Positions 1 to 22,782 of a stretch of DNA of 22,782 nt are shown here, one piece after another. The DNA lies in the IMG/VR virus record IMGVR_UViG_2778261160_000006, positions 1 through 22,782 of that record; one strand, 5' to 3'. The DNA is from a virus (taxonomy: Duplodnaviria; Heunggongvirae; Uroviricota; Caudoviricetes). The translations under genes were made by a program, and so were the position numbers. Every line of letters starts with the position of its first letter. Within the stretch, counting starts at the first letter, position 1. Under the pieces are notes generated by a model. The model was given only the letters and a program-made list of their open reading frames with translations. It was not told where the DNA came from and did no database searches.

Positions 1-87
1 TTATCTTCTGGTATTTAGCTATCCCTCATAAGTTAATTGCCGCTGAGATATCCTAAGCTCTAGCCTCTGAAAATACATTTATATTTC

Positions 88-120
88 GAAGCCCGCGATA
101 TTTTAAGCGGGCTTTTATTT
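88..120. terminator. GC-rich hairpin (AAGCCCGC / GCGGGCTT) followed by a T-rich tract, just outside the tfa stop
   Basis: Inverted repeat read directly at 88-113 with TTTATTTT following on the + strand; which gene it terminates is unclear because the window starts here. Confidence 0.35.
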
Positions 121-701
121 TAAACTTCTGGTATTACAGGCCACTCAATATCAGGTGCAGTTGATGTATCAACACGGTTCAGCAACACCCGATACTTCTT
201 CCAGGCTTCCAGCAACGAGTTTTCTTCCTCCGTTGCGATCTCCAGATCTACAGCATCCTGAAGTGGCGCAATATGCTCACTGGCTACCTGCATCAGGCTG
301 TTTTTTGTTTCTTCCGCCTCCCGGATCCGGAACAGTTTTTCTGCTTCTGCATCTTTCACCCAGGCTGTGCCGTTCCACTTCTGAAACTCCCCTTCCGGCG
401 ATAACCAAGTAACATTTTCCGGTAACGGACCGAGTTCAGAAATAAATAACGCGTCCCCTGACGCTACGTCATAAACCGTTTTACCCCGATGATCTTCAAC
501 GAGATGCCACGATGCCTCATCACTGTTGAAAACAGCCACGAAGCCTGCCGGAATATCTGGCGGTGCAATATCGGTACTGTTTGCTGGCAGACCTGTATGA
601 GGCGGAATATATGCATCACCTTCACCAATAAATTCATTAGTTCCGGCCAGCAGATTATAAATTTTTATGGTCCGTGGTTGTTCACTCATTCTGAATGCCA
701 T
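120..701 (-). CDS. tfa: Tail fibre assembly protein, lambda Tfa-like, 193 aa
   Basis: The translation [39 protein letters not shown]... is near-identical over its whole length to lambda Tfa as I remember it. Its ATG overlaps the stop of the upstream ORF (TAATG), as at the lambda stf-tfa junction. Confidence 0.9.
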
Positions 702-2383
702 TATGCAAGCCTCACAATATAGTTAAATGCGATGTTTTTGACGGTGTTTTCCGCGTTACCAGCAGCGTTAACGGTGATGGTGTGTCCATGTGAACCAATC
801 GCAACGGAGTGCGTGTGTGCACCAATATCCGTACCGATTTCGGTAAGGTAAACCCCGTTTTTGTTTCGCTTACGTGGCATGCTGGCCACTGGCTTTCCGT
901 AGACGGATGCCCCTTTAATGGGGATCACCCGGAACAGCCCATGCTTTTTCGAGCGTTCATACACAATGGTCGGGTCAATCCCGCCAGTATCCCAGCAGAT
1001 ACGGGATACCGACATTTCTGCACCATTCCGGCGGGTATAGGTTTTATTGATGGCCTCATCCACACGCAGCAGCGTCTGTTCATCGTCGTGGCGGCCCATA
1101 ATAATCTGCCGGTCAATCAGCCAGCTTTCCTCACCCGGCCCCCATCCCCATACGCGCATTTCGTAGCGGTCCAGCTGGGAGTCGATACCGGCGGTCAGGT
1201 AAGCCACACGGTCAGGAACGGGCGCTGAATAATGCTCTTTCCGCTCCGCCATCACCTCAGCATCCGGACGTTCGCCAATTTTCGCTTCCCATGTCTCACC
1301 GAGCGTGGTGTTCACGAAGGTTTTACGTTTTCCCGTATCCCCTTTCGTCTTCATCCAGTCTTTGACAATCTGCACCCAGGTGGTGAACGGGCTGTACGCC
1401 GTCCAGATGTGAAAGGTCACACTGTCCGGCGGCTCAATCTCTTCACCGGATGACGAAAACCAGAGAATGCCATCACGGGTCCAGATCCCGGTCTTTTCGC
1501 AGATATAACGGGCATCAGTAAAGTCCAGCTCCTGCTGGCGGATGACGCAGGCATTATGCTCGCAGAGATAAAACACGCTGGAGGGGTCATCCGGCGTCCA
1601 TTTGAGGCCAAACGGCGTCTCTTTGTCGCCAAATTTAAGATACTGCTCCTCCCCGCAGTGCGGGCAGGCAACATGAAAACGCATAAAATGCGGGGATTCA
1701 CTGGCTGCACGCTCAATCTGGCAGGTGCCTCTCACTTTGGGCGTGGAGCCACGGATGGACTTTGGCCAGACCGAGCCTTCAATACGTTTGTCGCCAAGGA
1801 ACGTCGGAGAGCCTTCCTGTTCAATATCCTCATCAAAGGCAGCAAGTTCATCATAACCCGCCACATCCACCGACTTTTCACGGTAGTTTTTTGCCGCTTT
1901 ACCGCCCAGACACCAGAAGCCACGACCATTGGAAAAACGCTTCATGGTGAGCGTGTTATCCCGGTGCTTTTTGCCATACCACGGAGCCAGCGCCAGCAGC
2001 GACGGAATATCGCGGATGGTCGGCTCAACGTGGGTTTTCATAAAGTTCTCGGCATCACCATCCGTCGGCAACCAGATAAGGGTGTTGCGCTGCTTATGCT
2101 CTATAAAGTAGGCATAAACACCCAGCAGCATTTTGGAATAACCGACACGGGCAGACTTCACCACATTCACCTCACGGATGTAGTCGCTGCCCATCGCATT
2201 CATGATGGCCCGCTGAAAGGGCAGTGTTTCCCAGCGCCCTTCCTGGTATGCGGATTCTTTTGGGAGATAGTAATTGGCATCCGCCCATTCAACGGCGGTC
2301 TGTGGCTCCGGCCTGAACAGTGAGCGAAGCCCGGCGCGGACAAAATGCCGCAGCCTGTTAACCTGACTGTTCGATATATTCAC
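701..2383 (-). CDS. A: Terminase large subunit gpA, N-terminal ~519 aa, fused in frame to ~41 aa of a tail-fibre (Stf-like) C-terminus; a deletion derivative, probably non-functional
   Basis: The translation [14 protein letters not shown]...[10 protein letters not shown] matches lambda gpA almost residue for residue up to about aa 519. It then switches to [41 protein letters not shown], which resembles a side-tail-fibre C-terminus, so the C-terminal ~120 aa of gpA are missing. The 5' end overlaps the Nu1 3' end as in lambda. Confidence 0.85.
704..826 (-). pseudogene. Remnant 3' end of a side tail fibre (stf) gene, forming the C-terminal tail of the chimeric terminase ORF
   Basis: The last ~41 codons of the 560-aa ORF are unrelated to gpA and end in ...[18 protein letters not shown] directly upstream of tfa, the normal stf-tfa arrangement. 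The junction position is approximate. Confidence 0.5.
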
Positions 2384-2903
2384 TCAGCAACCCCGGTATC
2401 AGTTCATCCAGCGCGGCTGCTTTGTTCATGGCTTTGATGATATCCCGTTTCAGGAAATCAACATGTCGGTTTTCCAGTTCCGGAAAACGCCGCTGCACCG
2501 ACAGGGGGATCCCGTCGAGAATACTGGCAATTTCACCTGCGATCCGCGACAGCACGAAAGTACAGAATGCGGTTTCCACCACTTCAGCGGAGTCTCTGGC
2601 ATTTTTCAGCTCCTGTGCGTCGGCCTGCGCACGCGTAAGTCGATGGCGTTCGTACTCAATAGTCCCTGGCTGGAGATCTGTCTCGCTGGCCTGCCGCAGT
2701 TCTTCAACTTCCCGGCGCAGCTTTTCGTTCTCAATTTCAGCATCCCTTTCGGCATACCATTTTATGACGGCGGCAGAGTCATAAAGCACCTCATTACCCT
2801 TGCCACCGCCTCGCAGAACGGGCATTCCCTGTTCCTGCCAGTTCTGAATGGTACGGATACTCGCACCGAAAATGTCAGCCAGCTGCTTTTTGTTGACTTC
2901 CAT
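2358..2903 (-). CDS. nu1: Terminase small subunit Nu1, 181 aa
   Basis: The translation [30 protein letters not shown]... has the length and sequence of lambda Nu1. It sits directly next to cos and overlaps the gpA start. Confidence 0.93.
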
Positions 2904-3140
2904 TGTTCATTCCACGGACAAAAACAGAGAAAGGAAACGACAGAGGCCAAAAAGCTCGCTTTCAGCACCTGTCGTTTCCTTTCTTTTCAGAGGGTATTTT
3001 AAATAAAAACATTAAGTTATGACGAAGAAGAACGGAAACGCCTTAAACCGGAAAATTTTCATAAATAGCGAAAACCCGCGAGGTCGCCGCCCCGTAACCT
3101 GTCGGATCGCCGGAAAGGACCCGCAAAATGATAATAATTA
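2904..3140 (-). other. cos: cos region: cosN cohesive-end sequence (complement of GGGCGGCGACCT at 3081-3092), with cosB between cosN and the Nu1 start and cosQ-side sequence at 3093-3140
   Basis: The reverse complement of 3061-3140 reads ...CATTTTGCGGGTCCTTTCCGGCGATCCGACAGGTTACGGGGCGGCGACCTCGCGGGTTTTCGCTATTTAT, which I recognise as the lambda right-end/left-end join. Confidence 0.85.
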
Positions 3141-3291
3141 TCATCTACATGTCACAACGTGCATCTACGCCATCAAACCACGTCAAATAATCAATTATGA
3201 CGCAGGTATCGTATTAATTGATCTGCATCAACTTAACGTAAAAACAACTTCAGACAATACAAATCAGCGACACTGAATACGGGGCAACCTC

Positions 3292-3486
3292 ATGTCAACG
3301 AAGAACAGAACCCGCAGAACAACAACCCGCAACATCCGCTTTCCTAACCAAATGATTGAACAAATTAACATCGCTCTTGAGCAAAAAGGGTCTGGGAATT
3401 TCTCAGCCTGGGTCATTGAAGCCTGCCGTCGGAGACTAACGTCAGAAAAGAGAGCATATACATCAATCCAAAGTGATGATGGATGA
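3292..3486 (+). CDS. Hypothetical small basic protein, 64 aa; possibly a ribbon-helix-helix or YlcI-like protein
   Basis: ORF between cos and bor with an Arg/Thr-rich N-terminus (MSTKNRTRRTTTRNIRFPNQMIEQINIALEQKG...). The family assignment is a guess from its position in DLP12-like prophages. Confidence 0.3.
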   Translation: MSTKNRTRRTTTRNIRFPNQMIEQINIALEQKGSGNFSAWVIEACRRRLTSEKRAYTSIQSDDG

Positions 3487-3846
3487 ACATCCCGGTTTCT
3501 TCCACCATCGCACCGGAAAAGCGACTATGAGGGTAACCCTGCGTCTGTCAGCACAGTAAAACCCGGTGTGCATCATTTTTGATTATTCCCGCACACTCAC
3601 GCAGAAGGAATTCCCCGTCGGGCTACGGTCATGGTTAATGCGGGAATACGGCGACGATACAGCGCAGCTAAAAGGGTAATGGACAGATAGAGCGGTTTAT
3701 TTCATTCCACAGGATTCTGAGTGCCCCCCCTCCTCCAATAGGCTGAGCATCCACCTATATAGTTTTAATTTTCATCAATCCATTTAACTATCGTTTAATT
3801 GTTGTCACATAGGATTCTGCCGTTTTTAACAATGCAGGATAATAAG

Positions 3847-4140
3847 ATGAAAAAAATGTTGTTTTCTGCCGCTCTGGCAATGCTTATTACAGGATGTGCT
3901 CAACAGACGTTTACTGTTGGAAACAAACCGACAGCAGTAACACCAAAGGAAACCATCACCCATCACTTCTTCGTTTCGGGAATTGGACAGGAGAAAACTG
4001 TTGATGCAGCCAAAATTTGTGGCGGCGCAGAAAATGTTGTTAAAACAGAAACCCAGCAAACATTCGTAAATGGATTGCTCGGTTTTATTACTTTAGGCAT
4101 TTATACTCCGCTGGAAGCGCGTGTGTATTGCTCACAATAA
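3847..4140 (+). CDS. bor: Bor outer-membrane lipoprotein (serum resistance, Iss family), 97 aa
   Basis: From the internal Met, MKKMLFSAALAMLITGCAQQTFTV...YTPLEARVYCSQ matches lambda Bor, including the lipobox LITGC. It is oriented opposite to the lysis genes as in lambda. Confidence 0.9.
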   Translation: MKKMLFSAALAMLITGCAQQTFTVGNKPTAVTPKETITHHFFVSGIGQEKTVDAAKICGGAENVVKTETQQTFVNGLLGFITLGIYTPLEARVYCSQ

Positions 4141-4171
4141 TTGCATGAGTTGCCCATCGATATGGGCAGCT

Positions 4172-4633
4172 CTATCTGCACTGCTCATTAATATACTTCT
4201 GGGTTCCTTCCAGTTGTTTTTGCATAGTGATCAGCCTCTCTCTGAGGGTGAAATAATCCTGTTCAGCGGTGTCTGCCAGTCGGGGGGAGGCTGCATTATC
4301 CACGCCGGAGGCGGTGGTGGCTTCACGCACTGACTGACAGACTGCTTTGATGTGCAACCGACGACGACCAGCGGCAACATCATCACGCAGAGCATCATTT
4401 TCAGCTTTCGCATCAGCTAACTCCTTCGTGTATTTTGCATCGAGCGCAGCAACATCACGCTGACGCATCTGCATGTCAGTAATTGCCGCGTTCGCCAGCT
4501 TCAGTTCTTTGGCATTTTTGTCGCGCTGGGCTTTATAGGTAATGGCGTTATCACGGTAATGATTAACAGCCCATGACAGGCAGACGATGATGCAGATAAC
4601 CAGAGCGGAGATAATCGCGGTTACTCTGTTCAT
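4172..4633 (-). CDS. Rz: Spanin inner-membrane subunit Rz, 153 aa
   Basis: From [36 protein letters not shown]... the translation is near-identical to lambda Rz. Its start overlaps the endolysin stop. Confidence 0.9.
4231..4413 (-). CDS. Rz1: Spanin outer-membrane lipoprotein Rz1, embedded in the +1 frame of Rz, 60 aa
   Basis: [47 protein letters not shown]... matches lambda Rz1, including the lipobox and proline-rich tract, and lies wholly inside Rz. Confidence 0.85.
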
Positions 4634-5127
4634 TGCTGACCCCACAAACAGATTTCACGCTCAATCTCACGACGAGTCATGAGACCTTTCCATTGCTTAC
4701 CGCCAGCATATGTCCAGCGACGTAACTGATCACATGCGCCTTTGATATCGCCCTGGTTTATTTTGCGAAGAAGCGTCGATGTTCTGAAATTGCCAGCACC
4801 CACGTTGTAAACGAATGAGTAAAGAGCGCCGCGCGTTGTTTCCGGTATATCGACTTCGATGTATGGGTTAATTTGTCTGGCGACAGTGGCAAGGTCTTTA
4901 TTCAAGAGTGCTTTGCATTCTGCTTTGGTATACGTTTTACCGAGCATGATGTCTTTTCTTGTATGCCCGTGACATACGGTCCATACACCAACAATATCTT
5001 TGTATGGTATGTAGCTGACACCTTCCAGACCATCGTTACCACTTGGGCCAGTGATTAACACTGATGCTATAGCAATTGCTCCGCCACCAATAGCAGCAGC
5101 AACGGCTTTTCGTAATGATGGAGGCAT
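4630..5127 (-). CDS. R: Phage-21-type endolysin (T4-lysozyme-like muramidase) with an N-terminal SAR signal-anchor-release domain, 165 aa
   Basis: N-terminal weakly hydrophobic Gly/Ala-rich segment [20 protein letters not shown] followed by a lysozyme-like domain. It matches DLP12 RrrD / P21 R as I remember them, and sits between the holin and Rz. Confidence 0.9.
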
Positions 5128-5342
5128 TATTCACCTCTCGCAGCCTTGCGCTTATCTTCTTTAATCTTGAAATAAAGGTTTGTCAGGTACGTCAGCAGGC
5201 CAAATACCAGGCTACCCAGCACACCTATTGCTGCCCACTGTGAGGGCGTGACTTTATCGAGCAGCTGTAAAAACCAGTAACCGGCACTACCTGCTGAGGT
5301 GCCATAGGCGACACCCGTTGTTAACTTATCCATGGATTTCAT
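5127..5342 (-). CDS. S: Pinholin S21-type holin/antiholin with dual start (MKSMDK), 71 aa
   Basis: [71 protein letters not shown] has two TM segments and the Met1-Lys-Ser-Met4 dual-start motif of P21 S / DLP12 EssD. The ORF-track N-terminal extension is probably not translated. Confidence 0.88.
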
Positions 5343-5932
5343 AACCCCACCTCGCAGACAAAGCGGGTGTAAATTGAGGGAATACAACGTATCGCAAAAA
5401 AGCAGAAACGTAACAGACTCGGAGTCAGTGAATAACTCAGGTATTGAGTTATCAGCTAATATCGAGACTCAAAAAATGGAAAAACCAGCTCGACGGCGGG
5501 TTTAAGCTGTGTGACGAAGTAACCACTCTTAACAGCATAACCAATTTTTTACGTACGTAAACCACTGAATGATATTTATGAGAATGCTACCGAGTGTTCA
5601 AAACACCACCACAAATACATAAGAAAACCTCAACAAATAACCAATAAATAATTTCCGGCGTTATTTTTAGTTAATTTAAATTAAACCATCGAATTATAGC
5701 CCCCCCCCATAAATAACAGCCATTAATATAAATTAGCTAATAGGTTTATTTTTGTTCAAATAAGAGCCATAAATAGGTTTCGATAGAAAAAGTTCAGATA
5801 AAAATAGAGATCTACTTCACAAATTAAATGAGAAACTAAAACTTACATCTTGAAATAATCACATTGATTAGATGAATATTTATCGCGCAGTGACATCATT
5901 TTTTAATAATAGTTCAAAAAAAAGGGCTCACG

Positions 5933-7015
5933 ATGAAAAAATTAACAGTGGCAATTTCTGCTGTAGCTGCATCAGTACTGATGGCGATGTCTGCTCAGGC
6001 AGCTGAAATTTATAATAAAGACAGTAACAAGCTGGATCTGTACGGGAAAGTTAATGCTAAGCACTACTTCTCCTCTAATGATGCAGATGATGGTGATACT
6101 ACTTATGCCCGTCTTGGCTTCAAAGGTGAAACCCAAATCAACGATCAACTGACTGGTTTCGGTCAGTGGGAATATGAATTCAAAGGCAACCGCGCTGAAT
6201 CTCAAGGTTCCTCCAAAGATAAAACCCGTCTTGCCTTCGCTGGCCTGAAATTCGGTGACTACGGCTCCATCGATTACGGCCGTAACTACGGTGTAGCATA
6301 CGACATCGGTGCGTGGACTGACGTCCTGCCAGAATTCGGTGGTGACACTTGGACTCAAACAGATGTGTTCATGACTGGTCGCACCACTGGTGTTGCAACT
6401 TATCGTAACAACGACTTCTTTGGTCTGGTTGATGGTCTGAACTTTGCTGCTCAGTATCAGGGTAAAAATGACCGCACTGACGTAACTGAAGCTAATGGTG
6501 ATGGTTTCGGTTTCTCCACTACTTATGAGTATGAAGGATTCGGTGTAGGTGCAACCTATGCTAAATCTGATCGCACTAATAATCAGGTTATCTACGGTAA
6601 CAACGGTCTGAATGCTTCTGGTCAAAATGCTGAAGTATGGGCAGCTGGTCTGAAATATGATGCGAACAACATCTATCTGGCCACCACCTATTCTGAAACC
6701 CAGAACATGACTGTTTTTGGTAATAACCATATTGCCAACAAAGCACAAAACTTCGAAGCTGTTGCACAATATCAGTTCGACTTCGGCCTGCGTCCATCCG
6801 TTGCTTACCTGCATTCTAAAGGAAAAGACTTGGGTGTTTGGGGTGATCAGGACCTGGTTGAATATGTTGATGTAGGTGCAACCTATTACTTCAACAAAAA
6901 TATGTCCACTTTTGTTGACTACAAAATCAACCTGATTGATAAGAGCGATTTCACGAAAGCATCTGGCGTTGCTACCGATGATATCGTTGCTGTAGGTATG
7001 GTTTACCAGTTCTAA
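5933..7015 (+). CDS. nmpC: Outer-membrane general porin of the OmpC/OmpF/PhoE family (NmpC / OmpD-like), 360 aa, apparently intact
   Basis: Signal peptide [23 protein letters not shown], the AEIYNKD...LDLYGK porin N-terminus, a beta-barrel-type sequence and the C-terminal ...VGMVYQF motif. It is a moron between Q and the lysis genes, on the opposite strand. Confidence 0.9.
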
Positions 7016-7151
7016 TTTGATTACTAAAAGATATGTTGTGGGAGGCTTTGCCTCCCCAACATATAAGTGGCTCCCTCAAGCCACTTCCTTTAGAAGCACA
7101 ACCTTGCTTCTAACTATACAAACCTTCTGTTATATATTACCCTTTATTTTT

Positions 7152-7177
7152 GGGGGCGTTTCAACGCCCCATTTTTA
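7152..7177 (+). terminator. Rho-independent terminator downstream of nmpC (GGGGGCGTT..AACGCCCC followed by ATTTTT)
   Basis: Perfect GC-rich inverted repeat with a downstream T-run on the + strand; on the - strand the same hairpin is followed by A residues. Confidence 0.55.
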
Positions 7178-7203
7178 ATAACTTTTAGTAAATAATTGGC
7201 GTA

Positions 7204-7602
7204 TTAATTAGAGTTATTAACAACGATATCCATCTCTAACCGGATATCTAATGCCATTAACATCCCTTCAATTATGCCCTCAGCCTTTTGTAACCTTTTC
7301 CCGATATAACCATCAGAGCAGCAATGCTTACCTGCCAGTGACATGAATGTCATACCGACTACATAATAATCTACTAATAAATCGTGCAAATCGCTGTTGT
7401 TCTTTTTCAGACGGGCCATGCACCCGCAAATGATCATCGCGTCATCGTCACAACATTGCGGGCGAGATTTTACTTTTGAAGGAATTAATCCCTTAAAACC
7501 GGCGGCAATGGACGACCAGGTCACATCTTCATGATTATTAGCCGCCCACGCTCCCCAACGCTCAAGAACCATCTGAATATCACGCATCAACTTACTCCAC
7601 AA
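7204..7602 (-). CDS. Q: Late-gene antiterminator Q (phage 82 / DLP12 QuuD type)
   Basis: ...[62 protein letters not shown]... matches QuuD with a Cys-rich zinc-binding region. The true start may be the second Met (7587), giving 127 aa. Confidence 0.85.
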
Positions 7603-7672
7603 AAATCAGACCAGAACGCCAATTACAAGCAAAAATCAACAAAACAGTATTAGTTGATTGTTATCTCTGACT

Positions 7673-7801
7673 TCATACTCCTGCTCCTGCTCCTGTCAGG
7701 GTTTTGGCGTAATTCTTCAGTATTCGGTAATCGGTCAAAACAGAACCGGGGAAACGATATAAGCGCAGACGCCCCCAGCGGTGGCGAAGAAGTTCTGCCA
7801 T
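7673..7801 (-). CDS. ylcG: Small nin-region protein, YlcG-like, 42 aa, ending in a Gly-Ala repeat
   Basis: Hand-translated ORF MAELLRHRWGRLRLYRFPGSVLTDYRILKNYAKTLTGAGAGV between rusA and Q. It is below the 60-aa ORF-track threshold, and the identification is by position and size only. Confidence 0.4.
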   Translation of the reverse strand: MAELLRHRWGRLRLYRFPGSVLTDYRILKNYAKTLTGAGAGV

Positions 7802-7815
7802 ATTAAACTCAAACA

Positions 7816-8178
7816 TCATTCATTCCCCATTTCGGTGATGGTCAGTTCCAGCCTCCCACCTTTGGTAACAGGCATCTTCACAACGCGGTAATCAACGACC
7901 TGAGCATCATCCAGCCAGAAACCTGCTTTAGTGAGTGCGTCAAAAGCGGCTTTTTGCAGATTATCCAGGTCACGGCGACGGCGATCCGGCATGTGGCACT
8001 CAATGCGGATTTTCACAGGCATAGCCAGGCCGATATCCAGCATTGCGTTTTTAATGATTCGGGCGACGTTATCGCGGTATGCCTGCCCCTCTGCGCTGAC
8101 GTGCGTGCGCCCGCGATTATGGCGGTAATAGCGATTATTGCTCGGAGGCCAGGGTAATGTGATACTGTAGGTATTCAC
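7816..8178 (-). CDS. rusA: RusA Holliday-junction resolvase, 120 aa
   Basis: [46 protein letters not shown]... matches DLP12 RusA at its characteristic nin-region position. Confidence 0.9.
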
Positions 8179-8465
8179 GCCTTAATAACCCCCTCTTTCA
8201 GCCAGATAACCTGTGTTCTCGCCATACCTTCCAGCGCGCATTCTTTTGCATATGCAGCATCGACAAAATGTGTGCGGCGGTCGATTTCGTCGTGGCAGGC
8301 AGAACATGCAATGGTGGCAATCAGGTCTGGCGGTTTGATACCGGTACCGCACAATCCAGCCAGCCAGATATGTGCCAGTACAGACGTTTCAGAATTGCCA
8401 TTACATACGCCAGGGATTCTTACCTGGCATTCCCGACCACGCGCTGCTTTTCTCAAATCAGCCAT
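8175..8465 (-). CDS. ybcO: YbcO-like nin-region protein (DUF1364, putative nuclease), 96 aa from MADLRK
   Basis: [38 protein letters not shown]... with conserved Cys/His residues. Its start overlaps the ninE stop (ATGGCTGA). Confidence 0.7.
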
Positions 8466-8628
8466 GATTCCTCCTTGCTGCCAGTCGCAACCATTTTTTA
8501 TCAACCAGGCTAGCGGTATATCCGAGCAGTGTTGGTATTTCGGATGGCTTCAGCTCAGGCTTACGCTTACGACGATTTGATACTCTGTAGATGTGTCCGT
8601 TCATGACACGAATAAGCGGTGTAGCCAT
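8458..8628 (-). CDS. ninE: NinE-like small protein, 56 aa
   Basis: Hand-translated [59 protein letters not shown], coupled at both ends to ybcN and ybcO by overlapping stop/start codons. Confidence 0.5.
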   Translation of the reverse strand: MATPLIRVMNGHIYRVSNRRKRKPELKPSEIPTLLGYTASLVDKKWLRLAARRNHG

Positions 8629-9083
8629 TACGCCTCCTGCTTGTCACGGAGCAGCTGGAACTCGCAGCTCTGCGGAATAGTCAGGTGGCAGCCAATATTC
8701 ACCGCCCAGGCTTCAACCTTACACAGGAAGACATACATCTCTCCGGTATCAAGATCGGAGGTATGGCGTAACGACTGGATAGTGGTGATATCACCGGTTA
8801 CGACATCAACCAGGTCTTTGGTTTCATAACCGAGATATGTGTGTTTGAGAGCATCTTTTACCCAAGCTGGAGTGGCGAACGTTTTACCCCTGTTGATGAG
8901 GTATTCACTGATTTCGCTGTACCACATGTGGCTGAGTGCATTCTGGGAAAGACTGCGTTTCTCACGCCACGGTTTAAGCACCATGCGAAAGCATTTGCCC
9001 TCCTCCAGATAAGGCTGGATCTGCCGACCGATAGCGGTGAAGTTACCGCGATGTAATTTGATGCCATCTTGTGGGAGATTCAC
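8628..9083 (-). CDS. ybcN: YbcN-like nin-region protein, 151 aa, GTG start
   Basis: [55 protein letters not shown]... matches DLP12 YbcN by length and position; the start codon is GTG. Confidence 0.7.
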
Positions 9084-9181
9084 GCTTCACCTCCGCAGAG
9101 GTCAAACGCTGGATACAATATATCGCAGGTGCATTTCTGCATCTGTGGAGGGAGAAGAGAGTTTGGATTGTGTGTGCGCAT
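9080..9181 (-). CDS. YlcH-like micro-ORF, 33 aa
   Basis: Hand-translated [36 protein letters not shown] whose stop overlaps the ybcN GTG start (GTGA). Size and position match ylcH of K-12 DLP12; the sequence itself is not verified. Confidence 0.35.
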
Positions 9182-9270
9182 AAACGTCCCCGTTTAGCGC
9201 AGAAGTCACCGGAGTTGTTCAGGCTCCGATGACATGATTATGGCGAGTTGATTATCGCAAATCAAAGGTT

Positions 9271-9627
9271 TTAATTGTGCTTTATTCCTTCAAGCGTTGC
9301 CTTCATACCAACCAAAGAAATGTTTAGCTCTCCAACTTTCTCAGGGCTATATAATTCAGAATGAAGCCAATATTCTGATTTATCTAAACATCTTTTAGCC
9401 AGCTCTCGATCAAAGTCTACGACTTGGGAAGACGCTTCATACCAAAGCCTATAAAGTTTTTCTTCTTCGTTTGGGTTATTAGGCTCACCACGTTTTAATT
9501 TTTCAGTATATAAAATTGTTGAACAAATCGCAGGAGTTAATCCAGTGATTGCCCTCTGCCGCAGATCGGATTTGTTTGTTATCCACCCCAACAGACGATC
9601 TCCCATCCATGTGATAATTGTATCCAT
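9271..9627 (-). CDS. Hypothetical protein, 118 aa, AT-rich cargo gene of unknown function
   Basis: Clean ORF MDTIITWMGDRLLGWITNKSDLRQRAITGL... with low GC relative to the phage backbone; I recognise no family. It occupies the slot where K-12 DLP12 carries ybcL/ybcM. Confidence 0.5.
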   Translation of the reverse strand: MDTIITWMGDRLLGWITNKSDLRQRAITGLTPAICSTILYTEKLKRGEPNNPNEEEKLYRLWYEASSQVVDFDRELAKRCLDKSEYWLHSELYSPEKVGELNISLVGMKATLEGIKHN

Positions 9628-10088
9628 GCTTTAGCCCTTCTTAGTAAATAGTGTGTAGGGCGACTGAAGGACCGAGTTTATGCTTTTTCGCATTGCTTTC
9701 AGTTAGTACACCGGTATCGCACCGGAAACAATCCTACGGCAAATTGGTTGTCTGACCTCTCGGTTTTTCGTGCATTAACCGATACCCACTACAGTCTCGG
9801 CGAAAGCTGCACACCCCCAGGGTGTACTGGTAGCACTCGGCACAGCCTAGCACGCCACTTTCTTCTCACTATCCAGTCTAATTTTATCCCCTAGTCAGAC
9901 ACTCAGATGTAGTGCTCCGCAGCGGCATGCGGGGGAATACAAAAACTCGGACAAAATTGGGCCCTCCTTTTTGAATCACTCGCGGGGATGTAGTTATTAA
10001 TACATGGAAAAAGATCTGTTTTCAAATCCAACATTATATGGTTTCAATACCACGGGGTGGCTATGTGTTTCTCATTGTTAATTGGAAT

Positions 10089-10412
10089 CTACTGTAATCG
10101 ATCCGAACGTAAATGCGGCAAAACTCGACTCCACTTATCATCCTGCCACGGCCGGAATTTTACATGTGCCGTTTCTCTGGCAAGGATTGCCTGTGCCTTA
10201 TTGAGTATCTGGGGATATTCTTGCTCGATAGAAGTGAAGCGACCAGCTTCACGATGCTCCGCAACCTGAAGAAGAGGAGTAACGTTCTGGTAGGTAATTA
10301 ACATCACATTCCCTGCTCGCCATAACCAGGCGAGTGTGCAAAGTTCGTTATCAGTGAATTGTTTTGTGATTGGGGATTGTTGAACTGCTAGAACGAGAAC
10401 GCCAGCATCCAT
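10089..10412 (-). CDS. Hypothetical protein, 107 aa, unknown function
   Basis: ORF MDAGVLVLAVQQSPITKQFTDNELCTLAWLWRAGNVMLITYQNV... immediately downstream of the serine recombinase gene; I recognise no family. Confidence 0.45.
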   Translation of the reverse strand: MDAGVLVLAVQQSPITKQFTDNELCTLAWLWRAGNVMLITYQNVTPLLQVAEHREAGRFTSIEQEYPQILNKAQAILARETAHVKFRPWQDDKWSRVLPHLRSDRLQ

Positions 10413-10523
10413 TGGCAGTCCCTATAGTAAAACCATAGCTCAGGACGCTTCGTTCAGGATAGATAATTTTATTGTACTTACCTAACTTTCTTACTATAGC
10501 ACGGTTGAAAAAGTGATTATTAC

Positions 10524-12050
10524 TCAAAAATAAACCTCACCATCAACCATATATTTGAGAGCACTTATCGCCTGCTGGGCGGATATTACTTTCATTAAAG
10601 GATAGTGTTTAAAAACAATGCCATTCATAAAATAGATATCACAGGTTTTATTATCCGTATTAATTATGATTTTTTCGAATGTTTTATAGGCAAGTGTACG
10701 GCATAACTCTCGTCCATTTTTACTGGTTAAGTCAATAGCATAAAAATCACTGAATGAATTTACACCTTTACTCTTCAAAGTTTTCAATGATACCGAAGCC
10801 CTTCTTAATTCCTTATCTAATAGTCTTATTTTCTCTGCTATAGCGGTAACTTCAGGCGCGACAGACAATGCAACGATTAAATTATTAATTTTCATCTGAA
10901 GCTCAATAATTTTTAACTCTAAAGTTTCATTAGCATCTTTCTTGTTTTCAACTGGTTGAATTTTGCTACAATTAAAAAGCAATTCATTAATGATATTATA
11001 ATCAACCAAATCTCTTTTTATTGATGGCCTGTCACATCGATGTAATCTTCTCATCGGACAAACATAATAGCCATGCAAACTTCCAGATACCGCATGAACA
11101 ATCATGGTATTACCACAAGCCTCACACTTCATAACTGTTCGAAGTAGATTTATTAGCATAGGATTCTTGCTACTATTGCTAATACCAAAAGGTGCCAACC
11201 GAATTTCCTGTACAGCGTAAAACAAATCATCTGATATGACTCTGGGATAATAGCCAGCGATTTCACTTATCCCTTTCCCTCTTGCACGATATGAAGGTAC
11301 GCATATACCTATCAGAGCTTTATTCGCTAATAATTTTTCAATTACAGAAGGTCCCCATGCACTTTCTTTTCCTGAGAAATTCTTTACAGCATGATCATTT
11401 AAATACTTGGCTATTGCATTCAATGAGCGCCTTTCCATCCTGAGTTTAAAAATTAGCTCAATAGTTTTCACCCTGTCGGGGTCTGGAACAAAAGCCGTTC
11501 TTTTGTCATCTAAGGAGAGCCATCTCGGACAAGACGCCGTCATAATCGTACCTGATTCCAGTGCATCCTGCCGTTTTTTCTTCCATGATAATTTAACCCG
11601 ACTTGACTTTATCTCGCTTTCTTCATTTGCCCTTTGTGCTATAAGTATGGCTTTTATTAATGAATATGGCTCATTCAAAGAGTCAATATTATAGACTGTA
11701 TTGTCGCAAAGAGTTATAACATCAATACCGTGATTCAAAATCAATTTCAGACGTTCAATCGCTTCACCGACTTTTTCTCTTGAAAGTCTGTCCAGACTTT
11801 CAACTAACAATGTAGTTCCTGGCAATATATAACCATGCTCTATAGCATCTAAAAATTCCGAAAAAGCTCCTGATTGTGCATGCTTTCCTTTGAATGCACT
11901 TAATCCTAAATCTTCATATGTTATGGTATCAAGATAATAATCACTATTTACCTTTAACCATTCAGCAATAAGTCTTCTCTGTCGGTTTAATGAGTCGCCA
12001 GACATCTGACCTGGTGATGAAAATCGCATATATGCTATGGCTTTTTTCAT
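10524..12050 (-). CDS. ybcK: Large serine recombinase (resolvase/invertase-type catalytic N-domain, recombinase domain and Cys-rich zinc-ribbon region), 508 aa
   Basis: N-terminal catalytic motif AIAYMRFSSPGQ with the nucleophilic Ser, a Cys cluster CEACGNT...YYVCP...HRC, and a C-terminal coiled coil. The gene is strongly AT-rich, and the length and sequence match DLP12 YbcK. Confidence 0.88.
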   Translation of the reverse strand: MKKAIAYMRFSSPGQMSGDSLNRQRRLIAEWLKVNSDYYLDTITYEDLGLSAFKGKHAQSGAFSEFLDAIEHGYILPGTTLLVESLDRLSREKVGEAIERLKLILNHGIDVITLCDNTVYNIDSLNEPYSLIKAILIAQRANEESEIKSSRVKLSWKKKRQDALESGTIMTASCPRWLSLDDKRTAFVPDPDRVKTIELIFKLRMERRSLNAIAKYLNDHAVKNFSGKESAWGPSVIEKLLANKALIGICVPSYRARGKGISEIAGYYPRVISDDLFYAVQEIRLAPFGISNSSKNPMLINLLRTVMKCEACGNTMIVHAVSGSLHGYYVCPMRRLHRCDRPSIKRDLVDYNIINELLFNCSKIQPVENKKDANETLELKIIELQMKINNLIVALSVAPEVTAIAEKIRLLDKELRRASVSLKTLKSKGVNSFSDFYAIDLTSKNGRELCRTLAYKTFEKIIINTDNKTCDIYFMNGIVFKHYPLMKVISAQQAISALKYMVDGEVYF

Positions 12051-12235
12051 GGTGACACCTGCTAACGTATGCTTTTATAAACCTTAGTGGTGGGATATAA
12101 TTTTTGTTTAATTTTTATTTAAAAAGACAATTAAGGTCACATTATCTTGAATATACAACAATAATCGTATTGCAATTTTCTTACGCCATAATCTTGAAAG
12201 CACAAAAGAACACATAAAAAAATAAAGACATTAAC

Positions 12236-12275
12236 AAAAAGCATAAAACGAGGCTCATATAAATATAAGAGCCTC
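12236..12275 (-). terminator. Rho-independent terminator downstream of emrE (GAGGCTC stem, AT-rich loop, U-tract)
   Basis: 7-bp perfect inverted repeat at 12250-12256 / 12269-12275 followed on the - strand by GTTTTATGCTTTTTG. Confidence 0.5.
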
Positions 12276-12306
12276 CATATTTTAGTCGTTTAGAAACAAA
12301 TTATTT

Positions 12307-12639
12307 TTAATGTGGTGTGCTTCGTGACAATAGATTAATAACCAACACACCGGCACAAATCAACATCATGCCTATAATGGCTGGCAGGTCCAGCCGTTGG
12401 CCGAAAAGTCCCCATGACAGTAAGCTAATCAGGACAATACCGACTCCTGACCAGATAGCATAAGCAATCCCTGTAGGAATATAAGCCAGCGTCTGAGCTA
12501 ATAACCAGAATGATGCACAATAACAAATAATTGTACCAACAGATGGCCATAACCGTGTAAAACCTTCTGAAAACTTCATTAAGGTTGTACCAATGACCTC
12601 TGCAAGTATTGCACCACCAAGATAAATATAAGGGTTCAT
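12307..12639 (-). CDS. emrE: Small multidrug resistance (SMR) efflux transporter EmrE, 110 aa
   Basis: MNPYIYLGGAILAEVIGTTLMKFSEGFTRLWPSVGTIICYCASFWLLAQTLAYIPTGIAYAIWSGVGIVLISLLSWG... has four TM helices and the conserved Glu14. The ORF-track N-terminal extension is probably not translated. Confidence 0.92.
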   Translation of the reverse strand: MNPYIYLGGAILAEVIGTTLMKFSEGFTRLWPSVGTIICYCASFWLLAQTLAYIPTGIAYAIWSGVGIVLISLLSWGLFGQRLDLPAIIGMMLICAGVLVINLLSRSTPH

Positions 12640-12798
12640 AGCATATTCTTTCCTGTTCAAACTGGAGAGAATTGTACTACAGTTTGAACTCAACTCACCT
12701 GTTTCATCATTGTGTACCCATTGATGTTCTTTTATATACCCTCAATACCCGTTTCATCGCGGCACTCTGGCGACACTCCTTAAAAATCAGATTCGTGC

Positions 12799-13008
12799 TC
12801 ACCTTTCCTTCCCGTTCTTCTCTGGTAGCGAACCGGTAATACACCGTTCGCCAGACCTTACCATCAACGACCAGGATTCCTGCCCGGCCATTTTAGCCGC
12901 AGCCTGATTTATGCTGGTTACGGTTGCGCCTGTTACCGCGGCAACGTCCTGCGCACAGAAGTTCTTATGAGTCCCCAGGTAATGAATAATTGCCTCTTTG
13001 CCCGTCAT
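12799..13008 (-). pseudogene. ren: ren fragment: lambda Ren N-terminal ~40 aa followed by unrelated sequence
   Basis: MTGKEAIIHYLGTHKNFCAQDVAAVTGATVTSINQAAAKMA matches the lambda Ren N-terminus, then homology ends at about 12890. The start overlaps the P stop (ATGA) as in lambda. Confidence 0.7.
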
Positions 13009-13706
13009 ACACTTGCTCCTTTCAGCCCAAACTTAGCTTTGATTTCTGCGATCTTCGCCAAAGCCTGTGCACGATTTAGAGGTCTACCGCCCATGACAGG
13101 AAGTTGTTTTACTGGTTCAGGTATAGCCTCACCACGGTTAATTCGCGCGATCATACAGGACAGTTCATCGGCAGCCTTGCGCCGTAATTCCGCGTCAGTC
13201 AGCGCATTGGCTCGCATGTTCTGGTACAGGTTGGTAACCAGCCAGTAGTGCGCGTTTGATTTCCACGGATAAGACTCTGCATCCGGATACAGCCCGCGCT
13301 TCCGGCAATACTCGTAAACCATATCAACCAGCTCGCTGGCGTTTGGCAGCCCGGCGGTAACGGATGCTTCTTCCCGGCACCAGGCGACAAACTGCCCGGG
13401 TGATGGCAGGAATGGTCGATTCTGCCGACGGGCTACGCGCATTCCTGCGTTAACCTGTTCCATTGTGGTGATCCCGTTTTCCCGGAAAGCCAGAACCCAC
13501 TGGCGGCGGATTTCGTTCAGTTCATTCTGGTCACGGTTAGCCAGGCTCGCCGGGAAAGTTGCCAGTAACTGCCTGAACACACCGTTGATGATCTGCGCTA
13601 CCTGCTGTACCTGTGGCTTTTCGTCGTACTGTTCCGGCATGTTGTTGGCGATCCGACGCATCTGCTCACAGTCAAAGTTAACCATTTGTGCGGCGATGTT
13701 TTTCAT
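13005..13706 (-). CDS. P: Replication protein P (DnaB helicase loader), 233 aa
   Basis: MKNIAAQMVNFDCEQMRRIANNMPEQYDEKPQVQQVAQIINGVF... is near-identical to lambda P over its full length. Confidence 0.93.
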   Translation of the reverse strand: MKNIAAQMVNFDCEQMRRIANNMPEQYDEKPQVQQVAQIINGVFRQLLATFPASLANRDQNELNEIRRQWVLAFRENGITTMEQVNAGMRVARRQNRPFLPSPGQFVAWCREEASVTAGLPNASELVDMVYEYCRKRGLYPDAESYPWKSNAHYWLVTNLYQNMRANALTDAELRRKAADELSCMIARINRGEAIPEPVKQLPVMGGRPLNRAQALAKIAEIKAKFGLKGASV

Positions 13707-14632
13707 AAATCCACCCCATAAATCCAGTCAGTGTTTGTCAGGTCCAGTTTTGATTTTCCGGCTGTCACTCCAGCCTGTTGCTTGTTACGGTTGATTTCGA
13801 GTTGGGTCCACTTGTCACGGAGTTTGGCCGGACTTAGCACGTTACCGGACCAGAAGTTGTCCTGGCATGCCCAGCGGAACAGCACGCACATGTCGCGGTG
13901 GTTACGTCCGTCACGTTCACGCATCAGGCGGATATCGTTAGCCCACCCTGCAAAATTCGGTTTTCTGGCTGATGGCGCGATGGTCTTCACCATGTCAAAC
14001 ATCCACTCTGCGGCGGTCAGGTCTTCTGCTGTCCCCCACTTGCTGCCGCTCTGAATCGCAGCATCCGGTTTCACCACAGGAAGGTCGTTTTCTGGCTGGT
14101 CAGAGTATTCGCCAGAATTCTCGGACGAATAAGGTTTTATATTGTCTTTTGTTAGTTTGTCTTTTGTGTTTACCTGATTCGGGTAAGTGCCTTTACCTGA
14201 TTTGGGTAAACTTTTCTTACCTGATTCAGGTAAATTTACCTCTTTCAGGTAAACTTTATTTTTCTTACCTGATTCGGGTAATGTTGACCATTCACTGACC
14301 ACATTATTAATGCCGATATTCCGCCCGCTCTGAATAAAAATCCCACGCTTTACCAGAACACTTTTTGCAGCAGAACACTTGTGCGGCAATATCCCGGTCA
14401 ACTCGGAAAGTTGCTCGTTGCTCACCCAATCCAGTTTTTTATTAAAGCCATATGTTTTGCGCATGACAGCCAGGAAGACCAGAAGCTGGTGCTGTGTTAA
14501 TCCGGCCAGCATCACAGCTTCCAGCAACTCATTTGCAATGCGCGTATAACCATCATCGAGATCTGCCACGCGCGGCTCCTTTTGTGCCGCATCCGGCACT
14601 GGAAAATTGAATATCTCAGCAGTGTTTGCCAT
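13703..14632 (-). CDS. O: Replication initiator O, 309 aa from MANTAEIFNF; lambda-type C-terminal domain with a divergent N-terminal iteron-binding domain
   Basis: The C-terminal ~180 aa (YPNQVNTKDKLTKDNIKPYSSENSGEYSDQPENDL...NTDWIYGVDL) are near-identical to lambda O, while the N-terminal domain is only partly similar. The ORF-track upstream extension is probably not translated. Confidence 0.88.
   Translation of the reverse strand: MANTAEIFNFPVPDAAQKEPRVADLDDGYTRIANELLEAVMLAGLTQHQLLVFLAVMRKTYGFNKKLDWVSNEQLSELTGILPHKCSAAKSVLVKRGIFIQSGRNIGINNVVSEWSTLPESGKKNKVYLKEVNLPESGKKSLPKSGKGTYPNQVNTKDKLTKDNIKPYSSENSGEYSDQPENDLPVVKPDAAIQSGSKWGTAEDLTAAEWMFDMVKTIAPSARKPNFAGWANDIRLMRERDGRNHRDMCVLFRWACQDNFWSGNVLSPAKLRDKWTQLEINRNKQQAGVTAGKSKLDLTNTDWIYGVDL
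14121..14281. repeat. ori: Replication origin inside O: five 17-bp iterons (TTACCTGATTCGGGTAA-like, at about 14170, 14193, 14217, 14236 and 14265) plus an adjacent AT-rich region (14121-14169)
   Basis: Direct repeats with internal dyad symmetry (TTACC...GGTAA) read directly from the sequence, followed in the O reading direction by an AT-rich stretch, the same layout as ori-lambda. Confidence 0.8.
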
Positions 14633-14718
14633 AATTCCTCCCGCAATGAGTGTGTTACGATTTGCACCTGAAAGTCGGTTCTGTTCCCGCAGACCGACTT
14701 TCGCCATTTTTGAACCTG

Positions 14719-15264
14719 TCATATTGCCCCCAGCATGGTGGTGACCATCGCCATCAATGGACCAGCCAGATCCGGGTCCACTCTAAACATCGACACAATG
14801 CCTTCACTCATCTCCTTCAGTTTCTGGTGGCGTGGTGCGTTGAGAATGACAGCCTGTTTTGCCTCACTGAGTTCCTTTTCCATTTCAGCCAACCTAGCCA
14901 TAAAGCTATCCTGCTCAACCAGGTAACCGCGATATTCCAGCGGTAGTACCGCCAGAATTGCCGGGGTCAGTTCACGCACGTTATTTCGGTATTTTTCAGA
15001 ATCGAATTTGTTATCGAGGAAGCGGAACAGCTTCTGGCGTGCACGGCTGACATCATCAGGGAAATCGATGGTGCCGCCGCCCTGCTCCCGATACTCATTC
15101 ACAATGAGTGCGGCAACAACATCCTGATTATCTGCAGCCGACCAGGCGCGGACGGCATCACGGATTTTTTCGTGGCCTGGAGCTTGTTTTGTTTGAGAAC
15201 GATTTATCACCGCAGTCGGGCTAAATCCGCTAGTCTGTTGGTATGTAAGTGGTTGCATAGTCAT
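14719..15264 (-). CDS. YdaT-like protein (CII functional analogue position), 181 aa
   Basis: It sits between the cro-like gene and O. The motifs EYREQGGGTIDFP and LTPAILAVLPLEYR resemble Rac prophage YdaT as I recall it; assignment is tentative. Confidence 0.55.
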   Translation of the reverse strand: MTMQPLTYQQTSGFSPTAVINRSQTKQAPGHEKIRDAVRAWSAADNQDVVAALIVNEYREQGGGTIDFPDDVSRARQKLFRFLDNKFDSEKYRNNVRELTPAILAVLPLEYRGYLVEQDSFMARLAEMEKELSEAKQAVILNAPRHQKLKEMSEGIVSMFRVDPDLAGPLMAMVTTMLGAI

Positions 15265-15288
15265 TGCCTTATCAGTTAACGCCGCAGT

Positions 15289-15516
15289 TTAGGCGGCAGA
15301 ATTACTCGCGTTAAACAATGGTGCGAGGTCGGGACGAATATCTGCTGGTTTAATCTTTCCACCAGTGGCTGAGACAATTTTCATTACATAGCGGGCATCA
15401 ATTCCGCCACCGTGTAGCCAACGCCAAACAGTGGGTTGGGCTACACCGCATAGATCTGCCAGTCGTTTTTGACTACCTGTAATACTGATTGCGAGTTGAA
15501 TGGTTTGATTTGTCAT
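15289..15516 (-). CDS. cro: Cro-like HTH regulator (Cro/YdaS type), 75 aa from the ATG
   Basis: Small HTH protein (LADLCGVAQPTVWRWLHGG) transcribed divergently from the repressor. The ORF track starts at an upstream TTG; an ATG with an AGGAA Shine-Dalgarno sequence is 6 nt downstream. Confidence 0.7.
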   Translation of the reverse strand: MTNQTIQLAISITGSQKRLADLCGVAQPTVWRWLHGGGIDARYVMKIVSATGGKIKPADIRPDLAPLFNASNSAA

Positions 15517-15626
15517 TATCAATTCCTATTGGTATTGCAACGAATAAATAATAGCAATGCGTATTAATCATAACAATAGCAAAACGTGTTTTGACCATCA
15601 ATACGCAAGCGTATAAATTAAAACTT
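15517..15626. promoter_or_regulatory. OR-like divergent control region: repeated AATAGCAA / TTGCTATT operator-like motifs, a putative pR on the - strand (-35 TTGTTA, 17 nt, -10 TATTAT) and a putative pRM on the + strand (-35 TTGACC, 16 nt, -10 ATAAAT) ending 8 nt before the cI ATG
   Basis: Read directly from the sequence. Similar ATAGC-containing motifs recur at the OL-like site at 17400-17450, and both regulators share the recognition-helix motif GVAQPT(V/I)WR. Confidence 0.55.
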
Positions 15627-16319
15627 ATGAAAAAAGAAACTCTTGCTGATCGCTTAAACCTAGCGATGGAACAATCTGGAATGTCTCAAGGCGCTCTTGC
15701 AAAGGCGTCTGGCGTAGCTCAACCCACAATCTGGAGACTGACAAGCGGCAACGCGCGCGGCTCAACAAAAATTGTTGAAATAGCTAATGCATTGGGTGTT
15801 CGAACAGAATGGCTCTCATCAGGCATAGGCCCGATGAGAAATGACGGTCAACAATTAGGGAAGCCTACTGCCAACCATCCCAAATACTTCAAGATTGACG
15901 TTCTTGATATAGAAGTGAGTGCCGGGCCGGGAGTCATCAACCGTGAGTTTGTAGAAGTTCTACGCTCGGTTGAGTACTCGTTTGACGATGCTCGTCACAT
16001 GTTCGATGGTAGGAAGGCAGAAAATATCCGCATCATTAACGTGCGTGGTGACAGCATGTCAGGAACGATCGAACCAGGTGATCTGCTGTTCGTTGATATC
16101 ACGGTTAAATCTTTCGACGGTGATGGCATCTATGCGTTTCTGTACGACGACACCGCCCATGTAAAGCGCCTGCAAATGATGAAGGATAAGCTGCTGGTTA
16201 TCTCTGATAACAAGAGCTACTCACCGTGGGACCCGATCGAGAAAGACGAGATGAACCGGGTGTTCATCTTCGGTAAGGTTATTGGGAGCATGCCCCAGAC
16301 GTACAGGAAACATGGATAA
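15627..16319 (+). CDS. cI: CI-like prophage repressor: N-terminal XRE-type HTH plus C-terminal LexA/S24 autopeptidase domain, 230 aa from MKKETL
   Basis: HTH MSQGALAKASGVAQPTIWRL, an Ala-Gly candidate cleavage site (EVSAGPG), the Ser nucleophile in VRGDSMSGTIEPGD and the Lys in HVKRL. The ORF-track TTG start at 15591 coincides with the putative -35 element. Confidence 0.85.
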   Translation: MKKETLADRLNLAMEQSGMSQGALAKASGVAQPTIWRLTSGNARGSTKIVEIANALGVRTEWLSSGIGPMRNDGQQLGKPTANHPKYFKIDVLDIEVSAGPGVINREFVEVLRSVEYSFDDARHMFDGRKAENIRIINVRGDSMSGTIEPGDLLFVDITVKSFDGDGIYAFLYDDTAHVKRLQMMKDKLLVISDNKSYSPWDPIEKDEMNRVFIFGKVIGSMPQTYRKHG

Positions 16320-16385
16320 TCAGTACTGTGCTGATGAGTCGTTTAGGGGATAGTAAATTTAATTAGAATTAGACGAGAGCGATTT

Positions 16386-17249
16386 ATGGATTGTGACGCT
16401 TTACAGGATATAAAAATCTCTCTTAGGTATGACGGAAAAGATGCTTTAAATCATGAAATAGATTTGAACTGCCTAGGAGAATCCCTAAAGGGTTTTTCTA
16501 AAGTTCTCTCAACAGCAGCTTCTTTCTCTGTTACACAAAAATATAGTAAATACATTAATTATCAGGAAGTTAAGGTTTACGCACGCGAAGCAAAAGCTAA
16601 CTGCTTTACTCTTGAAGCAGTTCTTAACTTCGCCACTCAGAACCAGTTGTTCTCGGGGATCGCCGCAACTATACTTGGCGCAATACTACAATATATTTTT
16701 GCGAGAAATTCTAACAAGAAAGATGAAATGAAAGCTTTGCAGCAGTCACTTGAAAAGGCCATAGAGGCACTAGGAAACAAGGATGCTGGAACCATTGATA
16801 AGTTGATCTCTTTGATTGACCGAATGGCTGTAGAGCTTCGCCCCTCTGTAAGGCAGGCAGTATCACCTATTGGTAATACTTGCGATCAGATAAGTGTTGC
16901 AACAAATGTTGACGGCTGCCTTCTAAAAGTTAACGAGAGAGATAAAGCTGAAATTGATAGGCTTGATGATGATGAAGTTCTCGGTCTTCGTGAGTATCGT
17001 GCTTTTCTTACAGAATTTGATGCACAAAATATGACAGCTAAAATAATTTTAGATGGTGATGACTCAAAAAAGAGAATCACTGCTGAAATTAGCGATCCAG
17101 CTGCAGGAAAGAAGAATAACCCGTATATTAGAGCTCTTAGTGCATATATATCAACCAAAGGTGATCCATCTGCAGTATTCACTATAACCGCAAAGGCTAC
17201 TGTTAAAAAAGGCCAGATAAACAGGTTATTTATTGTAGATGCGAAATGA
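16386..17249 (+). CDS. Hypothetical 287-aa protein in the rexAB position (directly downstream of cI, same strand); AT-rich, with one central hydrophobic segment and a predicted coiled-coil region; candidate lysogen-expressed exclusion or defence gene
   Basis: A clean ORF with markedly lower GC than cI, sitting 66 nt after the cI stop and followed by a strong intrinsic terminator. It has a hydrophobic stretch [19 protein letters not shown] and no similarity to RexA/RexB that I can see. Confidence 0.6.
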
Positions 17250-17253
17250 TTTC

Positions 17254-17280
17254 CCCGGCCGTCGTGCCGGGTTTTCTTTT
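17254..17280 (+). terminator. Rho-independent terminator of the cI / 287-aa transcript (CCCGGC-loop-GCCGGG followed by TTTTCTTTT)
   Basis: Perfect 6-bp GC stem with a 6-nt loop and a T-tract, immediately after the 287-aa ORF stop. Confidence 0.65.
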
Positions 17281-17399
17281 GCCTCCCCTCATCACACACC
17301 GTTCAAAAAACCACCACAACCTCCCTTCAGTTATCGCTATGCGATGCAAGTCACAAAATTAATTCTTTTTGCTATCAAACAGTTAATATCAAAACACAT

Positions 17400-17455
17400 C
17401 AATCAATAGCTATAAGTATTGATAGCACCAATAGCAATAGCTATTATTACCATGT
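17400..17455 (+). promoter_or_regulatory. pL-like early-left promoter (-35 TTGATA at 17419-17424, 17-nt spacer, -10 TATTAT at 17442-17447) overlapping OL-like operator repeats (CAATAGCTAT, AATAGCAATAGCTATT)
   Basis: Near-consensus sigma-70 hexamers with ideal spacing, overlapped by the same ATAGC motif family found at OR, at the position expected for pL/OL relative to cI. Confidence 0.6.
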
Positions 17456-17645
17456 CGCAACAACACAACGATACGGCAACCACCTGATTCACCGTTGCGA
17501 TGACCGCTTAGATCCGCAGCTTGAATTTCGGCAGGCTCCGGGGAGTGCGAGGGGTGAAACGGACGCGTGAACGTCGGTGTGACCAGCTGAAATCAACTCA
17601 ACTCAACACCTCATACCTCAGTCGCTTCAACGAGGCGGCTTAGTT

Positions 17646-17936
17646 ATGACAACCGGCGGCCATCCACCGCCTGAATACGCGCAGAAGTCTCTATATGTTC
17701 AGCAGCCCAGCTTACGGGCAGGAGTTTTTATGGTTCATCAACATTACGGAACGCAGACCGTTAATCGAGGTGCGGTCATGCCAGGAATGCTGGTCAAACA
17801 CAAAGATGGTACCTGGACTGCATCAGCTAATTTACGCGGACGGCTATATCTGCATCGCGGCATCGAGCGCACTTATACCCGTGATTTGCTCGTAGAAGTT
17901 TTTCTCGACGGACGCGGTAACGGCCTGAATCACTAA
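17646..17936 (+). CDS. Hypothetical protein, up to 96 aa, first ORF of the pL operon in the kil/cIII position
   Basis: ORF with phage-backbone-like GC whose 3' end runs into the 5' region of the lambda long-Gam reading frame in a different frame. I recognise no similarity, and the start codon is uncertain. Confidence 0.35.
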   Translation: MTTGGHPPPEYAQKSLYVQQPSLRAGVFMVHQHYGTQTVNRGAVMPGMLVKHKDGTWTASANLRGRLYLHRGIERTYTRDLLVEVFLDGRGNGLNH

Positions 17937-18012
17937 CCCCCCTTTCCTGTTTTCCTAATCAGCCTGGCATTTCGCAGGCGATATTTTCACAGCCATTTTC
18001 AGGAGTTCAGCC

Positions 18013-18309
18013 ATGAACGCTTATTACATTCAGGATCGTCTTGAGGCTCAGAGCTGGGCACGTCACTACCAGCAGATCGCCCGTGAAGAGAAAGAGGCAG
18101 AACTGGCAGACGACATGGAAAAAGGTCTTCCACAGCACCTGTTTGAATCACTCTGTATCGATCATTTGCAACGCTGCGGGGCCAGCAAAAAAGCCATTAC
18201 CCGTGCGTTTGATGACGATGTTGAGTTTCAGGAGCGCATGGCAGAACACATCCGGTACATGGTTGAAACCATTGCTCACCACCAGTTTGATATTGATTCA
18301 GAGGTATAA
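18013..18309 (+). CDS. gam: Gam, short form GamS (RecBCD inhibitor), 98 aa
   Basis: [54 protein letters not shown]... is near-identical to lambda GamS. The upstream long-form extension is not intact. Confidence 0.9.
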
Positions 18310-18314
18310 AACGG

Positions 18315-19100
18315 ATGAGTACAGCACTCGCAACGCTGGCAGGGAAGCTGGCTGAACGTGTCGGCATGGATTCTGTCGACCCACAGGAACTGATCACCAC
18401 TCTTCGCCAGACGGCATTTAAAGGTGATGCCAGCGATGCGCAGTTCATCGCATTGTTGATCGTCGCCAACCAGTACGGCCTTAATCCGTGGACGAAAGAA
18501 ATTTACGCCTTCCCTGATAAGCAGAACGGCATTGTTCCGGTGGTGGGCGTTGATGGCTGGTCCCGCATCATCAATGAAAACCAGCAGTTTGATGGCATGG
18601 ACTTTGAGCAGGACAATGAATCCTGTACATGCCGGATTTACCGCAAGGACCGTAATCATCCGATCTGCGTTACCGAATGGATGGATGAATGCCGCCGCGA
18701 ACCATTCAAAACCCGCGAAGGCAGAGAAATCACGGGGCCGTGGCAGTCGCATCCCAAACGGATGTTACGGCATAAAGCCATGATTCAGTGTGCCCGTCTG
18801 GCCTTCGGATTTGCTGGTATCTATGACAAGGATGAAGCCGAGCGCATTGTCGAAAATACTGCATACACTGCAGAACGTCAGCCAGAACGCGACATCACTC
18901 CGGTTAACGATGAAACCATGCAGGAGATTAACACTCTGCTGATCGCCCTGGATAAAACATGGGATGACGACTTATTGCCGCTCTGTTCCCAGATATTTCG
19001 CCGCGACATTCGCGCATCGTCAGAACTGACACAGGCCGAAGCAGTGAAAGCTCTTGGATTCCTGAAACAGAAAGCCACTGAGCAGAAGGTGGCAGCATGA
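18315..19100 (+). CDS. bet: Bet (Red-beta) single-strand annealing recombinase, 261 aa
   Basis: [66 protein letters not shown]... is near-identical to lambda Bet. Confidence 0.95.
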
Positions 19101-19777
19101 CACCGGACATTATCCTGCAGCGTACCGGGATCGACGTGAGAGCTGTCGAACAGGGGGATGATGCATGGCACAAATTACGGCTCGGCGTCATCACCGCTTC
19201 AGAAGTTCACAACGTGATAGCAAAGCCCCGATCAGGAAAGAAGTGGCCTGACATGAAAATGTCCTACTTCCACACCCTGCTGGCTGAGGTTTGCACCGGT
19301 GTGGCTCCGGAAGTTAACGCTAAAGCGCTGGCCTGGGGAAAACAGTACGAGAACGACGCCAGAACCCTGTTTGAGTTCACTTCCGGCGTAAATGTTATTG
19401 AATCCCCGATCATCTATCGCGACGAAAGTATGCGCACCGCCTGCTCTCCCGATGGTTTATGCAGTGACGGCAATGGCCTTGAGCTGAAATGCCCGTTTAC
19501 CTCCCGGGATTTCATGAAGTTCCGGCTCGGTGGTTTCGAGGCCATAAAGTCGGCTTACATGGCCCAGGTGCAGTACAGCATGTGGGTGACGCGAAAAGAT
19601 GCCTGGTACTTTGCCAACTATGACCCGCGTATGAAGCGTGAAGGCCTGCATTATGTCGTGGTTGAGCGGGATGAAAAGTACATGGCGAGTTTTGACGAGA
19701 TGGTGCCGGAGTTCATCGAAAAAATGGACGAGGCACTGGCTGAAATTGGTTTTGTATTTGGGGAGCAATGGCGATGA
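19097..19777 (+). CDS. exo: Exo (Red-alpha) 5'-3' exonuclease, 226 aa
   Basis: [62 protein letters not shown]... is near-identical to lambda Exo. Its start overlaps the bet stop. Confidence 0.95.
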
Positions 19778-19935
19778 AGCATCCTCACGATAATATCCGG
19801 GTAGGCACGATCACTTTCGTCTACTCCGTTACAAAGCGAGGCTGGATATTTCCCGGCCTTTCTGTTATCCGAAATCCCCTGAAAGCACAGCGGCTGGCTG
19901 AGGAGATAAATAATAAACGGGGGCTGTATGACTGA
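19774..19935 (+). CDS. Hypothetical small protein, 53 aa, translationally coupled between exo and the methyltransferase
   Basis: Hand-translated [56 protein letters not shown]. Its ATG overlaps the exo stop (ATGA) and its stop overlaps the methyltransferase start. Confidence 0.4.
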
Positions 19936-20485
19936 TTTCACCGGAAGCAATACTCCTGCCGAACATCGCGACAGCTGGCGCACACCACCAGAGATTTTTG
20001 CTGCGCTTAATGCAGAGTTCGTTTTTCAACTTGATGCTGCCGCCAGCGAAAAAAACCGACTATGTCGGCTTTTTATCTCACAGGAGCAGAACACATTAAC
20101 CACTTCATGGCCTGAAGCAATGGGATATGCCTCTGGTTATGTCTGGTTGAATCCACCATACAGCAATATTTCCCCTTTTGTGAAAAAGGCAGCCACTGAA
20201 AACAAATTCAGTAGTGTGGGATGTGTAATGTTATTGCCTGCTGACACATCTGTCGGATGGTTTCATGAAGCGATACAAACCGCCAGTGAGGTCAGATTCA
20301 TCACGACAGGACGACTGGCATTTATTAACCCACTCACTGAGAAAACCGTCAGTGGAAATAATAAAGGCTCGATGCTCATTATCTGGCACCCATACCCCCG
20401 TACACACTGCCGCTTTACGACCGTTGATCGTGGAGAGTTGATGGCGTTCGGCTCAAGGATTCTTGCCCGTCGGGAGGCTGCATGA
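19928..20485 (+). CDS. Phage-type DNA N6-adenine methyltransferase (Dam family), 185 aa
   Basis: Catalytic NPPY motif in context (GYVWLNPPYSNISPFVKKA) and the FQLDAAAS N-terminal motif typical of phage orphan Dam methyltransferases. It has no adjacent restriction enzyme gene. Confidence 0.75.
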   Translation: MTDFTGSNTPAEHRDSWRTPPEIFAALNAEFVFQLDAAASEKNRLCRLFISQEQNTLTTSWPEAMGYASGYVWLNPPYSNISPFVKKAATENKFSSVGCVMLLPADTSVGWFHEAIQTASEVRFITTGRLAFINPLTEKTVSGNNKGSMLIIWHPYPRTHCRFTTVDRGELMAFGSRILARREAA

Positions 20486-20561
20486 CAACCACGGAATGCA
20501 TTTTTCTGGCAGCGGGCTTCATATTCTGTGTGCTTATGCTTGCCGACATGGGTCTTGTTCA

Positions 20562-20777
20562 ATGACACCTCAGCAGGAAAACGCCCTTCGCAGCATTGCC
20601 CGTCAGGCTAATTCTGAAATCAAAAAAGCCAGACAGCAGTTTCCGGATAAAAACGTCGATGACATTTGCCGTAGCGTACTGAAGAAGCACCGCGAAACGG
20701 TAACGCTGATGGGATTCACACCGACTCATTTAAGCCTGGCGATCGGCATGTTAAACGGCGTCTTTAAGGAACGGTGA
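20562..20777 (+). CDS. Hypothetical protein, about 71 aa from MTPQQENALRS
   Basis: ORF in the early-left operon whose likely ATG overlaps the stop of an upstream 27-codon hydrophobic micro-ORF (20482-20565). Function unknown. Confidence 0.4.
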   Translation: MTPQQENALRSIARQANSEIKKARQQFPDKNVDDICRSVLKKHRETVTLMGFTPTHLSLAIGMLNGVFKER

Positions 20778-20875
20778 ACATGAAAAGCAAAATCATCAGG
20801 GAGCTACAGGCTCCTTTTTTATTGTTCGCATTCATCCTCAAGCGTATTAACCAACAATTCAGGGATTAATGGAAG

Positions 20876-21094
20876 ATGGCAGACATCATTGATTCAGCAT
20901 CAGAAATCGAAGAATTACAGCGCAATACAGCAATAAAAATGCGTCGTCTGAACTACCAGACTGTATCCGCAACTCATTGTTGTGAGTGTGGCGATCCGAT
21001 AGATGAGCGAAGACGCCTGGCTGTTCAGGGTTGTCGGACTTGTGCAAGTTGCCAGGAGGAGATCGAACTTAAGAACAAACAATGGGGACTGTGA
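20876..21094 (+). CDS. TraR/DksA-family C4-type zinc-finger protein, 72 aa
   Basis: C-terminal Cys motifs (CCECGDPI...CRTCASCQ) in a ~70-aa protein, as in the TraR-like proteins of lambdoid phages. Confidence 0.75.
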   Translation: MADIIDSASEIEELQRNTAIKMRRLNYQTVSATHCCECGDPIDERRRLAVQGCRTCASCQEEIELKNKQWGL

Positions 21095-21141
21095 TGGCCT
21101 CAAAGCAGCAAATTTCAACATCGTCCAACTGAGGTGTAAAA

Positions 21142-21420
21142 ATGTTCAGAATCATTTTTCCTAACACCTGGTACGTCGACCACCACGGCACTCCCTGCAA
21201 AATCCTGCGTTCTACCCACAACAAAGTTCACTACATCCGAAAAGGCAGAACATGTATCGCCAGCATGTTCCGCTTTAATCATGACTTTGAACCTGTGAAT
21301 AAAGCTGATGCAGATCGGATAGCAGAAGAGATCGAAACGGCAGAACACATTAAGAAGTTACGTGACATGCGTTCAAAAAGCAGAGGTAACCATGGAATCA
21401 TACAGCCTCACACTCGATGA
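21142..21420 (+). CDS. Hypothetical protein, 92 aa, upstream of xis
   Basis: ORF MFRIIFPNTWYVDHHGTPCKILRSTHNKVHYIRKGRTCIASMFRFNHDFEP...; I recognise no family. Confidence 0.4.
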   Translation: MFRIIFPNTWYVDHHGTPCKILRSTHNKVHYIRKGRTCIASMFRFNHDFEPVNKADADRIAEEIETAEHIKKLRDMRSKSRGNHGIIQPHTR

Positions 21421-21763
21421 GGCCTGTCAGTTTCTTAAGATATCCAGACCAACCGCCACCAACTGGATACGAACAGGCCGCCTACAGGCAACACGTAAAG
21501 ATCCAACCAAGCCAAAATCTCCTTACCTCACAACACGGCAAGCCTGCATTGCGGCGCTTCAGTCTCCGCTGCATACTGTCCAGGTGAGCGCGGGTGATGG
21601 CATAACAGAGGAAAGAAAATGTCACTCTTCCGCAGAAATGAAATATGGTATGCCTCGTATTCGCTCCCGGGCGGGAAACGAATTAAGGAATCTCTTGGCA
21701 CAAAGGACAAGCGGCAAGCTCAGGAGTTGCACGACAAGCGAAAAGCAGAACTCTGGCGAGTAG
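21392..21763 (+). CDS. xis: Excisionase-like HTH protein (AlpA/Xis type), up to 123 aa from MESYSL, overlapping the int start
   Basis: HTH motif [26 protein letters not shown] immediately upstream of int. The reading frame continues 145 nt into int, so the true C-terminus is uncertain. Confidence 0.6.
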
Positions 21764-22782
21764 AAAAGCTAGGGGATTTACCTGATGTCACTTTTGAAGA
21801 GGCCTGCCTAAGATGGCTTGAGGAAAAAGCTGATAAAAAATCTCTCGATTCAGATAAAAGCCGGATTGAGTTCTGGCTTGAACATTTTGAGGGTATAAGG
21901 CTTAAAGATATCTCGGAGGCAAAGATTTACTCTGCTGTAAGCAGAATGCATAACAGAAAGACGAAAGAAATATGGAAACAGAAAGTTCAGGCCGCCATCA
22001 GGAAAGGTAAAGAACTGCCTGTTTATGAACCAAAGCCAGTATCAACTCAGACAAAGGCAAAGCATCTTGCCATGATAAAGGCCATTCTCCGTGCTGCAGA
22101 ACGCGACTGGAAGTGGCTGGAAAAAGCGCCTGTCATCAAGATACCAGCGGTCAGAAACAAGCGAGTCAGATGGCTGGAAAAGGAGGAAGCAAAACGCCTT
22201 ATTGATGAGTGCCCCGAACCACTGAAATCTGTCGTCAAGTTTGCGCTGGCAACTGGTCTGAGAAAGTCGAACATCATAAATCTGGAATGGCAACAAATCG
22301 ACATGCAGCGACGAGTTGCCTGGGTGAATCCAGAAGAGAGCAAATCAAACCGCGCCATTGGTGTGGCGCTGAACGATACCGCCTGTAAAGTGTTGCGTGA
22401 TCAAATAGGCAAGCATCACAAATGGGTGTTTGTACATACCAAGGCGGCTAAGCGAGCAGATGGAACATCAACGCCTGCGGTCAGGAAGATGCGCATCGAC
22501 AGCAAGACATCATGGCTATCAGCTTGTCGTCGTGCAGGAATTGAAGATTTCCGTTTCCATGACCTCAGACACACCTGGGCAAGCTGGCTGATTCAGTCAG
22601 GCGTCCCATTATCAGTGCTTCAGGAAATGGGCGGATGGGAGTCCATAGAAATGGTTCGTAGGTATGCTCACCTTGCGCCTAATCATTTGACAGAGCATGC
22701 GAGGAAAATAGACGACATTTTTGGTGATAATGTCCCAAATATGTCCCACTCTGGAATTATGGAGGATATAAAGAAGGCGTAA
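21619..22782 (+). CDS. int: Tyrosine integrase (DLP12 IntD-like), 387 aa
   Basis: [46 protein letters not shown]... with the C-terminal catalytic region [39 protein letters not shown] (R...HxxR...Y). The window ends at its stop, so att is not in view. Confidence 0.93.

Follow-up and report, generated by a model that had tools for sequence, protein, structure and literature searches.

An intact Lc/NmpC-type porin gene between the Q gene and a homolog of the late promoter PR' in a DLP12-like lambdoid prophage

Porin genes of the Lc/NmpC type are known from phage PA-2 and from the Escherichia coli K-12 prophage DLP12 (qsr'). The PA-2 lc record (GenBank J02580; 2,816 bp) reveals the order Rz-R-S, the lc gene on the opposite strand, and the end of Q. 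In K-12, DLP12 resides at the argU locus, where ybcK, ybcN, ninE, ybcO, rusA, ylcG, and quuD are followed by the opposite nmpC and by essD, rrrD, rzpD, and borD. Most structural genes of DLP12 were lost, and an IS5B element interrupts nmpC 58 nt before its stop codon. Review summaries furthermore describe IpeX, a 167-nt RNA of DLP12 and PA-2 that represses OmpC and OmpF.

A related regulatory arrangement is given by the Q-PR'-tR' (StxS) module of Stx phages such as 933W, H-19B, and Sakai Sp5. Here, the late promoter PR' overlaps the last codons of Q, and the cargo (tRNAs, stx) is located downstream in sense orientation, where it is expressed by late transcription. An accessory gene opposing Q-dependent late transcription has been described in phi80 as the TaiEcA/AtiEcA 'non-contiguous operon' (PMC11364771). 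It lies inside the late unit, and the authors hypothesise that the antisense gene is switched off in the lytic cycle. Finally, Salmonella OmpD and the enterobacterial porins OmpC, OmpF, and PhoE belong to the same Pfam family and mature length class as the porin studied here, which annotation pipelines often label OmpC or OmpD. In contrast to these, our porin is prophage-borne, has another regulatory region and carries the IpeX region in its 3' UTR.

The stretch of DNA analysed as a whole, referred to as the window, comprises 22,782 nucleotides (IMGVR_UViG_2778261160_000006) and represents a lambdoid prophage resembling DLP12. In E. coli Z1323HEC0399 (genome H1), a copy with 99.9% identity is integrated at argU, the locus of DLP12, and carries integrase, recombination, replication, nin, Q, lysis, terminase, head, and tail genes. 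Unlike K-12 DLP12, the prophage of the window has retained its replication, recombination, and terminase genes. The PA-2 lc record is colinear with it throughout (92.7% identity over 2,819 bp), and the PR' core and the IpeX region are present there, too. The features of the locus are collected in Table 1. Gene integrity, family assignment, colinearity with PA-2 and K-12, the terminator, RNA structure, and the homology of PR' together with its uniqueness in the window were computed here; activity of the nmpC promoter (PnmpC), porin expression in lysogens, IpeX function, and the transcription starts of the Stx phages and of K-12 are taken from published relatives.

Table 1. Features of the Q-porin-lysis region, in window coordinates and ordered from the rusA side to the lysis side.
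Feature	Position	Strand	Description and evidence
rusA	8178-7816	-	
ylcG-like short ORF	between rusA and Q	-	
Antiterminator Q (QuuD type, 127 aa)	7587-7204	-	Pfam Phage_antitermQ, E=1e-53
Structured 3' UTR, fits the description of the IpeX small RNA	7016-7180	+	Fold, terminator, identity to K-12
Porin gene (nmpC/lc allele)	5933-7015	+	360-aa precursor with 23-aa signal peptide; full-length Pfam Porin_1
Porin promoter region and 5' UTR	5734-5932	+	Near-identical in window, K-12, and PA-2
Leftward promoters in the porin 5' UTR	5916-5883	-	TATTAT 5911-5906, start ~A5899; sigma-E-like TGAACTA-16-TCACT 5916-5889, start ~5883
PR' homolog	5561-5534	-	-35 TTTACG 5561-5556, 16-nt spacer, -10 TATGCT 5539-5534, predicted start A5527
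Conserved initial transcribed core	5531-5480	-	TAAGAGTGGTTAC..., hairpin CCCGC...GCTGG, T run
S leader	5479-5343	-	Long hairpin and T-rich run ending near 5395 (candidate tR'); hairpin over the S ribosome-binding site ~5372-5347
Holin S (P21/EssD type), dual-start motif MKSM	5342-5127	-	Pfam Phage_holin_2_1; essD annotated in the 99.9%-identical H1
Lysozyme	5127-4630	-	
Rz and Rz1	beyond lysozyme	-	Lysis genes
bor/iss	beyond Rz/Rz1	+	

This arrangement is widespread. Requiring that at least 80% of the segment 5100-7650 (S-porin-Q) be covered, we found it in 2,396 of 5,426 complete E. coli genomes and, at the same coverage, in 36 phage records, including the isolated phages ev099, PhiR70_1, mEp332, and Perceval. 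A few of the 2,396 genomes have IS insertions in the segment. At least 1,000 contigs encode the exact 360-aa porin, annotated among other names as 'porin OmpC' and 'outer membrane porin protein LC', and IMG/VR contributes 460 relatives. All 80 viral loci that carry this porin allele and extend far enough reveal the order S, PR' core, AT region, porin, IpeX, and Q.

The porin belongs to the general bacterial porins. Its ORF matches the Pfam profile Porin_1 (PF00267) from position 1 to 337 of 337 (E=3e-152; 507 bits compared to a curated cutoff of 23.7). Residues 1-23 equal the signal peptide annotated for PA-2 Lc without a difference, the L3 constriction motif PEFGG occupies residues 133-137, and the C-terminus reads ...VYQF with the terminal phenylalanine. 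The solved mature chains of OmpK37, OmpC, PhoE, and OmpF align with it from residue 24 through to its C-terminus; the best solved relatives are OmpK37 and OmpC, with E-values for OmpK37, OmpC, and OmpF of about 1e-136 to 1e-115. Judging from this end-to-end alignment, the protein would form a 16-stranded trimeric beta-barrel diffusion channel. When the IS5 is taken out of K-12 nmpC, the resulting 365-aa NmpC is identical in 332 of 368 alignment columns (90%), and in both prophages the gene lies between Q and S in the same orientation. PA-2 Lc (365 aa) likewise differs from the 360-aa allele in 36 of 368 columns, with 332 identical; apart from a single substitution, the first 148 residues agree, and the differences are bunched in few blocks, which we take to be surface loops.

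No frameshift or insertion was found in the porin gene of the window. Profile match, signal peptide, C-terminus, and the gene's own terminator are thus in agreement with an earlier interpretation made from the sequence alone (the sequence-only reading), by which an intact full-length nmpC/lc-type porin is encoded in opposite orientation to Q and S. The interval of 5388-7203 assigned to it extends all the way from the mechanical ORF of S, which reaches 5387, to the Q stop codon and thus comprises more than the gene (Table 1). The proposed contrast to K-12 holds as well, as nmpC of MG1655 is split by IS5B, and the comparison with the K-12 locus that had been suggested shows the window to be colinear, the net difference of 1,199 bp corresponding to IS5 plus a 4-bp duplication. 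The region upstream of the porin is AT-rich as described, with 28-34% GC at 5450-5900 compared to 45-53% in the flanking phage genes. In summary, the feature is real and intact, and it is already known as the Lc/NmpC/IpeX system of PA-2 and DLP12.

The structured region downstream of the porin had been overlooked in the sequence-only reading. The 165 nt past the stop codon are composed of three stem-loops, an AU-rich single strand of approximately 38 nt, and a terminator hairpin with a T run; the terminator scan gave a match at the hairpin position, 7153-7170. The fold has an energy of -58.5 kcal/mol (z = -7.6 against shuffled sequences). Identity to K-12 amounts to 97.8% across 6974-7643, and the 3' UTR is 95-100% identical in the 80 viral loci. 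Rfam at gathering thresholds returned no match in 5388-7203 and holds no matching family for IpeX. From sequence and fold, 7016-7180 appears to correspond to IpeX, with both exact ends being predicted. This position also agrees with the review descriptions of the RNA.

For the question whether late transcription crosses the porin, the relation of Q to its promoter is decisive. The conserved core of Q in the window ends with ...RLEMD (7228) and is 81% and 78% identical to Q of H-19B and Sp5, respectively, up to LEMD, where the tails diverge. Stx-phage Q proteins have a 24-residue tail, unrelated to that of QuuD, and their last codons contain the -35 hexamer of PR'. The QuuD-type Q of the window ends in a 7-residue tail, which among the compared Q proteins recurs in K-12 QuuD alone. 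To the solved Q21, the protein is only distantly related.

A PR' homolog is located on the S side of the porin. On the minus strand, the 83 nt of 5562-5480 agree to 77% with the segment spanning the end of Q in H-19B, and approximately 290 Stx-phage records match the PR' segment of the window at the end of their Q gene. In Stx phages the -35 sits inside the last Q codons, and the same stretch TTTACG...TAA has been kept beside PR' in the window. In an alignment of the window, K-12, PA-2, H-19B, SfII, PhiR55_1, and cdtI the PR' core is near-invariant. Its 13-mer TAAGAGTGGTTAC occurs a single time in the window, between the porin upstream region and S. One of two CRP-binding sites annotated in J02580 (1067-1087) coincides with the conserved PR' transcribed core. 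Lambda_2E9, which has the Q core in common but no PR' core, contains different cargo (blc, ybgA) and is uninformative with respect to the promoter.

Published start sites were used to assess this assignment. In Sakai Sp5, dRNA-seq placed the PR' start at 1,266,203 and the 3' end of StxS 258 nt downstream (Sy et al., PMC7547250). Applying a 142-bp offset between the genome versions, we found the mapped start 7 nt past the -10 of TTTACG-16-TATCAT and the published 3' end on the T run of the terminator. As both positions fall where expected, the PR' assignment is internally consistent. The -35/-10 spacing in the window equals that of Sp5, and the 55 nt downstream are conserved.

For K-12, Cappable-seq lists starts on the late-gene strand at 572979, 573406, 575093, 575453, 576081, 576452, 576907, and 576971 (U00096.2). 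Position 576452 maps to the A that is homologous to the Sp5 start, with a weak score of 1.7; this start is documented for the K-12 relative. Coordinates of U00096.2 were converted to U00096.3 by adding 777 bp, an offset that agrees with the quuD and essD coordinates. The base match in K-12 is good to about 1-2 nt. A consensus promoter scan missed the PR' homolog, whose weak hexamers agree with the consensus in 8 of 12 positions, just below the cut-off; the PR' call thus relies on homology and on the published start sites. By homology, Q would act at this promoter in the present prophage as well.

The sequence-only reading had assumed that Q-dependent late transcription must pass through about 1.8 kb of antisense nmpC on its way to S. 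This would require a late promoter at or just inside Q, from which antiterminated polymerase reads through IpeX, nmpC, and the AT-rich region, colliding with porin transcription. Such a location would be in line with lambda and the Stx phages, where PR' directly follows Q. The K-12 start 573406 lies inside quuD on the late strand (equivalent to about 7360 in the window) with a score of 9.3, and approximately 300 nt downstream of this quuD start a strong minus-strand hairpin with a T-rich tail (~7063-7026) could act as tR'. However, Stx-phage Q genes carry synonymous changes in the -35-like and -10-like hexamers near the quuD-internal start; this promoter is therefore not a conserved feature, and we do not take it as the late promoter. 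Between quuD and nmpC, Cappable-seq reports no late-strand start site in K-12, and our promoter scan found no promoter-like minus-strand site in 7016-7203. The conserved core, for which a start has been mapped experimentally, is found solely at 5561-5480, and many unrelated cargoes occupy the same gap between Q and this core (see below). On this evidence, we regard a late promoter at Q as unlikely, and the assumption of an obligatory antisense passage is not upheld. The quuD-internal start could still yield an RNA antisense to IpeX.

A second alternative accepts the position of the PR' homolog but regards it as a decayed relic, the lysis genes being driven mainly from the sigma-70 and sigma-E promoters at ~5899 and ~5883, which face porin transcription. 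The strongest K-12 start, 576081 (U00096.2; score 90), maps to 5899, 7 nt past TATTAT, and thereby exceeds the start at PR' approximately 50-fold. Primers of a published lysis-operon fragment spanning '-121 to +650' put its +1 at ~5883, so that the DLP12 reporter was numbered from this site, and the operon has been reported to be RpoE-regulated. Both the -10 TATTAT and the sigma-E-like motif have been preserved in K-12 and PA-2 as well as in the window. The porin transcript is predicted to begin at G5866, upstream of the leftward starts, such that opposing transcripts would overlap by about 20-35 nt. A relic, however, is difficult to reconcile with the conservation pattern: the core is kept at 96-100% in 79 of 80 loci, whereas the AT-rich region from core to porin is the most variable part, with a mean of 92%, which argues for selection on the core. 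Moreover, the lysis-operon paper itself lists the phage Q antiterminator among the regulators. PR' and the upstream leftward promoters may both operate, which makes the latter an addition rather than a true alternative, and even so no polymerase would have to traverse the porin coding sequence. A decayed PR' thus seems quite improbable.

With the PR' homolog preferred as the late promoter, late transcription probably never has to cross the porin. As the cassette lies between Q and PR', late transcripts would be expected to begin some 185 nt before S and to proceed away from the porin. The interference between late transcription and porin expression suggested previously is consequently unlikely to have this source, but the idea of interference as such keeps some ground at the porin 5' end and through early transcription past Q. 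Any interference between porin and lysis side would more likely be head-on at the porin 5' end, where the opposing starts overlap. Early transcription past Q would converge on the porin 3' end, and the hairpin at ~7063-7026 may limit it.

Folding of 5527-5343 revealed two elements composed of a hairpin and a T run between the PR' start and S. The first hairpin after PR' carries a G-to-T stem mismatch in the window allele and in 43 other fetched loci, while K-12 has a perfect CCCGC/GCGGG stem; variation among homologs is otherwise confined to the loop. K-12 lacks 19 nt of the S leader, including the T run after the longer hairpin. A sigma-dependent pause element, considered because of a similarity between the lambda early transcribed region and the core, was dropped as unsupported.

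The porin itself appears to have its own promoter. In K-12, PnmpC has been located within -199 to -1 of the start codon, is active, starts at a G according to 5' RACE, and yields a transcript of sufficient length to reach the gene of the IS5 transposase (PMC11677980); CRP is reported to activate it, and OmpR, IHF, and MprA to repress it. The consensus scan flagged no porin promoter in the window. On the near-identical sequence, an extended -10 TGaAATAAT (5851-5859) with a start at G5866 is predicted. Transcription of NmpC in a lysogen of the related LF82 prophage Perceval was 10-fold over the local background (PMC9928086), and in CFT073 both nmpC copies gave RNA and protein at 37 C (PMC12890032). 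By analogy to these active copies, the suggested expression of the porin from the lysogen is plausible. That the intact porin is nevertheless quiescent in its host, silenced by OmpR, IHF, or nucleoid proteins at the AT-rich upstream region and of little phenotype, could be argued from the reported repressors, the low GC content upstream of the gene, and the title of Prilipov 1998, which calls nmpC a quiescent porin gene in E. coli B, but is highly improbable in view of NmpC transcripts or protein in LF82, CFT073, and K-12 and of an ORF that is undisrupted in thousands of genomes.

Taken together, it is likely that approximately 5563-7227 constitutes a self-contained accessory cassette (moron) of a DLP12/PA-2-type prophage, inserted between Q and PR'. 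It separates elements that are adjacent in related phages, since Q abuts the core in Stx phages as well as in a subset of the IMG/VR loci described below, and it stands out in base composition upstream of the porin. Of its regulatory signals, the terminator was recognised by scan, and the promoter has been mapped in K-12. According to this model, its own sigma-70 promoter would drive an intact general porin (Lc/NmpC allele), whose 3' UTR would yield IpeX and end at the rho-independent terminator, leaving 26 nt to the Q stop codon. Carrying the cassette, a lysogen would gain an outer-membrane porin, and IpeX would lower host OmpC and OmpF; this change may remodel permeability and the display of phage or colicin receptors, which we suggest as the biological benefit of the cassette. 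A literature search on the PA-2 receptor and OmpC exclusion returned nothing usable. As the cassette would be placed between the Q gene and PR', and not between PR' and the lysis genes, Q-modified polymerase starting at ~5527 would read leftward through a leader of ~185 nt with terminator-like hairpins into S, R, and Rz, away from the porin.

This arrangement differs from that of the Stx phages, although the Q cores (78-81% identity), the PR' hexamers, their spacing, and the first 55 transcribed nucleotides are homologous. Cargo in the window lies upstream of PR' and in antisense orientation, and is thus uncoupled from late transcription. Unlike the antisense gene of phi80, the porin would therefore be situated outside of the late transcription unit.

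The position of the cassette is not peculiar to porins. Scanning IMG/VR for the PR' core, we obtained 78 loci, 65 of which have a recognisable Q. In 19 of these 65 loci Q abuts the core, whereas 46 carry 0.6-2.45 kb of cargo between Q and core, in antisense orientation in all but three cases (43 of 46). At least 13 cargo types were distinguished, comprising porin alleles, Kiwa KwaA/KwaB (KwaB E=2e-150, with a membrane partner), a PDC-S20 KAP NTPase, a PDC-M68A-like HNH protein, an alpha/beta hydrolase, lipoproteins, and unknown two- or three-gene sets. The annotated records of SfII, PhiR55_1, and cdtI show the same layout. A literature search for a described Q-PR' hotspot gave nothing usable, phi80 Tai being the only related item. 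We lean towards the view that the gap between Q of this type and PR' is a general insertion hotspot for antisense accessory and defence genes, which would be expressed in the lysogen and insulated from late transcription.

The porin cassette as such is a textbook case of lysogenic conversion, to which the intact copy adds nothing new. The correction concerns the late promoter: models of late-gene timing, lysis leakage, and moron regulation in DLP12-type prophages should put PR' beside S and not beside Q. Should the pattern among the IMG/VR loci hold, searches for new prophage defence genes could conveniently target the Q-PR' gap, and a simple rule may apply to cargo around PR', by which upstream antisense cargo would be expressed in the lysogen and downstream sense cargo upon induction.

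The gap between the antiterminator gene Q and the core of the late promoter PR' (a homolog of the Stx-phage promoter with its initial transcribed region), which holds the porin gene in the window, carries many unrelated cargoes among the 78 IMG/VR loci that possess the PR' core (L091-L168), and these are antisense in 43 of the 46 loci with cargo. Annotated examples are provided by SfII (L006), PhiR55_1 (L007), and cdtI (L008), while cargoes from the IMG/VR loci are listed in the table together with the features of the window. In Lambda_2E9 (L004, 3942-6991), the Q core is 85% identical, and the PR' core is absent. Between Q and the holin gene S, this phage carries a lipocalin gene (blc) in antisense and, beyond it, sense-oriented genes that are ybgA-like or unknown.

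Features of the window and cargoes of the Q-PR' gap in related loci
Feature	Position or locus	Strand	Remark
Hairpin after PR' core	5480-5503	-	CCCGC...GCTGG in window and PA-2
C9 homopolymer	5700-5708		~225 nt upstream of porin start codon
Leftward promoters/starts	5883-5916	-	published K-12 data
Sense-strand start inside Q	~7360	-	K-12 Cappable-seq, score 9.3
Kiwa	L100		gap cargo
PDC-S20 KAP NTPase	L109		gap cargo
PDC-M68A-like HNH protein	L137		gap cargo
Esterase-like hydrolase	L130		gap cargo
Lipoproteins	L133, L150		gap cargo
Unannotated two- and three-gene sets	L094, L096, L110, L141, L162		gap cargo

Within 80 near-identical cassettes, identity reaches 98-99% for the porin, the small RNA IpeX matched to its 3' UTR, the PR' core, S and Q alike. 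Variation within the locus is greatest in the AT-rich stretch 5563-5932 between PR' core and porin, with a mean identity of 92% and a minimum of 83%. Here, the equivalent of the C9 homopolymer comprises 0, 1, 2 or 4-9 C among related loci, which reflects partly A-to-C substitutions and partly length changes; a contingency tract and a sequencing artefact are both possible explanations of the run.

In published K-12 data, a strong start site for leftward transcription (score 90) lies 33 nt before the nmpC start codon. It corresponds to A5899 of the window, where a 1-nt indel makes the distance to the porin start codon 34 nt. A second leftward start, of the sigma-E type, maps to ~5883. As both starts fall within the predicted porin 5' UTR, the promoters would be face to face.

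The start on the sense strand of quuD, the Q gene of K-12, would give rise to an RNA antisense to IpeX, reaching a hairpin and its T-rich tail at ~7063-7026. Promoter-like hexamers near this start are unconserved in Q genes of Stx phages. At the head-gene end of the window or beside it, close to the terminase genes, Rfam reports a full-length match to IS009 (RF02111; 160-358, - strand, 228 bits).

Two 'CRP binding sites' are annotated in PA-2 (J02580). One of them, 1067-1087 (window ~5506-5526; TGTGA-N6-AACCA, + strand), overlies the conserved transcribed core of PR', and its conservation may reflect late-promoter function, not CRP binding.

Downstream of the PR' core, K-12 and most other loci form a perfect CCCGC...GCGGG hairpin, whereas window and PA-2 alike carry a C-T mismatch in the stem. 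This T variant occurs in 43 of ~170 fetched loci and is therefore a common allele; it might allow higher basal read-through towards S. In K-12 DLP12 (L001 ~14340-14360), 19 nt of the S leader are missing. The absent nucleotides, equivalent to window 5389-5407, include the T run of a second hairpin, the candidate terminator tR', and their loss might partly account for the reported basal expression of the DLP12 lysis genes in K-12.

Follow-up and report, generated by a model that had tools for sequence, protein, structure and literature searches.

Accessory hotspots in which differing gene sets lie between conserved flanks have been described for P2 and P4 prophages (Rousset et al. 2022, PMC9122126), and prophages, lambdoid ones included, are known to carry defence systems (Vassallo et al. 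2022, PMC9519451). In phage BTP1 the abortive infection gene bstA has its place downstream of the cI repressor, outside the nin region (Owen et al. 2021, PMC8585504). We have analyzed a variable slot in a 22,782-nucleotide viral sequence (IMGVR_UViG_2778261160_000006:1-22782, here called the window), located between ren and the ylcH-ybcN promoter of a DLP12-like lambdoid prophage. A literature search, which was not exhaustive, returned no published description of this slot. The K-12 prophage DLP12 carries the same emrE, ylcJ and ybcK genes (~98% DNA identity) between the same flanks, but diverges 39 bp past the ybcK stop codon, at 10485. Annotated relatives confirm that ybcL and ybcM stand between ybcK and ylcH in K-12-type DLP12 and that both are absent here, as the earlier note had stated; they are replaced by the remnant of an antirepressor-like gene, a candidate RNA gene and a gene for a 118-aa protein. 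The features of the region are as follows.

8628..9083, minus strand: ybcN (NinB-family), the conserved right flank (PHROG NinB/Orf 2.2e-52; RefSeq annotation in relatives)
9237..9265, minus strand: promoter-like site, TTGATT-N17-CATAAT with a TTGATT/AATCAA palindrome (promoter scan)
9271..9627, minus strand: 118-aa helical-bundle protein, full length (phrog_12412 matches 1-118/118)
9658..9989, minus strand: candidate structured non-coding RNA gene, ~332 nt (conservation; RNAalifold covariation)
9997..10025, minus strand: sigma-70-like promoter of the RNA gene, TTGAAA (10025-10020), 17-nt spacer, TATTAA (10002-9997) (read from the sequence)
10089..10412, minus strand: 107-aa ORF, a 5'-truncated Bro-N/P22AR_C remnant (Pfam P22_AR_C 1.1e-15)
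10458..12298, minus strand: ylcJ-ybcK unit (lowest GC of the island, 0.343; discrete indel)
10524..12050, minus strand: ybcK, intact large serine recombinase, 508 aa (Pfam; PHROG "integrase" 4e-120)
12108..12258, minus strand: ylcJ, small ORF with a frameshift in this lineage (mapped from the PGAP annotation of H10, offset 8264)
12307..12639, minus strand: emrE, SMR multidrug efflux transporter, 110 aa (Pfam Multi_Drug_Res 4.8e-35; RefSeq annotation in relatives)
12707..13008, minus strand: ren pseudogene (aligned against intact 100-aa ren copies from relatives)

ORF calls, together with Pfam matches for EmrE and YbcK, bear out the gene list of the earlier note: emrE, a 508-aa ybcK and ORFs of 107 and 118 aa. 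The boundaries are different from those first drawn. Comparison with other slot variants places the variable interval at 9267-12742. The flanks are conserved and the edges sharp, with every variant compared losing homology at ~9266 and ~12743; the right break is at 9266 or within a few bases of it in nine of nine variants. This fixed right edge coincides with the promoter-like site at 9237..9265, upstream of a ylcH-like ORF and ybcN. Its position could reflect a site-specific process as an alternative to selection for the promoter. The left edge had been set at 12890, where homology to lambda ren appeared to stop after about 40 codons. The loss of homology is real (~41 codons), but its cause is a 1-bp deletion at ~12886 and not a mosaic boundary: the ren frame shifts after codon 41 and the rest continues in another frame to 12707. 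The boundary at 12890 is thus a frameshift artefact, and the variable region starts at ~12743, so that the last ~12 ren codons already belong to it. Exactly the same frameshifted allele is present in 15 complete genomes. In strain H10, whose island has the same gene set, PGAP labels ren "frameshifted". The interval 9084-12890 is AT-rich, as had been noticed (GC ~0.38-0.395, versus 0.51 in both flanks), but unevenly so: GC is 0.343 in ylcJ-ybcK, 0.384 in the 118-aa gene, 0.40 in the emrE unit, 0.472 in the 107-aa ORF and 0.512 in the RNA.

The proposal that this segment is an exchangeable cargo slot is supported by alignment of relatives, which shows many gene sets between the same flanks; several of these genes have known or candidate roles in defence. 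Among 67 viral contigs with a YbcN that shares 97-99% identity with that of the window, a census yielded 21 architecture strings, so related prophages do not all carry the same genes here. Nine annotated E. coli loci likewise differ in content, with breaks at 9266 and ~12743. In all, at least 15 other gene contents occupy the same slot in related prophages. Among them are BstA (PADLOC 3.6e-121), PD-Lambda-1 (PADLOC 1.9e-198), a TIR protein, a Pua-like/metallophosphatase and HAD pair (PUA-Cal-HAD-type) and a HEC-07-like protein; the TIR, HEC-07-like, PRTase and hydrolase contents are weaker model matches. Contents beyond defence include emrE, an inverse autotransporter (intimin-like adhesin) and a PEBP/AraC pair. 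We consider it probable that 9267-12742 is a moron/defence hotspot of DLP12-like lambdoids, lying between the O, P and ren side and the ylcH-ybcN nin promoter, a layered mosaic that would be reshaped by recombination in its flanks and whose cargo would serve the lysogen.

On the ren side the cargo begins with emrE. The Multi_Drug_Res match covers residues 21-112 of the ORF in its TTG-extended form (128 aa), or 3-94 in the numbering of the 110-aa EmrE, and dN/dS for the gene is 0.01-0.16. In other E. coli emrE is joined directly to ybcL-ybcM beside fliE. Relative to this fliE-linked emrE-ybcL-ybcM locus, ylcJ-ybcK is a discrete indel of 2083 bp (K-12-type comparison); it is 95-98% conserved among variants down to 10458-10485. 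The ylcJ gene belongs to this unit, and the intact K-12-type YlcJ matches Pfam YlcJ. YbcK has all three domains of large serine recombinases (Resolvase 5.5e-19, Recombinase 2.3e-14, Zn_ribbon_recom 7.9e-08), and a dN/dS of 0.06-0.13 indicates purifying selection. The strong conservation of YbcK inside the slot counts against an account of the locus as a plain hotspot.

The earlier note tied the slot to this adjacent recombinase. YbcK might then swap cargo at a site just past the 3' end of ybcK, in the manner of an integron or shufflon. Variable DNA does start 39-66 bp past the ybcK stop codon, the gene has stayed intact under selection although the prophage also encodes a tyrosine integrase, the ylcJ-ybcK unit is discrete, and other YbcK homologues have accessory genes as neighbours in a P2-like prophage of Yersinia or occupy the nin position in one of Pantoea. 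However, closer homologues (52-59% identity) occupy the ordinary integrase position, at prophage ends adjoining host genes (smpB, lepA). The breakpoints downstream of ybcK are scattered (10107, 10241, 10458, 10485), unlike those of one crossover site, and several of the apparent variants derive from one arrangement with the P22AR_C remnant by nested deletion or replacement. No integron-like or cassette-array features were seen, there being no single site by the recombinase and no direct or inverted repeats bounding the cargo. A repeat search found no att-like repeats at the ends of the unit, a weak test since the att sites of large serine recombinases share 2 bp or little more, and no shared core was found at the junctions ~12299 and 10458-10485. 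Moreover, phages that have no ybcK keep the outer boundaries of the slot and vary in it to the same extent, and emrE-ybcK is one among the contents that alternate there. YbcK may have had a role in moving the ylcJ-ybcK unit; as the agent of cargo exchange we think it very unlikely. Because the breakpoints on the ybcK side are scattered, the outer edges fixed and variability independent of ybcK, exchange looks like recombination in the conserved flanks. The prophage in the window encodes recombination functions of its own, a RecT/YqaJ pair. PMC3945230 deals with relaxed homologous recombination of lambda with defective prophages.

Downstream of ybcK, the 107-aa ORF had been taken for an unknown protein with a candidate accessory function. 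It is instead the 3' half of a disrupted gene, 81-86% identical to residues ~100-202 of 202-aa proteins found in the slot. These full-length relatives have Bro-N and P22_AR_C domains, the 107-aa ORF P22_AR_C alone, and its start ATG is derived from the junction. Values of dN/dS rise from 0.05-0.09 to 0.11-0.32 in the truncated form, indicating relaxed constraint. All ybcK-linked variants share the same truncation point, which is identical (aa 99/100) in five different ybcK-linked contents (118 aa, BstA, hyp169, a 260-aa ORF and a hydrolase). One lineage, L124, has a full-length P22AR_C gene with the RNA and the 118-aa gene and lacks ybcK. No PADLOC 2.0 defence family matched the 107-aa protein.

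Between this remnant and the 118-aa gene the earlier note saw a 460-bp spacer free of ORFs. The gap, 9628-10088, is 461 bp, but it is not empty: it holds a candidate gene for a conserved structured RNA, supported by promoter geometry and covariation. The putative +1 is the A at 9989. Other lineages keep the same hexamer geometry while their spacers have diverged; the missing final T of the -10 hexamer kept the consensus scanner from calling this promoter. The RNA is kept in 15 clusters (below 96% identity), and it has invariant blocks of up to 48 nt, whereas the gene next to it has reached saturation at synonymous sites (dS 1.6-1.9). The structure predicted by RNAalifold has 82 pairs, 12 of them with compensatory changes. 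The 15 clusters are few and all come from Enterobacteriaceae prophages, so that some of the covariation counts are inherited and not independent. Pairing holds in 97.9% of cells, compared with 33-49% when the partners are slid; the MFE z-score is only -1.2. Variation in the RNA lacks codon periodicity, and no ORF within it is conserved across the compared lineages. Rfam 15 gave no match at E<=1 over 8500-13300, nor at E<=10 for the copy in L073; a search with ARAGORN for tRNA and tmRNA came back empty, and there are no tandem or direct repeats in 9628-10088.

In most lineages an intrinsic terminator marks the 3' end of the RNA, ~20-30 nt ahead of the next gene's start codon. This terminator is absent here and the RNA is joined directly to the 118-aa gene; therefore transcription from the predicted RNA promoter should enter that gene, with the RNA as its 5' leader. 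E. coli, Enterobacter bugandensis and two more viral-contig lineages (RNA ~70% identical) have the RNA abutting the 118-aa start codon. More often it precedes unrelated genes, namely a 178-aa membrane protein (past the terminator), a 183-aa protein or a pair of 93 and 162 aa, or no cargo at all. The RNA is the noteworthy item of the island, which is itself an ordinary prophage moron/defence hotspot. Possibly, and we suggest this tentatively, it represents an undescribed class of prophage-borne structured RNA, a portable promoter-to-terminator module at the entrance of the nin slot. It might be a sensing leader that gates the downstream cargo, or a trans-acting RNA in conflicts between phage and host or between phages, and would here be wired to a protein with a domain that occurs elsewhere in fusion with TIR effectors.

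The 118-aa ORF is genuine and conserved. Homologues in other genera are also 118 aa long, at 51-79% identity, and dN/dS is ~0.1. The idea that the two small ORFs are both fragments of disrupted genes thus holds for the 107-aa ORF only. In profile searches the 107-aa ORF matches P22_AR_C and the 118-aa protein phrog_12412, with no PADLOC, Pfam or PDB family match for the latter. Its AlphaFold2 model (pLDDT 72.7) has five helices, with fold matches to generic helical bundles. A profile search gathered 346 representatives of the family, in some of which the domain is N-terminal to TIR.

The RNA and the 118-aa protein might form a two-component system (toxin-antitoxin, abortive infection or anti-defence) in which the RNA is partner or antidote and more than a leader. 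Their close juxtaposition in the four lineages named above would fit such a system, as would the TIR fusions of distant homologues and the presence of BstA, a HEPN protein and other candidates at the same position in sister phages. However, the RNA stands more often ahead of unrelated genes or none, and it has no tandem repeats like those of type III antitoxins. The RNA is intact in 59 E. coli genomes whose 118-aa gene is truncated to ~66 codons. Neither the most divergent 118-aa homologue nor remote members of the family have such an RNA, so the pairing is not obligatory. Overall, a two-component system seems unlikely. By its position and the TIR fusions of its distant relatives, the module is most likely phage-conflict or regulatory cargo in the hotspot.

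The frameshifts in ren and ylcJ, the gene fragment of 107 aa, IS3 insertions in relatives and the O157 type, in which cargo is wholly lost, might suggest that the island is inert debris of a defective prophage, its small ORFs and spacer without function. Against this, ybcK, emrE and the 118-aa gene are under purifying selection, the RNA is invariant in blocks beside saturated synonymous sites, and deposited phage genomes, Turner and 4A7 among them, carry the identical island. For ybcK, emrE, the RNA and the 118-aa gene decay is thus largely refuted, and it remains as a reading of the 107-aa ORF only; for the island as a whole it is hardly credible.

As a hotspot, the island would consist of several mosaic layers: emrE, the 2-kb ylcJ-ybcK unit, the 3' half of the Bro-N/P22AR_C gene, the ~332-nt RNA and the 118-aa gene. 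The half-gene would be the residue of one ancestral illegitimate junction. Exchange would occur by recombination between co-resident or co-infecting lambdoid phages, with the 3' end of ren, the P22AR_C half-gene and the ylcH-ybcN promoter as arms, and with occasional illegitimate joins; the cargo presumably serves the lysogen.

Each element resembles a described system in part. YbcK shares its three domains and an N-terminal AYxRxSS motif with large serine recombinase integrases (PHROG 95), but ybcK is internal to a prophage with its own tyrosine integrase and att sites were not found. The 107-aa ORF shares the C-terminal P22_AR_C domain with P22 Ant-type antirepressor-like proteins; unlike these, it lacks Bro-N, starts at a junction-derived ATG and is under relaxed constraint. 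Like T-box and riboswitch-type attenuator leaders and AbiF-type systems of ncRNA and HEPN protein, the RNA is a few hundred nucleotides long, structured, and has its own promoter and, elsewhere, a terminator before the next gene. It differs from them in having no Rfam match, a downstream gene that varies and no terminator here; no antiterminator alternative fold was identified in it. Type III toxin-antitoxin systems (ToxIN-like) use a tandem-repeat antitoxin RNA, in contrast to this one. In sister phages a homologue of BstA (Owen et al. 2021, PMC8585504) holds the exact position of the RNA and 118-aa gene, although BstA has no sequence similarity to the 118-aa protein. Finally, the slot shares conserved flanks, variable content rich in anti-phage genes and deviating GC with the P2/P4 and other prophage moron/defence hotspots, but it has its place in DLP12-like lambdoids, with ren on one side and the promoter of ylcH-ybcN on the other. 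It also has two tiers, the arm inside it being a conserved gene or half-gene of the Bro-N/P22AR_C type, and carries cargo unrelated to defence as well.

The prophage in the window is a DLP12-like lambdoid prophage in which the early-right operon (O, P and ren through the nin genes to Q) occupies the minus strand. The genes rusA, ybcO and ninE and a YdaT-like gene were also identified. The other features are as follows; the two small ORFs, the gap between them, ybcK and emrE lie where the earlier note had placed them.

7204-7602 (-): Q antiterminator
8628-9083 (-): ybcN
9271-9627 (-): 118-aa ORF, GC 0.384
9628-10088: gap of 461 bp between the two small ORFs
9658-9989 (-): candidate RNA gene in the gap, GC 0.512
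10089-10412 (-): 107-aa ORF, GC 0.472
10524-12050: ybcK, 508 aa, a three-domain large serine recombinase by Pfam
12307-12639: emrE, an SMR transporter by Pfam, GC of the unit 0.40
13005-13706 (-): P replication gene
13703-14722 (-): O replication gene
15591-16319: S24/HTH repressor
18315-19777: RecT and YqaJ
21619-22782: tyrosine integrase

Since the window holds a tyrosine integrase and RecT/YqaJ, the prophage brings an integrase and recombination functions of its own. The interval between ren and ybcN is low in GC overall, as had been claimed (0.395 versus 0.51 on either side), but the dip is not uniform, and GC ranges from 0.343 over ylcJ-ybcK up to the value of the candidate RNA. An intact ompC/nmpC-like porin gene (360 aa, 5933-7015, +) lies downstream of Q, is preceded by DNA with a GC of about 0.31-0.34 (5400-6000), and is another moron of this prophage type. 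Directly after the repressor is a DUF7946/DUF7947 gene (287 aa, 16386-17249, +) of low GC (about 0.38-0.42). Strain H10, which has the same ren-ybcN island, carries a SIR2-family gene after its own, different repressor, and this position, held by bstA in BTP1, looks like a second cargo slot.

Alignment to the intact 100-aa ren of relatives shows that ren in the window is one base short at about 12886; the remainder of the gene runs on in another frame down to 12707. The end of Ren homology near 12890, previously taken for a mosaic joint, is instead this frameshift. The exact deletion allele was found in 15 complete E. coli genomes from unrelated sources, and PGAP calls ren 'frameshifted' in H10, whose island has the same gene set; the mutation is therefore genuine and inherited rather than an error of sequencing, and ren in the window is a pseudogene through a 1-bp deletion. 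The limits of the variable region were defined by comparison of the window with nine annotated E. coli loci. Right-hand homology always stops at 9266 or a few bases from it, and left-hand homology stops at about 12743, within the last ~12 codons of ren; by this comparison the left boundary is placed at 12742, not at 12890. The right boundary falls on a promoter-like site (TTGATT-N17-CATAAT, 9265-9237, -), the -35 hexamer of which is one arm of a conserved TTGATT-N6-AATCAA palindrome. In every variant homology begins at the outer edge of this palindrome. Its arms are kept in all variants while the 6-nt centre differs, and it may be an operator.

The proposal that this interval is an exchangeable cargo slot was borne out, as many different contents lie between the same boundaries. 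In the K-12-type DLP12, ybcK is followed by ybcL and ybcM, both of which are absent from the window, as the earlier note had stated. A census was made of the 80 IMG/VR contigs whose YbcN is nearest to that of the window; the 67 loci that also hold P were kept, and among them 21 architecture strings were counted.

Contents of the ren-ybcN slot, with further occupants from the census.
emrE-ylcJ-ybcK-ybcL-ybcM (K-12 type)
emrE-ybcK, P22AR_C remnant and BstA homologue (PADLOC, 3.6e-121)
emrE-ybcK and alpha/beta hydrolase (also in phage 4A7)
emrE-ybcK with almost nothing behind (O157:H7)
PD-Lambda-1 (1.9e-198), full 202-aa Bro-N/P22AR_C gene and 169-aa ORF
HEPN protein with a 133-aa partner
YajG-like lipoprotein and 150-aa ORF
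VasI/TagO-like protein, RNA and truncated 118-aa gene
DUF4145 and theta-subunit pseudogene
PRTase and NADAR
Census: Pua-like/metallophosphatase and HAD pair
Census: TIR protein
Census: inverse autotransporter of intimin/invasin type, 1183 aa (L149, 3151-6702; one viral contig)
Census: HD protein
Census: HEC-07-like protein
Census: 260-aa ORF with no match

Because of the inverse autotransporter, the hotspot must also be credited with cargo of the adhesin/virulence type. The exact cargo of the window is present in about 99 complete E. coli genomes. Some genomes have IS3-family insertions within the slot, one genome between ylcH and the 118-aa gene and another beside the RNA (L005 = NZ_CP045712.1, 2214-3427; L013).

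The slot had been tied to the adjacent recombinase, and this part of the proposal did not hold. Slots without ybcK are as variable as those with it, and the points downstream of ybcK at which variants diverge from the window are scattered (10107, 10241, 10458 and 10485). When the surroundings of ybcK and of the cargo were searched for repeats of att or cassette type, the matches were of chance size only, none of them flanking the cargo. YbcK is accordingly an unlikely cause of cargo exchange.

Both small ORFs had been put forward as unknown proteins, a reading to be refuted if the two were fragments of a disrupted gene; this refutation applies to one half, as the 118-aa ORF is full length but the 107-aa ORF is such a fragment. 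The 107-aa ORF matches P22_AR_C (Pfam, 1.1e-15), and over residues 5-107 it shares 81-86% identity with positions 100-202 of the 202-aa slot proteins, which carry Bro-N and P22_AR_C. The Bro-N half, of DNA-binding type, is missing and the ATG falls at the junction. Values of dN/dS are 0.05-0.09 between full-length copies, 0.11-0.17 between truncated and full-length copies and about 0.3 between truncated copies, which points to a constraint that is relaxed, though not clearly neutral. The ORF is most aptly described as a gene remnant with uncertain activity, one half of a broken antirepressor-like gene. The same fragment, which begins with residue 99/100 of the complete protein, follows ybcK in every ybcK-linked content but the K-12 type; the hydrolase type retains just its first ~57 codons and the O157 type just 42 bp. 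One locus (L124) has the full-length P22AR_C gene, the RNA and the 118-aa gene without ybcK. Judged by these shared remnants, several slot variants are derivatives of a single arrangement. In the simplest history, a single illegitimate join would have produced ybcK-P22AR_C'. The final gene (BstA, the 169-aa or the 260-aa gene, or RNA plus 118 aa) would then have been swapped through recombination between the P22AR_C half-gene and the promoter region of ylcH-ybcN. Two loci have the ylcH-leader segment twice, with the extra copy upstream of the full-length Bro-N/P22AR_C gene (L006, 3633-3736; L007, 4027-4164; matching window 9098-9241). This arrangement suggests that short conserved linkers act as crossover points, the second leader copy perhaps being a linker for homologous exchange.

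The recombinase itself is well preserved. It was intact in all five variants compared and is under purifying selection (dN/dS 0.06-0.13, dS up to 0.17). Within the phage collection ybcK is confined to lambdoid phages of E. coli (12 records), and the relatives that come next have <30% identity; in a large protein collection the family extends across the Enterobacterales at 41-61% identity. The homologues placed in prophages are 42-59% identical. Those of Atlantibacter (59%; L206/L207) and Erwinia (52%; L208) lie at the ends of tailed prophages, directly adjoining the host genes smpB and lepA, and so occupy the position of a prophage integrase. The Yersinia homologue (L202) has tail genes on one side and a P2-type ogr-D-U block on the other and adjoins an autotransporter, and the one in Pantoea (L205) holds the nin position of a lambdoid prophage. 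In many E. coli emrE directly adjoins ybcL-ybcM next to fliE and ybcK is lacking (for example L086, NZ_CP196316.1, 2483-4342). Relative to this fliE locus, ylcJ and ybcK form a clean insertion of 2083 bp in the K-12-type DLP12 (window junction ~12299), which points to a mobile origin of the recombinase unit on its own. We read ylcJ-ybcK as the probable captured integrase unit of another element that has retained a selected function, and a role of YbcK in moving its own 2-kb unit is possible. YbcK is a conserved, selected large serine recombinase, present in the slot in roughly a quarter of 5,426 complete E. coli genomes (an approximate figure, taken from an evenly spaced sample of 40 rows), inside a prophage already equipped with an integrase. 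Since its relatives sit at prophage ends as integrases do, it could be a useful orthogonal recombinase or the sign of a nested mobile element.

The 'empty' spacer between the small ORFs is the most interesting part of the island. Positions 9661-10015 have counterparts in a Klebsiella phage (78%) and in another E. coli prophage (83%), in each case ahead of unrelated genes. Scans with three invariant blocks and one metagenome scan gathered 109 full-length copies, in 15 clusters below 96% identity. An 18-mer from the element had four matches among genome contigs, in unrelated taxa; these were taken as chance, and the element is therefore absent from the species-representative genomes. The copies have invariant blocks of up to 48 nt, beginning at ATCCCCGCGAG (window 9989), and a variable central region. 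They are preceded by a -35/-10 pair of conserved spacing and diverged spacer sequence, which in the window reads as follows.

9997-10025 (-): promoter-like pair, TTGAAA (10025-10020), 17 nt, TATTAA (10002-9997)

Most lineages also have a rho-independent terminator, CCGCC-loop-GGCGG with T7-8 behind it, some 20-30 nt ahead of the start codon that comes next. For 19 sequences RNAalifold predicted 82 pairs. Compensatory double changes occur in 12 of these, and most of the double changes fall in helices 7, 9 and 11. In the predicted structure 97.9% of cells pair, compared with 33-49% when partners are slid, and the covariation score of 0.21 (slid partners about 0.05, shuffles 0.128) was reached by none of 500 shuffles. 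Single-sequence folding (z of -1.2 sense and -0.3 antisense) is not informative alone. A protein-coding reading was rejected: no codon periodicity was seen among the variable columns (44, 43 and 39 in the three phases, p = 0.77) and no frame is open in all lineages, an antisense frame being open in three and broken in the others. Between the same lineages synonymous sites of the adjacent 118-aa gene are saturated (dS 1.6-1.9), so the constraint on the RNA is far stronger than that on neutral DNA. Two copies had no match in Rfam 15 at permissive thresholds (up to E<=10), ARAGORN found nothing in the region, and no description of such a prophage RNA or of this region was found in the literature searched. 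The spacer, formerly regarded as ORF-free and empty, thus holds a conserved, structured candidate RNA gene, as judged from covariation and promoter geometry across a small breadth of lineages.

The 118-aa ORF is a genuine gene. It aligns with phrog_12412 over 1-118/118, has homologues of equal length (118 aa) at 51-79% identity in Obesumbacterium, Enterobacter and others, and shows a dN/dS of about 0.1 with saturated dS; no similarity was found that would make it a piece of BstA, of the 169-aa protein or of the P22AR_C protein. A profile search of 1.8 billion representatives returned 346 relatives, most of which stand alone as proteins of 120-135 aa. In a few cases the domain forms the N-terminal part of a longer protein (P0070, P0055), and one of these (P0070) has a clear TIR domain. 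Two remote members were looked up; one lies in a prophage nin region and the other adjoins an integrase, with TIR and NUDIX genes near. These contexts give only a hint, and no demonstration, of a conflict-related role.

The gene that follows the RNA varies. Most commonly it is a 178-aa membrane protein; elsewhere it is a 183-aa protein, a pair of 93 and 162 aa, no cargo gene at all, or the 118-aa gene (the window, Enterobacter bugandensis and two viral-contig lineages). In lineages with the 118-aa gene the RNA runs directly into the start codon where others have the terminator, and in the window the RNA is predicted to form the 5' leader of the mRNA for this protein. An obligatory RNA-protein pair was rejected, as the RNA is absent upstream of distant members of the 118-aa family. 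Because the following gene varies, and because the RNA is intact in 59 E. coli genomes in which the 118-aa gene is cut to about 66 codons, the RNA is an independent module. Should it regulate interchangeable cargo genes or cooperate with them, this RNA would represent a new type of prophage riboregulatory element. Directly testable questions are posed by the RNA, by YbcK as a conserved orphan recombinase and by the 118-aa family.

The slot is a real feature, and its general nature was rightly guessed in the earlier note. Nothing specific on a ren-ninB hotspot or on the function of ybcK was found in the literature searched. Defence systems are found in lambdoid prophages (PMC9519451), and with many of its occupants lacking annotation the hotspot is a practical place to mine new anti-phage genes. 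As a cargo island it is ordinary: like the hotspots of the same kind described for P2/P4 prophages (PMC9122126), it has differing contents between fixed boundaries, and it adds one well-delimited site, from the 3' end of ren to the ylcH-ybcN promoter, to the known prophage hotspots.

Follow-up and report, generated by a model that had tools for sequence, protein, structure and literature searches.

A conserved ORF-free interval of enterobacterial lambdoid phages that probably holds a gene for a structured non-coding RNA

Non-coding RNAs and accessory transcription units in phages

The phage-associated RNAs ROOL, about 580 nt long, and GOLLD are found mostly in Firmicutes and relatives. Both are large, ornate RNAs of phages and prophages with families in Rfam; many members of GOLLD exceed 800 nt, GOLLD, like ROOL, is often encoded near tRNA islands, and contacts in these RNAs which were detected by covariation proved to join different copies of the RNA (PMC12286853). 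The element described in the present work, a conserved stretch of 331 nt in a spacer of a 22,782-nt stretch of prophage DNA (the window; IMG/VR record IMGVR_UViG_2778261160_000006), has in common with ROOL and GOLLD that it is borne by phages and prophages, is free of ORFs, has been assigned no function, and has a fold of multiple helices with covarying loop-loop contacts. It differs from them in that neither model matches it, in that it is much smaller, and in that it belongs to enterobacterial lambdoid phages, where it lies in the nin region and not near tRNA islands.

STnc6030 of the Salmonella prophage BTP1, which is of lambdoid type, is a non-coding RNA of more than 700 nt that is expressed in the lysogen, acts on competition between phages, and works through extensive complementarity to tail-spike and injection genes, to which it is antisense (bioRxiv 10.1101/787010). 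Its example shows that RNAs can be accessory transcription units of prophages, but the present element overlaps no gene, is no more complementary to its own phage than expected by chance, and has a conserved fold as its defining feature. Phage morons are independent transcription units, with their own promoter and terminator, that lie between phage genes (PMC3594210). The element is moron-like in that it combines a promoter-like block, a payload and an intrinsic terminator, lies between conserved phage modules and reassorts among phages; it departs from morons in that its payload would be an RNA instead of a protein and its promoter is a predicted one.

ToxIN, a type III toxin-antitoxin system carried on mobile elements in phage conflicts, has the order promoter, non-coding RNA, intrinsic terminator and protein gene, which is also the order of parts in the element. 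The RNA of the element does not, however, co-vary with the downstream gene, and its identification with a type III antitoxin RNA such as ToxI was rejected because it contains no tandem direct repeats (Tandem Repeats Finder, minimum score 30) and because no cognate endoribonuclease toxin gene was recognized directly after it: the downstream proteins are unrelated to one another and match no defence model in PADLOC (in Pfam, DUF1367 alone was recognized). As regards retrons, no reverse transcriptase was present among the annotated neighbours or the neighbour proteins scanned against Pfam. The put RNAs of phage HK022 are about 70 nt long and form two stem-loops directly after PL and PR; put and EAR resemble the element in being structured RNAs of phage or operon transcripts located upstream of terminators, but the element has a 331-nt fold, lies in the nin region behind its own promoter-like block, and is matched by no Rfam model.

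The comparison with RNA families, a check suggested in an earlier note on this DNA, was made with the 4,227 covariance models of Rfam 15 at the gathering threshold or at E ≤ 10, and it assigned the element to no known family. At the gathering threshold the window gave only IS009, located elsewhere, and six diverged relatives gave known sRNAs elsewhere and none at the element; at E ≤ 10, positions 9500-10250 gave only a chance match to CyVA-1 outside the core (E = 8.7), and the copy in the most divergent member (L071) gave no match. ARAGORN found no tRNA or tmRNA in the window, and a full-text literature search found no description of the element, which is best read as a previously uncatalogued phage-borne gene for a structured non-coding RNA.

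The spacer and the distribution of the conserved element

The spacer occupies positions 9628-10088 and its borders are exactly those of two minus-strand ORFs (Table 1), as the earlier note had it in calling the interval ORF-free. The limit of about 43 codons which was given there for internal ORFs is essentially right but slightly low, the longest ORFs fully within the spacer being one of 48 aa (9748..9894, plus strand, TTG start) and one of 43 aa (9903..10034, minus strand). The contrast drawn with tight gene spacing elsewhere is real: at the identical EC93 locus the early genes mostly overlap or abut, and the 461-nt gap is the largest in the early-gene block. The GC content, described as moderate and not promoter-like, is moderate overall (46.2%, against 46.3% in the window) but composite, with 51.1% in the conserved core (9659-9989) and only 32.3% in the 99 nt upstream of it (9990-10088), so that this upstream part, contrary to the description, is AT-rich and promoter-like. 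Both of the inverted repeats that had been singled out are present in the sequence, GTACACC at 9706-9712 pairing with GGTGTAC at 9821-9827 (repeat I9) and CCGCAGCGGCATGCGGGGG at 9917-9935, but the hairpins so named mostly differ from the conserved ones. In the first repeat the three outer pairs are kept in 31 of 31 sequences and covary, while the inner pairs are disrupted in about half of the sequences; in the second, CCGCA/TGCGG, only 2-3 of the 5 pairs are kept, and it does not stand as a conserved structure. The single-sequence fold of the spacer (MFE z = -1.26) is insignificant by itself, and so is the ORF-free stretch; what goes beyond chance is the conservation of the element in unrelated gene contexts, together with its covariation.

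Of 5,426 complete E. coli genomes, 159 carry the element, and further copies occur in four phage records (two from Escherichia and two from Klebsiella) and in 66 viral and about 25 metagenome loci (about 90 contigs). Carriers include E. coli EC93 and H10, phage Turner and Klebsiella phage Kp4856-1. All of them collapse to 32 distinct sequences in six lineages which are 75-88% identical, and the length of the core is 329-331 nt throughout. A two-block pattern search of 185,579 species-representative genomes gave only four chance matches, in unrelated phyla, and the element is therefore rare; it was not found in a plasmid collection, and a further viral scan and a single metagenome scan yielded no member more divergent than those already known. 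RefSeq annotation places nothing at the element in any of the 159 E. coli genomes that carry it, which leaves the interval blank in all of these complete genomes.

The location of the element is constant, upstream of the ninB-ninE-rusA-Q block of the lambdoid map, and its orientation is that of the phage early-right operon, which in the window is the minus strand. The genes on either side are different and unrelated between lineages. The gene upstream, which in the window is an antirepressor remnant with a full-length homologue of 249 aa in L041, is a different one in other lineages.

Table 1. Coordinates in the window of the conserved core, its structural parts and the neighbouring features
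Feature	Position	Strand	Remarks
118-aa ORF, phrog_12412	9271..9627	-	directly follows the RNA in the window variant
Linker, 31 nt	9628..9658	-	core to ATG of the 118-aa ORF; ribosome-binding site AAGAAGGG
Conserved RNA core, 331 nt	9659..9989	-	5' start AUCCCCGCGAG, 3' end CAGUCGCC; 32 sequences, 6 lineages
Long-range helices closing the 3' two-thirds	9662..9878	-	repeat I7
Central hairpin	9778..9801	-	arms 9793-9801 and 9778-9786; loop holds the 3' kissing-loop arm
Kissing-loop 3' arm, GUAGUG	9787..9792	-	RNA nt 198-203; loop of the central hairpin
Central-domain helix, GAAAGU/GCUUUC	9802..9862	-	9857-9862 with 9802-9807; two hairpins inside
5' domain	9886..9989	-	closed by AUCCCC/GGGGAU, 9984-9989 with 9886-9891 (helix 1, repeat I4)
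Kissing-loop 5' arm, CACUAC	9909..9914	-	RNA nt 76-81; loop of a 5'-domain hairpin
Promoter-like block	9996..10025	-	-35 TTGAAA (10020-10025), 17-nt spacer, -10 TATTAA/ATTAAT (9996-10002)
AT-rich stretch	10026..10088	-	stop of the 107-aa ORF to the -35; imperfect palindrome
Antirepressor remnant, 107 aa	10089..10412	-	P22_AR_C domain only; outside the element
ybcK	10524..12050		resolvase, recombinase and zinc-ribbon domains; 534 bp upstream of the core

Fold of the conserved core

The fold and the pair counts were taken from two alignments of the copies (A2 and A3; the column numbers given here are those of A3), and the check for covariation among homologous regions, which had also been suggested beforehand, revealed compensatory changes beyond those of the controls. 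The 93 modelled pairs are kept in 97.1% of cases, compared to 35-43% pairing in controls in which the partners were slid; two-sided changes occur at 15 pairs, compared to 1-6 with slid partners; and the covariation score is 0.214, compared to 0.128 for shuffled alignments (reached by 0 of 500) and about 0.05 for slid ones. The divergence between copies is concentrated in the helices, where it is compensated. The pairing works on one strand only, that of an RNA of the minus strand: in the paired columns G·U cells number 364 and A·C cells 14, and the consensus energy is -71.8 kcal/mol in the sense orientation (minus strand) against -46.6 kcal/mol in the antisense orientation.

All of this covariation is carried by the six lineages, among which 299 single column pairs look covarying by chance; because the lineages are so few and spurious single pairs so many, only stacked runs of pairs were counted. 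Large parts of the fold model, including the whole of the 5' domain, are invariant and therefore cannot be probed by compensatory changes. This domain is the most conserved part of the core, with 86-94% identity in the between-lineage pairs compared, and contains a Shine-Dalgarno-like AAGGAGG. The best-covarying helix is that of the central domain (columns 129-134 with 184-189), which is 100% paired with two-sided changes at 3 of 6 pairs and appears across the lineages as GAAAGU/GCUUUC, AAGAGU/GCUCUU, GAGAGU/GCUCUU and GAAGGU/GCCUUC. The central hairpin (columns 190-198 with 205-213) is 97.6% paired, with 4 of 8 pairs changed on both sides. Among the long-range helices, GACUGG/UCAGUC (9873-9878 with 9662-9667; columns 113-118 with 324-329) is 100% paired, and CCGAGA/CUCGGU (9759-9764 with 9671-9676; columns 227-232 with 315-320) is 96% paired with one two-sided pair. 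An 8-bp match of GUCUGACY with GGUCAGAC is complementary in all copies, but it is invariant and therefore only a candidate pairing. Pairing of the Shine-Dalgarno-like GGAGGGCC with GGUCCUUC at the 3' end was rejected; at 95% paired, it does not rise above shuffled alignments.

A further contact, the kissing loop (repeat I14), joins six bases in each of two hairpin loops that lie about 120 nt apart. Its pairs are 98.9% paired, its score of 0.369 compares with 0.126 for shuffled alignments (0 of 500 reach it), and when all column runs were scanned without bias, only one other stack had two or more two-sided pairs. The contact occurs in three perfectly complementary versions, CACUAC/GUAGUG, CGCAAC/GUUGCG and CACCAC/GUGGUG; in L071, 4 of its 6 pairs are kept.

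Predicted expression of the element and alternative explanations

The earlier note had left three options for the interval unranked, namely a structured non-coding RNA, a recombination site and a decayed gene, and the first of these is the one that the present comparisons support, through the conserved length, the covarying helices, the covarying loop-loop contact, the strong strand asymmetry and the intrinsic terminator in relatives. We consider it probable, if well short of certain, that the spacer encodes a structured non-coding RNA of about 331 nt, transcribed from the minus strand in the early-right direction. A sigma-70-type promoter directly upstream would start transcription at or near 9989, and the unit would be a self-contained, moron-like one from which the prophage could express the RNA independently of the long early transcript. 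The RNA would act in trans through its compact fold and its invariant blocks, most likely by binding or sequestering a host or phage partner, either a protein or another nucleic acid. Antisense action on transcripts of this prophage itself seems unlikely: no stretch complementary to the rest of the window is longer than 13 nt, a length that lies in the range of shuffled sequences. In the window's own lineage, where no terminator was found after the core, the RNA would also make up the 5' portion of the mRNA for the 118-aa ORF, with which it is probably co-transcribed in the window variant.

A more ambitious reading, which can be entertained only tentatively, is that the element is the first example of a new class of compact RNAs with tertiary structure in enterobacterial lambdoid phages, comparable in kind to ROOL and GOLLD. 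The kissing loop would either fix a defined three-dimensional shape or link copies to one another in an assembly made of RNA alone, and the RNA, expressed from its own promoter in the lysogen, would have a part in conflicts of the phage with its host or with other phages, for instance by acting on a host factor or a defence protein as a sponge or decoy. Few structured RNAs of this size have tertiary contacts, and most of those that do were discovered outside model enterobacteria; with one in lambdoid phages of E. coli and Klebsiella, genetics, probing and cryo-EM could be applied directly in the most developed of phage systems. A role in conflict or in cargo control is plausible because the element lies in a mosaic accessory stretch of the nin region and upstream of a variable cargo slot, which holds a different and mostly unknown gene in each lineage.

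Among the alternatives, the one that survives best, although we regard it as unlikely, is that the fold is a cis-acting leader, the 5' UTR of the downstream cargo gene, where it would control termination, antitermination or ribosome access in the manner of a riboswitch, a protein-binding leader or a processive-antitermination RNA. A same-strand gene always lies close 3' of the element, directly after the RNA in the window type, L057, L062, L071 and L099 and, in the remaining contexts, a few tens of nucleotides past a terminator and with no obvious promoter of its own. Behind the same fold there is either a terminator or a direct ribosome-binding site, which resembles a set of alternative expression platforms: a strong intrinsic terminator follows the core in 12 of 21 distinct 3' contexts, in most lineages as a canonical one within 5-9 nt of it (that of L059, TACCGCCttgtGGCGGTA followed by TTTTTTT, was called by the scanner 5 nt past the core), and takes the position that in the window is occupied by the linker. 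Pairing is also possible in the window between AGGGC of the ribosome-binding site and the bases at the end of the core (GCC, then CU). In the terminator-free lineage of the window, the RNA could be merely a long leader.

Against a cis-acting leader as the general explanation, the downstream genes (phrog_12412, DUF1367 and four unknowns) are unrelated to one another, and no constant protein partner was found among the neighbour genes of the lineages. The terminator stems are of different sequence in different lineages and none reaches into the core, and no conserved alternative (antiterminator) pairing is visible by inspection. The 118-aa ORF, judged by its distribution, is not an obligate partner of the RNA: only two of the six lineages have it after the RNA (the window type; L057 and L062), the E. 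coli variant found most often has an intact RNA but an ORF shortened to 66 aa, and a distant homologue occurs without the RNA. A central RNA domain that is 64% identical can stand beside a downstream gene that is 91% identical, a pattern which indicates that RNA alleles and downstream genes reassort.

It is also conceivable, but improbable, that the element has no promoter of its own and is a structured part of the early-right transcript, for instance around a nin terminator of the tR2 type, which is released by processing or serves only transcript stability or termination. The nin region of lambda has terminators tR2-tR4, and a strong terminator at this map position would fit them; the orientation is that of the operon; and the promoter-like block fails the consensus test, in that a sigma-70 scan at the site called no promoter in the window, L059 or L003. 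The scanner passes over the block because its -10 lacks an A at position 2, a base that is near-universal but missing in every lineage (the -10 variants include TTTAAT, ATTAAT and TTAAAT); the -35 TTGAAA and the spacing fit a sigma-70 promoter. What argues for a promoter is that in 24 of the 25 distinct upstream contexts the spacing of a -35 TTG and an AT-rich -10 block from the conserved 5' end is constant, even as the spacer between them varies freely and the sequence further upstream is unrelated (29-54% identity); from this block, transcription is predicted to start at 9989. Moreover, a terminator needs about 30 nt and not a 331-nt fold with a covarying tertiary contact. The palindrome next to the -35 is clearer in relatives (AACCATAtgttgTATGGTT in L062); it was considered as a CI/Cro operator and rejected, as it is unlike the immunity operators of this prophage.

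Conservation without function appears very improbable. The element would then be recently spread phage DNA that hitch-hikes at a mosaic boundary or supplies homology for recombination, with covariation arising by chance, and in keeping with this the family is narrow (six lineages, at least 75% identity), spurious single-pair covariations are many, and recombination breakpoints lie at or within the element in L046, L055 and L068. Such DNA would not be expected to hold a fixed length despite 12-25% divergence, to place that divergence in helices and compensate it there (97% pairing, 35-43% in the slid controls), or to show the asymmetry of G·U over A·C, and conservation is higher in the RNA domains than in the coding sequence beside them, the 5' and 3' domains being 88-89% and 80-82% identical where, in the same comparison, the adjacent shared ORF is 72-74% identical.

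Decay from a protein-coding gene, or a set of small genes, is largely refuted and retains hardly any credibility. An antisense frame (plus strand of the window) has 109 open codons in roughly half of the variants examined and 77 in the window, but it has no start codon, is interrupted in half the variants, and differs between variants in the phase in which it reads the invariant block. Five of the six lineages retain a 19-codon ORF with a UUG start that is preceded by a perfect Shine-Dalgarno sequence, but it is broken by a nonsense mutation in the L007 subtype and by a frameshift with loss of the Shine-Dalgarno sequence in L071, and its variable codons are exactly the bases of the kissing loop. 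One phage record has two small ORFs annotated within the element. Stops are present in all sense frames, the variable columns fall on the three codon phases as 54/49/49 with no codon periodicity, no Pfam or PHROG family matches any frame of the element, and a search of 5.8 billion proteins with the longest open frame in relatives gave a single 61-aa fragment, so that the frame-by-frame check for protein similarity, another of those proposed, found no intact protein family. By all these signs the element is non-coding and the small ORFs annotated in phage records are spurious.

A site acting at the level of DNA, either an attachment or crossover site of the YbcK serine recombinase or another protein-binding element, is likewise largely refuted and barely tenable in spite of the nearby ybcK and the inverted repeats, since only 13 of the 67 loci with the element have a member of the ybcK family, direct or tandem repeats are absent, and both the strand-specific pairing and the compensatory changes that keep pairing within one strand are unexpected for, and unneeded by, a site recognized as duplex. 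As a minor observation, GAGAGGUCAGAC may resemble a stretch of E. coli tmRNA, a likeness which we take to be compatible with chance.

The gap and the distribution of its element

The gap lies in an E. coli lambdoid prophage of the DLP12 type, with a standard gene order (replication genes, emrE, ybcK and ybcN/ninE/ybcO/rusA/Q, all on the minus strand), and over positions 9200-10500 the identity to EC93, H10 and other such strains is 100%. The gap is real: it holds a conserved and structured non-coding RNA, about 331 nt in length and not catalogued before, which lies on the minus strand. The ceiling of about 43 codons for open reading frames in the gap, given in an earlier note, must be raised slightly, since the longest have 48 and 43 codons; the moderate GC content also described there holds for the gap overall (46.2%, like the window), but the gap is composite, with 51% in the core and 32% in the preceding 99 nt.

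Positions of the features in the window, or in another locus or coordinate system where one is named
Feature	Position	Strand	Remarks
Gap	9628-10088		flanked by the 107-aa and 118-aa ORFs
107-aa ORF	10089..10412	minus	P22 antirepressor C-terminal domain (P22_AR_C) as sole domain
118-aa ORF	9271..9627	minus	phrog_12412 match, function unknown; no Pfam family
RNA core	9659-9989	minus	
Predicted transcription start	9989	minus	first conserved base
-35 hexamer			TTGAAA, TTGAAT or TTGTAT
-10 block			AT-rich; TTTAAT, ATTAAT or TTAAAT
Palindrome I2	10005-10024	minus	TGAAAACAGATCTTTTTCCA; GATC site, between -35 and -10 blocks
First inverted repeat	RNA nt 163-169/278-284		
Central helix	A3 columns 129-134/184-189		GAAAGU/GCUUUC, AAGAGU/GCUCUU, GAGAGU/GCUCUU or GAAGGU/GCCUUC
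Hairpins	A3 columns 139-146/150-157 and 190-198/205-213		
Loop-loop contact, lineages 1 and 4			CACUAC/GUAGUG
Loop-loop contact, lineages 2 and 5			CGCAAC/GUUGCG
Loop-loop contact, lineage 3			CACCAC/GUGGUG
Shortened 118-aa ORF	L005 1300-1500	minus	66 aa
183-aa cargo ORF	L003, from 384 nt past core start		RHNLLH
177-aa cargo ORF	L071, from 383 nt past core start		IIDSNA
tRNA and isrJ	L071 620-691 and 1075-1148		downstream of Q gene
SraC/RyeA-SdsR	L057 13004-13148		at edge of locus
IS009	160-358	minus	full-length Rfam match, 227.9 bits (gathering score 117)
193-aa ORF	120..701	minus	packaging/head region
SIR2-family protein	L001 17233-18834		corresponds to about 16430-18030 of the window
287-aa ORF	16386..17249		

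The spacer is present, without annotation, in 159 of 5,426 complete E. coli genomes and in the Escherichia phages Turner and IdasGreatGrand, and copies of 78-83% identity occur in the Klebsiella phage Kp4856-1/Kp4862-1 as well as in an unrelated E. coli 3426 prophage, where the element has different flanking genes. Scans for exact matches to four different invariant blocks returned the same ~66 viral contigs, along with about 25 metagenome contigs; nothing real was found among 185,579 species-representative genomes, and no element was found on plasmids. The distinct sequences number 32 in all and form six lineages, with 75-88% identity between lineages, and the complete copies are all 329-331 nt long, starting with AUCCCCGCGAG and ending with CAGUCGCC. 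The element is always preceded by a variable accessory gene (an antirepressor remnant, a dATP/dGTP pyrophosphohydrolase, DUF551 proteins or unknowns) and followed by a variable cargo gene and then the ninB/ninE/rusA/Q block, and no constant protein-family companion was found among 67 loci; the element is conserved as a unit and moves from one context to another.

Recombination has broken the copy at locus L055, where the sequence is unrelated up to about core nt 100, and that at L046, where other sequence takes over at about core nt 305; L068 is a recombinant that retains the -10 block with a different -35 region. Of the antirepressor, the window has only the C-terminal part, the 107-aa ORF. 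A full-length 249-aa homologue lies in locus L041, between 849 and 99 nt ahead of the RNA core start, and stops as far from the RNA as the 107-aa ORF does. The window therefore has the scar of a deletion between ybcK and the putative promoter region of the RNA.

Fold, covariation and strand

RNAalifold, applied to 25 sequences, gave 83 pairs, 13 of them with both sides changed; this fold together with a loop-loop contact and an extended hairpin forms a 93-pair model whose pairs are kept in 97.1% of cells across the 31 sequences of alignment A3. Two-sided changes are found in 15 pairs and 130 cells, compared to 1-6 pairs and at most 25 cells in controls made by sliding the 3' partners 1-3 columns, and the covariation score is 0.214, compared to 0.128 in shuffled alignments (none of 500 reaches it) and about 0.05 in slid ones. 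The main source of this signal is the central domain, including a helix and two hairpins (see table). Hardly any variation occurs in the 5' domain (nt 1-125), whose pairing can therefore only be called compatible with the model. All of the covariation is drawn from six lineages, a number at which 299 single column pairs appear to covary by chance, so weight is placed on stacked runs and slid controls only. The single-sequence folding energy is unremarkable (z = -1.26).

An unbiased scan of every antiparallel run of columns, with a criterion of at least two two-sided pairs, passed only two stacks: the central helix and the contact that joins two hairpin loops separated by about 120 nt. This contact is 98.9% paired, scores 0.369 compared to 0.126 in shuffles (0 of 500) and at most 0.07 in slid controls, and differs in its bases between lineages; the most divergent locus, L071 (a single sequence), retains four of its six pairs. 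A repeat finder applied to the window sequence alone also found the contact and several helices (I14, I4, I7 and I10). The phage-borne ornate RNAs ROOL and GOLLD, whose covarying loop-loop contacts are bridges between RNA copies (PMC12286853), are near analogues in kind with such contacts in common, and the same ambiguity applies here: the loops may kiss within or between RNA copies.

The RNA strand is unambiguously the minus strand of the window, with a consensus folding energy of -71.8 kcal/mol versus -46.6 on the plus strand, and 364 G·U versus 14 A·C cells in the modelled pairs. The element evolves as a folded RNA of that strand would be expected to, and the compensated helices, the covarying loop contact and the strand asymmetry support the suggestion of a structured non-coding RNA made in the earlier note; a functional RNA element is well supported and highly probable. 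Both inverted repeats reported there exist in the window sequence. In the first, the three outer pairs are present in 31 of 31 sequences and covary, but the inner pairs are broken in half, and the 5' strand is contested by a local hairpin; the second hairpin is not conserved. A candidate pairing of the SD-like GGAGGGCC with the 3' GGUCCUUC holds in 95%, no better than in shuffles, and the invariant blocks GUCUGACY and GGUCAGAC are complementary throughout, with no variation in which covariation could appear.

Putative transcription signals and the downstream genes

The most likely reading is, we infer, an RNA gene that is free-standing, acts in trans and has a promoter of its own. Immediately before the core, upstream hexamers hold their position in 24 of 25 distinct contexts, with a 17-nt spacer between them that is free to vary and unrelated sequence farther upstream. 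Fixed hexamers of this kind are the signature of a promoter; the -10 block is atypical, without the consensus A at position 2, and a promoter scanner made no call at the hexamers, and the promoter is therefore one that we infer. The palindrome between the two blocks is specific to the window lineage and may serve as an operator or be sensitive to Dam. A further inverted repeat, AACCATAtgttgTATGGTT, lies some 35-55 nt ahead of the RNA start in four lineages (L062, L059, L065 and relatives), where it abuts the -35 hexamer, and is perfect in L062 with one mismatch in most others; it was rejected as an immunity operator, being unlike those of the window.

The main rival is a cis-acting leader of the variable cargo gene. 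A canonical intrinsic terminator is located 5-9 nt past the core in 12 of 21 distinct downstream contexts (23 loci, from three of the six lineages and part of a fourth; called by the scanner in L059), and one lineage has a decayed terminator. The RNA runs into the next ORF without a terminator in the window's lineage, in L057/L062 and in L071/L099, and the 31-nt linker of the window bears the ribosome-binding site of the 118-aa ORF. Between the window and L057/L062, which share this gene, the RNA is 88-89% identical in the 5' domain and 80-82% in the 3' domain, and the ORF is 72-74% identical (71% at the protein level). Elsewhere, a downstream gene with 91% identity follows RNA central domains with an identity of only 64%, and therefore RNA alleles and cargo genes reassort. 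In the commonest E. coli variant (L005) the 118-aa ORF is shortened and the next gene is 137 bp closer, with the RNA intact at 96-97% identity, and a Klebsiella phage has a distant 118-aa homologue in a locus without room for the RNA. The free-standing gene would share the layout of a moron (promoter, payload and terminator between phage modules), with a putative promoter and an RNA as the payload.

No excess complementarity was found between the RNA and the rest of the prophage, and cargo genes gave no match to PADLOC defence models. The cargo ORFs of L003, which lies behind a terminator, and L071 have no match in Pfam or PADLOC; by eye, the former contains an HEPN-type R-x4-H and the latter has a PIN-domain-like beginning.

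Coding readings and known RNAs

The element is non-coding. The codon phases of the variable alignment columns are 54/49/49, each of the three sense frames contains 2-8 stops in every variant, and neither Pfam nor PHROGs gave a match to the six-frame translations, which leaves the earlier idea of a decayed gene unsupported. An antisense frame, which lacks a start codon, stays open over as many as 109 codons in some variants and is interrupted in about half; it crosses an invariant block in different phases from variant to variant because of 1- and 2-nt indels, and as a query against 5.8 billion proteins it returned one 61-aa fragment and nothing else. A 19-codon UUG ORF behind a perfect AAGGAGG is retained in five lineages; one E. 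coli subtype carries a nonsense mutation in it, and in L071 it is frameshifted with the SD lost. Its translation is possible, but the codons that vary coincide exactly with the kissing-loop bases, and its variation tracks RNA pairing rather than codons. A recombination site for the adjacent ybcK recombinase finds no support, since ybcK is present in only 13 of the 67 element-bearing loci.

Comparison of the window and diverged relatives to the covariance models of Rfam 15 gave no family match at the element, at the gathering threshold or E<=10; the scan recovered STnc100, isrJ, SraC/RyeA and a tRNA elsewhere in the same loci, and so it works. No tandem repeats were found in the element, which rules out a type III antitoxin RNA; no tRNA or tmRNA was found in the window, and full-text literature searches found no description of the RNA. 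The other near analogue in kind is STnc6030, a prophage-expressed long RNA whose antisense pairing excludes related phages (10.1101/787010).

The tRNA and the Salmonella island sRNA isrJ in L071 suggest a Salmonella-type Gifsy-like prophage, and SraC/RyeA-SdsR suggests the integration site of L057. The IS009 match of the window lies inside the 193-aa ORF. In the EC93 locus (L001), a RefSeq SIR2-family protein adjoins the repressor gene, and the ORF list of the window has the 287-aa ORF.

Follow-up and report, generated by a model that had tools for sequence, protein, structure and literature searches.

We analyzed a window of 22,782 nucleotides (22.8 kb) and focused on its immunity region. In this region a cI repressor gene (15627–16319, plus strand) is divergent from a cro-like gene (15289–15516, minus strand) and from a ydaT-family gene (14719–15258, minus strand), which the gene map places between the cro-like gene and the replication initiator gene O (13703–14632, minus strand). 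An accessory gene (16386–17249, plus strand) lies between cI and the OL-like operators. The first-pass annotation had mapped the immunity elements to this region, where all of them were present. Elsewhere, the window carries int, exo, bet, gam, kil, O, P, Q, lysis and terminase genes, the accessory or insertion-type genes emrE and ybcK, and a 107-aa ORF (10089–10412) that corresponds only to the C-terminal domain of the P22 antirepressor. A scan of the whole window at Rfam gathering thresholds returned only IS009 at 160–358 and gave nothing in the immunity region. The immunity region was about 97% identical in sequenced phages annotated with cI/cro/cII and 99.9% identical in RefSeq E. coli genomes. 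The same region is carried by plaque-forming phages and is contained in complete phage genomes of 47–50 kb. PhiR68.2, which has this immunity region, has been used as an infective phage (10.1101/2025.11.03.685801), and the literature searched contained no induction data for PhiR phages or this immunity type.

The long ORF of cI (15591–16319, plus strand) encodes 242 aa from a TTG, whereas RefSeq instead starts the gene at ATG 15627, which gives 230 aa and is the likely start. Pfam matches of the 242-aa ORF were to Peptidase_S24 (E = 1.5e-18) and HTH_3 (E = 1.5e-6), with a 434-like HTH_3 domain at the N-terminus and the Peptidase_S24 domain at the C-terminus, and among PDB sequences CI matched the 434 repressor and UmuD'. 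In an alignment with E. coli LexA and three homologues, A99-G100, S143 and K180 of CI fell in invariant columns. Their LexA counterparts are Ala84-Gly85, Ser119 and Lys156; in LexA the Ala-Gly pair is the cleavage site and the Ser and Lys form the catalytic dyad, and we transferred these roles to the CI residues. The Pfam matches and the intact Ala-Gly, Ser and Lys relative to LexA bear out the earlier description of a LexA-like repressor with HTH plus S24 architecture, and they suggest that CI may undergo RecA-stimulated self-cleavage and be SOS-inducible.

The cro ORF (15289–15522, minus strand) encodes 77 aa, and the RefSeq gene (15289–15516) encodes 75 aa from ATG 15516, the likely start. 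The 77-aa product matched PF15943 (YdaS) with E = 1e-14 (54.5 bits against a cut-off of 30) and P22_Cro weakly, and it matched the solved chains 3BD1 (deposited as 'Cro protein') and 5W8Y. Its identity to Rac YdaS was 32%. It is a small single-domain HTH protein encoded by the first gene of the PR operon on the gene map, and it has the same recognition helix as CI. The shared motif GVAQPT(V/I)WR, already pointed out for the repressor and the divergent regulator, was found in both translations as GVAQPTIWR in CI and GVAQPTVWR in Cro, and the HTH regions of the two proteins are homologous (40% identity over 48 aa, E = 2e-8). In the 434 repressor, the aligned counterpart of the motif is the segment TQQSIEQL of helix 3, the recognition helix.

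The 16-bp operator family AATAGC-N5-sTATT was confined to four sites at OR and two at OL. With at most one mismatch, AATAGCNNNNNSTATT had five matches against 0.86 expected, all of them within 15550–15590 or 17405–17445. A position weight matrix (PWM) was trained on five sites, which score at least 15.4; the untrained site at 15521–15536 scored 16.1, and the best score outside the two regulatory regions of the 22.8-kb window was only 11.2. Both the mismatch scan and the PWM thus confine to the OR-like and OL-like sites the ATAGC-containing motif family that had been noticed there. At OR, the OR1-like operator (15550–15565, AATAGCAATGCGTATT) lies over the PR -10, the OR2-like operator (15575–15590, AATAGCAAAACGTGTT) lies over the PR -35 and adjoins the PRM -35, and the OR3-like operator (15600–15615, AATACGCAAGCGTATA) lies within the PRM spacer. 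A possible fourth operator (15521–15536, AATTCCTATTGGTATT), the untrained site of the PWM, overlies the cro ribosome-binding site within the PR leader. In the Huaxiibacter relative (L025) the operators are conserved and the spacers between them have diverged; the OR1-like operator is kept there though its flanking spacer diverges, and the possible fourth operator is also kept. At OL there are two operators (17405–17420 and 17430–17445), whose centres lie 25 bp apart. The PWM gave no further strong OL site, and a third operator was rejected, the best candidate (17361–17376) scoring only 8.1.

Consensus scans predicted PR (15548–15576, minus strand; TTGTTA, 17-nt spacer, TATTAT, with TG ahead of the -10), PRM (15591–15619, plus strand; TTGACC, 17-nt spacer, TAAATT) and PL (17419–17447, plus strand; TTGATA, 17-nt spacer, TATTAT, 10/12 matches), and the operators overlap all three. 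A gap of 7 nt separates the PRM -10 from the cI ATG, so the cI mRNA from the predicted PRM is probably leaderless, for which there is experimental precedent in the repressor mRNA of CP-933P (PMC8630535). Downstream of the accessory gene, a distant DNA search of 17250–17660 for a put-like or N-like function returned only same-group phages and a short P22-like stretch, with no annotated N.

The ydaT ORF (14719–15264, minus strand) encodes 181 aa, and its likely start is the RefSeq ATG at 15258, which gives 179 aa. The 181-aa protein matched PF06254 (YdaT_toxin) at 102.7 bits (cut-off 21; E = 1.5e-29) and phrog_163 (E = 4e-67), and the 179-aa protein shared 67% full-length identity with CII of phage phi80. 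Pairwise comparison with Rac YdaT gave 35% identity (E = 3e-12). In the Pfam scan at E ≤ 0.01 only PF06254 was returned; there was no match to the lambda CII family PF05269 (Phage_CII), and homology to lambda CII was rejected on this basis. The protein is thus CII-like by position and published analogy and is not a member of the lambda CII family. Its AF2 model (pLDDT 76.5; residues 30–170 mostly 80–93, with dips to 69–75) has a disordered N-terminal tail (residues 1–26), a helical HTH domain (29–113) and more helices (119–178), and, as in 8BT1 and 3C4R, a long helix comes after the HTH domain. These two YdaT structures were the only credible matches in a Foldseek search of the model against the PDB (probability 1.00; TM 0.65–0.67 normalised to the target, 117–121 aligned columns).

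The EYREQGGG motif of the first-pass annotation was located at residues 55–62, where it aligns to EEYLRQGGG of Rac YdaT. Recognition-helix residues R57 and W58 matter in Rac YdaT; in the alignment of Rac QQNIYHRW with RQKLF-RF here, the Arg is kept (R79) and the Trp is replaced by Phe. Among 30 homologues R74, Q75 and K76 were invariant and R79 was nearly invariant. The profile search of the 181-aa protein, backed by the Rac YdaT alignment and the fold matches, places it in the YdaT family; together with the missing lambda CII match, this upholds the view that the protein in the CII slot resembles YdaT and not CII. The arrangement is not an unusual one, a point absent from the first-pass annotation: phi80 itself pairs a YdaT-type CII with an S24-type CI and the Cro-like gp30. 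Published work has shown that YdaT is a tetramer binding TTGATT-N6-AATCAA, that homologues with only 30% identity cross-bind the same box, and that YdaT activates a reverse promoter feeding the repressor gene in CP-933P and Rac (PMC8630535, PMC9986795, PMC11879457).

Beyond ydaT, the long ORF of O (Phage_rep_O) extends to 14722, and phrog_277 matches it from residue 31 on. O probably starts at ATG 14632, after a conserved GGAG, and the current start call is probably wrong. The conserved Shine-Dalgarno sequence and ATG make 14632 the more likely start, and ydaT and O probably do not overlap. The ydaT–O spacer contains a candidate oop/M3-like antisense RNA (14642–14712, plus strand), identified by promoter scan and hairpin. 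Its promoter-like site (14607–14635, plus strand) reads TTGAAT, 17-nt spacer, CATAAT, and its terminator hairpin (14670–14702, plus strand), followed by a T-run, has a predicted fold of -24.6 kcal/mol (z = -3.8). The hairpin arms, read by eye, differ between the window, loci L007 and L006 and phi80, yet they stay self-complementary. In the phi80 record this position, between cII and the O-like gene, carries an annotated oop-like M3 RNA; the candidate RNA here lacks annotation.

On the other side of cI, the accessory gene (Pfam DUF7946 + DUF7947) is a homologue of phi80 gene 40A (62% identity) and is followed by a terminator-like hairpin (17254–17271). PADLOC, applied to its product, YdaT and CI, gave only weak matches, namely PDC-S42 for the accessory product (E = 1.5e-4) and RmrA/capH HTH matches, so that no defence system could be called. 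A search of the literature on DUF7946 found no papers.

A canonical YdaT-box at the cro–ydaT junction was rejected, none being found in 14700–15500 at up to 2 mismatches. A degenerate, conserved box emerged only on comparing 23 related loci. This box (15193–15210; TTGAGAACGATTTATCAC on the plus strand, ydaT codons 17–22) is the candidate activator site of a PRE-like promoter. It is position-conserved in 24/24 phi80-type loci, where its TGAT and TCA nucleotides are invariant while the encoded residues vary. The candidate -10 (TAGTCT, 15231–15236, plus strand) lies 20 nt from the box, antisense to ydaT codons 8–10, and no other TAnnnT on either strand of the gene is shared by all 24 sequences; transcription is predicted to start near 15243. 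The 20-nt spacing from box to -10 was also found in Rac of K-12 and in Klebsiella phage ST405-OXA48phi1.2, and it is 21 nt in phage Tritos, which is CP-933P-like. The Klebsiella phage with the box, 20-nt and TAnnnT layout encodes a YdaT about 61% identical to that of CP-933P.

These observations point to a PRE at this specific placement (box 15193–15210, -10 15231–15236), to which we give just short of an even chance. Against it, the box in the window departs from the published consensus at four positions, TAGTCT makes a weak -10, the spacing in Tritos is one nucleotide longer, and the Rac study puts the promoter that depends on YdaT about 190 bp away from the box rather than beside it. The lack of a Shine-Dalgarno sequence before cI counts against efficient translation of a PRE transcript, and the nucleotide conservation could in principle reflect another DNA or RNA signal.

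Two further boxes in the window are closer to the published TTGATT-N6-AATCAA, against 0.12 matches expected at one-mismatch stringency. One is near-canonical (15505–15522, TTGATTTGTCATTATCAA; one mismatch) and spans the cro start codon. It is not conserved in L025, the one diverged relative with the same CI and Cro, and it was downgraded as a conserved site because it is absent there. The other is a perfect box (9248–9265) in the nin region upstream of ylcH/ybcN, where it sits on a promoter-like site (a -35/-10-like arrangement) and its conservation spans four different spacers, that in K-12 DLP12 among them. With the two best box matches at the cro start and in the nin region, the latter overlapping promoter-like elements, the YdaT-type protein might act mainly as a repressor or roadblock at these sites rather than as an activator of cI establishment. 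Rac YdaT binding in the Rac intergenic region does lower racR expression, and the Acta D paper names YdaT a repressor. We nevertheless consider this reading unlikely: besides the absence of the cro-start box in L025, the nin box also occurs in K-12 DLP12, which lost its own cII, and published reporters show the reverse promoter activated in Rac and CP-933P. Repression at these boxes would in any case be compatible with an activator role.

For activation, we tentatively propose, at somewhat below an even chance, that in phi80-type phages, this prophage among them, YdaT may activate an establishment promoter written into its own N-terminal tail codons, from a class II position at about -41.5, and that the nin box may serve YdaT proteins, even that of Rac, in control of the nin and late region. 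The recurrence of the box, 20-nt spacer and TAnnnT layout in Rac and the Klebsiella phage would then move the promoter that depends on YdaT away from the position assigned to it in the Rac study. Published work leaves the YdaT-dependent establishment promoter unmapped or places it elsewhere, and the conserved box and -10 in the ydaT coding sequence, if confirmed, would fix its architecture.

Taken together, the locus very probably serves as the immunity (lysis-lysogeny) module of an E. coli lambdoid prophage in the DLP12 family. Its organisation follows that of phage phi80, and its switch, very probably of phi80 type, would be composed of a self-cleaving CI, Cro and a YdaT-type CII analogue. 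The gene content, domains, catalytic residues, motif distribution and comparative conservation are observed here, and from them we infer how the elements bind, cleave and promote transcription. In a lysogen, CI (230 aa) would bind the 16-bp operators, probably as a dimer. At OR, the sites at 25-bp spacing would cover the PR -10 and -35; the site adjoining the PRM -35 would be placed for PRM activation, and the third site, inside PRM, could shut PRM off. At OL, the two sites would cover PL, and cI would probably be translated from a leaderless PRM transcript. On DNA damage, RecA-stimulated self-cleavage of CI at Ala99-Gly100 via the Ser143/Lys180 dyad would release PR and PL, and Cro, whose recognition helix matches that of CI, would be expected to occupy the CI operators as well and keep PRM repressed. 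Following infection, the YdaT-family protein, an expected tetrameric HTH activator, would take the CII role, and its target would be a promoter reading backwards through cro into cI. In the candidate PRE, the YdaT-box would be centred at about -41.5 with the weak -10 downstream, both embedded in codons of YdaT's own disordered N-terminal tail.

The S24 domain of CI would be irrelevant if induction ran via an antirepressor, or if the locus were a cryptic remnant without induction. The K-12 relative DLP12 is defective, emrE and ybcK lie in the window, and the ORF at 10089–10412 resembles an antirepressor; however, that ORF is no more than a fragment, CI keeps an intact Ala-Gly site and Ser/Lys dyad in invariant alignment columns, the same immunity region occurs in the complete 47–50 kb phage genomes, and the window has the int-to-terminase genes listed above, which makes either possibility improbable. 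It is highly improbable that YdaS and YdaT form a toxin–antitoxin pair, a reading suggested by the Pfam names 'Bacterial toxin YdaS/YdaT' and by the toxicity of overexpressed Rac YdaS and YdaT reported in PMC5700377 and rejected on genomic context and literature, since the two genes take precisely the positions of cro and cII, with a CI-type repressor on one side and the O/P genes on the other, both proteins are HTH DNA binders, the YdaT-type protein is the cII of the viable phage phi80, and direct tests found regulator behaviour and no toxin–antitoxin behaviour (PMC8630535, PMC5917428).

The phi80-type switch at this locus is real but ordinary, because its layout is the same as that of classical phage phi80, and immunity regions of this kind are already known. 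They have been in sequence records since the phi80 early-region record X13065, and several phage genomes annotate the region as cI/cro/cII. YdaS and YdaT were characterised genetically and structurally between 2017 and 2025, and their standing as Cro and CII analogues has been argued and demonstrated (PMC5917428, PMC8630535, PMC9986795, PMC11879457). The finding as stated holds nothing new, and its practical use is annotation: the RefSeq names 'toxin YdaT domain-containing protein' and 'helix-turn-helix domain-containing protein' mask a CII analogue and a Cro.

Compared with phi80 (X13065, JX871397), the gene order and orientation are the same (40A – cI – OR – gene 30/cro – cII – M3 RNA – genes 15/14), CI shares the HTH plus S24 build, and the same box and -10 sequence occur in the 5' end of cII. 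The phi80 record lists three CI operators each at OR and OL, pR, pRM, pL, cI, gp30, cII, M3 RNA and genes 15/14, whereas the operators here are 16 bp at 25-bp spacing, and a fourth OR site may lie over the cro ribosome-binding site. Identity to the phi80 proteins is only 23% for CI and only 34%, across a short stretch, for Cro, so immunity specificity would differ. In phi80, PL is followed by N and nutL; here the region beyond PL shows no evident N-like gene, so early antitermination would differ from that of both lambda and phi80.

In the RacR-YdaS-YdaT system of Rac (E. coli K-12), YdaT (35% identical) and YdaS (32%) both occupy the cII and cro slots, a YdaT-box lies 20 nt from an antisense TATGAT, and YdaT activates repressor expression. 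In contrast, RacR is a 158-aa repressor, Rac YdaT has 140 aa without the 26-residue N-terminal tail and the extra C-terminal helices, and the Rac box overlaps the ydaT start codon instead of lying inside the coding sequence. The PaaR2-YdaS-YdaT system of CP-933P (E. coli O157:H7; structure 8BT1) shares the YdaT fold (probability 1.00; target-normalised TM 0.65–0.67), a leaderless repressor mRNA from PRM, a bistable CI/Cro-like switch and YdaT activation of a PRE-like promoter. Its YdaT, however, is only about 28% identical, its box lies at the end of ydaS, and its repressor PaaR2 is fused into a toxin-antitoxin operon; the terms 'S24' and 'LexA' are absent from PMC8630535. Lambda follows the same logic, with divergent PRM/PR and three operators, OL/PL, self-cleavage of CI, leaderless cI, an activator of CII type whose site overlaps the 5' end of its own gene, the oop antisense RNA and an accessory-gene slot downstream of cI (rexAB in lambda). 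Lambda CII has no sequence similarity to the YdaT-family protein, differing in both family and DNA site (an inverted repeat here, not a direct repeat), and, unlike in lambda, Cro here is homologous to the HTH domain of CI.

The window represents a lambdoid E. coli prophage of the DLP12 family, and strain A8 carries a near-identical copy running from the terminase genes through intD, which adjoins tRNA-Arg. Its immunity region holds ydaT (14719-15258, minus strand), a cro-like gene (15289-15516, minus strand) and cI (15627-16319, plus strand), with O and P (Phage_rep_O and Phage_lambda_P domains) to the left and a 287-aa DUF7946/DUF7947 gene (16386-17249) to the right of cI. A terminator-like hairpin (17254-17271) lies just past this last gene, followed by an operator/promoter cluster and then kil, gam, bet and exo. 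The left end of the window, where Rfam IS009 matched at 160-358 on the minus strand (227.9 bits, E=3e-56), lies near the terminase genes when positions are offset from the strain A8 annotation. In place of the DLP12 ybcL/ybcM genes, we found a 118-aa ORF with no Pfam match (9271-9627) and a 107-aa ORF in which the P22 antirepressor is represented by its C-terminal domain alone (10089-10412; PF10548, 1e-15), in a segment about 600 bp shorter than its strain A8 counterpart.

The first-pass annotation had described the 181-aa protein in the CII position as YdaT-like, and the profile search bore this out, with matches to PF06254 YdaT_toxin (E=1.5e-29, 102.7 bits against a cut-off of 21) and to PHROG 163 'CII-like transcriptional activator' (E=4e-67). 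The protein showed 35% identity over 96 aa to Rac K-12 YdaT (E=3e-12), and the motif singled out earlier as a YdaT likeness, EYREQGGG, aligned to EEYLRQGGG of that protein. An AlphaFold2 model built with 30 homologues as input (mean pLDDT 76.5) showed residues 1-26 to be disordered. The only credible PDB matches of the model were the YdaT structures 3C4R and 8BT1, deposited as 'uncharacterized protein encoded by cryptic prophage' and 'YdaT transcription regulator (CII functional analog)' (probability 1.00, TM 0.65-0.67 normalised to target, 27-28% identity). YdaT forms tetramers, carries a POU-like HTH domain and recognises TTGATT-N6-AATCAA (PMC9986795). In Rac and CP-933P it turns on a reverse promoter feeding the repressor gene, and homologues sharing only 30% identity cross-bind each other's box (PMC11879457). 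YdaS and YdaT have already been treated as Cro and CII analogues (PMC5917428, a letter by Jobling; PMC8630535), and CP-933P YdaT has been stated to be homologous to phi80 CII (PMC8630535).

We compared ydaT 5' ends across 23 sequences and added phi80 for a codon alignment of 24 (573 columns). Codons 17-22 read xTGAT(A/T)-N8-TCA in all of them, in register with the published YdaT-box, and the box was kept though the encoded residues vary (e.g. MINRxQ vs MIYQNR). Every sequence also carried TAnnnT antisense to codons 8-10, 20 nt from the box; on either strand of the whole alignment, this was the one place where TAnnnT occurred in 24/24 sequences. Only six third-codon positions in the gene were invariant (Met1, codon 17 xTG, Trp39, nt 513, nt 27 and nt 63), and the codons at nt 27 and nt 63 specify five or six different amino acids. 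The codons of both elements encode the disordered tail of the protein. The natural reading of this comparative pattern is that box and TAnnnT would together form a plus-strand promoter, an analogue of lambda PRE, because its transcript would cross cro antisense and enter cI. The YdaT-box would lie at 15193-15210 and the -10 (TAGTCT) at 15231-15236, with no usable -35; transcription would start near 15243, which would put the box centre near -41.5, a class II activator position. In lambda PRE, the CII site is likewise located among the opening codons of cII. A spacing of 20 nt also separates the box from TATGAT in Rac K-12 and from TAGCAT in Klebsiella phage ST405-OXA48phi1.2, and the box of the CP-933P-like phage Tritos lies 21 nt from TAGTTT. 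In the literature, PRE933P was predicted, not mapped (PMC8630535), and the responsive promoter of Rac was placed about 190 bp from the box (PMC11879457). It is possible that YdaT acts mainly as a repressor, a role compatible with that of an activator.

Two YdaT-boxes with at most one mismatch were present in the window against 0.12 expected, a number reached in 0/100 shuffles. The near-canonical one at 15505-15522 spans the cro start codon; we give it little weight because it is absent from the Huaxiibacter relative. The other, TTGATTATCGCAAATCAA, is a perfect box at 9248-9265 in the nin region, at the edge of a conserved block (9080-9270) and upstream of a ylcH-like 33-aa ORF and ybcN. Its minus strand reads TTGATT-N6-AATCAA-N5-CATAAT, an arrangement resembling -35 and -10 elements separated by 17 bp, and is followed by a 10-bp hairpin. 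Perfect half-sites with four different spacers occur across the window, strain A8 (position 8930 of its locus) and K-12 DLP12 (position 285), which have one common spacer, an Escherichia sp. locus (7717) and phage Tritos, where the context differs and the box lies over the ydaT start; phi80 (6048) has TTGATA-N6-TATCAA past its replication genes. The nin-region box may be a YdaT-family target, including for cross-talk from Rac YdaT in K-12.

The HTH plus S24 architecture proposed for the repressor was recovered as HTH_3 and Peptidase_S24 domains; in PDB sequence matches, the N-terminal domain aligned to 434 repressor and the C-terminal domain to UmuD'. Ala99-Gly100, Ser143 and Lys180 were invariant columns in an alignment including E. 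coli LexA, and by LexA numbering they correspond to its scissile bond and catalytic dyad. Prophage induction via an antirepressor is unlikely, as these cleavage residues are intact and the sole antirepressor-like ORF is a fragment. The Cro-like regulator matched PF15943 YdaS (1e-14) and resembled a solved chain deposited under the name 'Cro protein' (3BD1). Reading YdaS/YdaT as a toxin-antitoxin pair is contradicted by genomic context and experiment. Across the HTH region, CI and Cro are homologous (E=2e-8, with 40% identity over 48 aa), and the recognition-helix motif attributed to both, GVAQPT(I/V)WR, was indeed common to them and lined up with the 434 repressor segment that forms helix 3.

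An operator motif family common to OR-like and OL-like sites had also been proposed. With at most one mismatch, AATAGCNNNNNSTATT gave five matches against 0.86 expected, all within 15550-15590 or 17405-17445. A symmetric PWM trained on five sites recovered them at scores of at least 15.4; the best score elsewhere in the 22.8-kb window, both regulatory regions excluded, was 11.2. The OR centres (15557.5, 15582.5 and 15607.5) are spaced by 25 bp, as are those of OL (17412.5 and 17437.5). A consensus promoter scan predicted PR (15576 to 15548, minus strand; TTGTTA, 17 nt, TATTAT), PRM (15591 to 15619, plus strand; TTGACC, 17 nt, TAAATT) and PL (17419 to 17447, plus strand; TTGATA, 17 nt, TATTAT). 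Given this predicted placement, the first OR site would lie over the PR -10, the second over the PR -35, abutting the PRM -35, and the third inside PRM; lambda CI activates PRM from a position abutting the PRM -35. The cI mRNA is likely leaderless, because the ATG lies 7 nt past the end of the PRM -10 and no Shine-Dalgarno sequence precedes it. Lambda cI mRNA is likewise leaderless. For the CP-933P repressor mRNA, the same was found by 5'RACE (PMC8630535). A fourth operator-like site, AATTCCTATTGGTATT (15521-15536), was not in the training set and scored 16.1; it lies past the predicted PR start, covers the cro ribosome-binding site and is 29 bp from the OR1-like site. The four 16-mers are all retained in the Huaxiibacter chinensis prophage, with a single central substitution in each, and the sequence between them has diverged, a pattern expected of real operators.

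Between ydaT and O, a conserved GGAG and ATG set the O start at 14632, so the 'overlap' of ydaT and O is probably an artefact of annotation. The resulting 86-bp spacer (within 14607-14718) contains a candidate plus-strand oop/M3-like antisense RNA, with a promoter-like site (14607-14635) and a hairpin (14670-14702; dG -24.6 kcal/mol, z -3.8) followed by a T-run. Judged by eye, the hairpin arms vary among the window, phi80 and the Escherichia sp. locus yet remain self-complementary; the phi80 record annotates M3 RNA at the matching position. The 287-aa DUF7946 plus DUF7947 protein is encoded between cI and OL, in the accessory slot that rexAB fills in lambda. It gave a weak PADLOC match to PDC-S42 (E=1.5e-4), and a literature search on DUF7946 found no paper. 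The slot behaves like a swap site, possibly for defence genes, because sister phages with the same immunity carry other cargo annotated here (HipA/HipD, GevT/GevA and other hypotheticals). From PL to kil (17448-17645) the window has no N-like gene or annotated nut site, unlike lambda and phi80; phages 4A7 and PhiR68_2 show the same gap. A 40-aa TTG ORF with an arginine-rich stretch (KRTRERR) at 17521-17643 is too short to call.

The cII product of phi80 was 66.7% identical to the window's 179-aa protein (start 15258) over its full length, and those of mEp237, HK639 and HK225 were 52-67% identical. The phi80 record has the matching layout: 40A (62% identical to the 287-aa protein), cI, three OR operators, gene 30 (Cro-like), cII, M3 RNA and genes 15/14. 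Phi80 CI has the HTH plus S24 domains with GDSM and a Lys visible, but the specificity pair differs (CI 23% identical, Cro 34% over 44 aa), and its three annotated OR operators include no counterpart of the 15521-15536 site. In 23 related loci of other Enterobacteriaceae, the YdaT orthologue accompanied an S24-type repressor in at least six and short repressors of about 130 aa in others; YdaT therefore moves as a module. In the Huaxiibacter prophage (positions 2927-4546 of its locus), CI and Cro were 82-84% identical to the window's and YdaT only 50%, which places a mosaic recombination joint between cro and ydaT. This joint confirms independent exchange of the CII-type gene and the CI/Cro pair.

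The first-pass description and interpretation of the region were correct, and the profile search named there as a possible refutation came out for them. Only three points appear mildly new, by comparative inference: the PRE-like element embedded in ydaT, the oop/M3-like RNA together with the revised start of O, and the conserved nin-region box. Phages Perceval, 4A7, Lambda_4C10, D2, 1W, 3W and PhiR68_2 carry the same immunity region (96-97.5% identical across the 67-68% of the query that is shared), several with genes labelled cI, Cro and cII. Among the matches listed, RefSeq E. coli chromosomes contain the full 2.9 kb at an identity of at least 99.7% (maximum 99.9%), and 39 genomes cover at least 80% of it. 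The combination of repressor, Cro and YdaT is thus not unusual, as public phage genomes already contain it in annotated form, and the region belongs to a known type: the phi80-like immunity module, here with a different specificity.

Follow-up and report, generated by a model that had tools for sequence, protein, structure and literature searches.

A DUF7946/DUF7947 gene in an exchange slot behind the cI-type repressor of a lambdoid prophage is a candidate single-protein phage-exclusion gene

What is the function of the single gene that sits between the cI-type repressor gene and the pL-like promoter of a lambdoid prophage? The locus lies in a stretch of 22,782 nucleotides (IMG/VR record IMGVR_UViG_2778261160_000006), referred to here as the window. 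The sequence-only reading had placed an open reading frame (ORF) of 287 amino acids directly 3' of cI on the same strand, and had proposed an anti-phage function for it. The coordinates obtained here agree with this placement (Table 1). The ATG at 16386 is the first start codon past the preceding stop, it aligns with the invariant M1 of the homologues, and a GAGAG Shine-Dalgarno-like motif is found 6 nt 5' of it. The RefSeq product name of the protein is 'hypothetical protein'. Its exact sequence occurs on at least 1,000 contigs, none of which gives it a functional name.

The ORF is a real gene under strong purifying selection, with a dN/dS of 0.06 relative to a homologue having 90% protein identity. 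An antisense ORF (16886–17299, 137 aa) was considered as well and dropped, since both the conservation and the dN/dS value favored the + strand frame. The GC content of the gene (0.384, GC3 = 0.295) is lower than that of cI (0.482, GC3 = 0.519) and of the replication genes O (0.48) and P (0.54), as had been noticed from the sequence; bet has a value of 0.52, and P, bet and exo range from 0.52 to 0.54. This low GC content is consistent with horizontal acquisition. The gene is patchily distributed. Identical DNA was found in 77 of 5,426 complete E. coli genomes, chromosomal in every case.

Table 1. Features of the cI-to-pL region and of the encoded protein, in window coordinates.
Feature	Position	Strand	Basis or remark
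OR-like operator region with divergent promoters	15523–15619		promoter scan; CAATAGCAA-type motifs
pRM-like promoter	15591–15619	+	promoter scan
pR-like promoter	15576–15548	-	promoter scan
cI-type repressor gene (HTH plus S24 autopeptidase)	15627–16319	+	Pfam; ATG at 15627 read from the sequence
Leader of the cargo cassette, 66 nt	16320–16385	+	sequence; homology to same-cI phages ends at 16318/16319
287-aa ORF	16386–17249	+	DUF7946 + DUF7947, phi80 gene 40A family; identical to RefSeq WP_000340376.1
DUF7946 module, residues 11–191	16416–16958	+	alpha/beta part, hydrophobic helix, helical hairpin, beta-hairpin
Conserved hydrophobic helix rich in small residues, residues 87–108	16644–16709	+	candidate membrane segment
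DUF7947 C-terminal domain, modelled as an OB fold, residues 197–287	16974–17246	+	
Intrinsic terminator	17254–17281	+	would close the cI-cargo transcription unit; starts five nt past the ORF stop
oL/pL-like operator-promoter of the kil-gam-bet-exo operon	17404–17447	+	promoter scan; operator-like motifs

The repressor gene is flanked on one side by a cro-like gene in divergent orientation, a cII-like gene and the replication genes O and P, and at the opposite end by kil-gam-bet-exo. The repressor matched the Pfam families Peptidase_S24 (1.5e-18), HTH_3 and Phage_CI_repr, and is annotated in RefSeq as 'S24 family peptidase'. Operator-like CAATAGCAA motifs are clustered at 15523–15582 and 17404–17443 only. 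The -10 hexamer ends 7 nt 5' of the cI ATG, so that the cI mRNA may be leaderless like that of lambda. A + strand scan of the 66-nt gap between cI and the ORF gave no terminator-like or promoter-like site. Behind the ORF, a CCCGGC-CGTCGT-GCCGGG hairpin is followed by TTTTCTTTT; its RNA fold has a free energy of -17.7 kcal/mol (z = -3.4 versus shuffles). The pL-like promoter beyond it (TTGATA-17-TATTAT, 17419–17447) matches the sigma-70 consensus at 10 of 12 positions. The strong intrinsic terminator that had been claimed ahead of this promoter was thus found. This anatomy suggests that the 287-aa ORF would be transcribed together with cI in the lysogen. An Rfam scan of the cassette and its surroundings returned no match; a sub-threshold match to ALIL on the opposite strand (17575–17681) is probably due to chance.

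To which family does the protein belong? Profile matches place it in the family defined by Pfam DUF7946 (residues 11–191, 3.8e-55, 187.2 bits) and DUF7947 (residues 201–287, 1.4e-18, 67.1 bits), with a gathering cut-off of 27 in both cases. PHROG 5147 (phrog_5147, 'unknown function') was matched over residues 1–287 at 1.5e-178. DUF7946 was matched by all 97 family members aligned here and DUF7947 by 96 of them. When 1.84 billion cluster representatives were searched with a profile, 497 relatives were obtained, corresponding to about 500 clusters at 50% identity, and among the relatives listed most were about 280 aa long and matched along the whole profile. A narrower search for other architectures, run with a profile of the N-terminal 130 residues, returned only fragments of the DUF7946 family.

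The family has a classic member in phi80 gene 40A (UniProt P14817; YP_007947967.1), known since 1988 and likewise uncharacterized. Its product is 62% identical over 99% of the length and has the same Pfam architecture. The gene occupies the same position from cI to oL/pL on the same strand, but behind a different cI and in a different phage backbone. The 'acetate kinase superfamily domain' given by GenBank for 40A was not reproduced in a Pfam scan (E ≤ 1) of the window protein, itself 62% identical to 40A. Literature searches by identifiers for the 287-aa protein or phi80 40A, and searches for DUF7946, DUF7947, PDC-S42, GevT and HipD, found no relevant paper. The sequence-only reading had stated that the protein resembles nothing that could be named. 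As regards function this stood, whereas as regards cataloguing it did not, given the Pfam, PHROG and phi80 entries.

The slot itself was examined in phages with a cI about 97% identical to that of the window, which include Perceval, 4A7 and the PhiR series. These phages align to the window as far as the cI stop codon (16318/16319), and the alignment resumes where the terminator starts (17252/17254). In between, Perceval carries a 340-aa protein and a 168-aa protein annotated 'transmembrane protein', 4A7 and PhiR47_2 carry GevT/GevA, PhiR5_1 carries HipA/HipD, PhiR26_1 carries a BamE-like lipoprotein, and the slot of PhiR34_1 is empty. Whether unrelated genes occupy the slot in related prophages was a check proposed along with the sequence-only reading, and the answer is yes. 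Cargo is truly exchanged in the cI-to-pL slot, and the borders of this hotspot are precise. The terminator is common to all alternative cargos behind the same cI. Behind other cI types, the nucleotide homology spans the ORF and the terminator, to about 17283. Since the homology behind other repressors includes the terminator, this element appears to be the shared right-hand joint of the exchange site.

Exclusion genes and genes of the toxin-antitoxin type make up the majority of the other known occupants of this slot. Near cI, HK022 nun and 933W stk provide two more examples of exclusion genes expressed in the lysogen. The cI-N region has been described as a mosaic hotspot that holds rexAB in lambda and bstA in BTP1, its genes presumably being driven by the repressor promoter (PMC8585504). 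Among the cargos found here, GevT/GevA matched PDC-M11A/B (2.9e-133 and 6.8e-52) and HipA/HipD matched PDC-M66A/B; PDC-M11 and PDC-M66, like the PDC-S42 profile discussed below, are candidate, unvalidated PADLOC systems. Neighboring cargo types of the slot are annotated as toxin-antitoxin pairs.

The position of the gene was then compared across 91 homologue loci (phi80, six loci from exact look-ups, 8 GTDB species genomes, and 76 of 78 loci from IMG/VR). A cI-like (HTH/S24) gene was found directly upstream on the same strand in 79 of them, and in 3 more by inspection. The upstream repressors fall into 18 clusters at 60% identity, and proteins at least 80% identical to the 287-aa protein follow 6 different repressor clusters. 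The position behind cI is kept independently of the repressor type. The hosts of the homologues include Escherichia, Klebsiella, Enterobacter, Morganella, Vitreoscilla, Neisseria and Mannheimia. In the exceptional loci, the gene lies 1.6 kb from an AbiD homologue (Serratia), follows a Tlde1-domain gene (Erwinia) or follows two DinI-like genes (Rahnella-type), and a Burkholderiaceae MAG provides a further locus without an adjoining repressor. The Vitreoscilla locus has a SIR2/ThsA-like PDC-S25 gene behind the homologue.

The AlphaFold model, calculated from a 97-sequence alignment, is compact and confident (pLDDT 91.3, pTM 0.75). Its predicted elements are a strand (9–16), a short helix (18–22), a helix (27–50), strands 62–67 and 75–82, the hydrophobic helix (87–108), helices 112–128, 134–150 and 152–158, a beta-hairpin (168–182), a helix (184–192) and a barrel (197–286). 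The coiled-coil region that had been predicted from the sequence was not established; the model shows a helical hairpin there (112–128 and 134–158). The N-terminal alpha/beta part of DUF7946 bears a YDG..A..H....L..S..G motif. Residue D237 is invariant family-wide, and G17, S33, G36, P161, G163, P238, Y247 and K270 are nearly invariant.

The C-terminal domain is modelled as an OB fold: its barrel has five strands, a helix lies between strands 3 and 4, and the domain can be superimposed on known OB folds. Its best OB-fold matches are periplasmic SilF/CusF-type proteins. The net charge of this domain is +4 in the 287-aa protein, as compared with a family mean of -1.9. A basic charge is therefore not a consistent property of the domain, and charge gives no indication of a conserved role in nucleic-acid binding. 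The PDB was searched by sequence, with both the protein alone and the 97-sequence profile as query, which gave nothing useful (best match: prefoldin, E = 0.019); nothing in the PDB is like the DUF7946 part, and the 287-aa protein has no catalytic or known effector motif.

Can the protein reach the membrane? The sequence-only reading had pointed to one central hydrophobic segment, and residues 88–106 indeed form the only segment where the Kyte-Doolittle mean over 19 residues exceeds 1.6 (peak 1.85). Of 106 family representatives, 92 have their hydrophobicity peak at this position. The flanks are strongly asymmetric, with 0.41 K+R per 15 residues on the N side versus 3.57 on the C side, an asymmetry present in 95 of 97 members. 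The summed Hessa free energy points the other way, being +1.6 kcal/mol for this protein; the family median is +3.6, and no member reaches a value of 0 or below. A charged residue falls within the best 19-mer in 44 of 97 members, and no signal peptide was found in the 86-residue N-terminal part. The compact, confident model also weighs against a membrane span. A transmembrane reading of helix 87–108 is equivocal.

Comparison with known systems began with lambda RexA/RexB, which lie in the same slot (cI, cargo, oL/pL) in the orientation of the cI strand. RexA/RexB are two genes, a sensor and a polytopic membrane protein, whereas the cassette (16320–17253) has one ORF with one marginal hydrophobic segment. 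The absence of a resemblance, which had been claimed from the sequence, was borne out by hhalign, where the 97-sequence family profile matched RexA with a probability of 0.2% and RexB with one of 0.1%. RexB is a multi-pass protein. It has been reported to be a membrane ion channel (PMC8585504), in contrast with the one marginal hydrophobic helix present here at most. BstA of the Salmonella prophage BTP1 is likewise a single lysogen-expressed gene directly 3' of cI that has its own Rho-independent terminator and occurs behind diverse repressors; it is reported at phage DNA replication sites and has an anti-BstA (aba) DNA element (PMC8585504). A BstA-type domain was not found in the 287-aa protein by the Pfam and PADLOC scans, which matched DUF7946, DUF7947 and, weakly, PDC-S42. 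[quoted passage not shown] It contains DUF4041 and a GIY-YIG nuclease, but neither of these, nor another nuclease domain, was detected in the 287-aa protein.

PDC-S42, a candidate that consists of one gene and whose profile is about 300 residues long, is the sole link of the protein to the defense catalogues searched. The match is weak (E = 1.5e-4, 19 bits, residues 9–127 versus profile positions 4–113 of 302), and 47 of 97 family members match, the best at 3.2e-8. This looks like a remote kinship of the N-terminal part rather than membership. No similarity to any validated defense protein was found, and SieB, holin and nuclease domains were not detected in the protein. Matches to holin, formate-dehydrogenase transmembrane and S20 profiles were insignificant (E ≥ 0.07), and membership in the 'LAPAL motif putative phage structural protein' family was rejected at 26 bits versus a cut-off of 60.

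The exact protein already appears in the DefensePredictor tables (DeWeirdt, Mahoney & Laub, Science 2026; PMC13092281). WP_000340376.1 is placed there in 'uncharacterized clusters' as a 'Predicted novel defense gene' (Tables S5 and S10). Its mean log-odds were 6.28 when calculated over 69 strains and 7.45 over 3,000, the cut-off being 4. The tables in which that study gives its screened units, plaque counts and validated domains do not contain the accession; 45% of the predictions tested there were validated (PMC13092281). The features used by the predictor include the GC content and four neighboring genes (PMC13092281), so this prediction is not independent of the slot argument. The gene can hence not be called undescribed, as the sequence-only reading had it. 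The catalogued family, the phi80 member and the published defense prediction are already known, and so is the theme of lysogen-expressed cargo behind cI. For phi80, the protection of lysogens against HK544 and HK578, as dissected, needs tai (orf63) and not 40A (PMC11364771).

With the above results in hand, the 287-aa gene is most likely a lysogen-expressed single-protein phage-exclusion gene, for which we infer the mechanism given below. We counted the anatomy, the exchange slot, the repressor-independent position and the PDC-S42 matches as support for an anti-phage role, together with the defense-type neighbors (the AbiD homologue and the SIR2/ThsA-like PDC-S25 gene), the precedents of rexAB and bstA in the slot, the DefensePredictor log-odds, and the purifying selection and patchy distribution of the gene. 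The tai-dependent protection in phi80, the absence of a catalytic or known effector motif, the weak membrane signal and the variable charge of the OB domain count against it. We put the chance that the protein has an anti-phage function of some sort a little short of even.

How might such a protein work? The prophage is a lambdoid one at the DLP12 (argU) site of E. coli, and horizontal exchange would have placed the accessory cassette between the cI stop codon and the terminator preceding oL/pL. In the lysogen, the one gene of the cassette would be transcribed from pRM along with the repressor, with transcription ending at the shared terminator, as the anatomy suggests. The C-terminal OB-fold domain may recognize a protein or a nucleic-acid intermediate derived from the phage as its cue. 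In response, the DUF7946 module would act at the inner membrane via the conserved hydrophobic helix, which may be anchored there permanently or be released on activation. Infection would as a result be blocked at entry or aborted. The proposed logic resembles that of Rex, a cytoplasmic sensor plus a membrane effector, and the protein would have a function akin to the RexA sensor and the RexB membrane effector in one chain. In its specifics, this combination of an OB sensor and a membrane helix is rather unlikely. A broader version, by which DUF7946/DUF7947 would be a widespread, mechanistically new single-chain abortive-infection family with latent membrane activity, the buried helix being freed when the OB fold binds a phage cue, is improbable as well.

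Other functions are conceivable for a gene in this position. The protein might modulate the lysis-lysogeny switch or the induction of its own prophage, with the OB fold sensing an SOS-related signal or binding components of the switch. Its tight linkage to HTH plus S24 (LexA-like, RecA-cleavable) repressors of many specificities fits such a role, as does the location of the gene after two DinI-like genes in the Rahnella-type loci. RexA/RexB offer a precedent (Thomason et al. 2021, as cited in a Genome Research paper, PMC12315714). However, same-cI phages carry unrelated cargo or none; since these phages manage without the gene, it is not part of the switch. The gene is also found away from any repressor in Serratia, Erwinia and the Burkholderiaceae MAG, and the basic charge of the OB domain is not conserved. 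We consider a switch function unlikely. The gene could instead serve lysogenic conversion or fitness in a manner unrelated to phage, for instance as an envelope or stress protein, like lambda bor and lom. This would agree with its lysogen expression by position, with the hydrophobic helix and its strong K+R asymmetry in nearly all members, with the BamE-like lipoprotein as one alternative cargo of the slot, and with the periplasmic proteins that are the best OB-fold matches. Such a role is doubtful, though, in view of the exclusion or toxin-antitoxin character of most other known slot occupants and of the missing signal peptide, and because DefensePredictor and PDC-S42 both favor defense.

The gene could also owe its retention to its linkage to cI and bring the lysogen no benefit, as a selfish passenger or as a gene of the addiction or latent toxic type. 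The toxin-antitoxin annotation of neighboring cargo types would suit this, and the gene is occasionally inactivated, being split by IS1 in strain VG1046-3E9 and frameshifted in L099. Nevertheless, it is a single gene without a partner, the purifying selection is strong, and the architecture is kept across the roughly 500 clusters, which makes a passenger very unlikely. Phage exclusion is the preferred reading.

If the protein does not exclude phage, its strict linkage to cleavable repressors would indicate an unrecognized accessory of the lysogeny switch. If it does, DUF7946/DUF7947 would be a defense family without homology to any characterized system, and a function would be assigned to a classic phi80 gene. 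The repressor-downstream slot would also be documented as a general plug-in site, where cargo is swapped between the cI stop and the shared terminator. The system is unusually tractable: only one gene is involved, it has a native promoter, the genetics of phi80 and E. coli are available, and a machine-learning prediction is at hand. Should the latent-membrane reading hold, phi80 gene 40A would be explained too, as part of a family carried behind 18 or more types of repressor in hosts that extend from Enterobacterales to Neisseria and Mannheimia.

The terminator at 17254–17281 was common to all alternative cargos found behind the same cI, and where the DUF7946 ORF follows a cI of another type, the terminator still accompanied it. 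Comparison of these loci suggests that recombination at the right-hand end of the slot uses this terminator as a conserved joint, and the cI stop codon looks like the left joint. Vitreoscilla sp. C1 (locus L004, 6001–9274) carries a single cI followed by two cargo genes. The DUF7946 gene comes first, followed by the gene for a 537-aa SIR2/ThsA-like protein, which matched PADLOC PDC-S25 (2e-142).

The DUF7946 gene is broken by IS1 in one complete genome, E. coli VG1046-3E9, and in a single viral contig (L099, 1738–2642) a frameshift divides it. These copies indicate that the gene is occasionally inactivated. For the phage phi80 homologue 40A (L003, 4001–4867), the GenBank product note reads ‘acetate kinase superfamily domain’. 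A Pfam scan (E ≤ 1) of the protein encoded in the window, which is 62% identical to phi80 40A, did not reproduce this annotation, with no acetate-kinase family among its matches. The old record X13065 gives this one phi80 gene as two, 40A and 40B, a division that was probably caused by a sequencing frameshift.

Inspection of the pRM-like promoter (window 15591–15629) showed that its –10 hexamer ends at 15619, as compared with the cI ATG at 15627. With this spacing, the cI–cargo mRNA started from the promoter would be leaderless, as is the lambda cI mRNA transcribed from pRM. On the pL side (window 17448–17936), no N-like antiterminator ORF was found in the stretch that separates the pL-like promoter from the kil-like ORF. 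The Rfam scan of the approximately 200-nt leader after this promoter yielded no known RNA element. Close to the terminase end of the window, Rfam IS009 (RF02111) matched positions 160–358 on the minus strand with 227.9 bits, far over its gathering score.

Features of the ren–nin and pL regions of the window
Feature	Position	Strand	Remarks
Low-GC block	10524–12693	–	GC 0.33–0.41; between ren and the nin region
Large serine recombinase	10524–12050	–	within the low-GC block
EmrE-like SMR transporter	12307–12693	–	within the low-GC block
kil-like ORF	17646–17936		downstream of the pL-like promoter; shorter ‘cell division inhibitor’ in RefSeq

The transporter and recombinase of the low-GC block are likewise present in DLP12, and strain 720632 carries a NACHT-domain protein at the position of the block. 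Judged from these sequences, the ren–nin block appears to be a second slot in which the cargo varies.

Follow-up and report, generated by a model that had tools for sequence, protein, structure and literature searches.

N-dependent antitermination is the textbook route to the delayed-early genes of lambda-like phages. The N protein has about 100 aa and combines an N-terminal arginine-rich motif with NusA- and RNA polymerase-binding regions, and the boxB loops of lambda and P22 are short. In lambda, the terminators in the early operons are passed by N-modified polymerase. To our knowledge, the put RNA of HK022, which acts in cis on RNA polymerase via the beta-prime zinc-binding domain, is the one well-studied exception to N-dependent antitermination. 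For another lambdoid phage without N, LLS, a put-like mechanism has been guessed at (PMC12315714).

In a window of 22,782 nucleotides (the whole stretch of DNA that was analysed), we describe the OL/pL control region of a temperate, lambda-like prophage that belongs to the Bievrevirus type. Lambda shares with it the promoter/operator layout, the gam-bet-exo and exo-xis modules, an identical intrinsic terminator and a kil gene directly before gam with the same TAA end. In contrast, N, nutL, ral, sieB, ea10 and cIII occur in lambda only, lambda Kil is unrelated in sequence to the Kil of the window, and the GamL extension is lambda's. The family keeps the Red genes, the exo-xis genes and a terminator of lambda, yet has neither N nor put.

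Phages phi80 and HK225 are like the window in that pL comes first and is followed by a homologous kil before the recombination genes. The kil-upstream hairpin segment TTATGACAACCGGCGGCCATCCACCG is common to all three, and CATACCTCAGTCGCTTCA.CGAGGCGGCTTAG to the window and HK225. However, both phages have an annotated nutL (boxA plus core hairpin), which is lacking in the window family, and at that place phi80 has an N gene and HK225 three small genes, whereas the window family has neither. Directly 5' of the shared CAUACCUCAGUCGC... segment they also carry an intrinsic terminator (tL1A) that was lost in the window family. A unique, terminator-free sequence of about 155 nt stands in this family where phi80 and HK225 carry nutL, N or the small genes, and tL1A.

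HK022 resembles the window as a lambdoid phage without N in which a conserved non-coding element directly follows pL. It differs in having a putL/putR pair (after pL and pR), whereas the leader of the window is single-copy and without put similarity, and in carrying nun in the N position, where the window has no such gene. The Rac prophage has RacR/YdaS/YdaT-type immunity genes like those of the window prophage, and its KilR (PRK11354) is of the same family and length class as the window Kil, with an end-to-end profile alignment. The window protein nevertheless falls below the subfamily cut-off, and its gene is here the first of the pL operon.

Layout of the early-left region

In this prophage, Red genes of the lambda kind occur together with immunity genes that resemble those of Rac (YdaS-YdaT), and the protein in the cII position is named a YdaT-domain protein by PGAP. 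The gene order from pL is a leader of about 275 nt, kil, gam (98 aa), bet and exo (Table 1). Q, reported in the earlier note, was confirmed at 7204-7602(-) by a match to phrog_79 (E 6e-54). That note had found no recognisable N gene, and this also held: no match to an N-like family (PHROG, Pfam) and no other protein antiterminator was found among the early ORFs scanned, a nut site was likewise not found, and neither was cIII in the early-left region.

Table 1. Coordinates of features in and around the early-left region (positions in the window).
Feature	Position	Strand	Remarks
Intrinsic terminator	12242..12275	-	Follows the emrE/qacE moron; met by pR transcripts before Q; GAGGCUCUUAUAUUUAUAUGAGCCUC (-12.0 kcal/mol) then GUUUUAUGCUUUUUG
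Intrinsic terminator	17254..17281	+	Ends the cI-moron (prophage-expressed) operon, just 5' of OL
Spacer, terminator to OL	17283..17400	.	Much conserved across immunity types
OL operators, two 16-bp sites	17405-17420 and 17430-17445	+	AATAGCnATnnnTATT; overlap pL; direct repeat D1
pL promoter	17419..17447	+	-35 TTGATA 17419-24, -10 TATTAT 17442-47, 17-bp spacer, 10/12 match
Leader, about 275 nt	17454..17729	+	From pL to kil; without N, nutL or put
Predicted hairpin HpA	17518..17537	+	6-bp stem, loop AAUUUC(G/A)G; 17512-17545 fold -12.2 kcal/mol
Arg-rich mini-ORF	17554..17643	+	GTG start, 8 nt after GGGGAG; encodes (M)KRTRERRCDQLKSTQLNTSYLSRFNEAA then stop
G-free, C-rich tract, 31 nt	17590..17620	+	Resembles a Rho-loading site (composition profile, G-free runs)
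Predicted stable hairpin H1	17611..17649	+	Then UUAGUUAU; basal stem buries ATG 17646
Predicted hairpin H2	17655..17671	+	GGCGG-CCAUCCA-CCGCC; -8.9 kcal/mol; also in phi80 and HK225
kil	17730..17936	+	68 aa, KilR/phi80-type FtsZ inhibitor (predicted); Shine-Dalgarno AGGAG 17720-24
kil-gam spacer	17937..18012	+	Homologous to lambda GamL residues about 16-40; non-coding here
gam	18013..18309	+	98 aa, GamS length; Pfam PF06064 E 2e-63, residues 1-98 on profile 1-98/98
Intrinsic terminator, early-left operon	20798..20822	+	Followed by the TraR-like gene, xis and int; folding energy -11.1 kcal/mol (z = -2.6)

Operators, pL and the upstream flank

The pL-like promoter claimed earlier was borne out, as two operators that match OR overlap a TTGATA-17-TATTAT promoter. 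The operator pattern AATAGCNATNNNTATT gave four matches in comparison with 0.12 expected, and these were found only in OL and OR (15550-65). This restriction led us to reject a repressor-controlled promoter closer to Q. By its sequence pL is a strong sigma-70 promoter, with a probable transcription start near 17454.

The terminator upstream of OL (CCCGGCCGTCGTGCCGGG then TTTTCTTTTG) is kept in relatives that have other morons upstream. In the alignment of the spacer between this terminator and OL, columns about 40-120 are nearly invariant, and the operator region after them varies with the immunity type. Three immunity types each have their own -35 and -10 elements at the position of pL, and conservation sets in from T17455.

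kil and gam

The ORF at 17646-17936, described in the earlier note as unrecognised and as replacing kil, proved to be kil itself, of the KilR/phi80 type. The full-length 68-aa product matched phrog_294 with E 1.3e-37 (E 1e-38 for the longer ORF 17646-17936) and was 41% identical to phi80 Kil (E 5e-16). Against the NCBIfam FtsZ-inhibitor model NF008465 it scored 63 bits (E 1.8e-17), with residues 1-68 aligned to positions 1-70 of the 73-position profile. As this score lies below the curated cut-off of 92, the protein belongs to the wider family and not to the Rac KilR subfamily. Its function as an FtsZ inhibitor is predicted from the annotation of these homologues.

The real start of kil is most likely ATG 17730 behind AGGAG, judging from codon-position patterns and gene calls. 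Polymorphisms in the frame from 17730 fall 5/6/31 by codon position, compared with 5/4/8 in the upstream extension, and relatives have lost the start at 17646 through -1 frameshifts and a stop. PGAP calls the CDS 17730-17936 exactly (WP_000233576). The gene replaces lambda kil exactly, to the shared TAA stop codon, and homology to lambda does resume at about 17925, at TCACTAACCCCC, as had been noted earlier.

The claim that long Gam is broken and only GamS intact was correct insofar as only short Gam is encoded. Upstream of the ATG of gam (18013), a TAA at 17956-58 closes the frame, which is without a start codon, so that the in-frame 40-codon extension with its own ATG that makes a GamL of 138 aa is lacking; a weak hairpin (17962-17979, -10.2 kcal/mol) lies in this spacer. 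However, this is no lesion, because the start codon of GamL is located within the lambda type of kil, a gene that this family never had. Only lambda and a single contig that has the lambda-type kil carry a lambda-type GamL extension; it is absent from all relatives with the KilR/phi80-type kil allele, and these encode the 98-aa Gam only. In practical terms neither point is unusual: the ORF taken as unknown is kil, and a short Gam is normal.

A candidate regulatory leader before kil

Our best reading of the region, to which we give a probability of roughly 45%, is that early expression is N-independent and that a regulatory leader gates kil. Firing at about 17454, pL would produce a 275-nt leader that is untranslated or translated in the mini-ORF only. 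As the N-nutL-terminator module is replaced by about 155 nt without a terminator, kil and the Red genes would be transcribed straight from pL, without N, once the repressor leaves. N-independence may be by design, with no promoter-proximal terminators of the tL1 or tR1 type and distal ones that would be partly efficient. The leader would then act as a regulatory 5' UTR gating the toxic kil and the operon behind it. Its C-rich, G-free tracts could let Rho stop stray transcripts, and translation of the mini-ORF across 17590-17620, together with H1 and H2, could protect productive ones. N-independence, Rho involvement, mini-ORF translation and leaky distal terminators are all points that we infer.

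A C-rich, G-poor tract of at least about 30 nt, as expected of a Rho-dependent attenuator, does lie in the leader, and 17455-17494 contains 15 C compared with 6 G. Both tnaC-tnaA and mgtL/corL are leader-peptide-gated, Rho-dependent attenuators. As in these systems, the window has a long 5' leader in which a short ORF covers a stretch rich in C and poor in G, a likeness that is an analogy only. A TCAAC repeat in 17590-17620 is present in three copies here versus the usual two. The extra copy (17593-17597) adds 5 nt that were seen in 5 of the 69 distinct sequences and are missing from Perceval, 4A7 and others.

The early-left terminator at 20798-20822 (GGGAGCTACAGGCTCCTTTTTT) has an exact counterpart in lambda (30669-30690, leftward strand), and the segment that includes it is common to 179 phage records, among them 434 and Stx phages. 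With this and the terminator at 12242-12275, two intrinsic terminators precede xis/int and Q, and a phage without an antiterminator would therefore live with reduced expression of Int/Xis and Q, which counts against the N-independent reading. If no antiterminator is needed, the family would be a natural counterpart of the nin-type N-independence of lambda, and the dispensability of N would be shown. Relatives bearing the leader include plaque-forming phages; by their records, family members were propagated on the hosts E. coli C or MG1655 or are phage isolates, and the N-less layout is therefore viable.

Extent and conservation of the leader

The core of the leader (17488-17609) is conserved and unique to this prophage family, 17605-17729 matches the kil-upstream region of HK225, and 17643-17672 matches phi80. 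The window and each of 137 related loci contain this core just once. Variable sites numbered 13-23 per 100 nt in the leader versus 21 in the kil coding sequence.

It is conceivable, if unlikely, that the unique 155 nt are a functionless scar left by loss of the N-nutL-tL1 module, with a conservation that reflects recent spread of the lineage in E. coli. All homologues of the leader that we found are near-identical E. coli sequences (at least 90% identity), and their conservation may therefore result from recent spread rather than constraint. No diverged relative emerged: a distant-mode blastn search of phages with the leader retrieved only its own family and a 40-nt match in HK225, and a search of 5.8 billion proteins retrieved nothing but E. 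coli variants that arose by deletion or fusion. Among GTDB species representatives, an 18-mer taken from the Arg-rich part matched high-GC genomes at chance level and nothing else, a scan that speaks solely to the absence of the exact 18-mer from those genomes. In the 3' half, frameshifts, stops and the 5-nt repeat expansion are tolerated.

Against a scar stands the retention of the core beside at least three immunity types, among which the operators and the first 35 nt differ, and before different downstream genes. As it is intact amid such differing flanks, the core must have survived repeated recombination around it. Additionally, the polymorphism density of the core is about one third of that of the kil-gam spacer, a spacer figure that is inflated by mosaicism.

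Predicted structures and search for antitermination elements

The position of the core also suggested that it could be a cis-acting RNA antiterminator, putL-like in action and unrelated to putL in sequence, with which pL transcripts would pass 20798-20822 to reach xis and int; 17488-17609, perhaps with H1 and H2, would form the element. We consider this quite unlikely. In its favor, the core occupies the exact place of putL or nutL after pL across at least three immunity types and is as conserved as the adjoining coding sequence, a lambda-identical terminator remains downstream in the same operon, and the early ORFs scanned yielded no protein that could do the task instead. However, neither a second copy nor a similar hairpin was found in the pR operon, which itself has a terminator before Q. 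This search for a leader-like, nutR-like or putR-like partner in the pR operon used local alignment, nhmmer and a hairpin-motif search, the latter giving no HpA-like hairpin.

Searches for known elements were negative. The earlier note had proposed looking in 17455-17650 for nut-like boxA/boxB elements or RNA antiterminators, and none was found. No boxA (CGCTCTTTA-like) with up to one mismatch was present in 12000-22782. Upstream of the mini-ORF there is just one small hairpin, and its loop of 8 nt, AAUUUCGG, does not resemble the short loops of boxB. Searches of Rfam gave no family at gathering score in the whole window and nothing relevant in 17230-18050 at E up to 10; an ALIL pseudoknot hit on the minus strand (24.9 versus 50 bits) was treated as chance. 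The comparison with HK022, also proposed in that note, relied on a put consensus (GAACGG...GTCGGG...GGATGA...CAATG) taken from 23 putL and putR variants, a two-stem RNA of about 70 nt. The invariant put motifs were absent from the window, and putL and putR, aligned to either strand by Smith-Waterman, scored at shuffle level, both of which speak against a cis-acting RNA; blastn was negative as well.

The predicted fold of the leader also speaks against such an RNA. The stability of the whole leader was no greater than that of shuffled sequences (z = -0.6), and a global fold supported by covariation was rejected, as all changes were one-sided transitions and none was two-sided. In the single-sequence MFE structures, common variants at 17543 and 17554 break pairs. 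Every common variant keeps pairing in the RNAalifold structure, which was fitted to the same data.

The leader structures that we retained from this modeling are only the predicted hairpins HpA, H1 and H2. In HpA, the common C/U variant at 17520 still pairs with G17535, and the polymorphism at 17530 sits in the loop. H1 has a predicted stability of -16.3 kcal/mol (z = -3.8), which none of 200 shuffles equalled, and its one-sided changes preserve the pairs 17622-17638, 17612-17648 and 17623-17637. It scored as weakly terminator-like in the terminator scan and is also present in HK225, after the intrinsic terminator there.

We see only a small chance that the core (17488-17609) takes the place of N and nutL as a processive antitermination element of a kind not described before, either as RNA alone or with an Arg-rich peptide of 20-40 aa. 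Were it an antiterminator, pL transcription would pass the terminator before xis and int, and the terminator before Q would need a separate solution. If the leader does this job, a new antitermination element would be present in a prophage type that ranks among the most common in E. coli. In the literature on put, N-less lambdoid phages, Bievrevirus and prophage sRNAs, we found no account of the pL-kil leader.

The arginine-rich mini-ORF

The regulatory-leader reading involves the mini-ORF as a translated leader frame. The earlier note had reported no Arg-rich N-like ORF in 17455-17645, with frames of a few codons only. The absence of an N gene was upheld, but a longer, Arg-rich frame of 30-43 codons is present; read from a TTG at 17521 to 17643, it has 40 codons and encodes RLRGVRGVKRTRERRCDQLK. 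The core of the mini-ORF, (V/M)KRTRERRCDQLK, resembles the arginine-rich motif of N and matches TRRRERRAEKQ of lambda N at R-x-RERR. The mini-ORF is the first frame after pL, its Shine-Dalgarno-like GGGGAG is well spaced, a hairpin lies 17 nt upstream, and 20 of 129 loci have ATG where the others start with GTG.

Conservation of the frame is, however, poor at its 3' end. Among these 129 loci, about 51 have a stop after ...HFIP, about 56 read through into kil and 6 have the form of the window. The mini-ORF has 20-43 codons in about half of the relatives, and in the others it is fused to kil or frameshifted. With an independent anchor, the only variants of the Arg-rich core were R>C, Q>H and K>E, all non-synonymous, and the polymorphisms of the mini-ORF showed no third-position bias. 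The tblastn search of phages with the Arg-rich frame retrieved, at E up to 10, its own family only and no N, and BLASTP against lambda N gave nothing. Given an unconserved 3' end and no sign of selection at the protein level, these comparisons indicate that the mini-ORF is not an N gene. The 139-aa 'Kil' CDS of Perceval was rejected as a real N-Kil fusion, as the fusion frame is broken in more than half of the relatives.

That the mini-ORF encodes a functional, minimal N-like peptide, with HpA or another hairpin of the leader as its target for antitermination or autoregulation, is very improbable, since for all its resemblance to the N motif it has nothing matching the NusA- and RNA polymerase-binding regions of N, boxA and a nutR-like partner are lacking, and Arg-rich frames arise easily by chance in a CG-rich stretch. 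A short N-like protein was what the earlier note had named as speaking against its claim; the mini-ORF comes near to one, but the tests do not support an N.

Prevalence of the leader

The pL-kil leader was present in 2225 of 5426 complete E. coli genomes, or about four in ten. The form found in the window is rare, with at least 99% identity in just 13 of those 2225 genomes. Searching phages by blastn, we found the leader at full coverage in 16 phage records. The emrE-ybcK cassette occurs in 12 phage records (11 distinct phages), all of them within the 16 that carry the leader.

Early-left promoter and immunity region

The plus strand corresponds to lambda's leftward direction, and the top sigma-70 match of the region, TTGATA-17-TATTAT at 17419-17447, is overlapped by two copies of the 16-bp operator AATAGCnATnnnTATT. 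This direct repeat (D1) occurs elsewhere only in OR, at 15550-65, with four matches against 0.12 expected, and the promoter and operators can be confidently assigned to OL/pL. Both the operators and the -35/-10 hexamers vary among relatives of other immunity types. In the alignment, near-invariance across these types sets in at T17455, for which reason the pL transcript is predicted to start near 17454. Features of the region are compiled in the table.

Features of the early-left region and of the distal terminators
Feature	Position	Strand	Details
Hairpin, then GUUUUAUGCUUUUUG	12242-12275	-	-12 kcal/mol; follows the emrE moron; lies between P/ren and Q
cI-type repressor gene	15591-16319		Peptidase_S24 and HTH
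DUF7946/DUF7947 gene	16386-17249	+	287 aa, phrog_5147; rexAB position, between cI and OL
Intrinsic terminator	17254-17281		Upstream of OL
C-rich segment	17455-17487		Tied to immunity type
Leader core	17488-17609		Only in this phage family; 17518-37 hairpin and G-rich stretch
Arg-rich frame	from GTG 17554		GGGGAG 8 nt upstream; (V/M)KRTRERRCDQLKST...
C-rich tract without G	17590-17620		31 nt
Hairpin H1	17611-17649		-16.3 kcal/mol, z = -3.8; very stable
Hairpin H2	17655-17671		Second hairpin
Intrinsic terminator, GGGAGCTACAGGCTCC then TTTTTTAT	20798-20822		Before TraR-like gene, xis and int

Across phages with differing operators and repressors, the spacer at 17283-17400, which separates OL from the cI-operon terminator, is near-invariant, e.g. 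CTTCAGTTATCGCTATGCGAT.CAAGTCACAAAAT. The slot between cI and OL seems to be a variable site for morons or defence genes: its protein weakly matches the PADLOC candidate system PDC-S42 (E 1.5e-4), and relatives carry a HipA-like kinase pair, an ASCH-domain protein or a lipoprotein there. The 181-aa product of the cII-position gene, 14719-15264(-), falls in phrog_163 ('CII-like') and is annotated by PGAP in an identical genome as 'toxin YdaT domain-containing', which makes the immunity region one of Rac (RacR/YdaS/YdaT) rather than lambda type. At the cro/cII-like junction, a hairpin without a U-tract at 15281-15297(-), GCCGC-CUAAACU-GCGGC, resembles in stem and loop phi80 tL1A (GCCGC-CUAACCA-GCGGC), where a U-tract is present.

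Identity of kil and gam

The ORF at 17646-17936, which the earlier note had taken for an unrecognised replacement of kil/cIII, matched the Kil family phrog_294 (E 1e-38) and is itself confidently read as a KilR-type kil starting at 17730. Residues 1-68 of the 68-aa form align with positions 1-70 of 73 in the NCBIfam FtsZ-inhibitor model, at 63 bits, under the subfamily cut-off of 92. The start at 17730 is favored because AGGAG lies 5 nt upstream, because PGAP calls exactly this CDS, because -1 frameshifts or a stop break the 17646-17729 extension in phage Turner and two related loci (L090 and L134), and because polymorphisms by codon position 1/2/3 number 5/6/31 in kil versus 5/4/8 in the extension. 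The product is phi80-like (41% identity to phi80 Kil) and unrelated to the 47-aa Kil of lambda, a different allele with the same stop position. Both genes end at a TAA inside TCACTAA, where lambda homology begins, a pattern that reflects an allelic swap at a gene boundary, that is, ordinary lambdoid mosaicism.

The gam product gave a full 98-residue PF06064 match. The earlier description of long Gam as broken holds in that the extension is absent and an in-frame TAA at 17956-58 closes the upstream frame, where there is no start codon, but this is normal for relatives with this kil allele, none of which carries a lambda-type GamL extension. Among the loci compared, the 40-codon extension was confined to lambda and a single contig that has lambda-type kil, because the GamL ATG sits within that kil. 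A GamS-only gam is thus firmly indicated.

Absence of N, nut and put

That no N gene precedes gam was borne out: the early ORFs scanned gave no match to an N-like family, the early regions no boxA with up to one mismatch, and the leader no relevant Rfam family. An Rfam ALIL pseudoknot match (IS3-family frameshift element) at 17575-17681(-), on the strand opposite the leader, is probably due to chance (24.9 bits, with the gathering score at 50; E 2.6e-4 in a small search). The invariant blocks of 23 collected putL/putR variants were absent from the window, and local alignments of putL/putR scored at shuffle level. Together, these searches argue solidly for the absence of N, nut and put. N-less lambdoid phages are a known category that includes HK022, whose put blocks the leader lacks, and the already reported LLS (PMC12315714).

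Downstream of pL, phi80 carries nutL and N, with tL1A as terminator ahead of AGTTATGACAACCGGCGGCCATCCACCG and kil at some distance beyond; in HK225 a nutL leader of phi80 type precedes three small genes, and an intrinsic terminator (CCCGCCACGGCGGGTTTTTT) separates these from CATACCTCAGTCGCTTCACCGAGGCGGCTTAGTTATGAC, which runs on to kil. The window shares their pre-kil segment from ~17605 on, whereas upstream it has 155 nt of its own and no terminator in place of nutL, genes and terminator. N is thus missing along with the promoter-proximal terminator.

Function and distribution of the leader

In the reading we favor, to which we give a probability of about 45%, early expression is independent of N and the leader (the ~275 nt between pL and kil) is regulatory: its C-rich tracts would be Rho-sensitive and overlain by the Arg-rich mini-ORF, and H1 and H2 would guard the toxic kil.

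At the leader-kil junction (17452-17735), the window matches E. coli PapRG-06-5 (NZ_CP048605) at 100% identity, and 2225 of 5426 complete E. coli genomes have this junction, almost always singly; 13 of the 2225 carry the window's leader form at >=99% identity. The whole leader is present in 16 phage records, including Perceval, 4A7, 4C10, 1W, 3W, D2, Turner, IdasGreatGrand and several PhiR phages. Where a taxonomic lineage is recorded it is Bievrevirus, and the host named in several records is E. coli C or MG1655, so viable phages, and not decayed prophages alone, have this arrangement. A functionless recombination scar in the leader is an unlikely explanation. The commonness of the leader family gives the question moderate interest, and it is easy to test.

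Less likely again is that the leader contains an antiterminator RNA of a put-like kind; no second leader copy or similar hairpin was found in the pR operon of the window or of 137 related loci.

The claim that reading frames in 17455-17645 are only a few codons long overlooked the Arg-rich frame from GTG 17554, which resembles TRRRERRAEKQ of lambda N and has ATG for GTG in 20 loci (fitting translation, not proving it), but as a minimal N-like peptide it was rejected as very improbable, since its end is not conserved, its polymorphisms show no third-position bias and no similar protein was found in the phage collection at E up to 10. Across 129 loci, the frame stops after ...HFIP (20 codons from GTG) in ~51, reads on into kil in ~56, stops at 17641-43 with the window's 5-nt expansion in 6, and carries other frameshifts in the remainder; with the anchor outside the frame, the Arg-rich core varied only by R>C, Q>H and K>E. 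TCAAC is present in three copies within 17590-17620, against two in most relatives, the extra unit (17593-17597) being a rare allele (5/69 distinct sequences) that shifts the frame so that its stop, TAG 17641-43, lies two bases ahead of ATG 17646. Overall, the earlier note was partly right in observation and interpretation, having recognized the missing N and short Gam and missed kil and this frame.

In one related IMG/VR contig (L023, 2734482774_000015), the conserved leader runs into non-kil sequence from the equivalent of ~17713, and several E. coli proteins in a large protein database (P0001-P0003) fuse the leader frame to Gam, Xis-like or other genes; deletions beginning in the leader are therefore common.

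Terminators and the need for antitermination

The evidence on whether antitermination is needed points both ways. The pL-proximal genes kil, gam, bet and exo contain only weak terminator-like hairpins, but two better intrinsic terminators remain beyond them. The terminator before the TraR-like gene is identical to lambda 30669-30690, around which we take the Rho-independent tL3 to map, and is common to 179 phage records; another follows emrE. No repressor-controlled promoter lies closer to Q, as the operator pattern occurs only in OL/OR, so either these two terminators leak enough or an unrecognized factor overrides them.

Twelve phage records, from 11 distinct phages, have the emrE-ybcK cassette; each also has the leader, and within the phage collection the cassette is complete only in such N-less-leader records. 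It lies in the nin region between P/ren and Q and comprises an SMR transporter gene of emrE/qacE type, 12242-12693(-), which has an intrinsic terminator of its own, and then a 508-aa serine recombinase, 10524-12050(-), annotated as YbcK in relatives; the layout is reminiscent of the DLP12 prophage of E. coli K-12.

Elsewhere in the window, a full-length Rfam IS009 match at 160-358(-) (227.9 bits; gathering score 117) sits in ORF 120-701(-), adjoining a 560-aa ORF taken to be the putative large terminase.

Follow-up and report, generated by a model that had tools for sequence, protein, structure and literature searches.

[quoted passage not shown] Deletion phenotypes have been published for orf60a and orf61 (PMC6213356). 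Terminators t1 and t2 have been predicted within the region, and less mRNA was found downstream of t2 in lambda (PMC4195576). The summary of a lambda ribosome-profiling study describes orf61 as expressed and reports new peptides of 7 aa and 31 aa from this block, naming no 27-aa peptide (PMC8614690). Phage Dam methyltransferases such as coliphage T1 Dam, Haemophilus phage HP1 Dam and the Stx-phage VT-2 Dam (M.EcoVT2Dam) are small, single-domain, orphan enzymes of ~170-200 aa with an NPPY motif, and the target of VT-2 Dam is stated as GATC (PMC6602927). Bacterial and phage proteins of fewer than 50 aa include small inner-membrane proteins and type I toxin peptides, and are missed by standard annotation and found via conservation, not homology. 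In leader-peptide attenuators, a short ORF overlaps a hairpin and U-tract just upstream of the regulated gene. Ribosomes can also suppress intrinsic terminators; a terminator close behind a translated gene is described as ribosome-repressed (PMC4824070).

The window analyzed here, a 22,782-nt stretch of DNA, is a DLP12-like lambdoid prophage of E. coli. Its stretch 19774-20875 is the exo-xis part of the pL operon, published with the gene order exo, orf60a, orf63 (DUF1382), orf61 and orf73. The sequence is 99.2% identical to phage PhiR30_1, which is annotated exo, orf60a, methyltransferase, orf61 and TraR in this order, and the E. coli A8 prophage is located at argU with intD. [quoted passage not shown] The window differs in being a variant block, with orf60a, orf61 and orf73 found and a Dam gene in place of the missing orf63; it also lacks ea22 and ea8.5, and orf73 is followed by DUF4222, a xis-like gene and intD. 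Its orf61 is full length, whereas in lambda an additional A within an A-run truncates the gene. The block is mostly ordinary, the exception being a 27-codon ORF which we call p27.

This chain of ORFs was seen again in hundreds of prophages. When 5426 complete E. coli genomes were compared, 244 (~4.5%) had at least 80% of the segment, which gives the frequency of the configuration with Dam, and 3370 had parts of it; the output of a genome-collection scan was mostly lambda contamination of unrelated assemblies and was left out of the counts. DLP12 of E. coli K-12 lacks the segment, exoD adjoining xisD, so that K-12 small-protein datasets are uninformative here. No Rfam family was found over 18900-21800 at E up to 1.

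Table 1. Features of the exo-xis block, in positions of the 22,782-nt window
Feature	Position	Strand	Basis
exo (lambda exonuclease, YqaJ family)	19097..19777	+	Pfam YqaJ E = 2e-29; annotated exonuclease in PhiR30_1, ev243, E. coli A8
orf60a homolog (DUF1317), 53 aa	19774..19935	+	Pfam DUF1317 E = 4e-33; phrog_1998; called by PGAP
terminator-like hairpin t1, inside orf60a	19838..19860	+	terminator scan
Dam-type methyltransferase, 185 aa	19928..20485	+	Pfam PF05869 E = 2.5e-56
p27, 27 codons, hydrophobic	20482..20565	+	peptide MTTTECIFLAAGFIFCVLMLADMGLVQ; ATGA overlap at either end
orf61 homolog, 71 aa	20562..20777	+	phrog_303 E = 5e-36; 71-aa CDS in PGAP
p31	20774..20869	+	31 codons from GTG 20774 (GTGA overlap) or 29 from ATG 20780
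t2 hairpin and T-tract, intrinsic-terminator-like, inside p31	20798..20822	+	terminator scan
orf73 homolog, TraR/DksA-type C4 zinc finger	20876..21094	+	Pfam zf-dskA_traR E = 2.8e-9; phrog_54

All ORFs, overlaps and the NPPY motif of the preliminary description were found at the positions it gave (Table 1). The exo TGA overlaps the orf60a ATG at 19774 (ATGA), the methyltransferase start overlaps the end of orf60a by 8 nt (ATGACTGA), and p31, the short ORF ahead of orf73, ends 6 nt short of the next gene. From exo to orf73, successive ORFs overlap by 4-8 nt or lie 6 nt apart, so that one translationally coupled chain would be expected after induction or infection. The preliminary description proposed that four micro-ORFs in this chain are really translated and are too small for standard gene callers. 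The chaining by start and stop overlaps is borne out, and comparative evidence from sequence favors translation of p27. Two of the four, however, are known genes that are routinely annotated, the 53-aa ORF being orf60a (DUF1317) and the 71-aa ORF being orf61; p27 is unannotated, and RefSeq/PGAP does omit both p27 and p31. Both peptides are present in GenBank and UniProt as 'hypothetical protein'.

Ratios of synonymous to non-synonymous changes were 158:85 for exo, 26:24 for orf73 and 22:16 for orf60a, whose two alternative frames gave 9:29 and 7:31. Retrieval of loci through Orf61 protein identity biases the ratio for orf61 upward; the counts for p27, p31, orf60a and orf73 are free of this bias. 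orf60a has a Shine-Dalgarno sequence, GGGGAG, of -7.7 kcal/mol, and its t1 is identical in sequence to the terminator t1 predicted in lambda and phi24B (PMC4195576, Table 4). At the cassette junction a single nucleotide differs, which gives the 53-aa Orf60a a C-terminus unlike that of the 60-aa lambda form. The orf73 product scored 53.9 bits against TIGR02419, under the 59.7-bit cut-off.

The 185-aa protein had been called a Dam-type N6-adenine methyltransferase carrying NPPY, and this assignment is borne out by PF05869 (190.4 bits against a cut-off of 28.1, over positions 1-168 of the 169 in the profile), by the TIGR01712 equivalog (166.7 bits, cut-off 97) and by motif alignment. The motif is intact and lies at residues 75-78 (nt 20150-20161), and N75-P76-P77-Y78 is invariant in 27 homologs, as is D36 of the LDAAA motif. 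An AlphaFold model (pLDDT 86.8, pTM 0.86) predicts a Rossmann-like AdoMet-dependent methyltransferase fold, the top PDB fold matches being N6-adenosine methyltransferases: CAPAM (6irx/6irv, TM-score 0.5-0.6), TrmM and E. coli Dam. A sequence search of the PDB returned no relative. The orphan status also held up: when the larger ORFs of the 22.8-kb window were scanned with Pfam and PADLOC, no nuclease partner was found; the small ORFs adjoining Dam are orf60a, p27 and orf61. The best PADLOC model is oMTase ('orphan methyltransferase'), with E = 4.7e-32. The enzyme shares 46.6% identity with the Dam that Stx and lambdoid phages carry in the nin region, from which it differs in its exo-xis location, and 35-46% with T1-like phage enzymes. 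By analogy to the characterized T1 and VT-2 enzymes, the relatives being 35-47% identical, its target is probably GATC.

Alignment with ev243 showed identity up to a shared ATG, resuming at a shared ATGA, so that Dam has replaced the orf63 coding sequence exactly, from its start codon to its stop codon. In the first 105 loci fetched, Dam was present in 9 and orf63 in ~90. Prophages of Enterobacter, Klebsiella and Atlantibacter carry Dam relatives of 65-82% identity at this position, the order there being recombination genes, a 52-54-aa ORF (DUF1317 in one locus) and Dam, continuing to TraR, xis and int. Other genes follow Dam in those genera and p27 mostly accompanies orf63, and a linkage between p27 and Dam was rejected. 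The Dam allele is nearly clonal, with 9 polymorphic alleles, 3 synonymous and 6 non-synonymous, over 15 loci, too few to judge selection. Expected early in lytic growth, the enzyme would most likely methylate adenine of phage and host DNA, and this methylation would shield replicating phage DNA from methylation-sensitive restriction. As one more orphan phage Dam in a slot used likewise in prophages of several genera, it adds little.

The preliminary description regarded the methyltransferase as a typical moron, which does not fit its setting: no promoter-like site was found on the + strand over 19000-21700, its start and stop both overlap the adjoining ORFs, and it replaces orf63 exactly inside the pL early operon. 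Lacking its own promoter, Dam is an in-operon cassette and not a classical moron, and inside the pL operon it would be expected after induction or infection and not in the lysogen. Such expression at induction is a better fit to self-protection of replicating phage DNA than to epigenetic control of the host. A lysogenic-conversion moron expressed from the prophage, acting as a host epigenetic regulator or as a standing defense against incoming restriction systems, would accord with an orphan enzyme carried as a variable, non-essential cassette in so few genomes, and the truncated terminase suggests a defective prophage whose retained genes might serve the host. This is nevertheless quite unlikely, given the missing promoter and the overlaps at both ends. 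Silencing of the pL operon in the lysogen is established lambda regulation, and Dam lies deep in that operon, with an intact cI-type repressor gene upstream of it, where it would be silent in the lysogen; in addition, E. coli has its own Dam, which makes GATC methylation redundant there.

p27 is intact in 250 of the 251 loci that have the stretch, and it has the strongest Shine-Dalgarno sequence of the chain (GGGAGG, -10.3 kcal/mol). Among these loci, which all come from closely related prophages of E. coli (identity of about 90% or more), the p27 frame shows 17 synonymous to 11 non-synonymous changes (P about 2e-5 to 8e-5), and the antisense frames over p27 show no coding signal (5:14, 7:11 and 4:14). 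The identical peptide is encoded in lambda at 31008-30925. No diverged homolog of p27 was found, the ORF being missing in one E. coli allele class and in other genera, and neither p27 nor p31 matched Pfam, PHROGs or NCBIfam. On this comparative evidence p27 looks like a genuine coding sequence that is translated. Its product is probably a small, membrane-inserted peptide, resembling the small inner-membrane proteins and type I toxin peptides in its 27 residues and single hydrophobic stretch of membrane-helix length, and in having been missed by standard annotation and found through conservation. It differs from these in lacking homology to a named family and an evident antisense RNA or separate promoter, and in lying within an operon with coupling to the ORFs on either side. 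The p27 stop, at ATGA, would pass ribosomes to orf61, which has nearly no Shine-Dalgarno sequence of its own (-3.1 kcal/mol); given this weak site, translation of orf61 is probably coupled to termination of p27.

Current annotation reads the same DNA otherwise. In lambda, orf61 begins at ATG 31024, and the Orf61 of phi24B and 933W has 93 aa, so that 20482-20565 would be the 5' part of orf61 in another frame and p27 a chance ORF. The PHROG 303 profile contains this extension, many database proteins have the long form (one cluster of 93 aa has 1695 members), and the ribosome-profiling summary cited above, with orf61 expressed and no 27-aa peptide named, agrees with it. We nonetheless consider this very unlikely. 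Over the p27 stretch the orf61-extension frame has 6 synonymous to 21 non-synonymous changes and the third frame 5:22, and for alleles found in at least two haplotypes the p27 frame has 10:2 against 0:11 for the extension. A common allele carries a TGA in the extension frame, shortly before the internal ATG, the frame-B ATG is without a Shine-Dalgarno sequence (-1.5 kcal/mol), and the Dam allele of the window has no ATG for a long lambda-type Orf61. Alleles of orf61 without the p27 stretch start at the ATG of the 71-aa form, with a GAGG Shine-Dalgarno sequence of their own, and a homolog of 33% identity has the same MTP start, coupled directly to Dam. Two other diverged homologs (51-52% identical) were excluded as coming from frameshift-ridden assemblies, and two further candidates, one with an inserted IS and one a prophage remnant, were dropped as Orf61 homologs. 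PGAP likewise chooses the 71-aa Orf61, and the annotated orf61 formed insoluble aggregates when over-expressed (PMC6213356). The true start of Orf61 is most likely ATG 20562, giving the 71-aa form, and the N-terminus of Orf61 as annotated in lambda and phi24B looks, from these substitution patterns, like p27 misread in the wrong frame.

The last ORF of the chain, given 29 codons in the preliminary description, is present and kept open, and it contains a terminator that had already been predicted: the hairpin at 20798-20822 is the intrinsic terminator t2 (PMC4195576). Lambda carries a near-identical, ATG-start version of 31 aa at 30715-30620, and by matching length and region only, p31 is probably the 31-aa peptide 'orf2313' in the ribosome-profiling summary (PMC8614690). 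An intact p31 was seen in 165 of the 169 loci of E. coli type, the ORF is maintained in about 220 instances with its start on the stop of one or another upstream gene, and a diverged homolog occurs in Enterobacter-type prophages. The t2 stem exists in three versions across genera, GGGAGC/GCUCCC, GGUCGC/GCGGCC and GGCCUCU/AGAGGCU, which are compensatory and each followed by T5-7; a fold of -8 kcal/mol or lower was found for 51 of 55 unique variants and for 2.7% of shuffles. We propose that p31 may act as a translated spacer bearing this conserved predicted terminator. Ribosomes crossing p31 would suppress the hairpin and so tie orf73 expression to upstream translation, much as a ribosome on an intrinsic terminator should block termination elsewhere. 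The arrangement recalls leader-peptide attenuators in having a short ORF over a hairpin and U-tract just upstream of the regulated gene, here orf73; it differs in having the terminator within the ORF and not after it, the analysis having covered the terminator hairpin. N-antitermination is expected to override terminators in the pL operon.

For p31 there is also a competing reading: 20774-20875 could be an intergenic terminator, perhaps with a promoter for orf73, the frame being incidental and p31 having no role as a translated unit. Covariation of the hairpin and its T-tract is kept across all three stem versions, and the p31 residues over the stem vary along with the RNA. Peptide-level selection in E. 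coli is weak (12:19; P = 0.008 without transition weighting and 0.075 with it), and the synonymous excess was not significant in a larger mixed set. Four loci have lost the p31 start or stop or carry a frameshift while keeping the hairpin, and the predictions of Bloch et al. for this stretch include promoter p1 as well as terminator t2 (PMC4195576). Against this, in about 98% of roughly 226 instances p31 is open, with its start on the upstream stop and its stop 2-6 nt before the next start. The 3' half of the Enterobacter-type p31 shows 15 synonymous to 19 non-synonymous changes, where about 0.22-0.27 is expected, and the synonymous changes include first-position CGN/AGR ones. The 31-aa peptide listed for the block in the ribosome-profiling summary (PMC8614690) points the same way. 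We regard a purely intergenic terminator as rather unlikely, and retain p31 as a probable translated spacer of t2.

Taken together, we think it likely that this is an exo-xis segment in which orf63 was swapped for Dam, with a coupled chain, early production of Dam, a real p27 and p31 as a translated spacer for t2. A wider joint reading is possible but doubtful. In it, lambda and most E. coli lambdoid prophages would encode an unrecognized 27-residue inner-membrane peptide under the mis-annotated 5' end of orf61, which would have the strongest ribosome-binding site of the block and load ribosomes onto orf61. This peptide would then account for part of the phenotypes published for 'orf61' deletions and of the induction of the envelope-stress genes degP and htpX that depends on exo-xis, and p31 with t2 would form a portable, translation-gated terminator module setting the level of orf73, the TraR-like RNA-polymerase regulator. 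With its terminator inside p31 and a TraR-like gene behind it, the module gives a way of testing how translation and read-through are connected in the pL operon. The published deletions replaced the annotated orf61, which spans p27 in lambda, and so would have removed both p27 and orf61 (PMC6213356). Structural models have used the 93-aa Orf61 (PMC8614690); a wrong-frame N-terminus could explain the difficulties of such models and the insoluble Orf61 aggregates. The main gain is a correction of annotation in a model-phage region under genetic study by several laboratories: the 84 nt upstream of the 71-aa orf61 are most likely a separate, conserved gene for a hydrophobic peptide.

The stretch is a lambdoid prophage with the pL operon order gam, bet, exo, the studied region, an xis-like gene and int. 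Near-identical copies are found in phage PhiR30_1 (99.2%) and in the E. coli A8 prophage at tRNA-Arg argU with intD (99.8%). Because an emrE-like gene, a ybcK-like recombinase, an nmpC-like porin and a truncated terminase are present, its gene content identifies it as a DLP12-type element. On comparison with K-12, the OmpC/NmpC-type porin, the 508-aa ybcK-like serine recombinase and the EmrE-like small multidrug-resistance transporter (5933-7015, +, and 10524-12693, -) are DLP12-typical cargo. The large terminase subunit is merely 560 aa long and adjoins a tail-fibre-assembly gene (120-2903, -), as in the defective DLP12 of K-12, suggesting that the window prophage is probably defective, its early region nonetheless intact. 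Directly 3' of the cI-type repressor gene (15591-16319) and on the same strand, the rexAB position, lies a 287-aa DUF7946 and DUF7947 protein (16386-17249, +) with a weak PADLOC match (E = 1.5e-4) to candidate system PDC-S42, possibly a defence gene that the lysogen expresses. A YdaT_toxin-domain protein occupies the cII position of the pR operon (14719-15264, -).

The exo-to-xis stretch corresponds to the published "exo-xis region", whose canonical conserved block consists of orf60a, orf63, orf61, orf73 and ea22 (PMC8614690, PMC4195576, PMC6213356, PMC5575149). Every ORF, overlap and motif listed for this part of the window in the preliminary description was reproduced from the ORF list and raw sequence, with NPPY at residues 75-78 of the methyltransferase.

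[quoted passage not shown]
Feature	Position	Strand	Remark
exo	ends 19777	+	ORF list
53-aa ORF (orf60a)	19774-19935	+	ATGA overlap with exo
185-aa methyltransferase (Dam)	19928-20485	+	8-nt overlap with 53-aa ORF
27-codon ORF (p27)	20482-20565	+	ATGA overlap with methyltransferase
71-aa ORF (orf61)	20562-20777	+	ATGA overlap with p27
Last small ORF (p31)	GTG 20774 (31 codons) or ATG 20780 (29 codons) to 20869	+	GTGA overlap with 71-aa ORF
TraR/DksA zinc-finger gene (orf73)	starts 20876	+	6-nt gap after p31
p27 frame	20482-20562	+	17:11 all alleles; 10:2 in alleles of at least 2 haplotypes
orf61-extension frame	20482-20562	+	6:21 all alleles; 0:11 in alleles of at least 2 haplotypes
Third sense frame	20482-20562	+	5:22 all alleles; 2:9 in alleles of at least 2 haplotypes

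The proposal of an N6-adenine methyltransferase without a restriction partner was borne out: Dam matches Pfam PF05869 (E = 2.5e-56), the NCBIfam equivalog TIGR01712 (166.7 bits against a 97-bit cut-off) and the PADLOC orphan-methyltransferase model, and no restriction enzyme was found among the larger ORFs of the window. In an alignment of 27 homologs, Dam retains NPPY and the other residues that are invariant in the family, and its AlphaFold model (pLDDT 86.8) has a Rossmann-type methyltransferase fold whose best solved-structure matches are N6-adenosine methyltransferases. The nearest characterised relatives of Dam are distant: the nin-region enzyme of Stx and lambdoid phages is 46.6% identical to it, and those of T1-like phages 35-46%; for VT-2 Dam, the stated target is GATC (PMC6602927). 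Within the Dam coding sequence (20056-20068, +), a short hairpin with a T-run (CCGACTATGTCGG CTTTTTATCT) resembles a terminator; 2.5 +/- 1.5 terminator-like sites were expected in the region, and 6 are present.

Alignment with the Dam-less phage ev243 showed that the Dam coding sequence fills the place of orf63 exactly, with identity up to the common start codon and again from the common ATGA stop/start. Dam occurs in 9 and orf63 in ~90 of the 105 related loci that were retrieved first, and the Dam configuration is present in 244 of 5426 complete E. coli genomes, 3370 of which hold parts of the segment. In Enterobacter, Klebsiella, Citrobacter and Atlantibacter, homologs with 65-82% identity are common, and in the fetched loci of other genera they hold the same position, after recombination genes and a 52-54-aa ORF overlapping the Dam start (DUF1317 in L194); the gene after Dam overlaps it in turn, and TraR, xis and int lie farther along. 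Dam had been called a moron, a view at odds with its setting: the promoter scan of the region found no promoter-like site on the + strand, and both gene ends overlap neighbouring ORFs, which argues for an in-operon allelic cassette rather than a classical moron. Given established lambda regulation, expression of Dam would be expected only while pL is active. The methyltransferase, with predicted activity and specificity, is an orphan phage Dam of the ordinary kind; both the operon and the variable slot in which it sits were already known. The Dam C-terminus (...RREAA*, 20465-20485) is largely conserved across genera on comparison with the 3' ends of loci L192 and L196; since these codons spell GGGAGG and ATGA, the ribosome-binding site and start of whatever gene comes next, the conservation may be at the RNA level.

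The layout of the proposed micro-ORF chain stands, and two of its members are known genes: the 53-aa and 71-aa ORFs are the PGAP-annotated orf60a (DUF1317, E = 4e-33) and orf61 (phrog_303), with published deletion phenotypes (PMC6213356). Both have gene-like substitution patterns; the synonymous:non-synonymous ratio of orf60a is 22:16, and its other frames give 9:29 and 7:31. Another member, p31, is known at least in part. Lambda orf61 (L003, lambda 30839-31024; window 20620-20640) is shortened, apparently by an extra A in an A-run (A7 in lambda against A6, run lengths inferred) that turns ...EIKKARQQFPDKN... into ...EIKKSQTAVSG*; in most other prophages Orf61 has its full 71 aa. Lambda DNA with this +1 A frameshift also occurs in genome-collection loci L088-L101, in assemblies that bear the names Shewanella, Bradyrhizobium, Chromatium, Paenibacillus, Kitasatospora, Oceanobacillus and others; several are ~48.4-48.5-kb contigs. 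Spike-in or contamination is the most likely source of this lambda DNA. In L109 (E. coli JAOWOI010000001), orf61 is interrupted by an IS3-family element (transposase ORFs). Many Orf61 homologs (P0007, P0010 and others) are named "cell division protein ZapA" in NCBI records, a name that looks unsupported because no Pfam or NCBIfam model matches the Orf61 of the window.

The p27 stretch can be read as a gene of its own, with the product MTTTECIFLAAGFIFCVLMLADMGLVQ, or as the N-terminus of a longer Orf61. Lambda carries the identical ORF (31008-30925), and its reference annotation takes the stretch in another frame as the orf61 N-terminus, as do the 93-aa Orf61 of phi24B and 933W and PHROG 303. 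When each polymorphic allele in 343 loci (198 haplotypes) was counted once and classified per frame, synonymous changes were in excess in the p27 frame (expected fraction 0.23-0.25; P = 2e-5 to 8e-5 for 17:11), and the antisense frames over p27 gave no coding signal. The ORF is complete in 250 of 251 loci, the sole exception lacking only the last codon. No other Shine-Dalgarno in the chain is as strong as that of p27 (GGGAGG, -10.3 kcal/mol); the ATG of the extension frame has none (-1.5 kcal/mol) and that of orf61 a weak one (-3.1 kcal/mol). A common allele carries a stop in the extension frame, the p27-less E. coli alleles begin orf61 at the same ATG after its own GAGG, and the 33%-identical Orf61 homolog of L192 likewise begins with MTP, its start overlapping the stop of Dam directly. 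From these sequence comparisons we conclude that p27 is a separate coding sequence and Orf61 a 71-aa protein; ribosomes terminating on p27 would probably re-initiate on orf61. All p27 sequences compared come from E. coli prophages closely related to one another; the 343 loci contained no diverged homolog, and databases hold only scattered "hypothetical protein" entries. Deletion of the phi24B exo-xis region reduced degP and htpX most among the chaperone/stress genes of Table 4 in that study (PMC10789677), which is compatible, circumstantially, with a membrane peptide made from this region. p27, whose translation and function are predicted, and the resulting orf61 re-annotation are the one modestly new finding of the analysis.

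In lambda, p31 has an ATG-start 31-aa version (30715-30620). Ribosome profiling of lambda, as summarised in a review, found 7-aa and 31-aa peptides in the exo-xis block (PMC8614690), and length and place suggest that p31 is the latter. The terminator scan placed a hairpin and T-tract within p31, the predicted terminator t2 (PMC4195576). Diverged versions occur in Enterobacter-type prophages (e.g. MKALITRSLSRPFLLLAFTFNRINRQFREH), and among ~226 instances the frame is open in ~98%, the upstream gene, whichever it is, almost always has its stop overlapped by the p31 start, and no more than a few nucleotides separate the p31 stop from the start that follows. The leader-ORF and terminator (..PFLLLAFTFNRINRQF..) also lie 5' of non-TraR genes in Enterobacter-type prophages (L202, L214, L230, L241, L244 and others), apparently behaving as a portable inter-gene module. 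Peptide-level selection on p31 is weak, with synonymous:non-synonymous counts of 12:19 in E. coli and 15:19 for the 3' half in the Enterobacter group, and is not significant in the pooled set. The t2 hairpin exists in three sequence versions with compensatory changes, and 51 of 55 unique variants fold at -8 kcal/mol or lower against 2.7% of shuffles. We read the RNA hairpin as the main selected feature, with translation across it apparently maintained. A ribosome on the t2 hairpin would suppress termination (compare PMC4824070), and expression of orf73 would thereby be tied to upstream translation.
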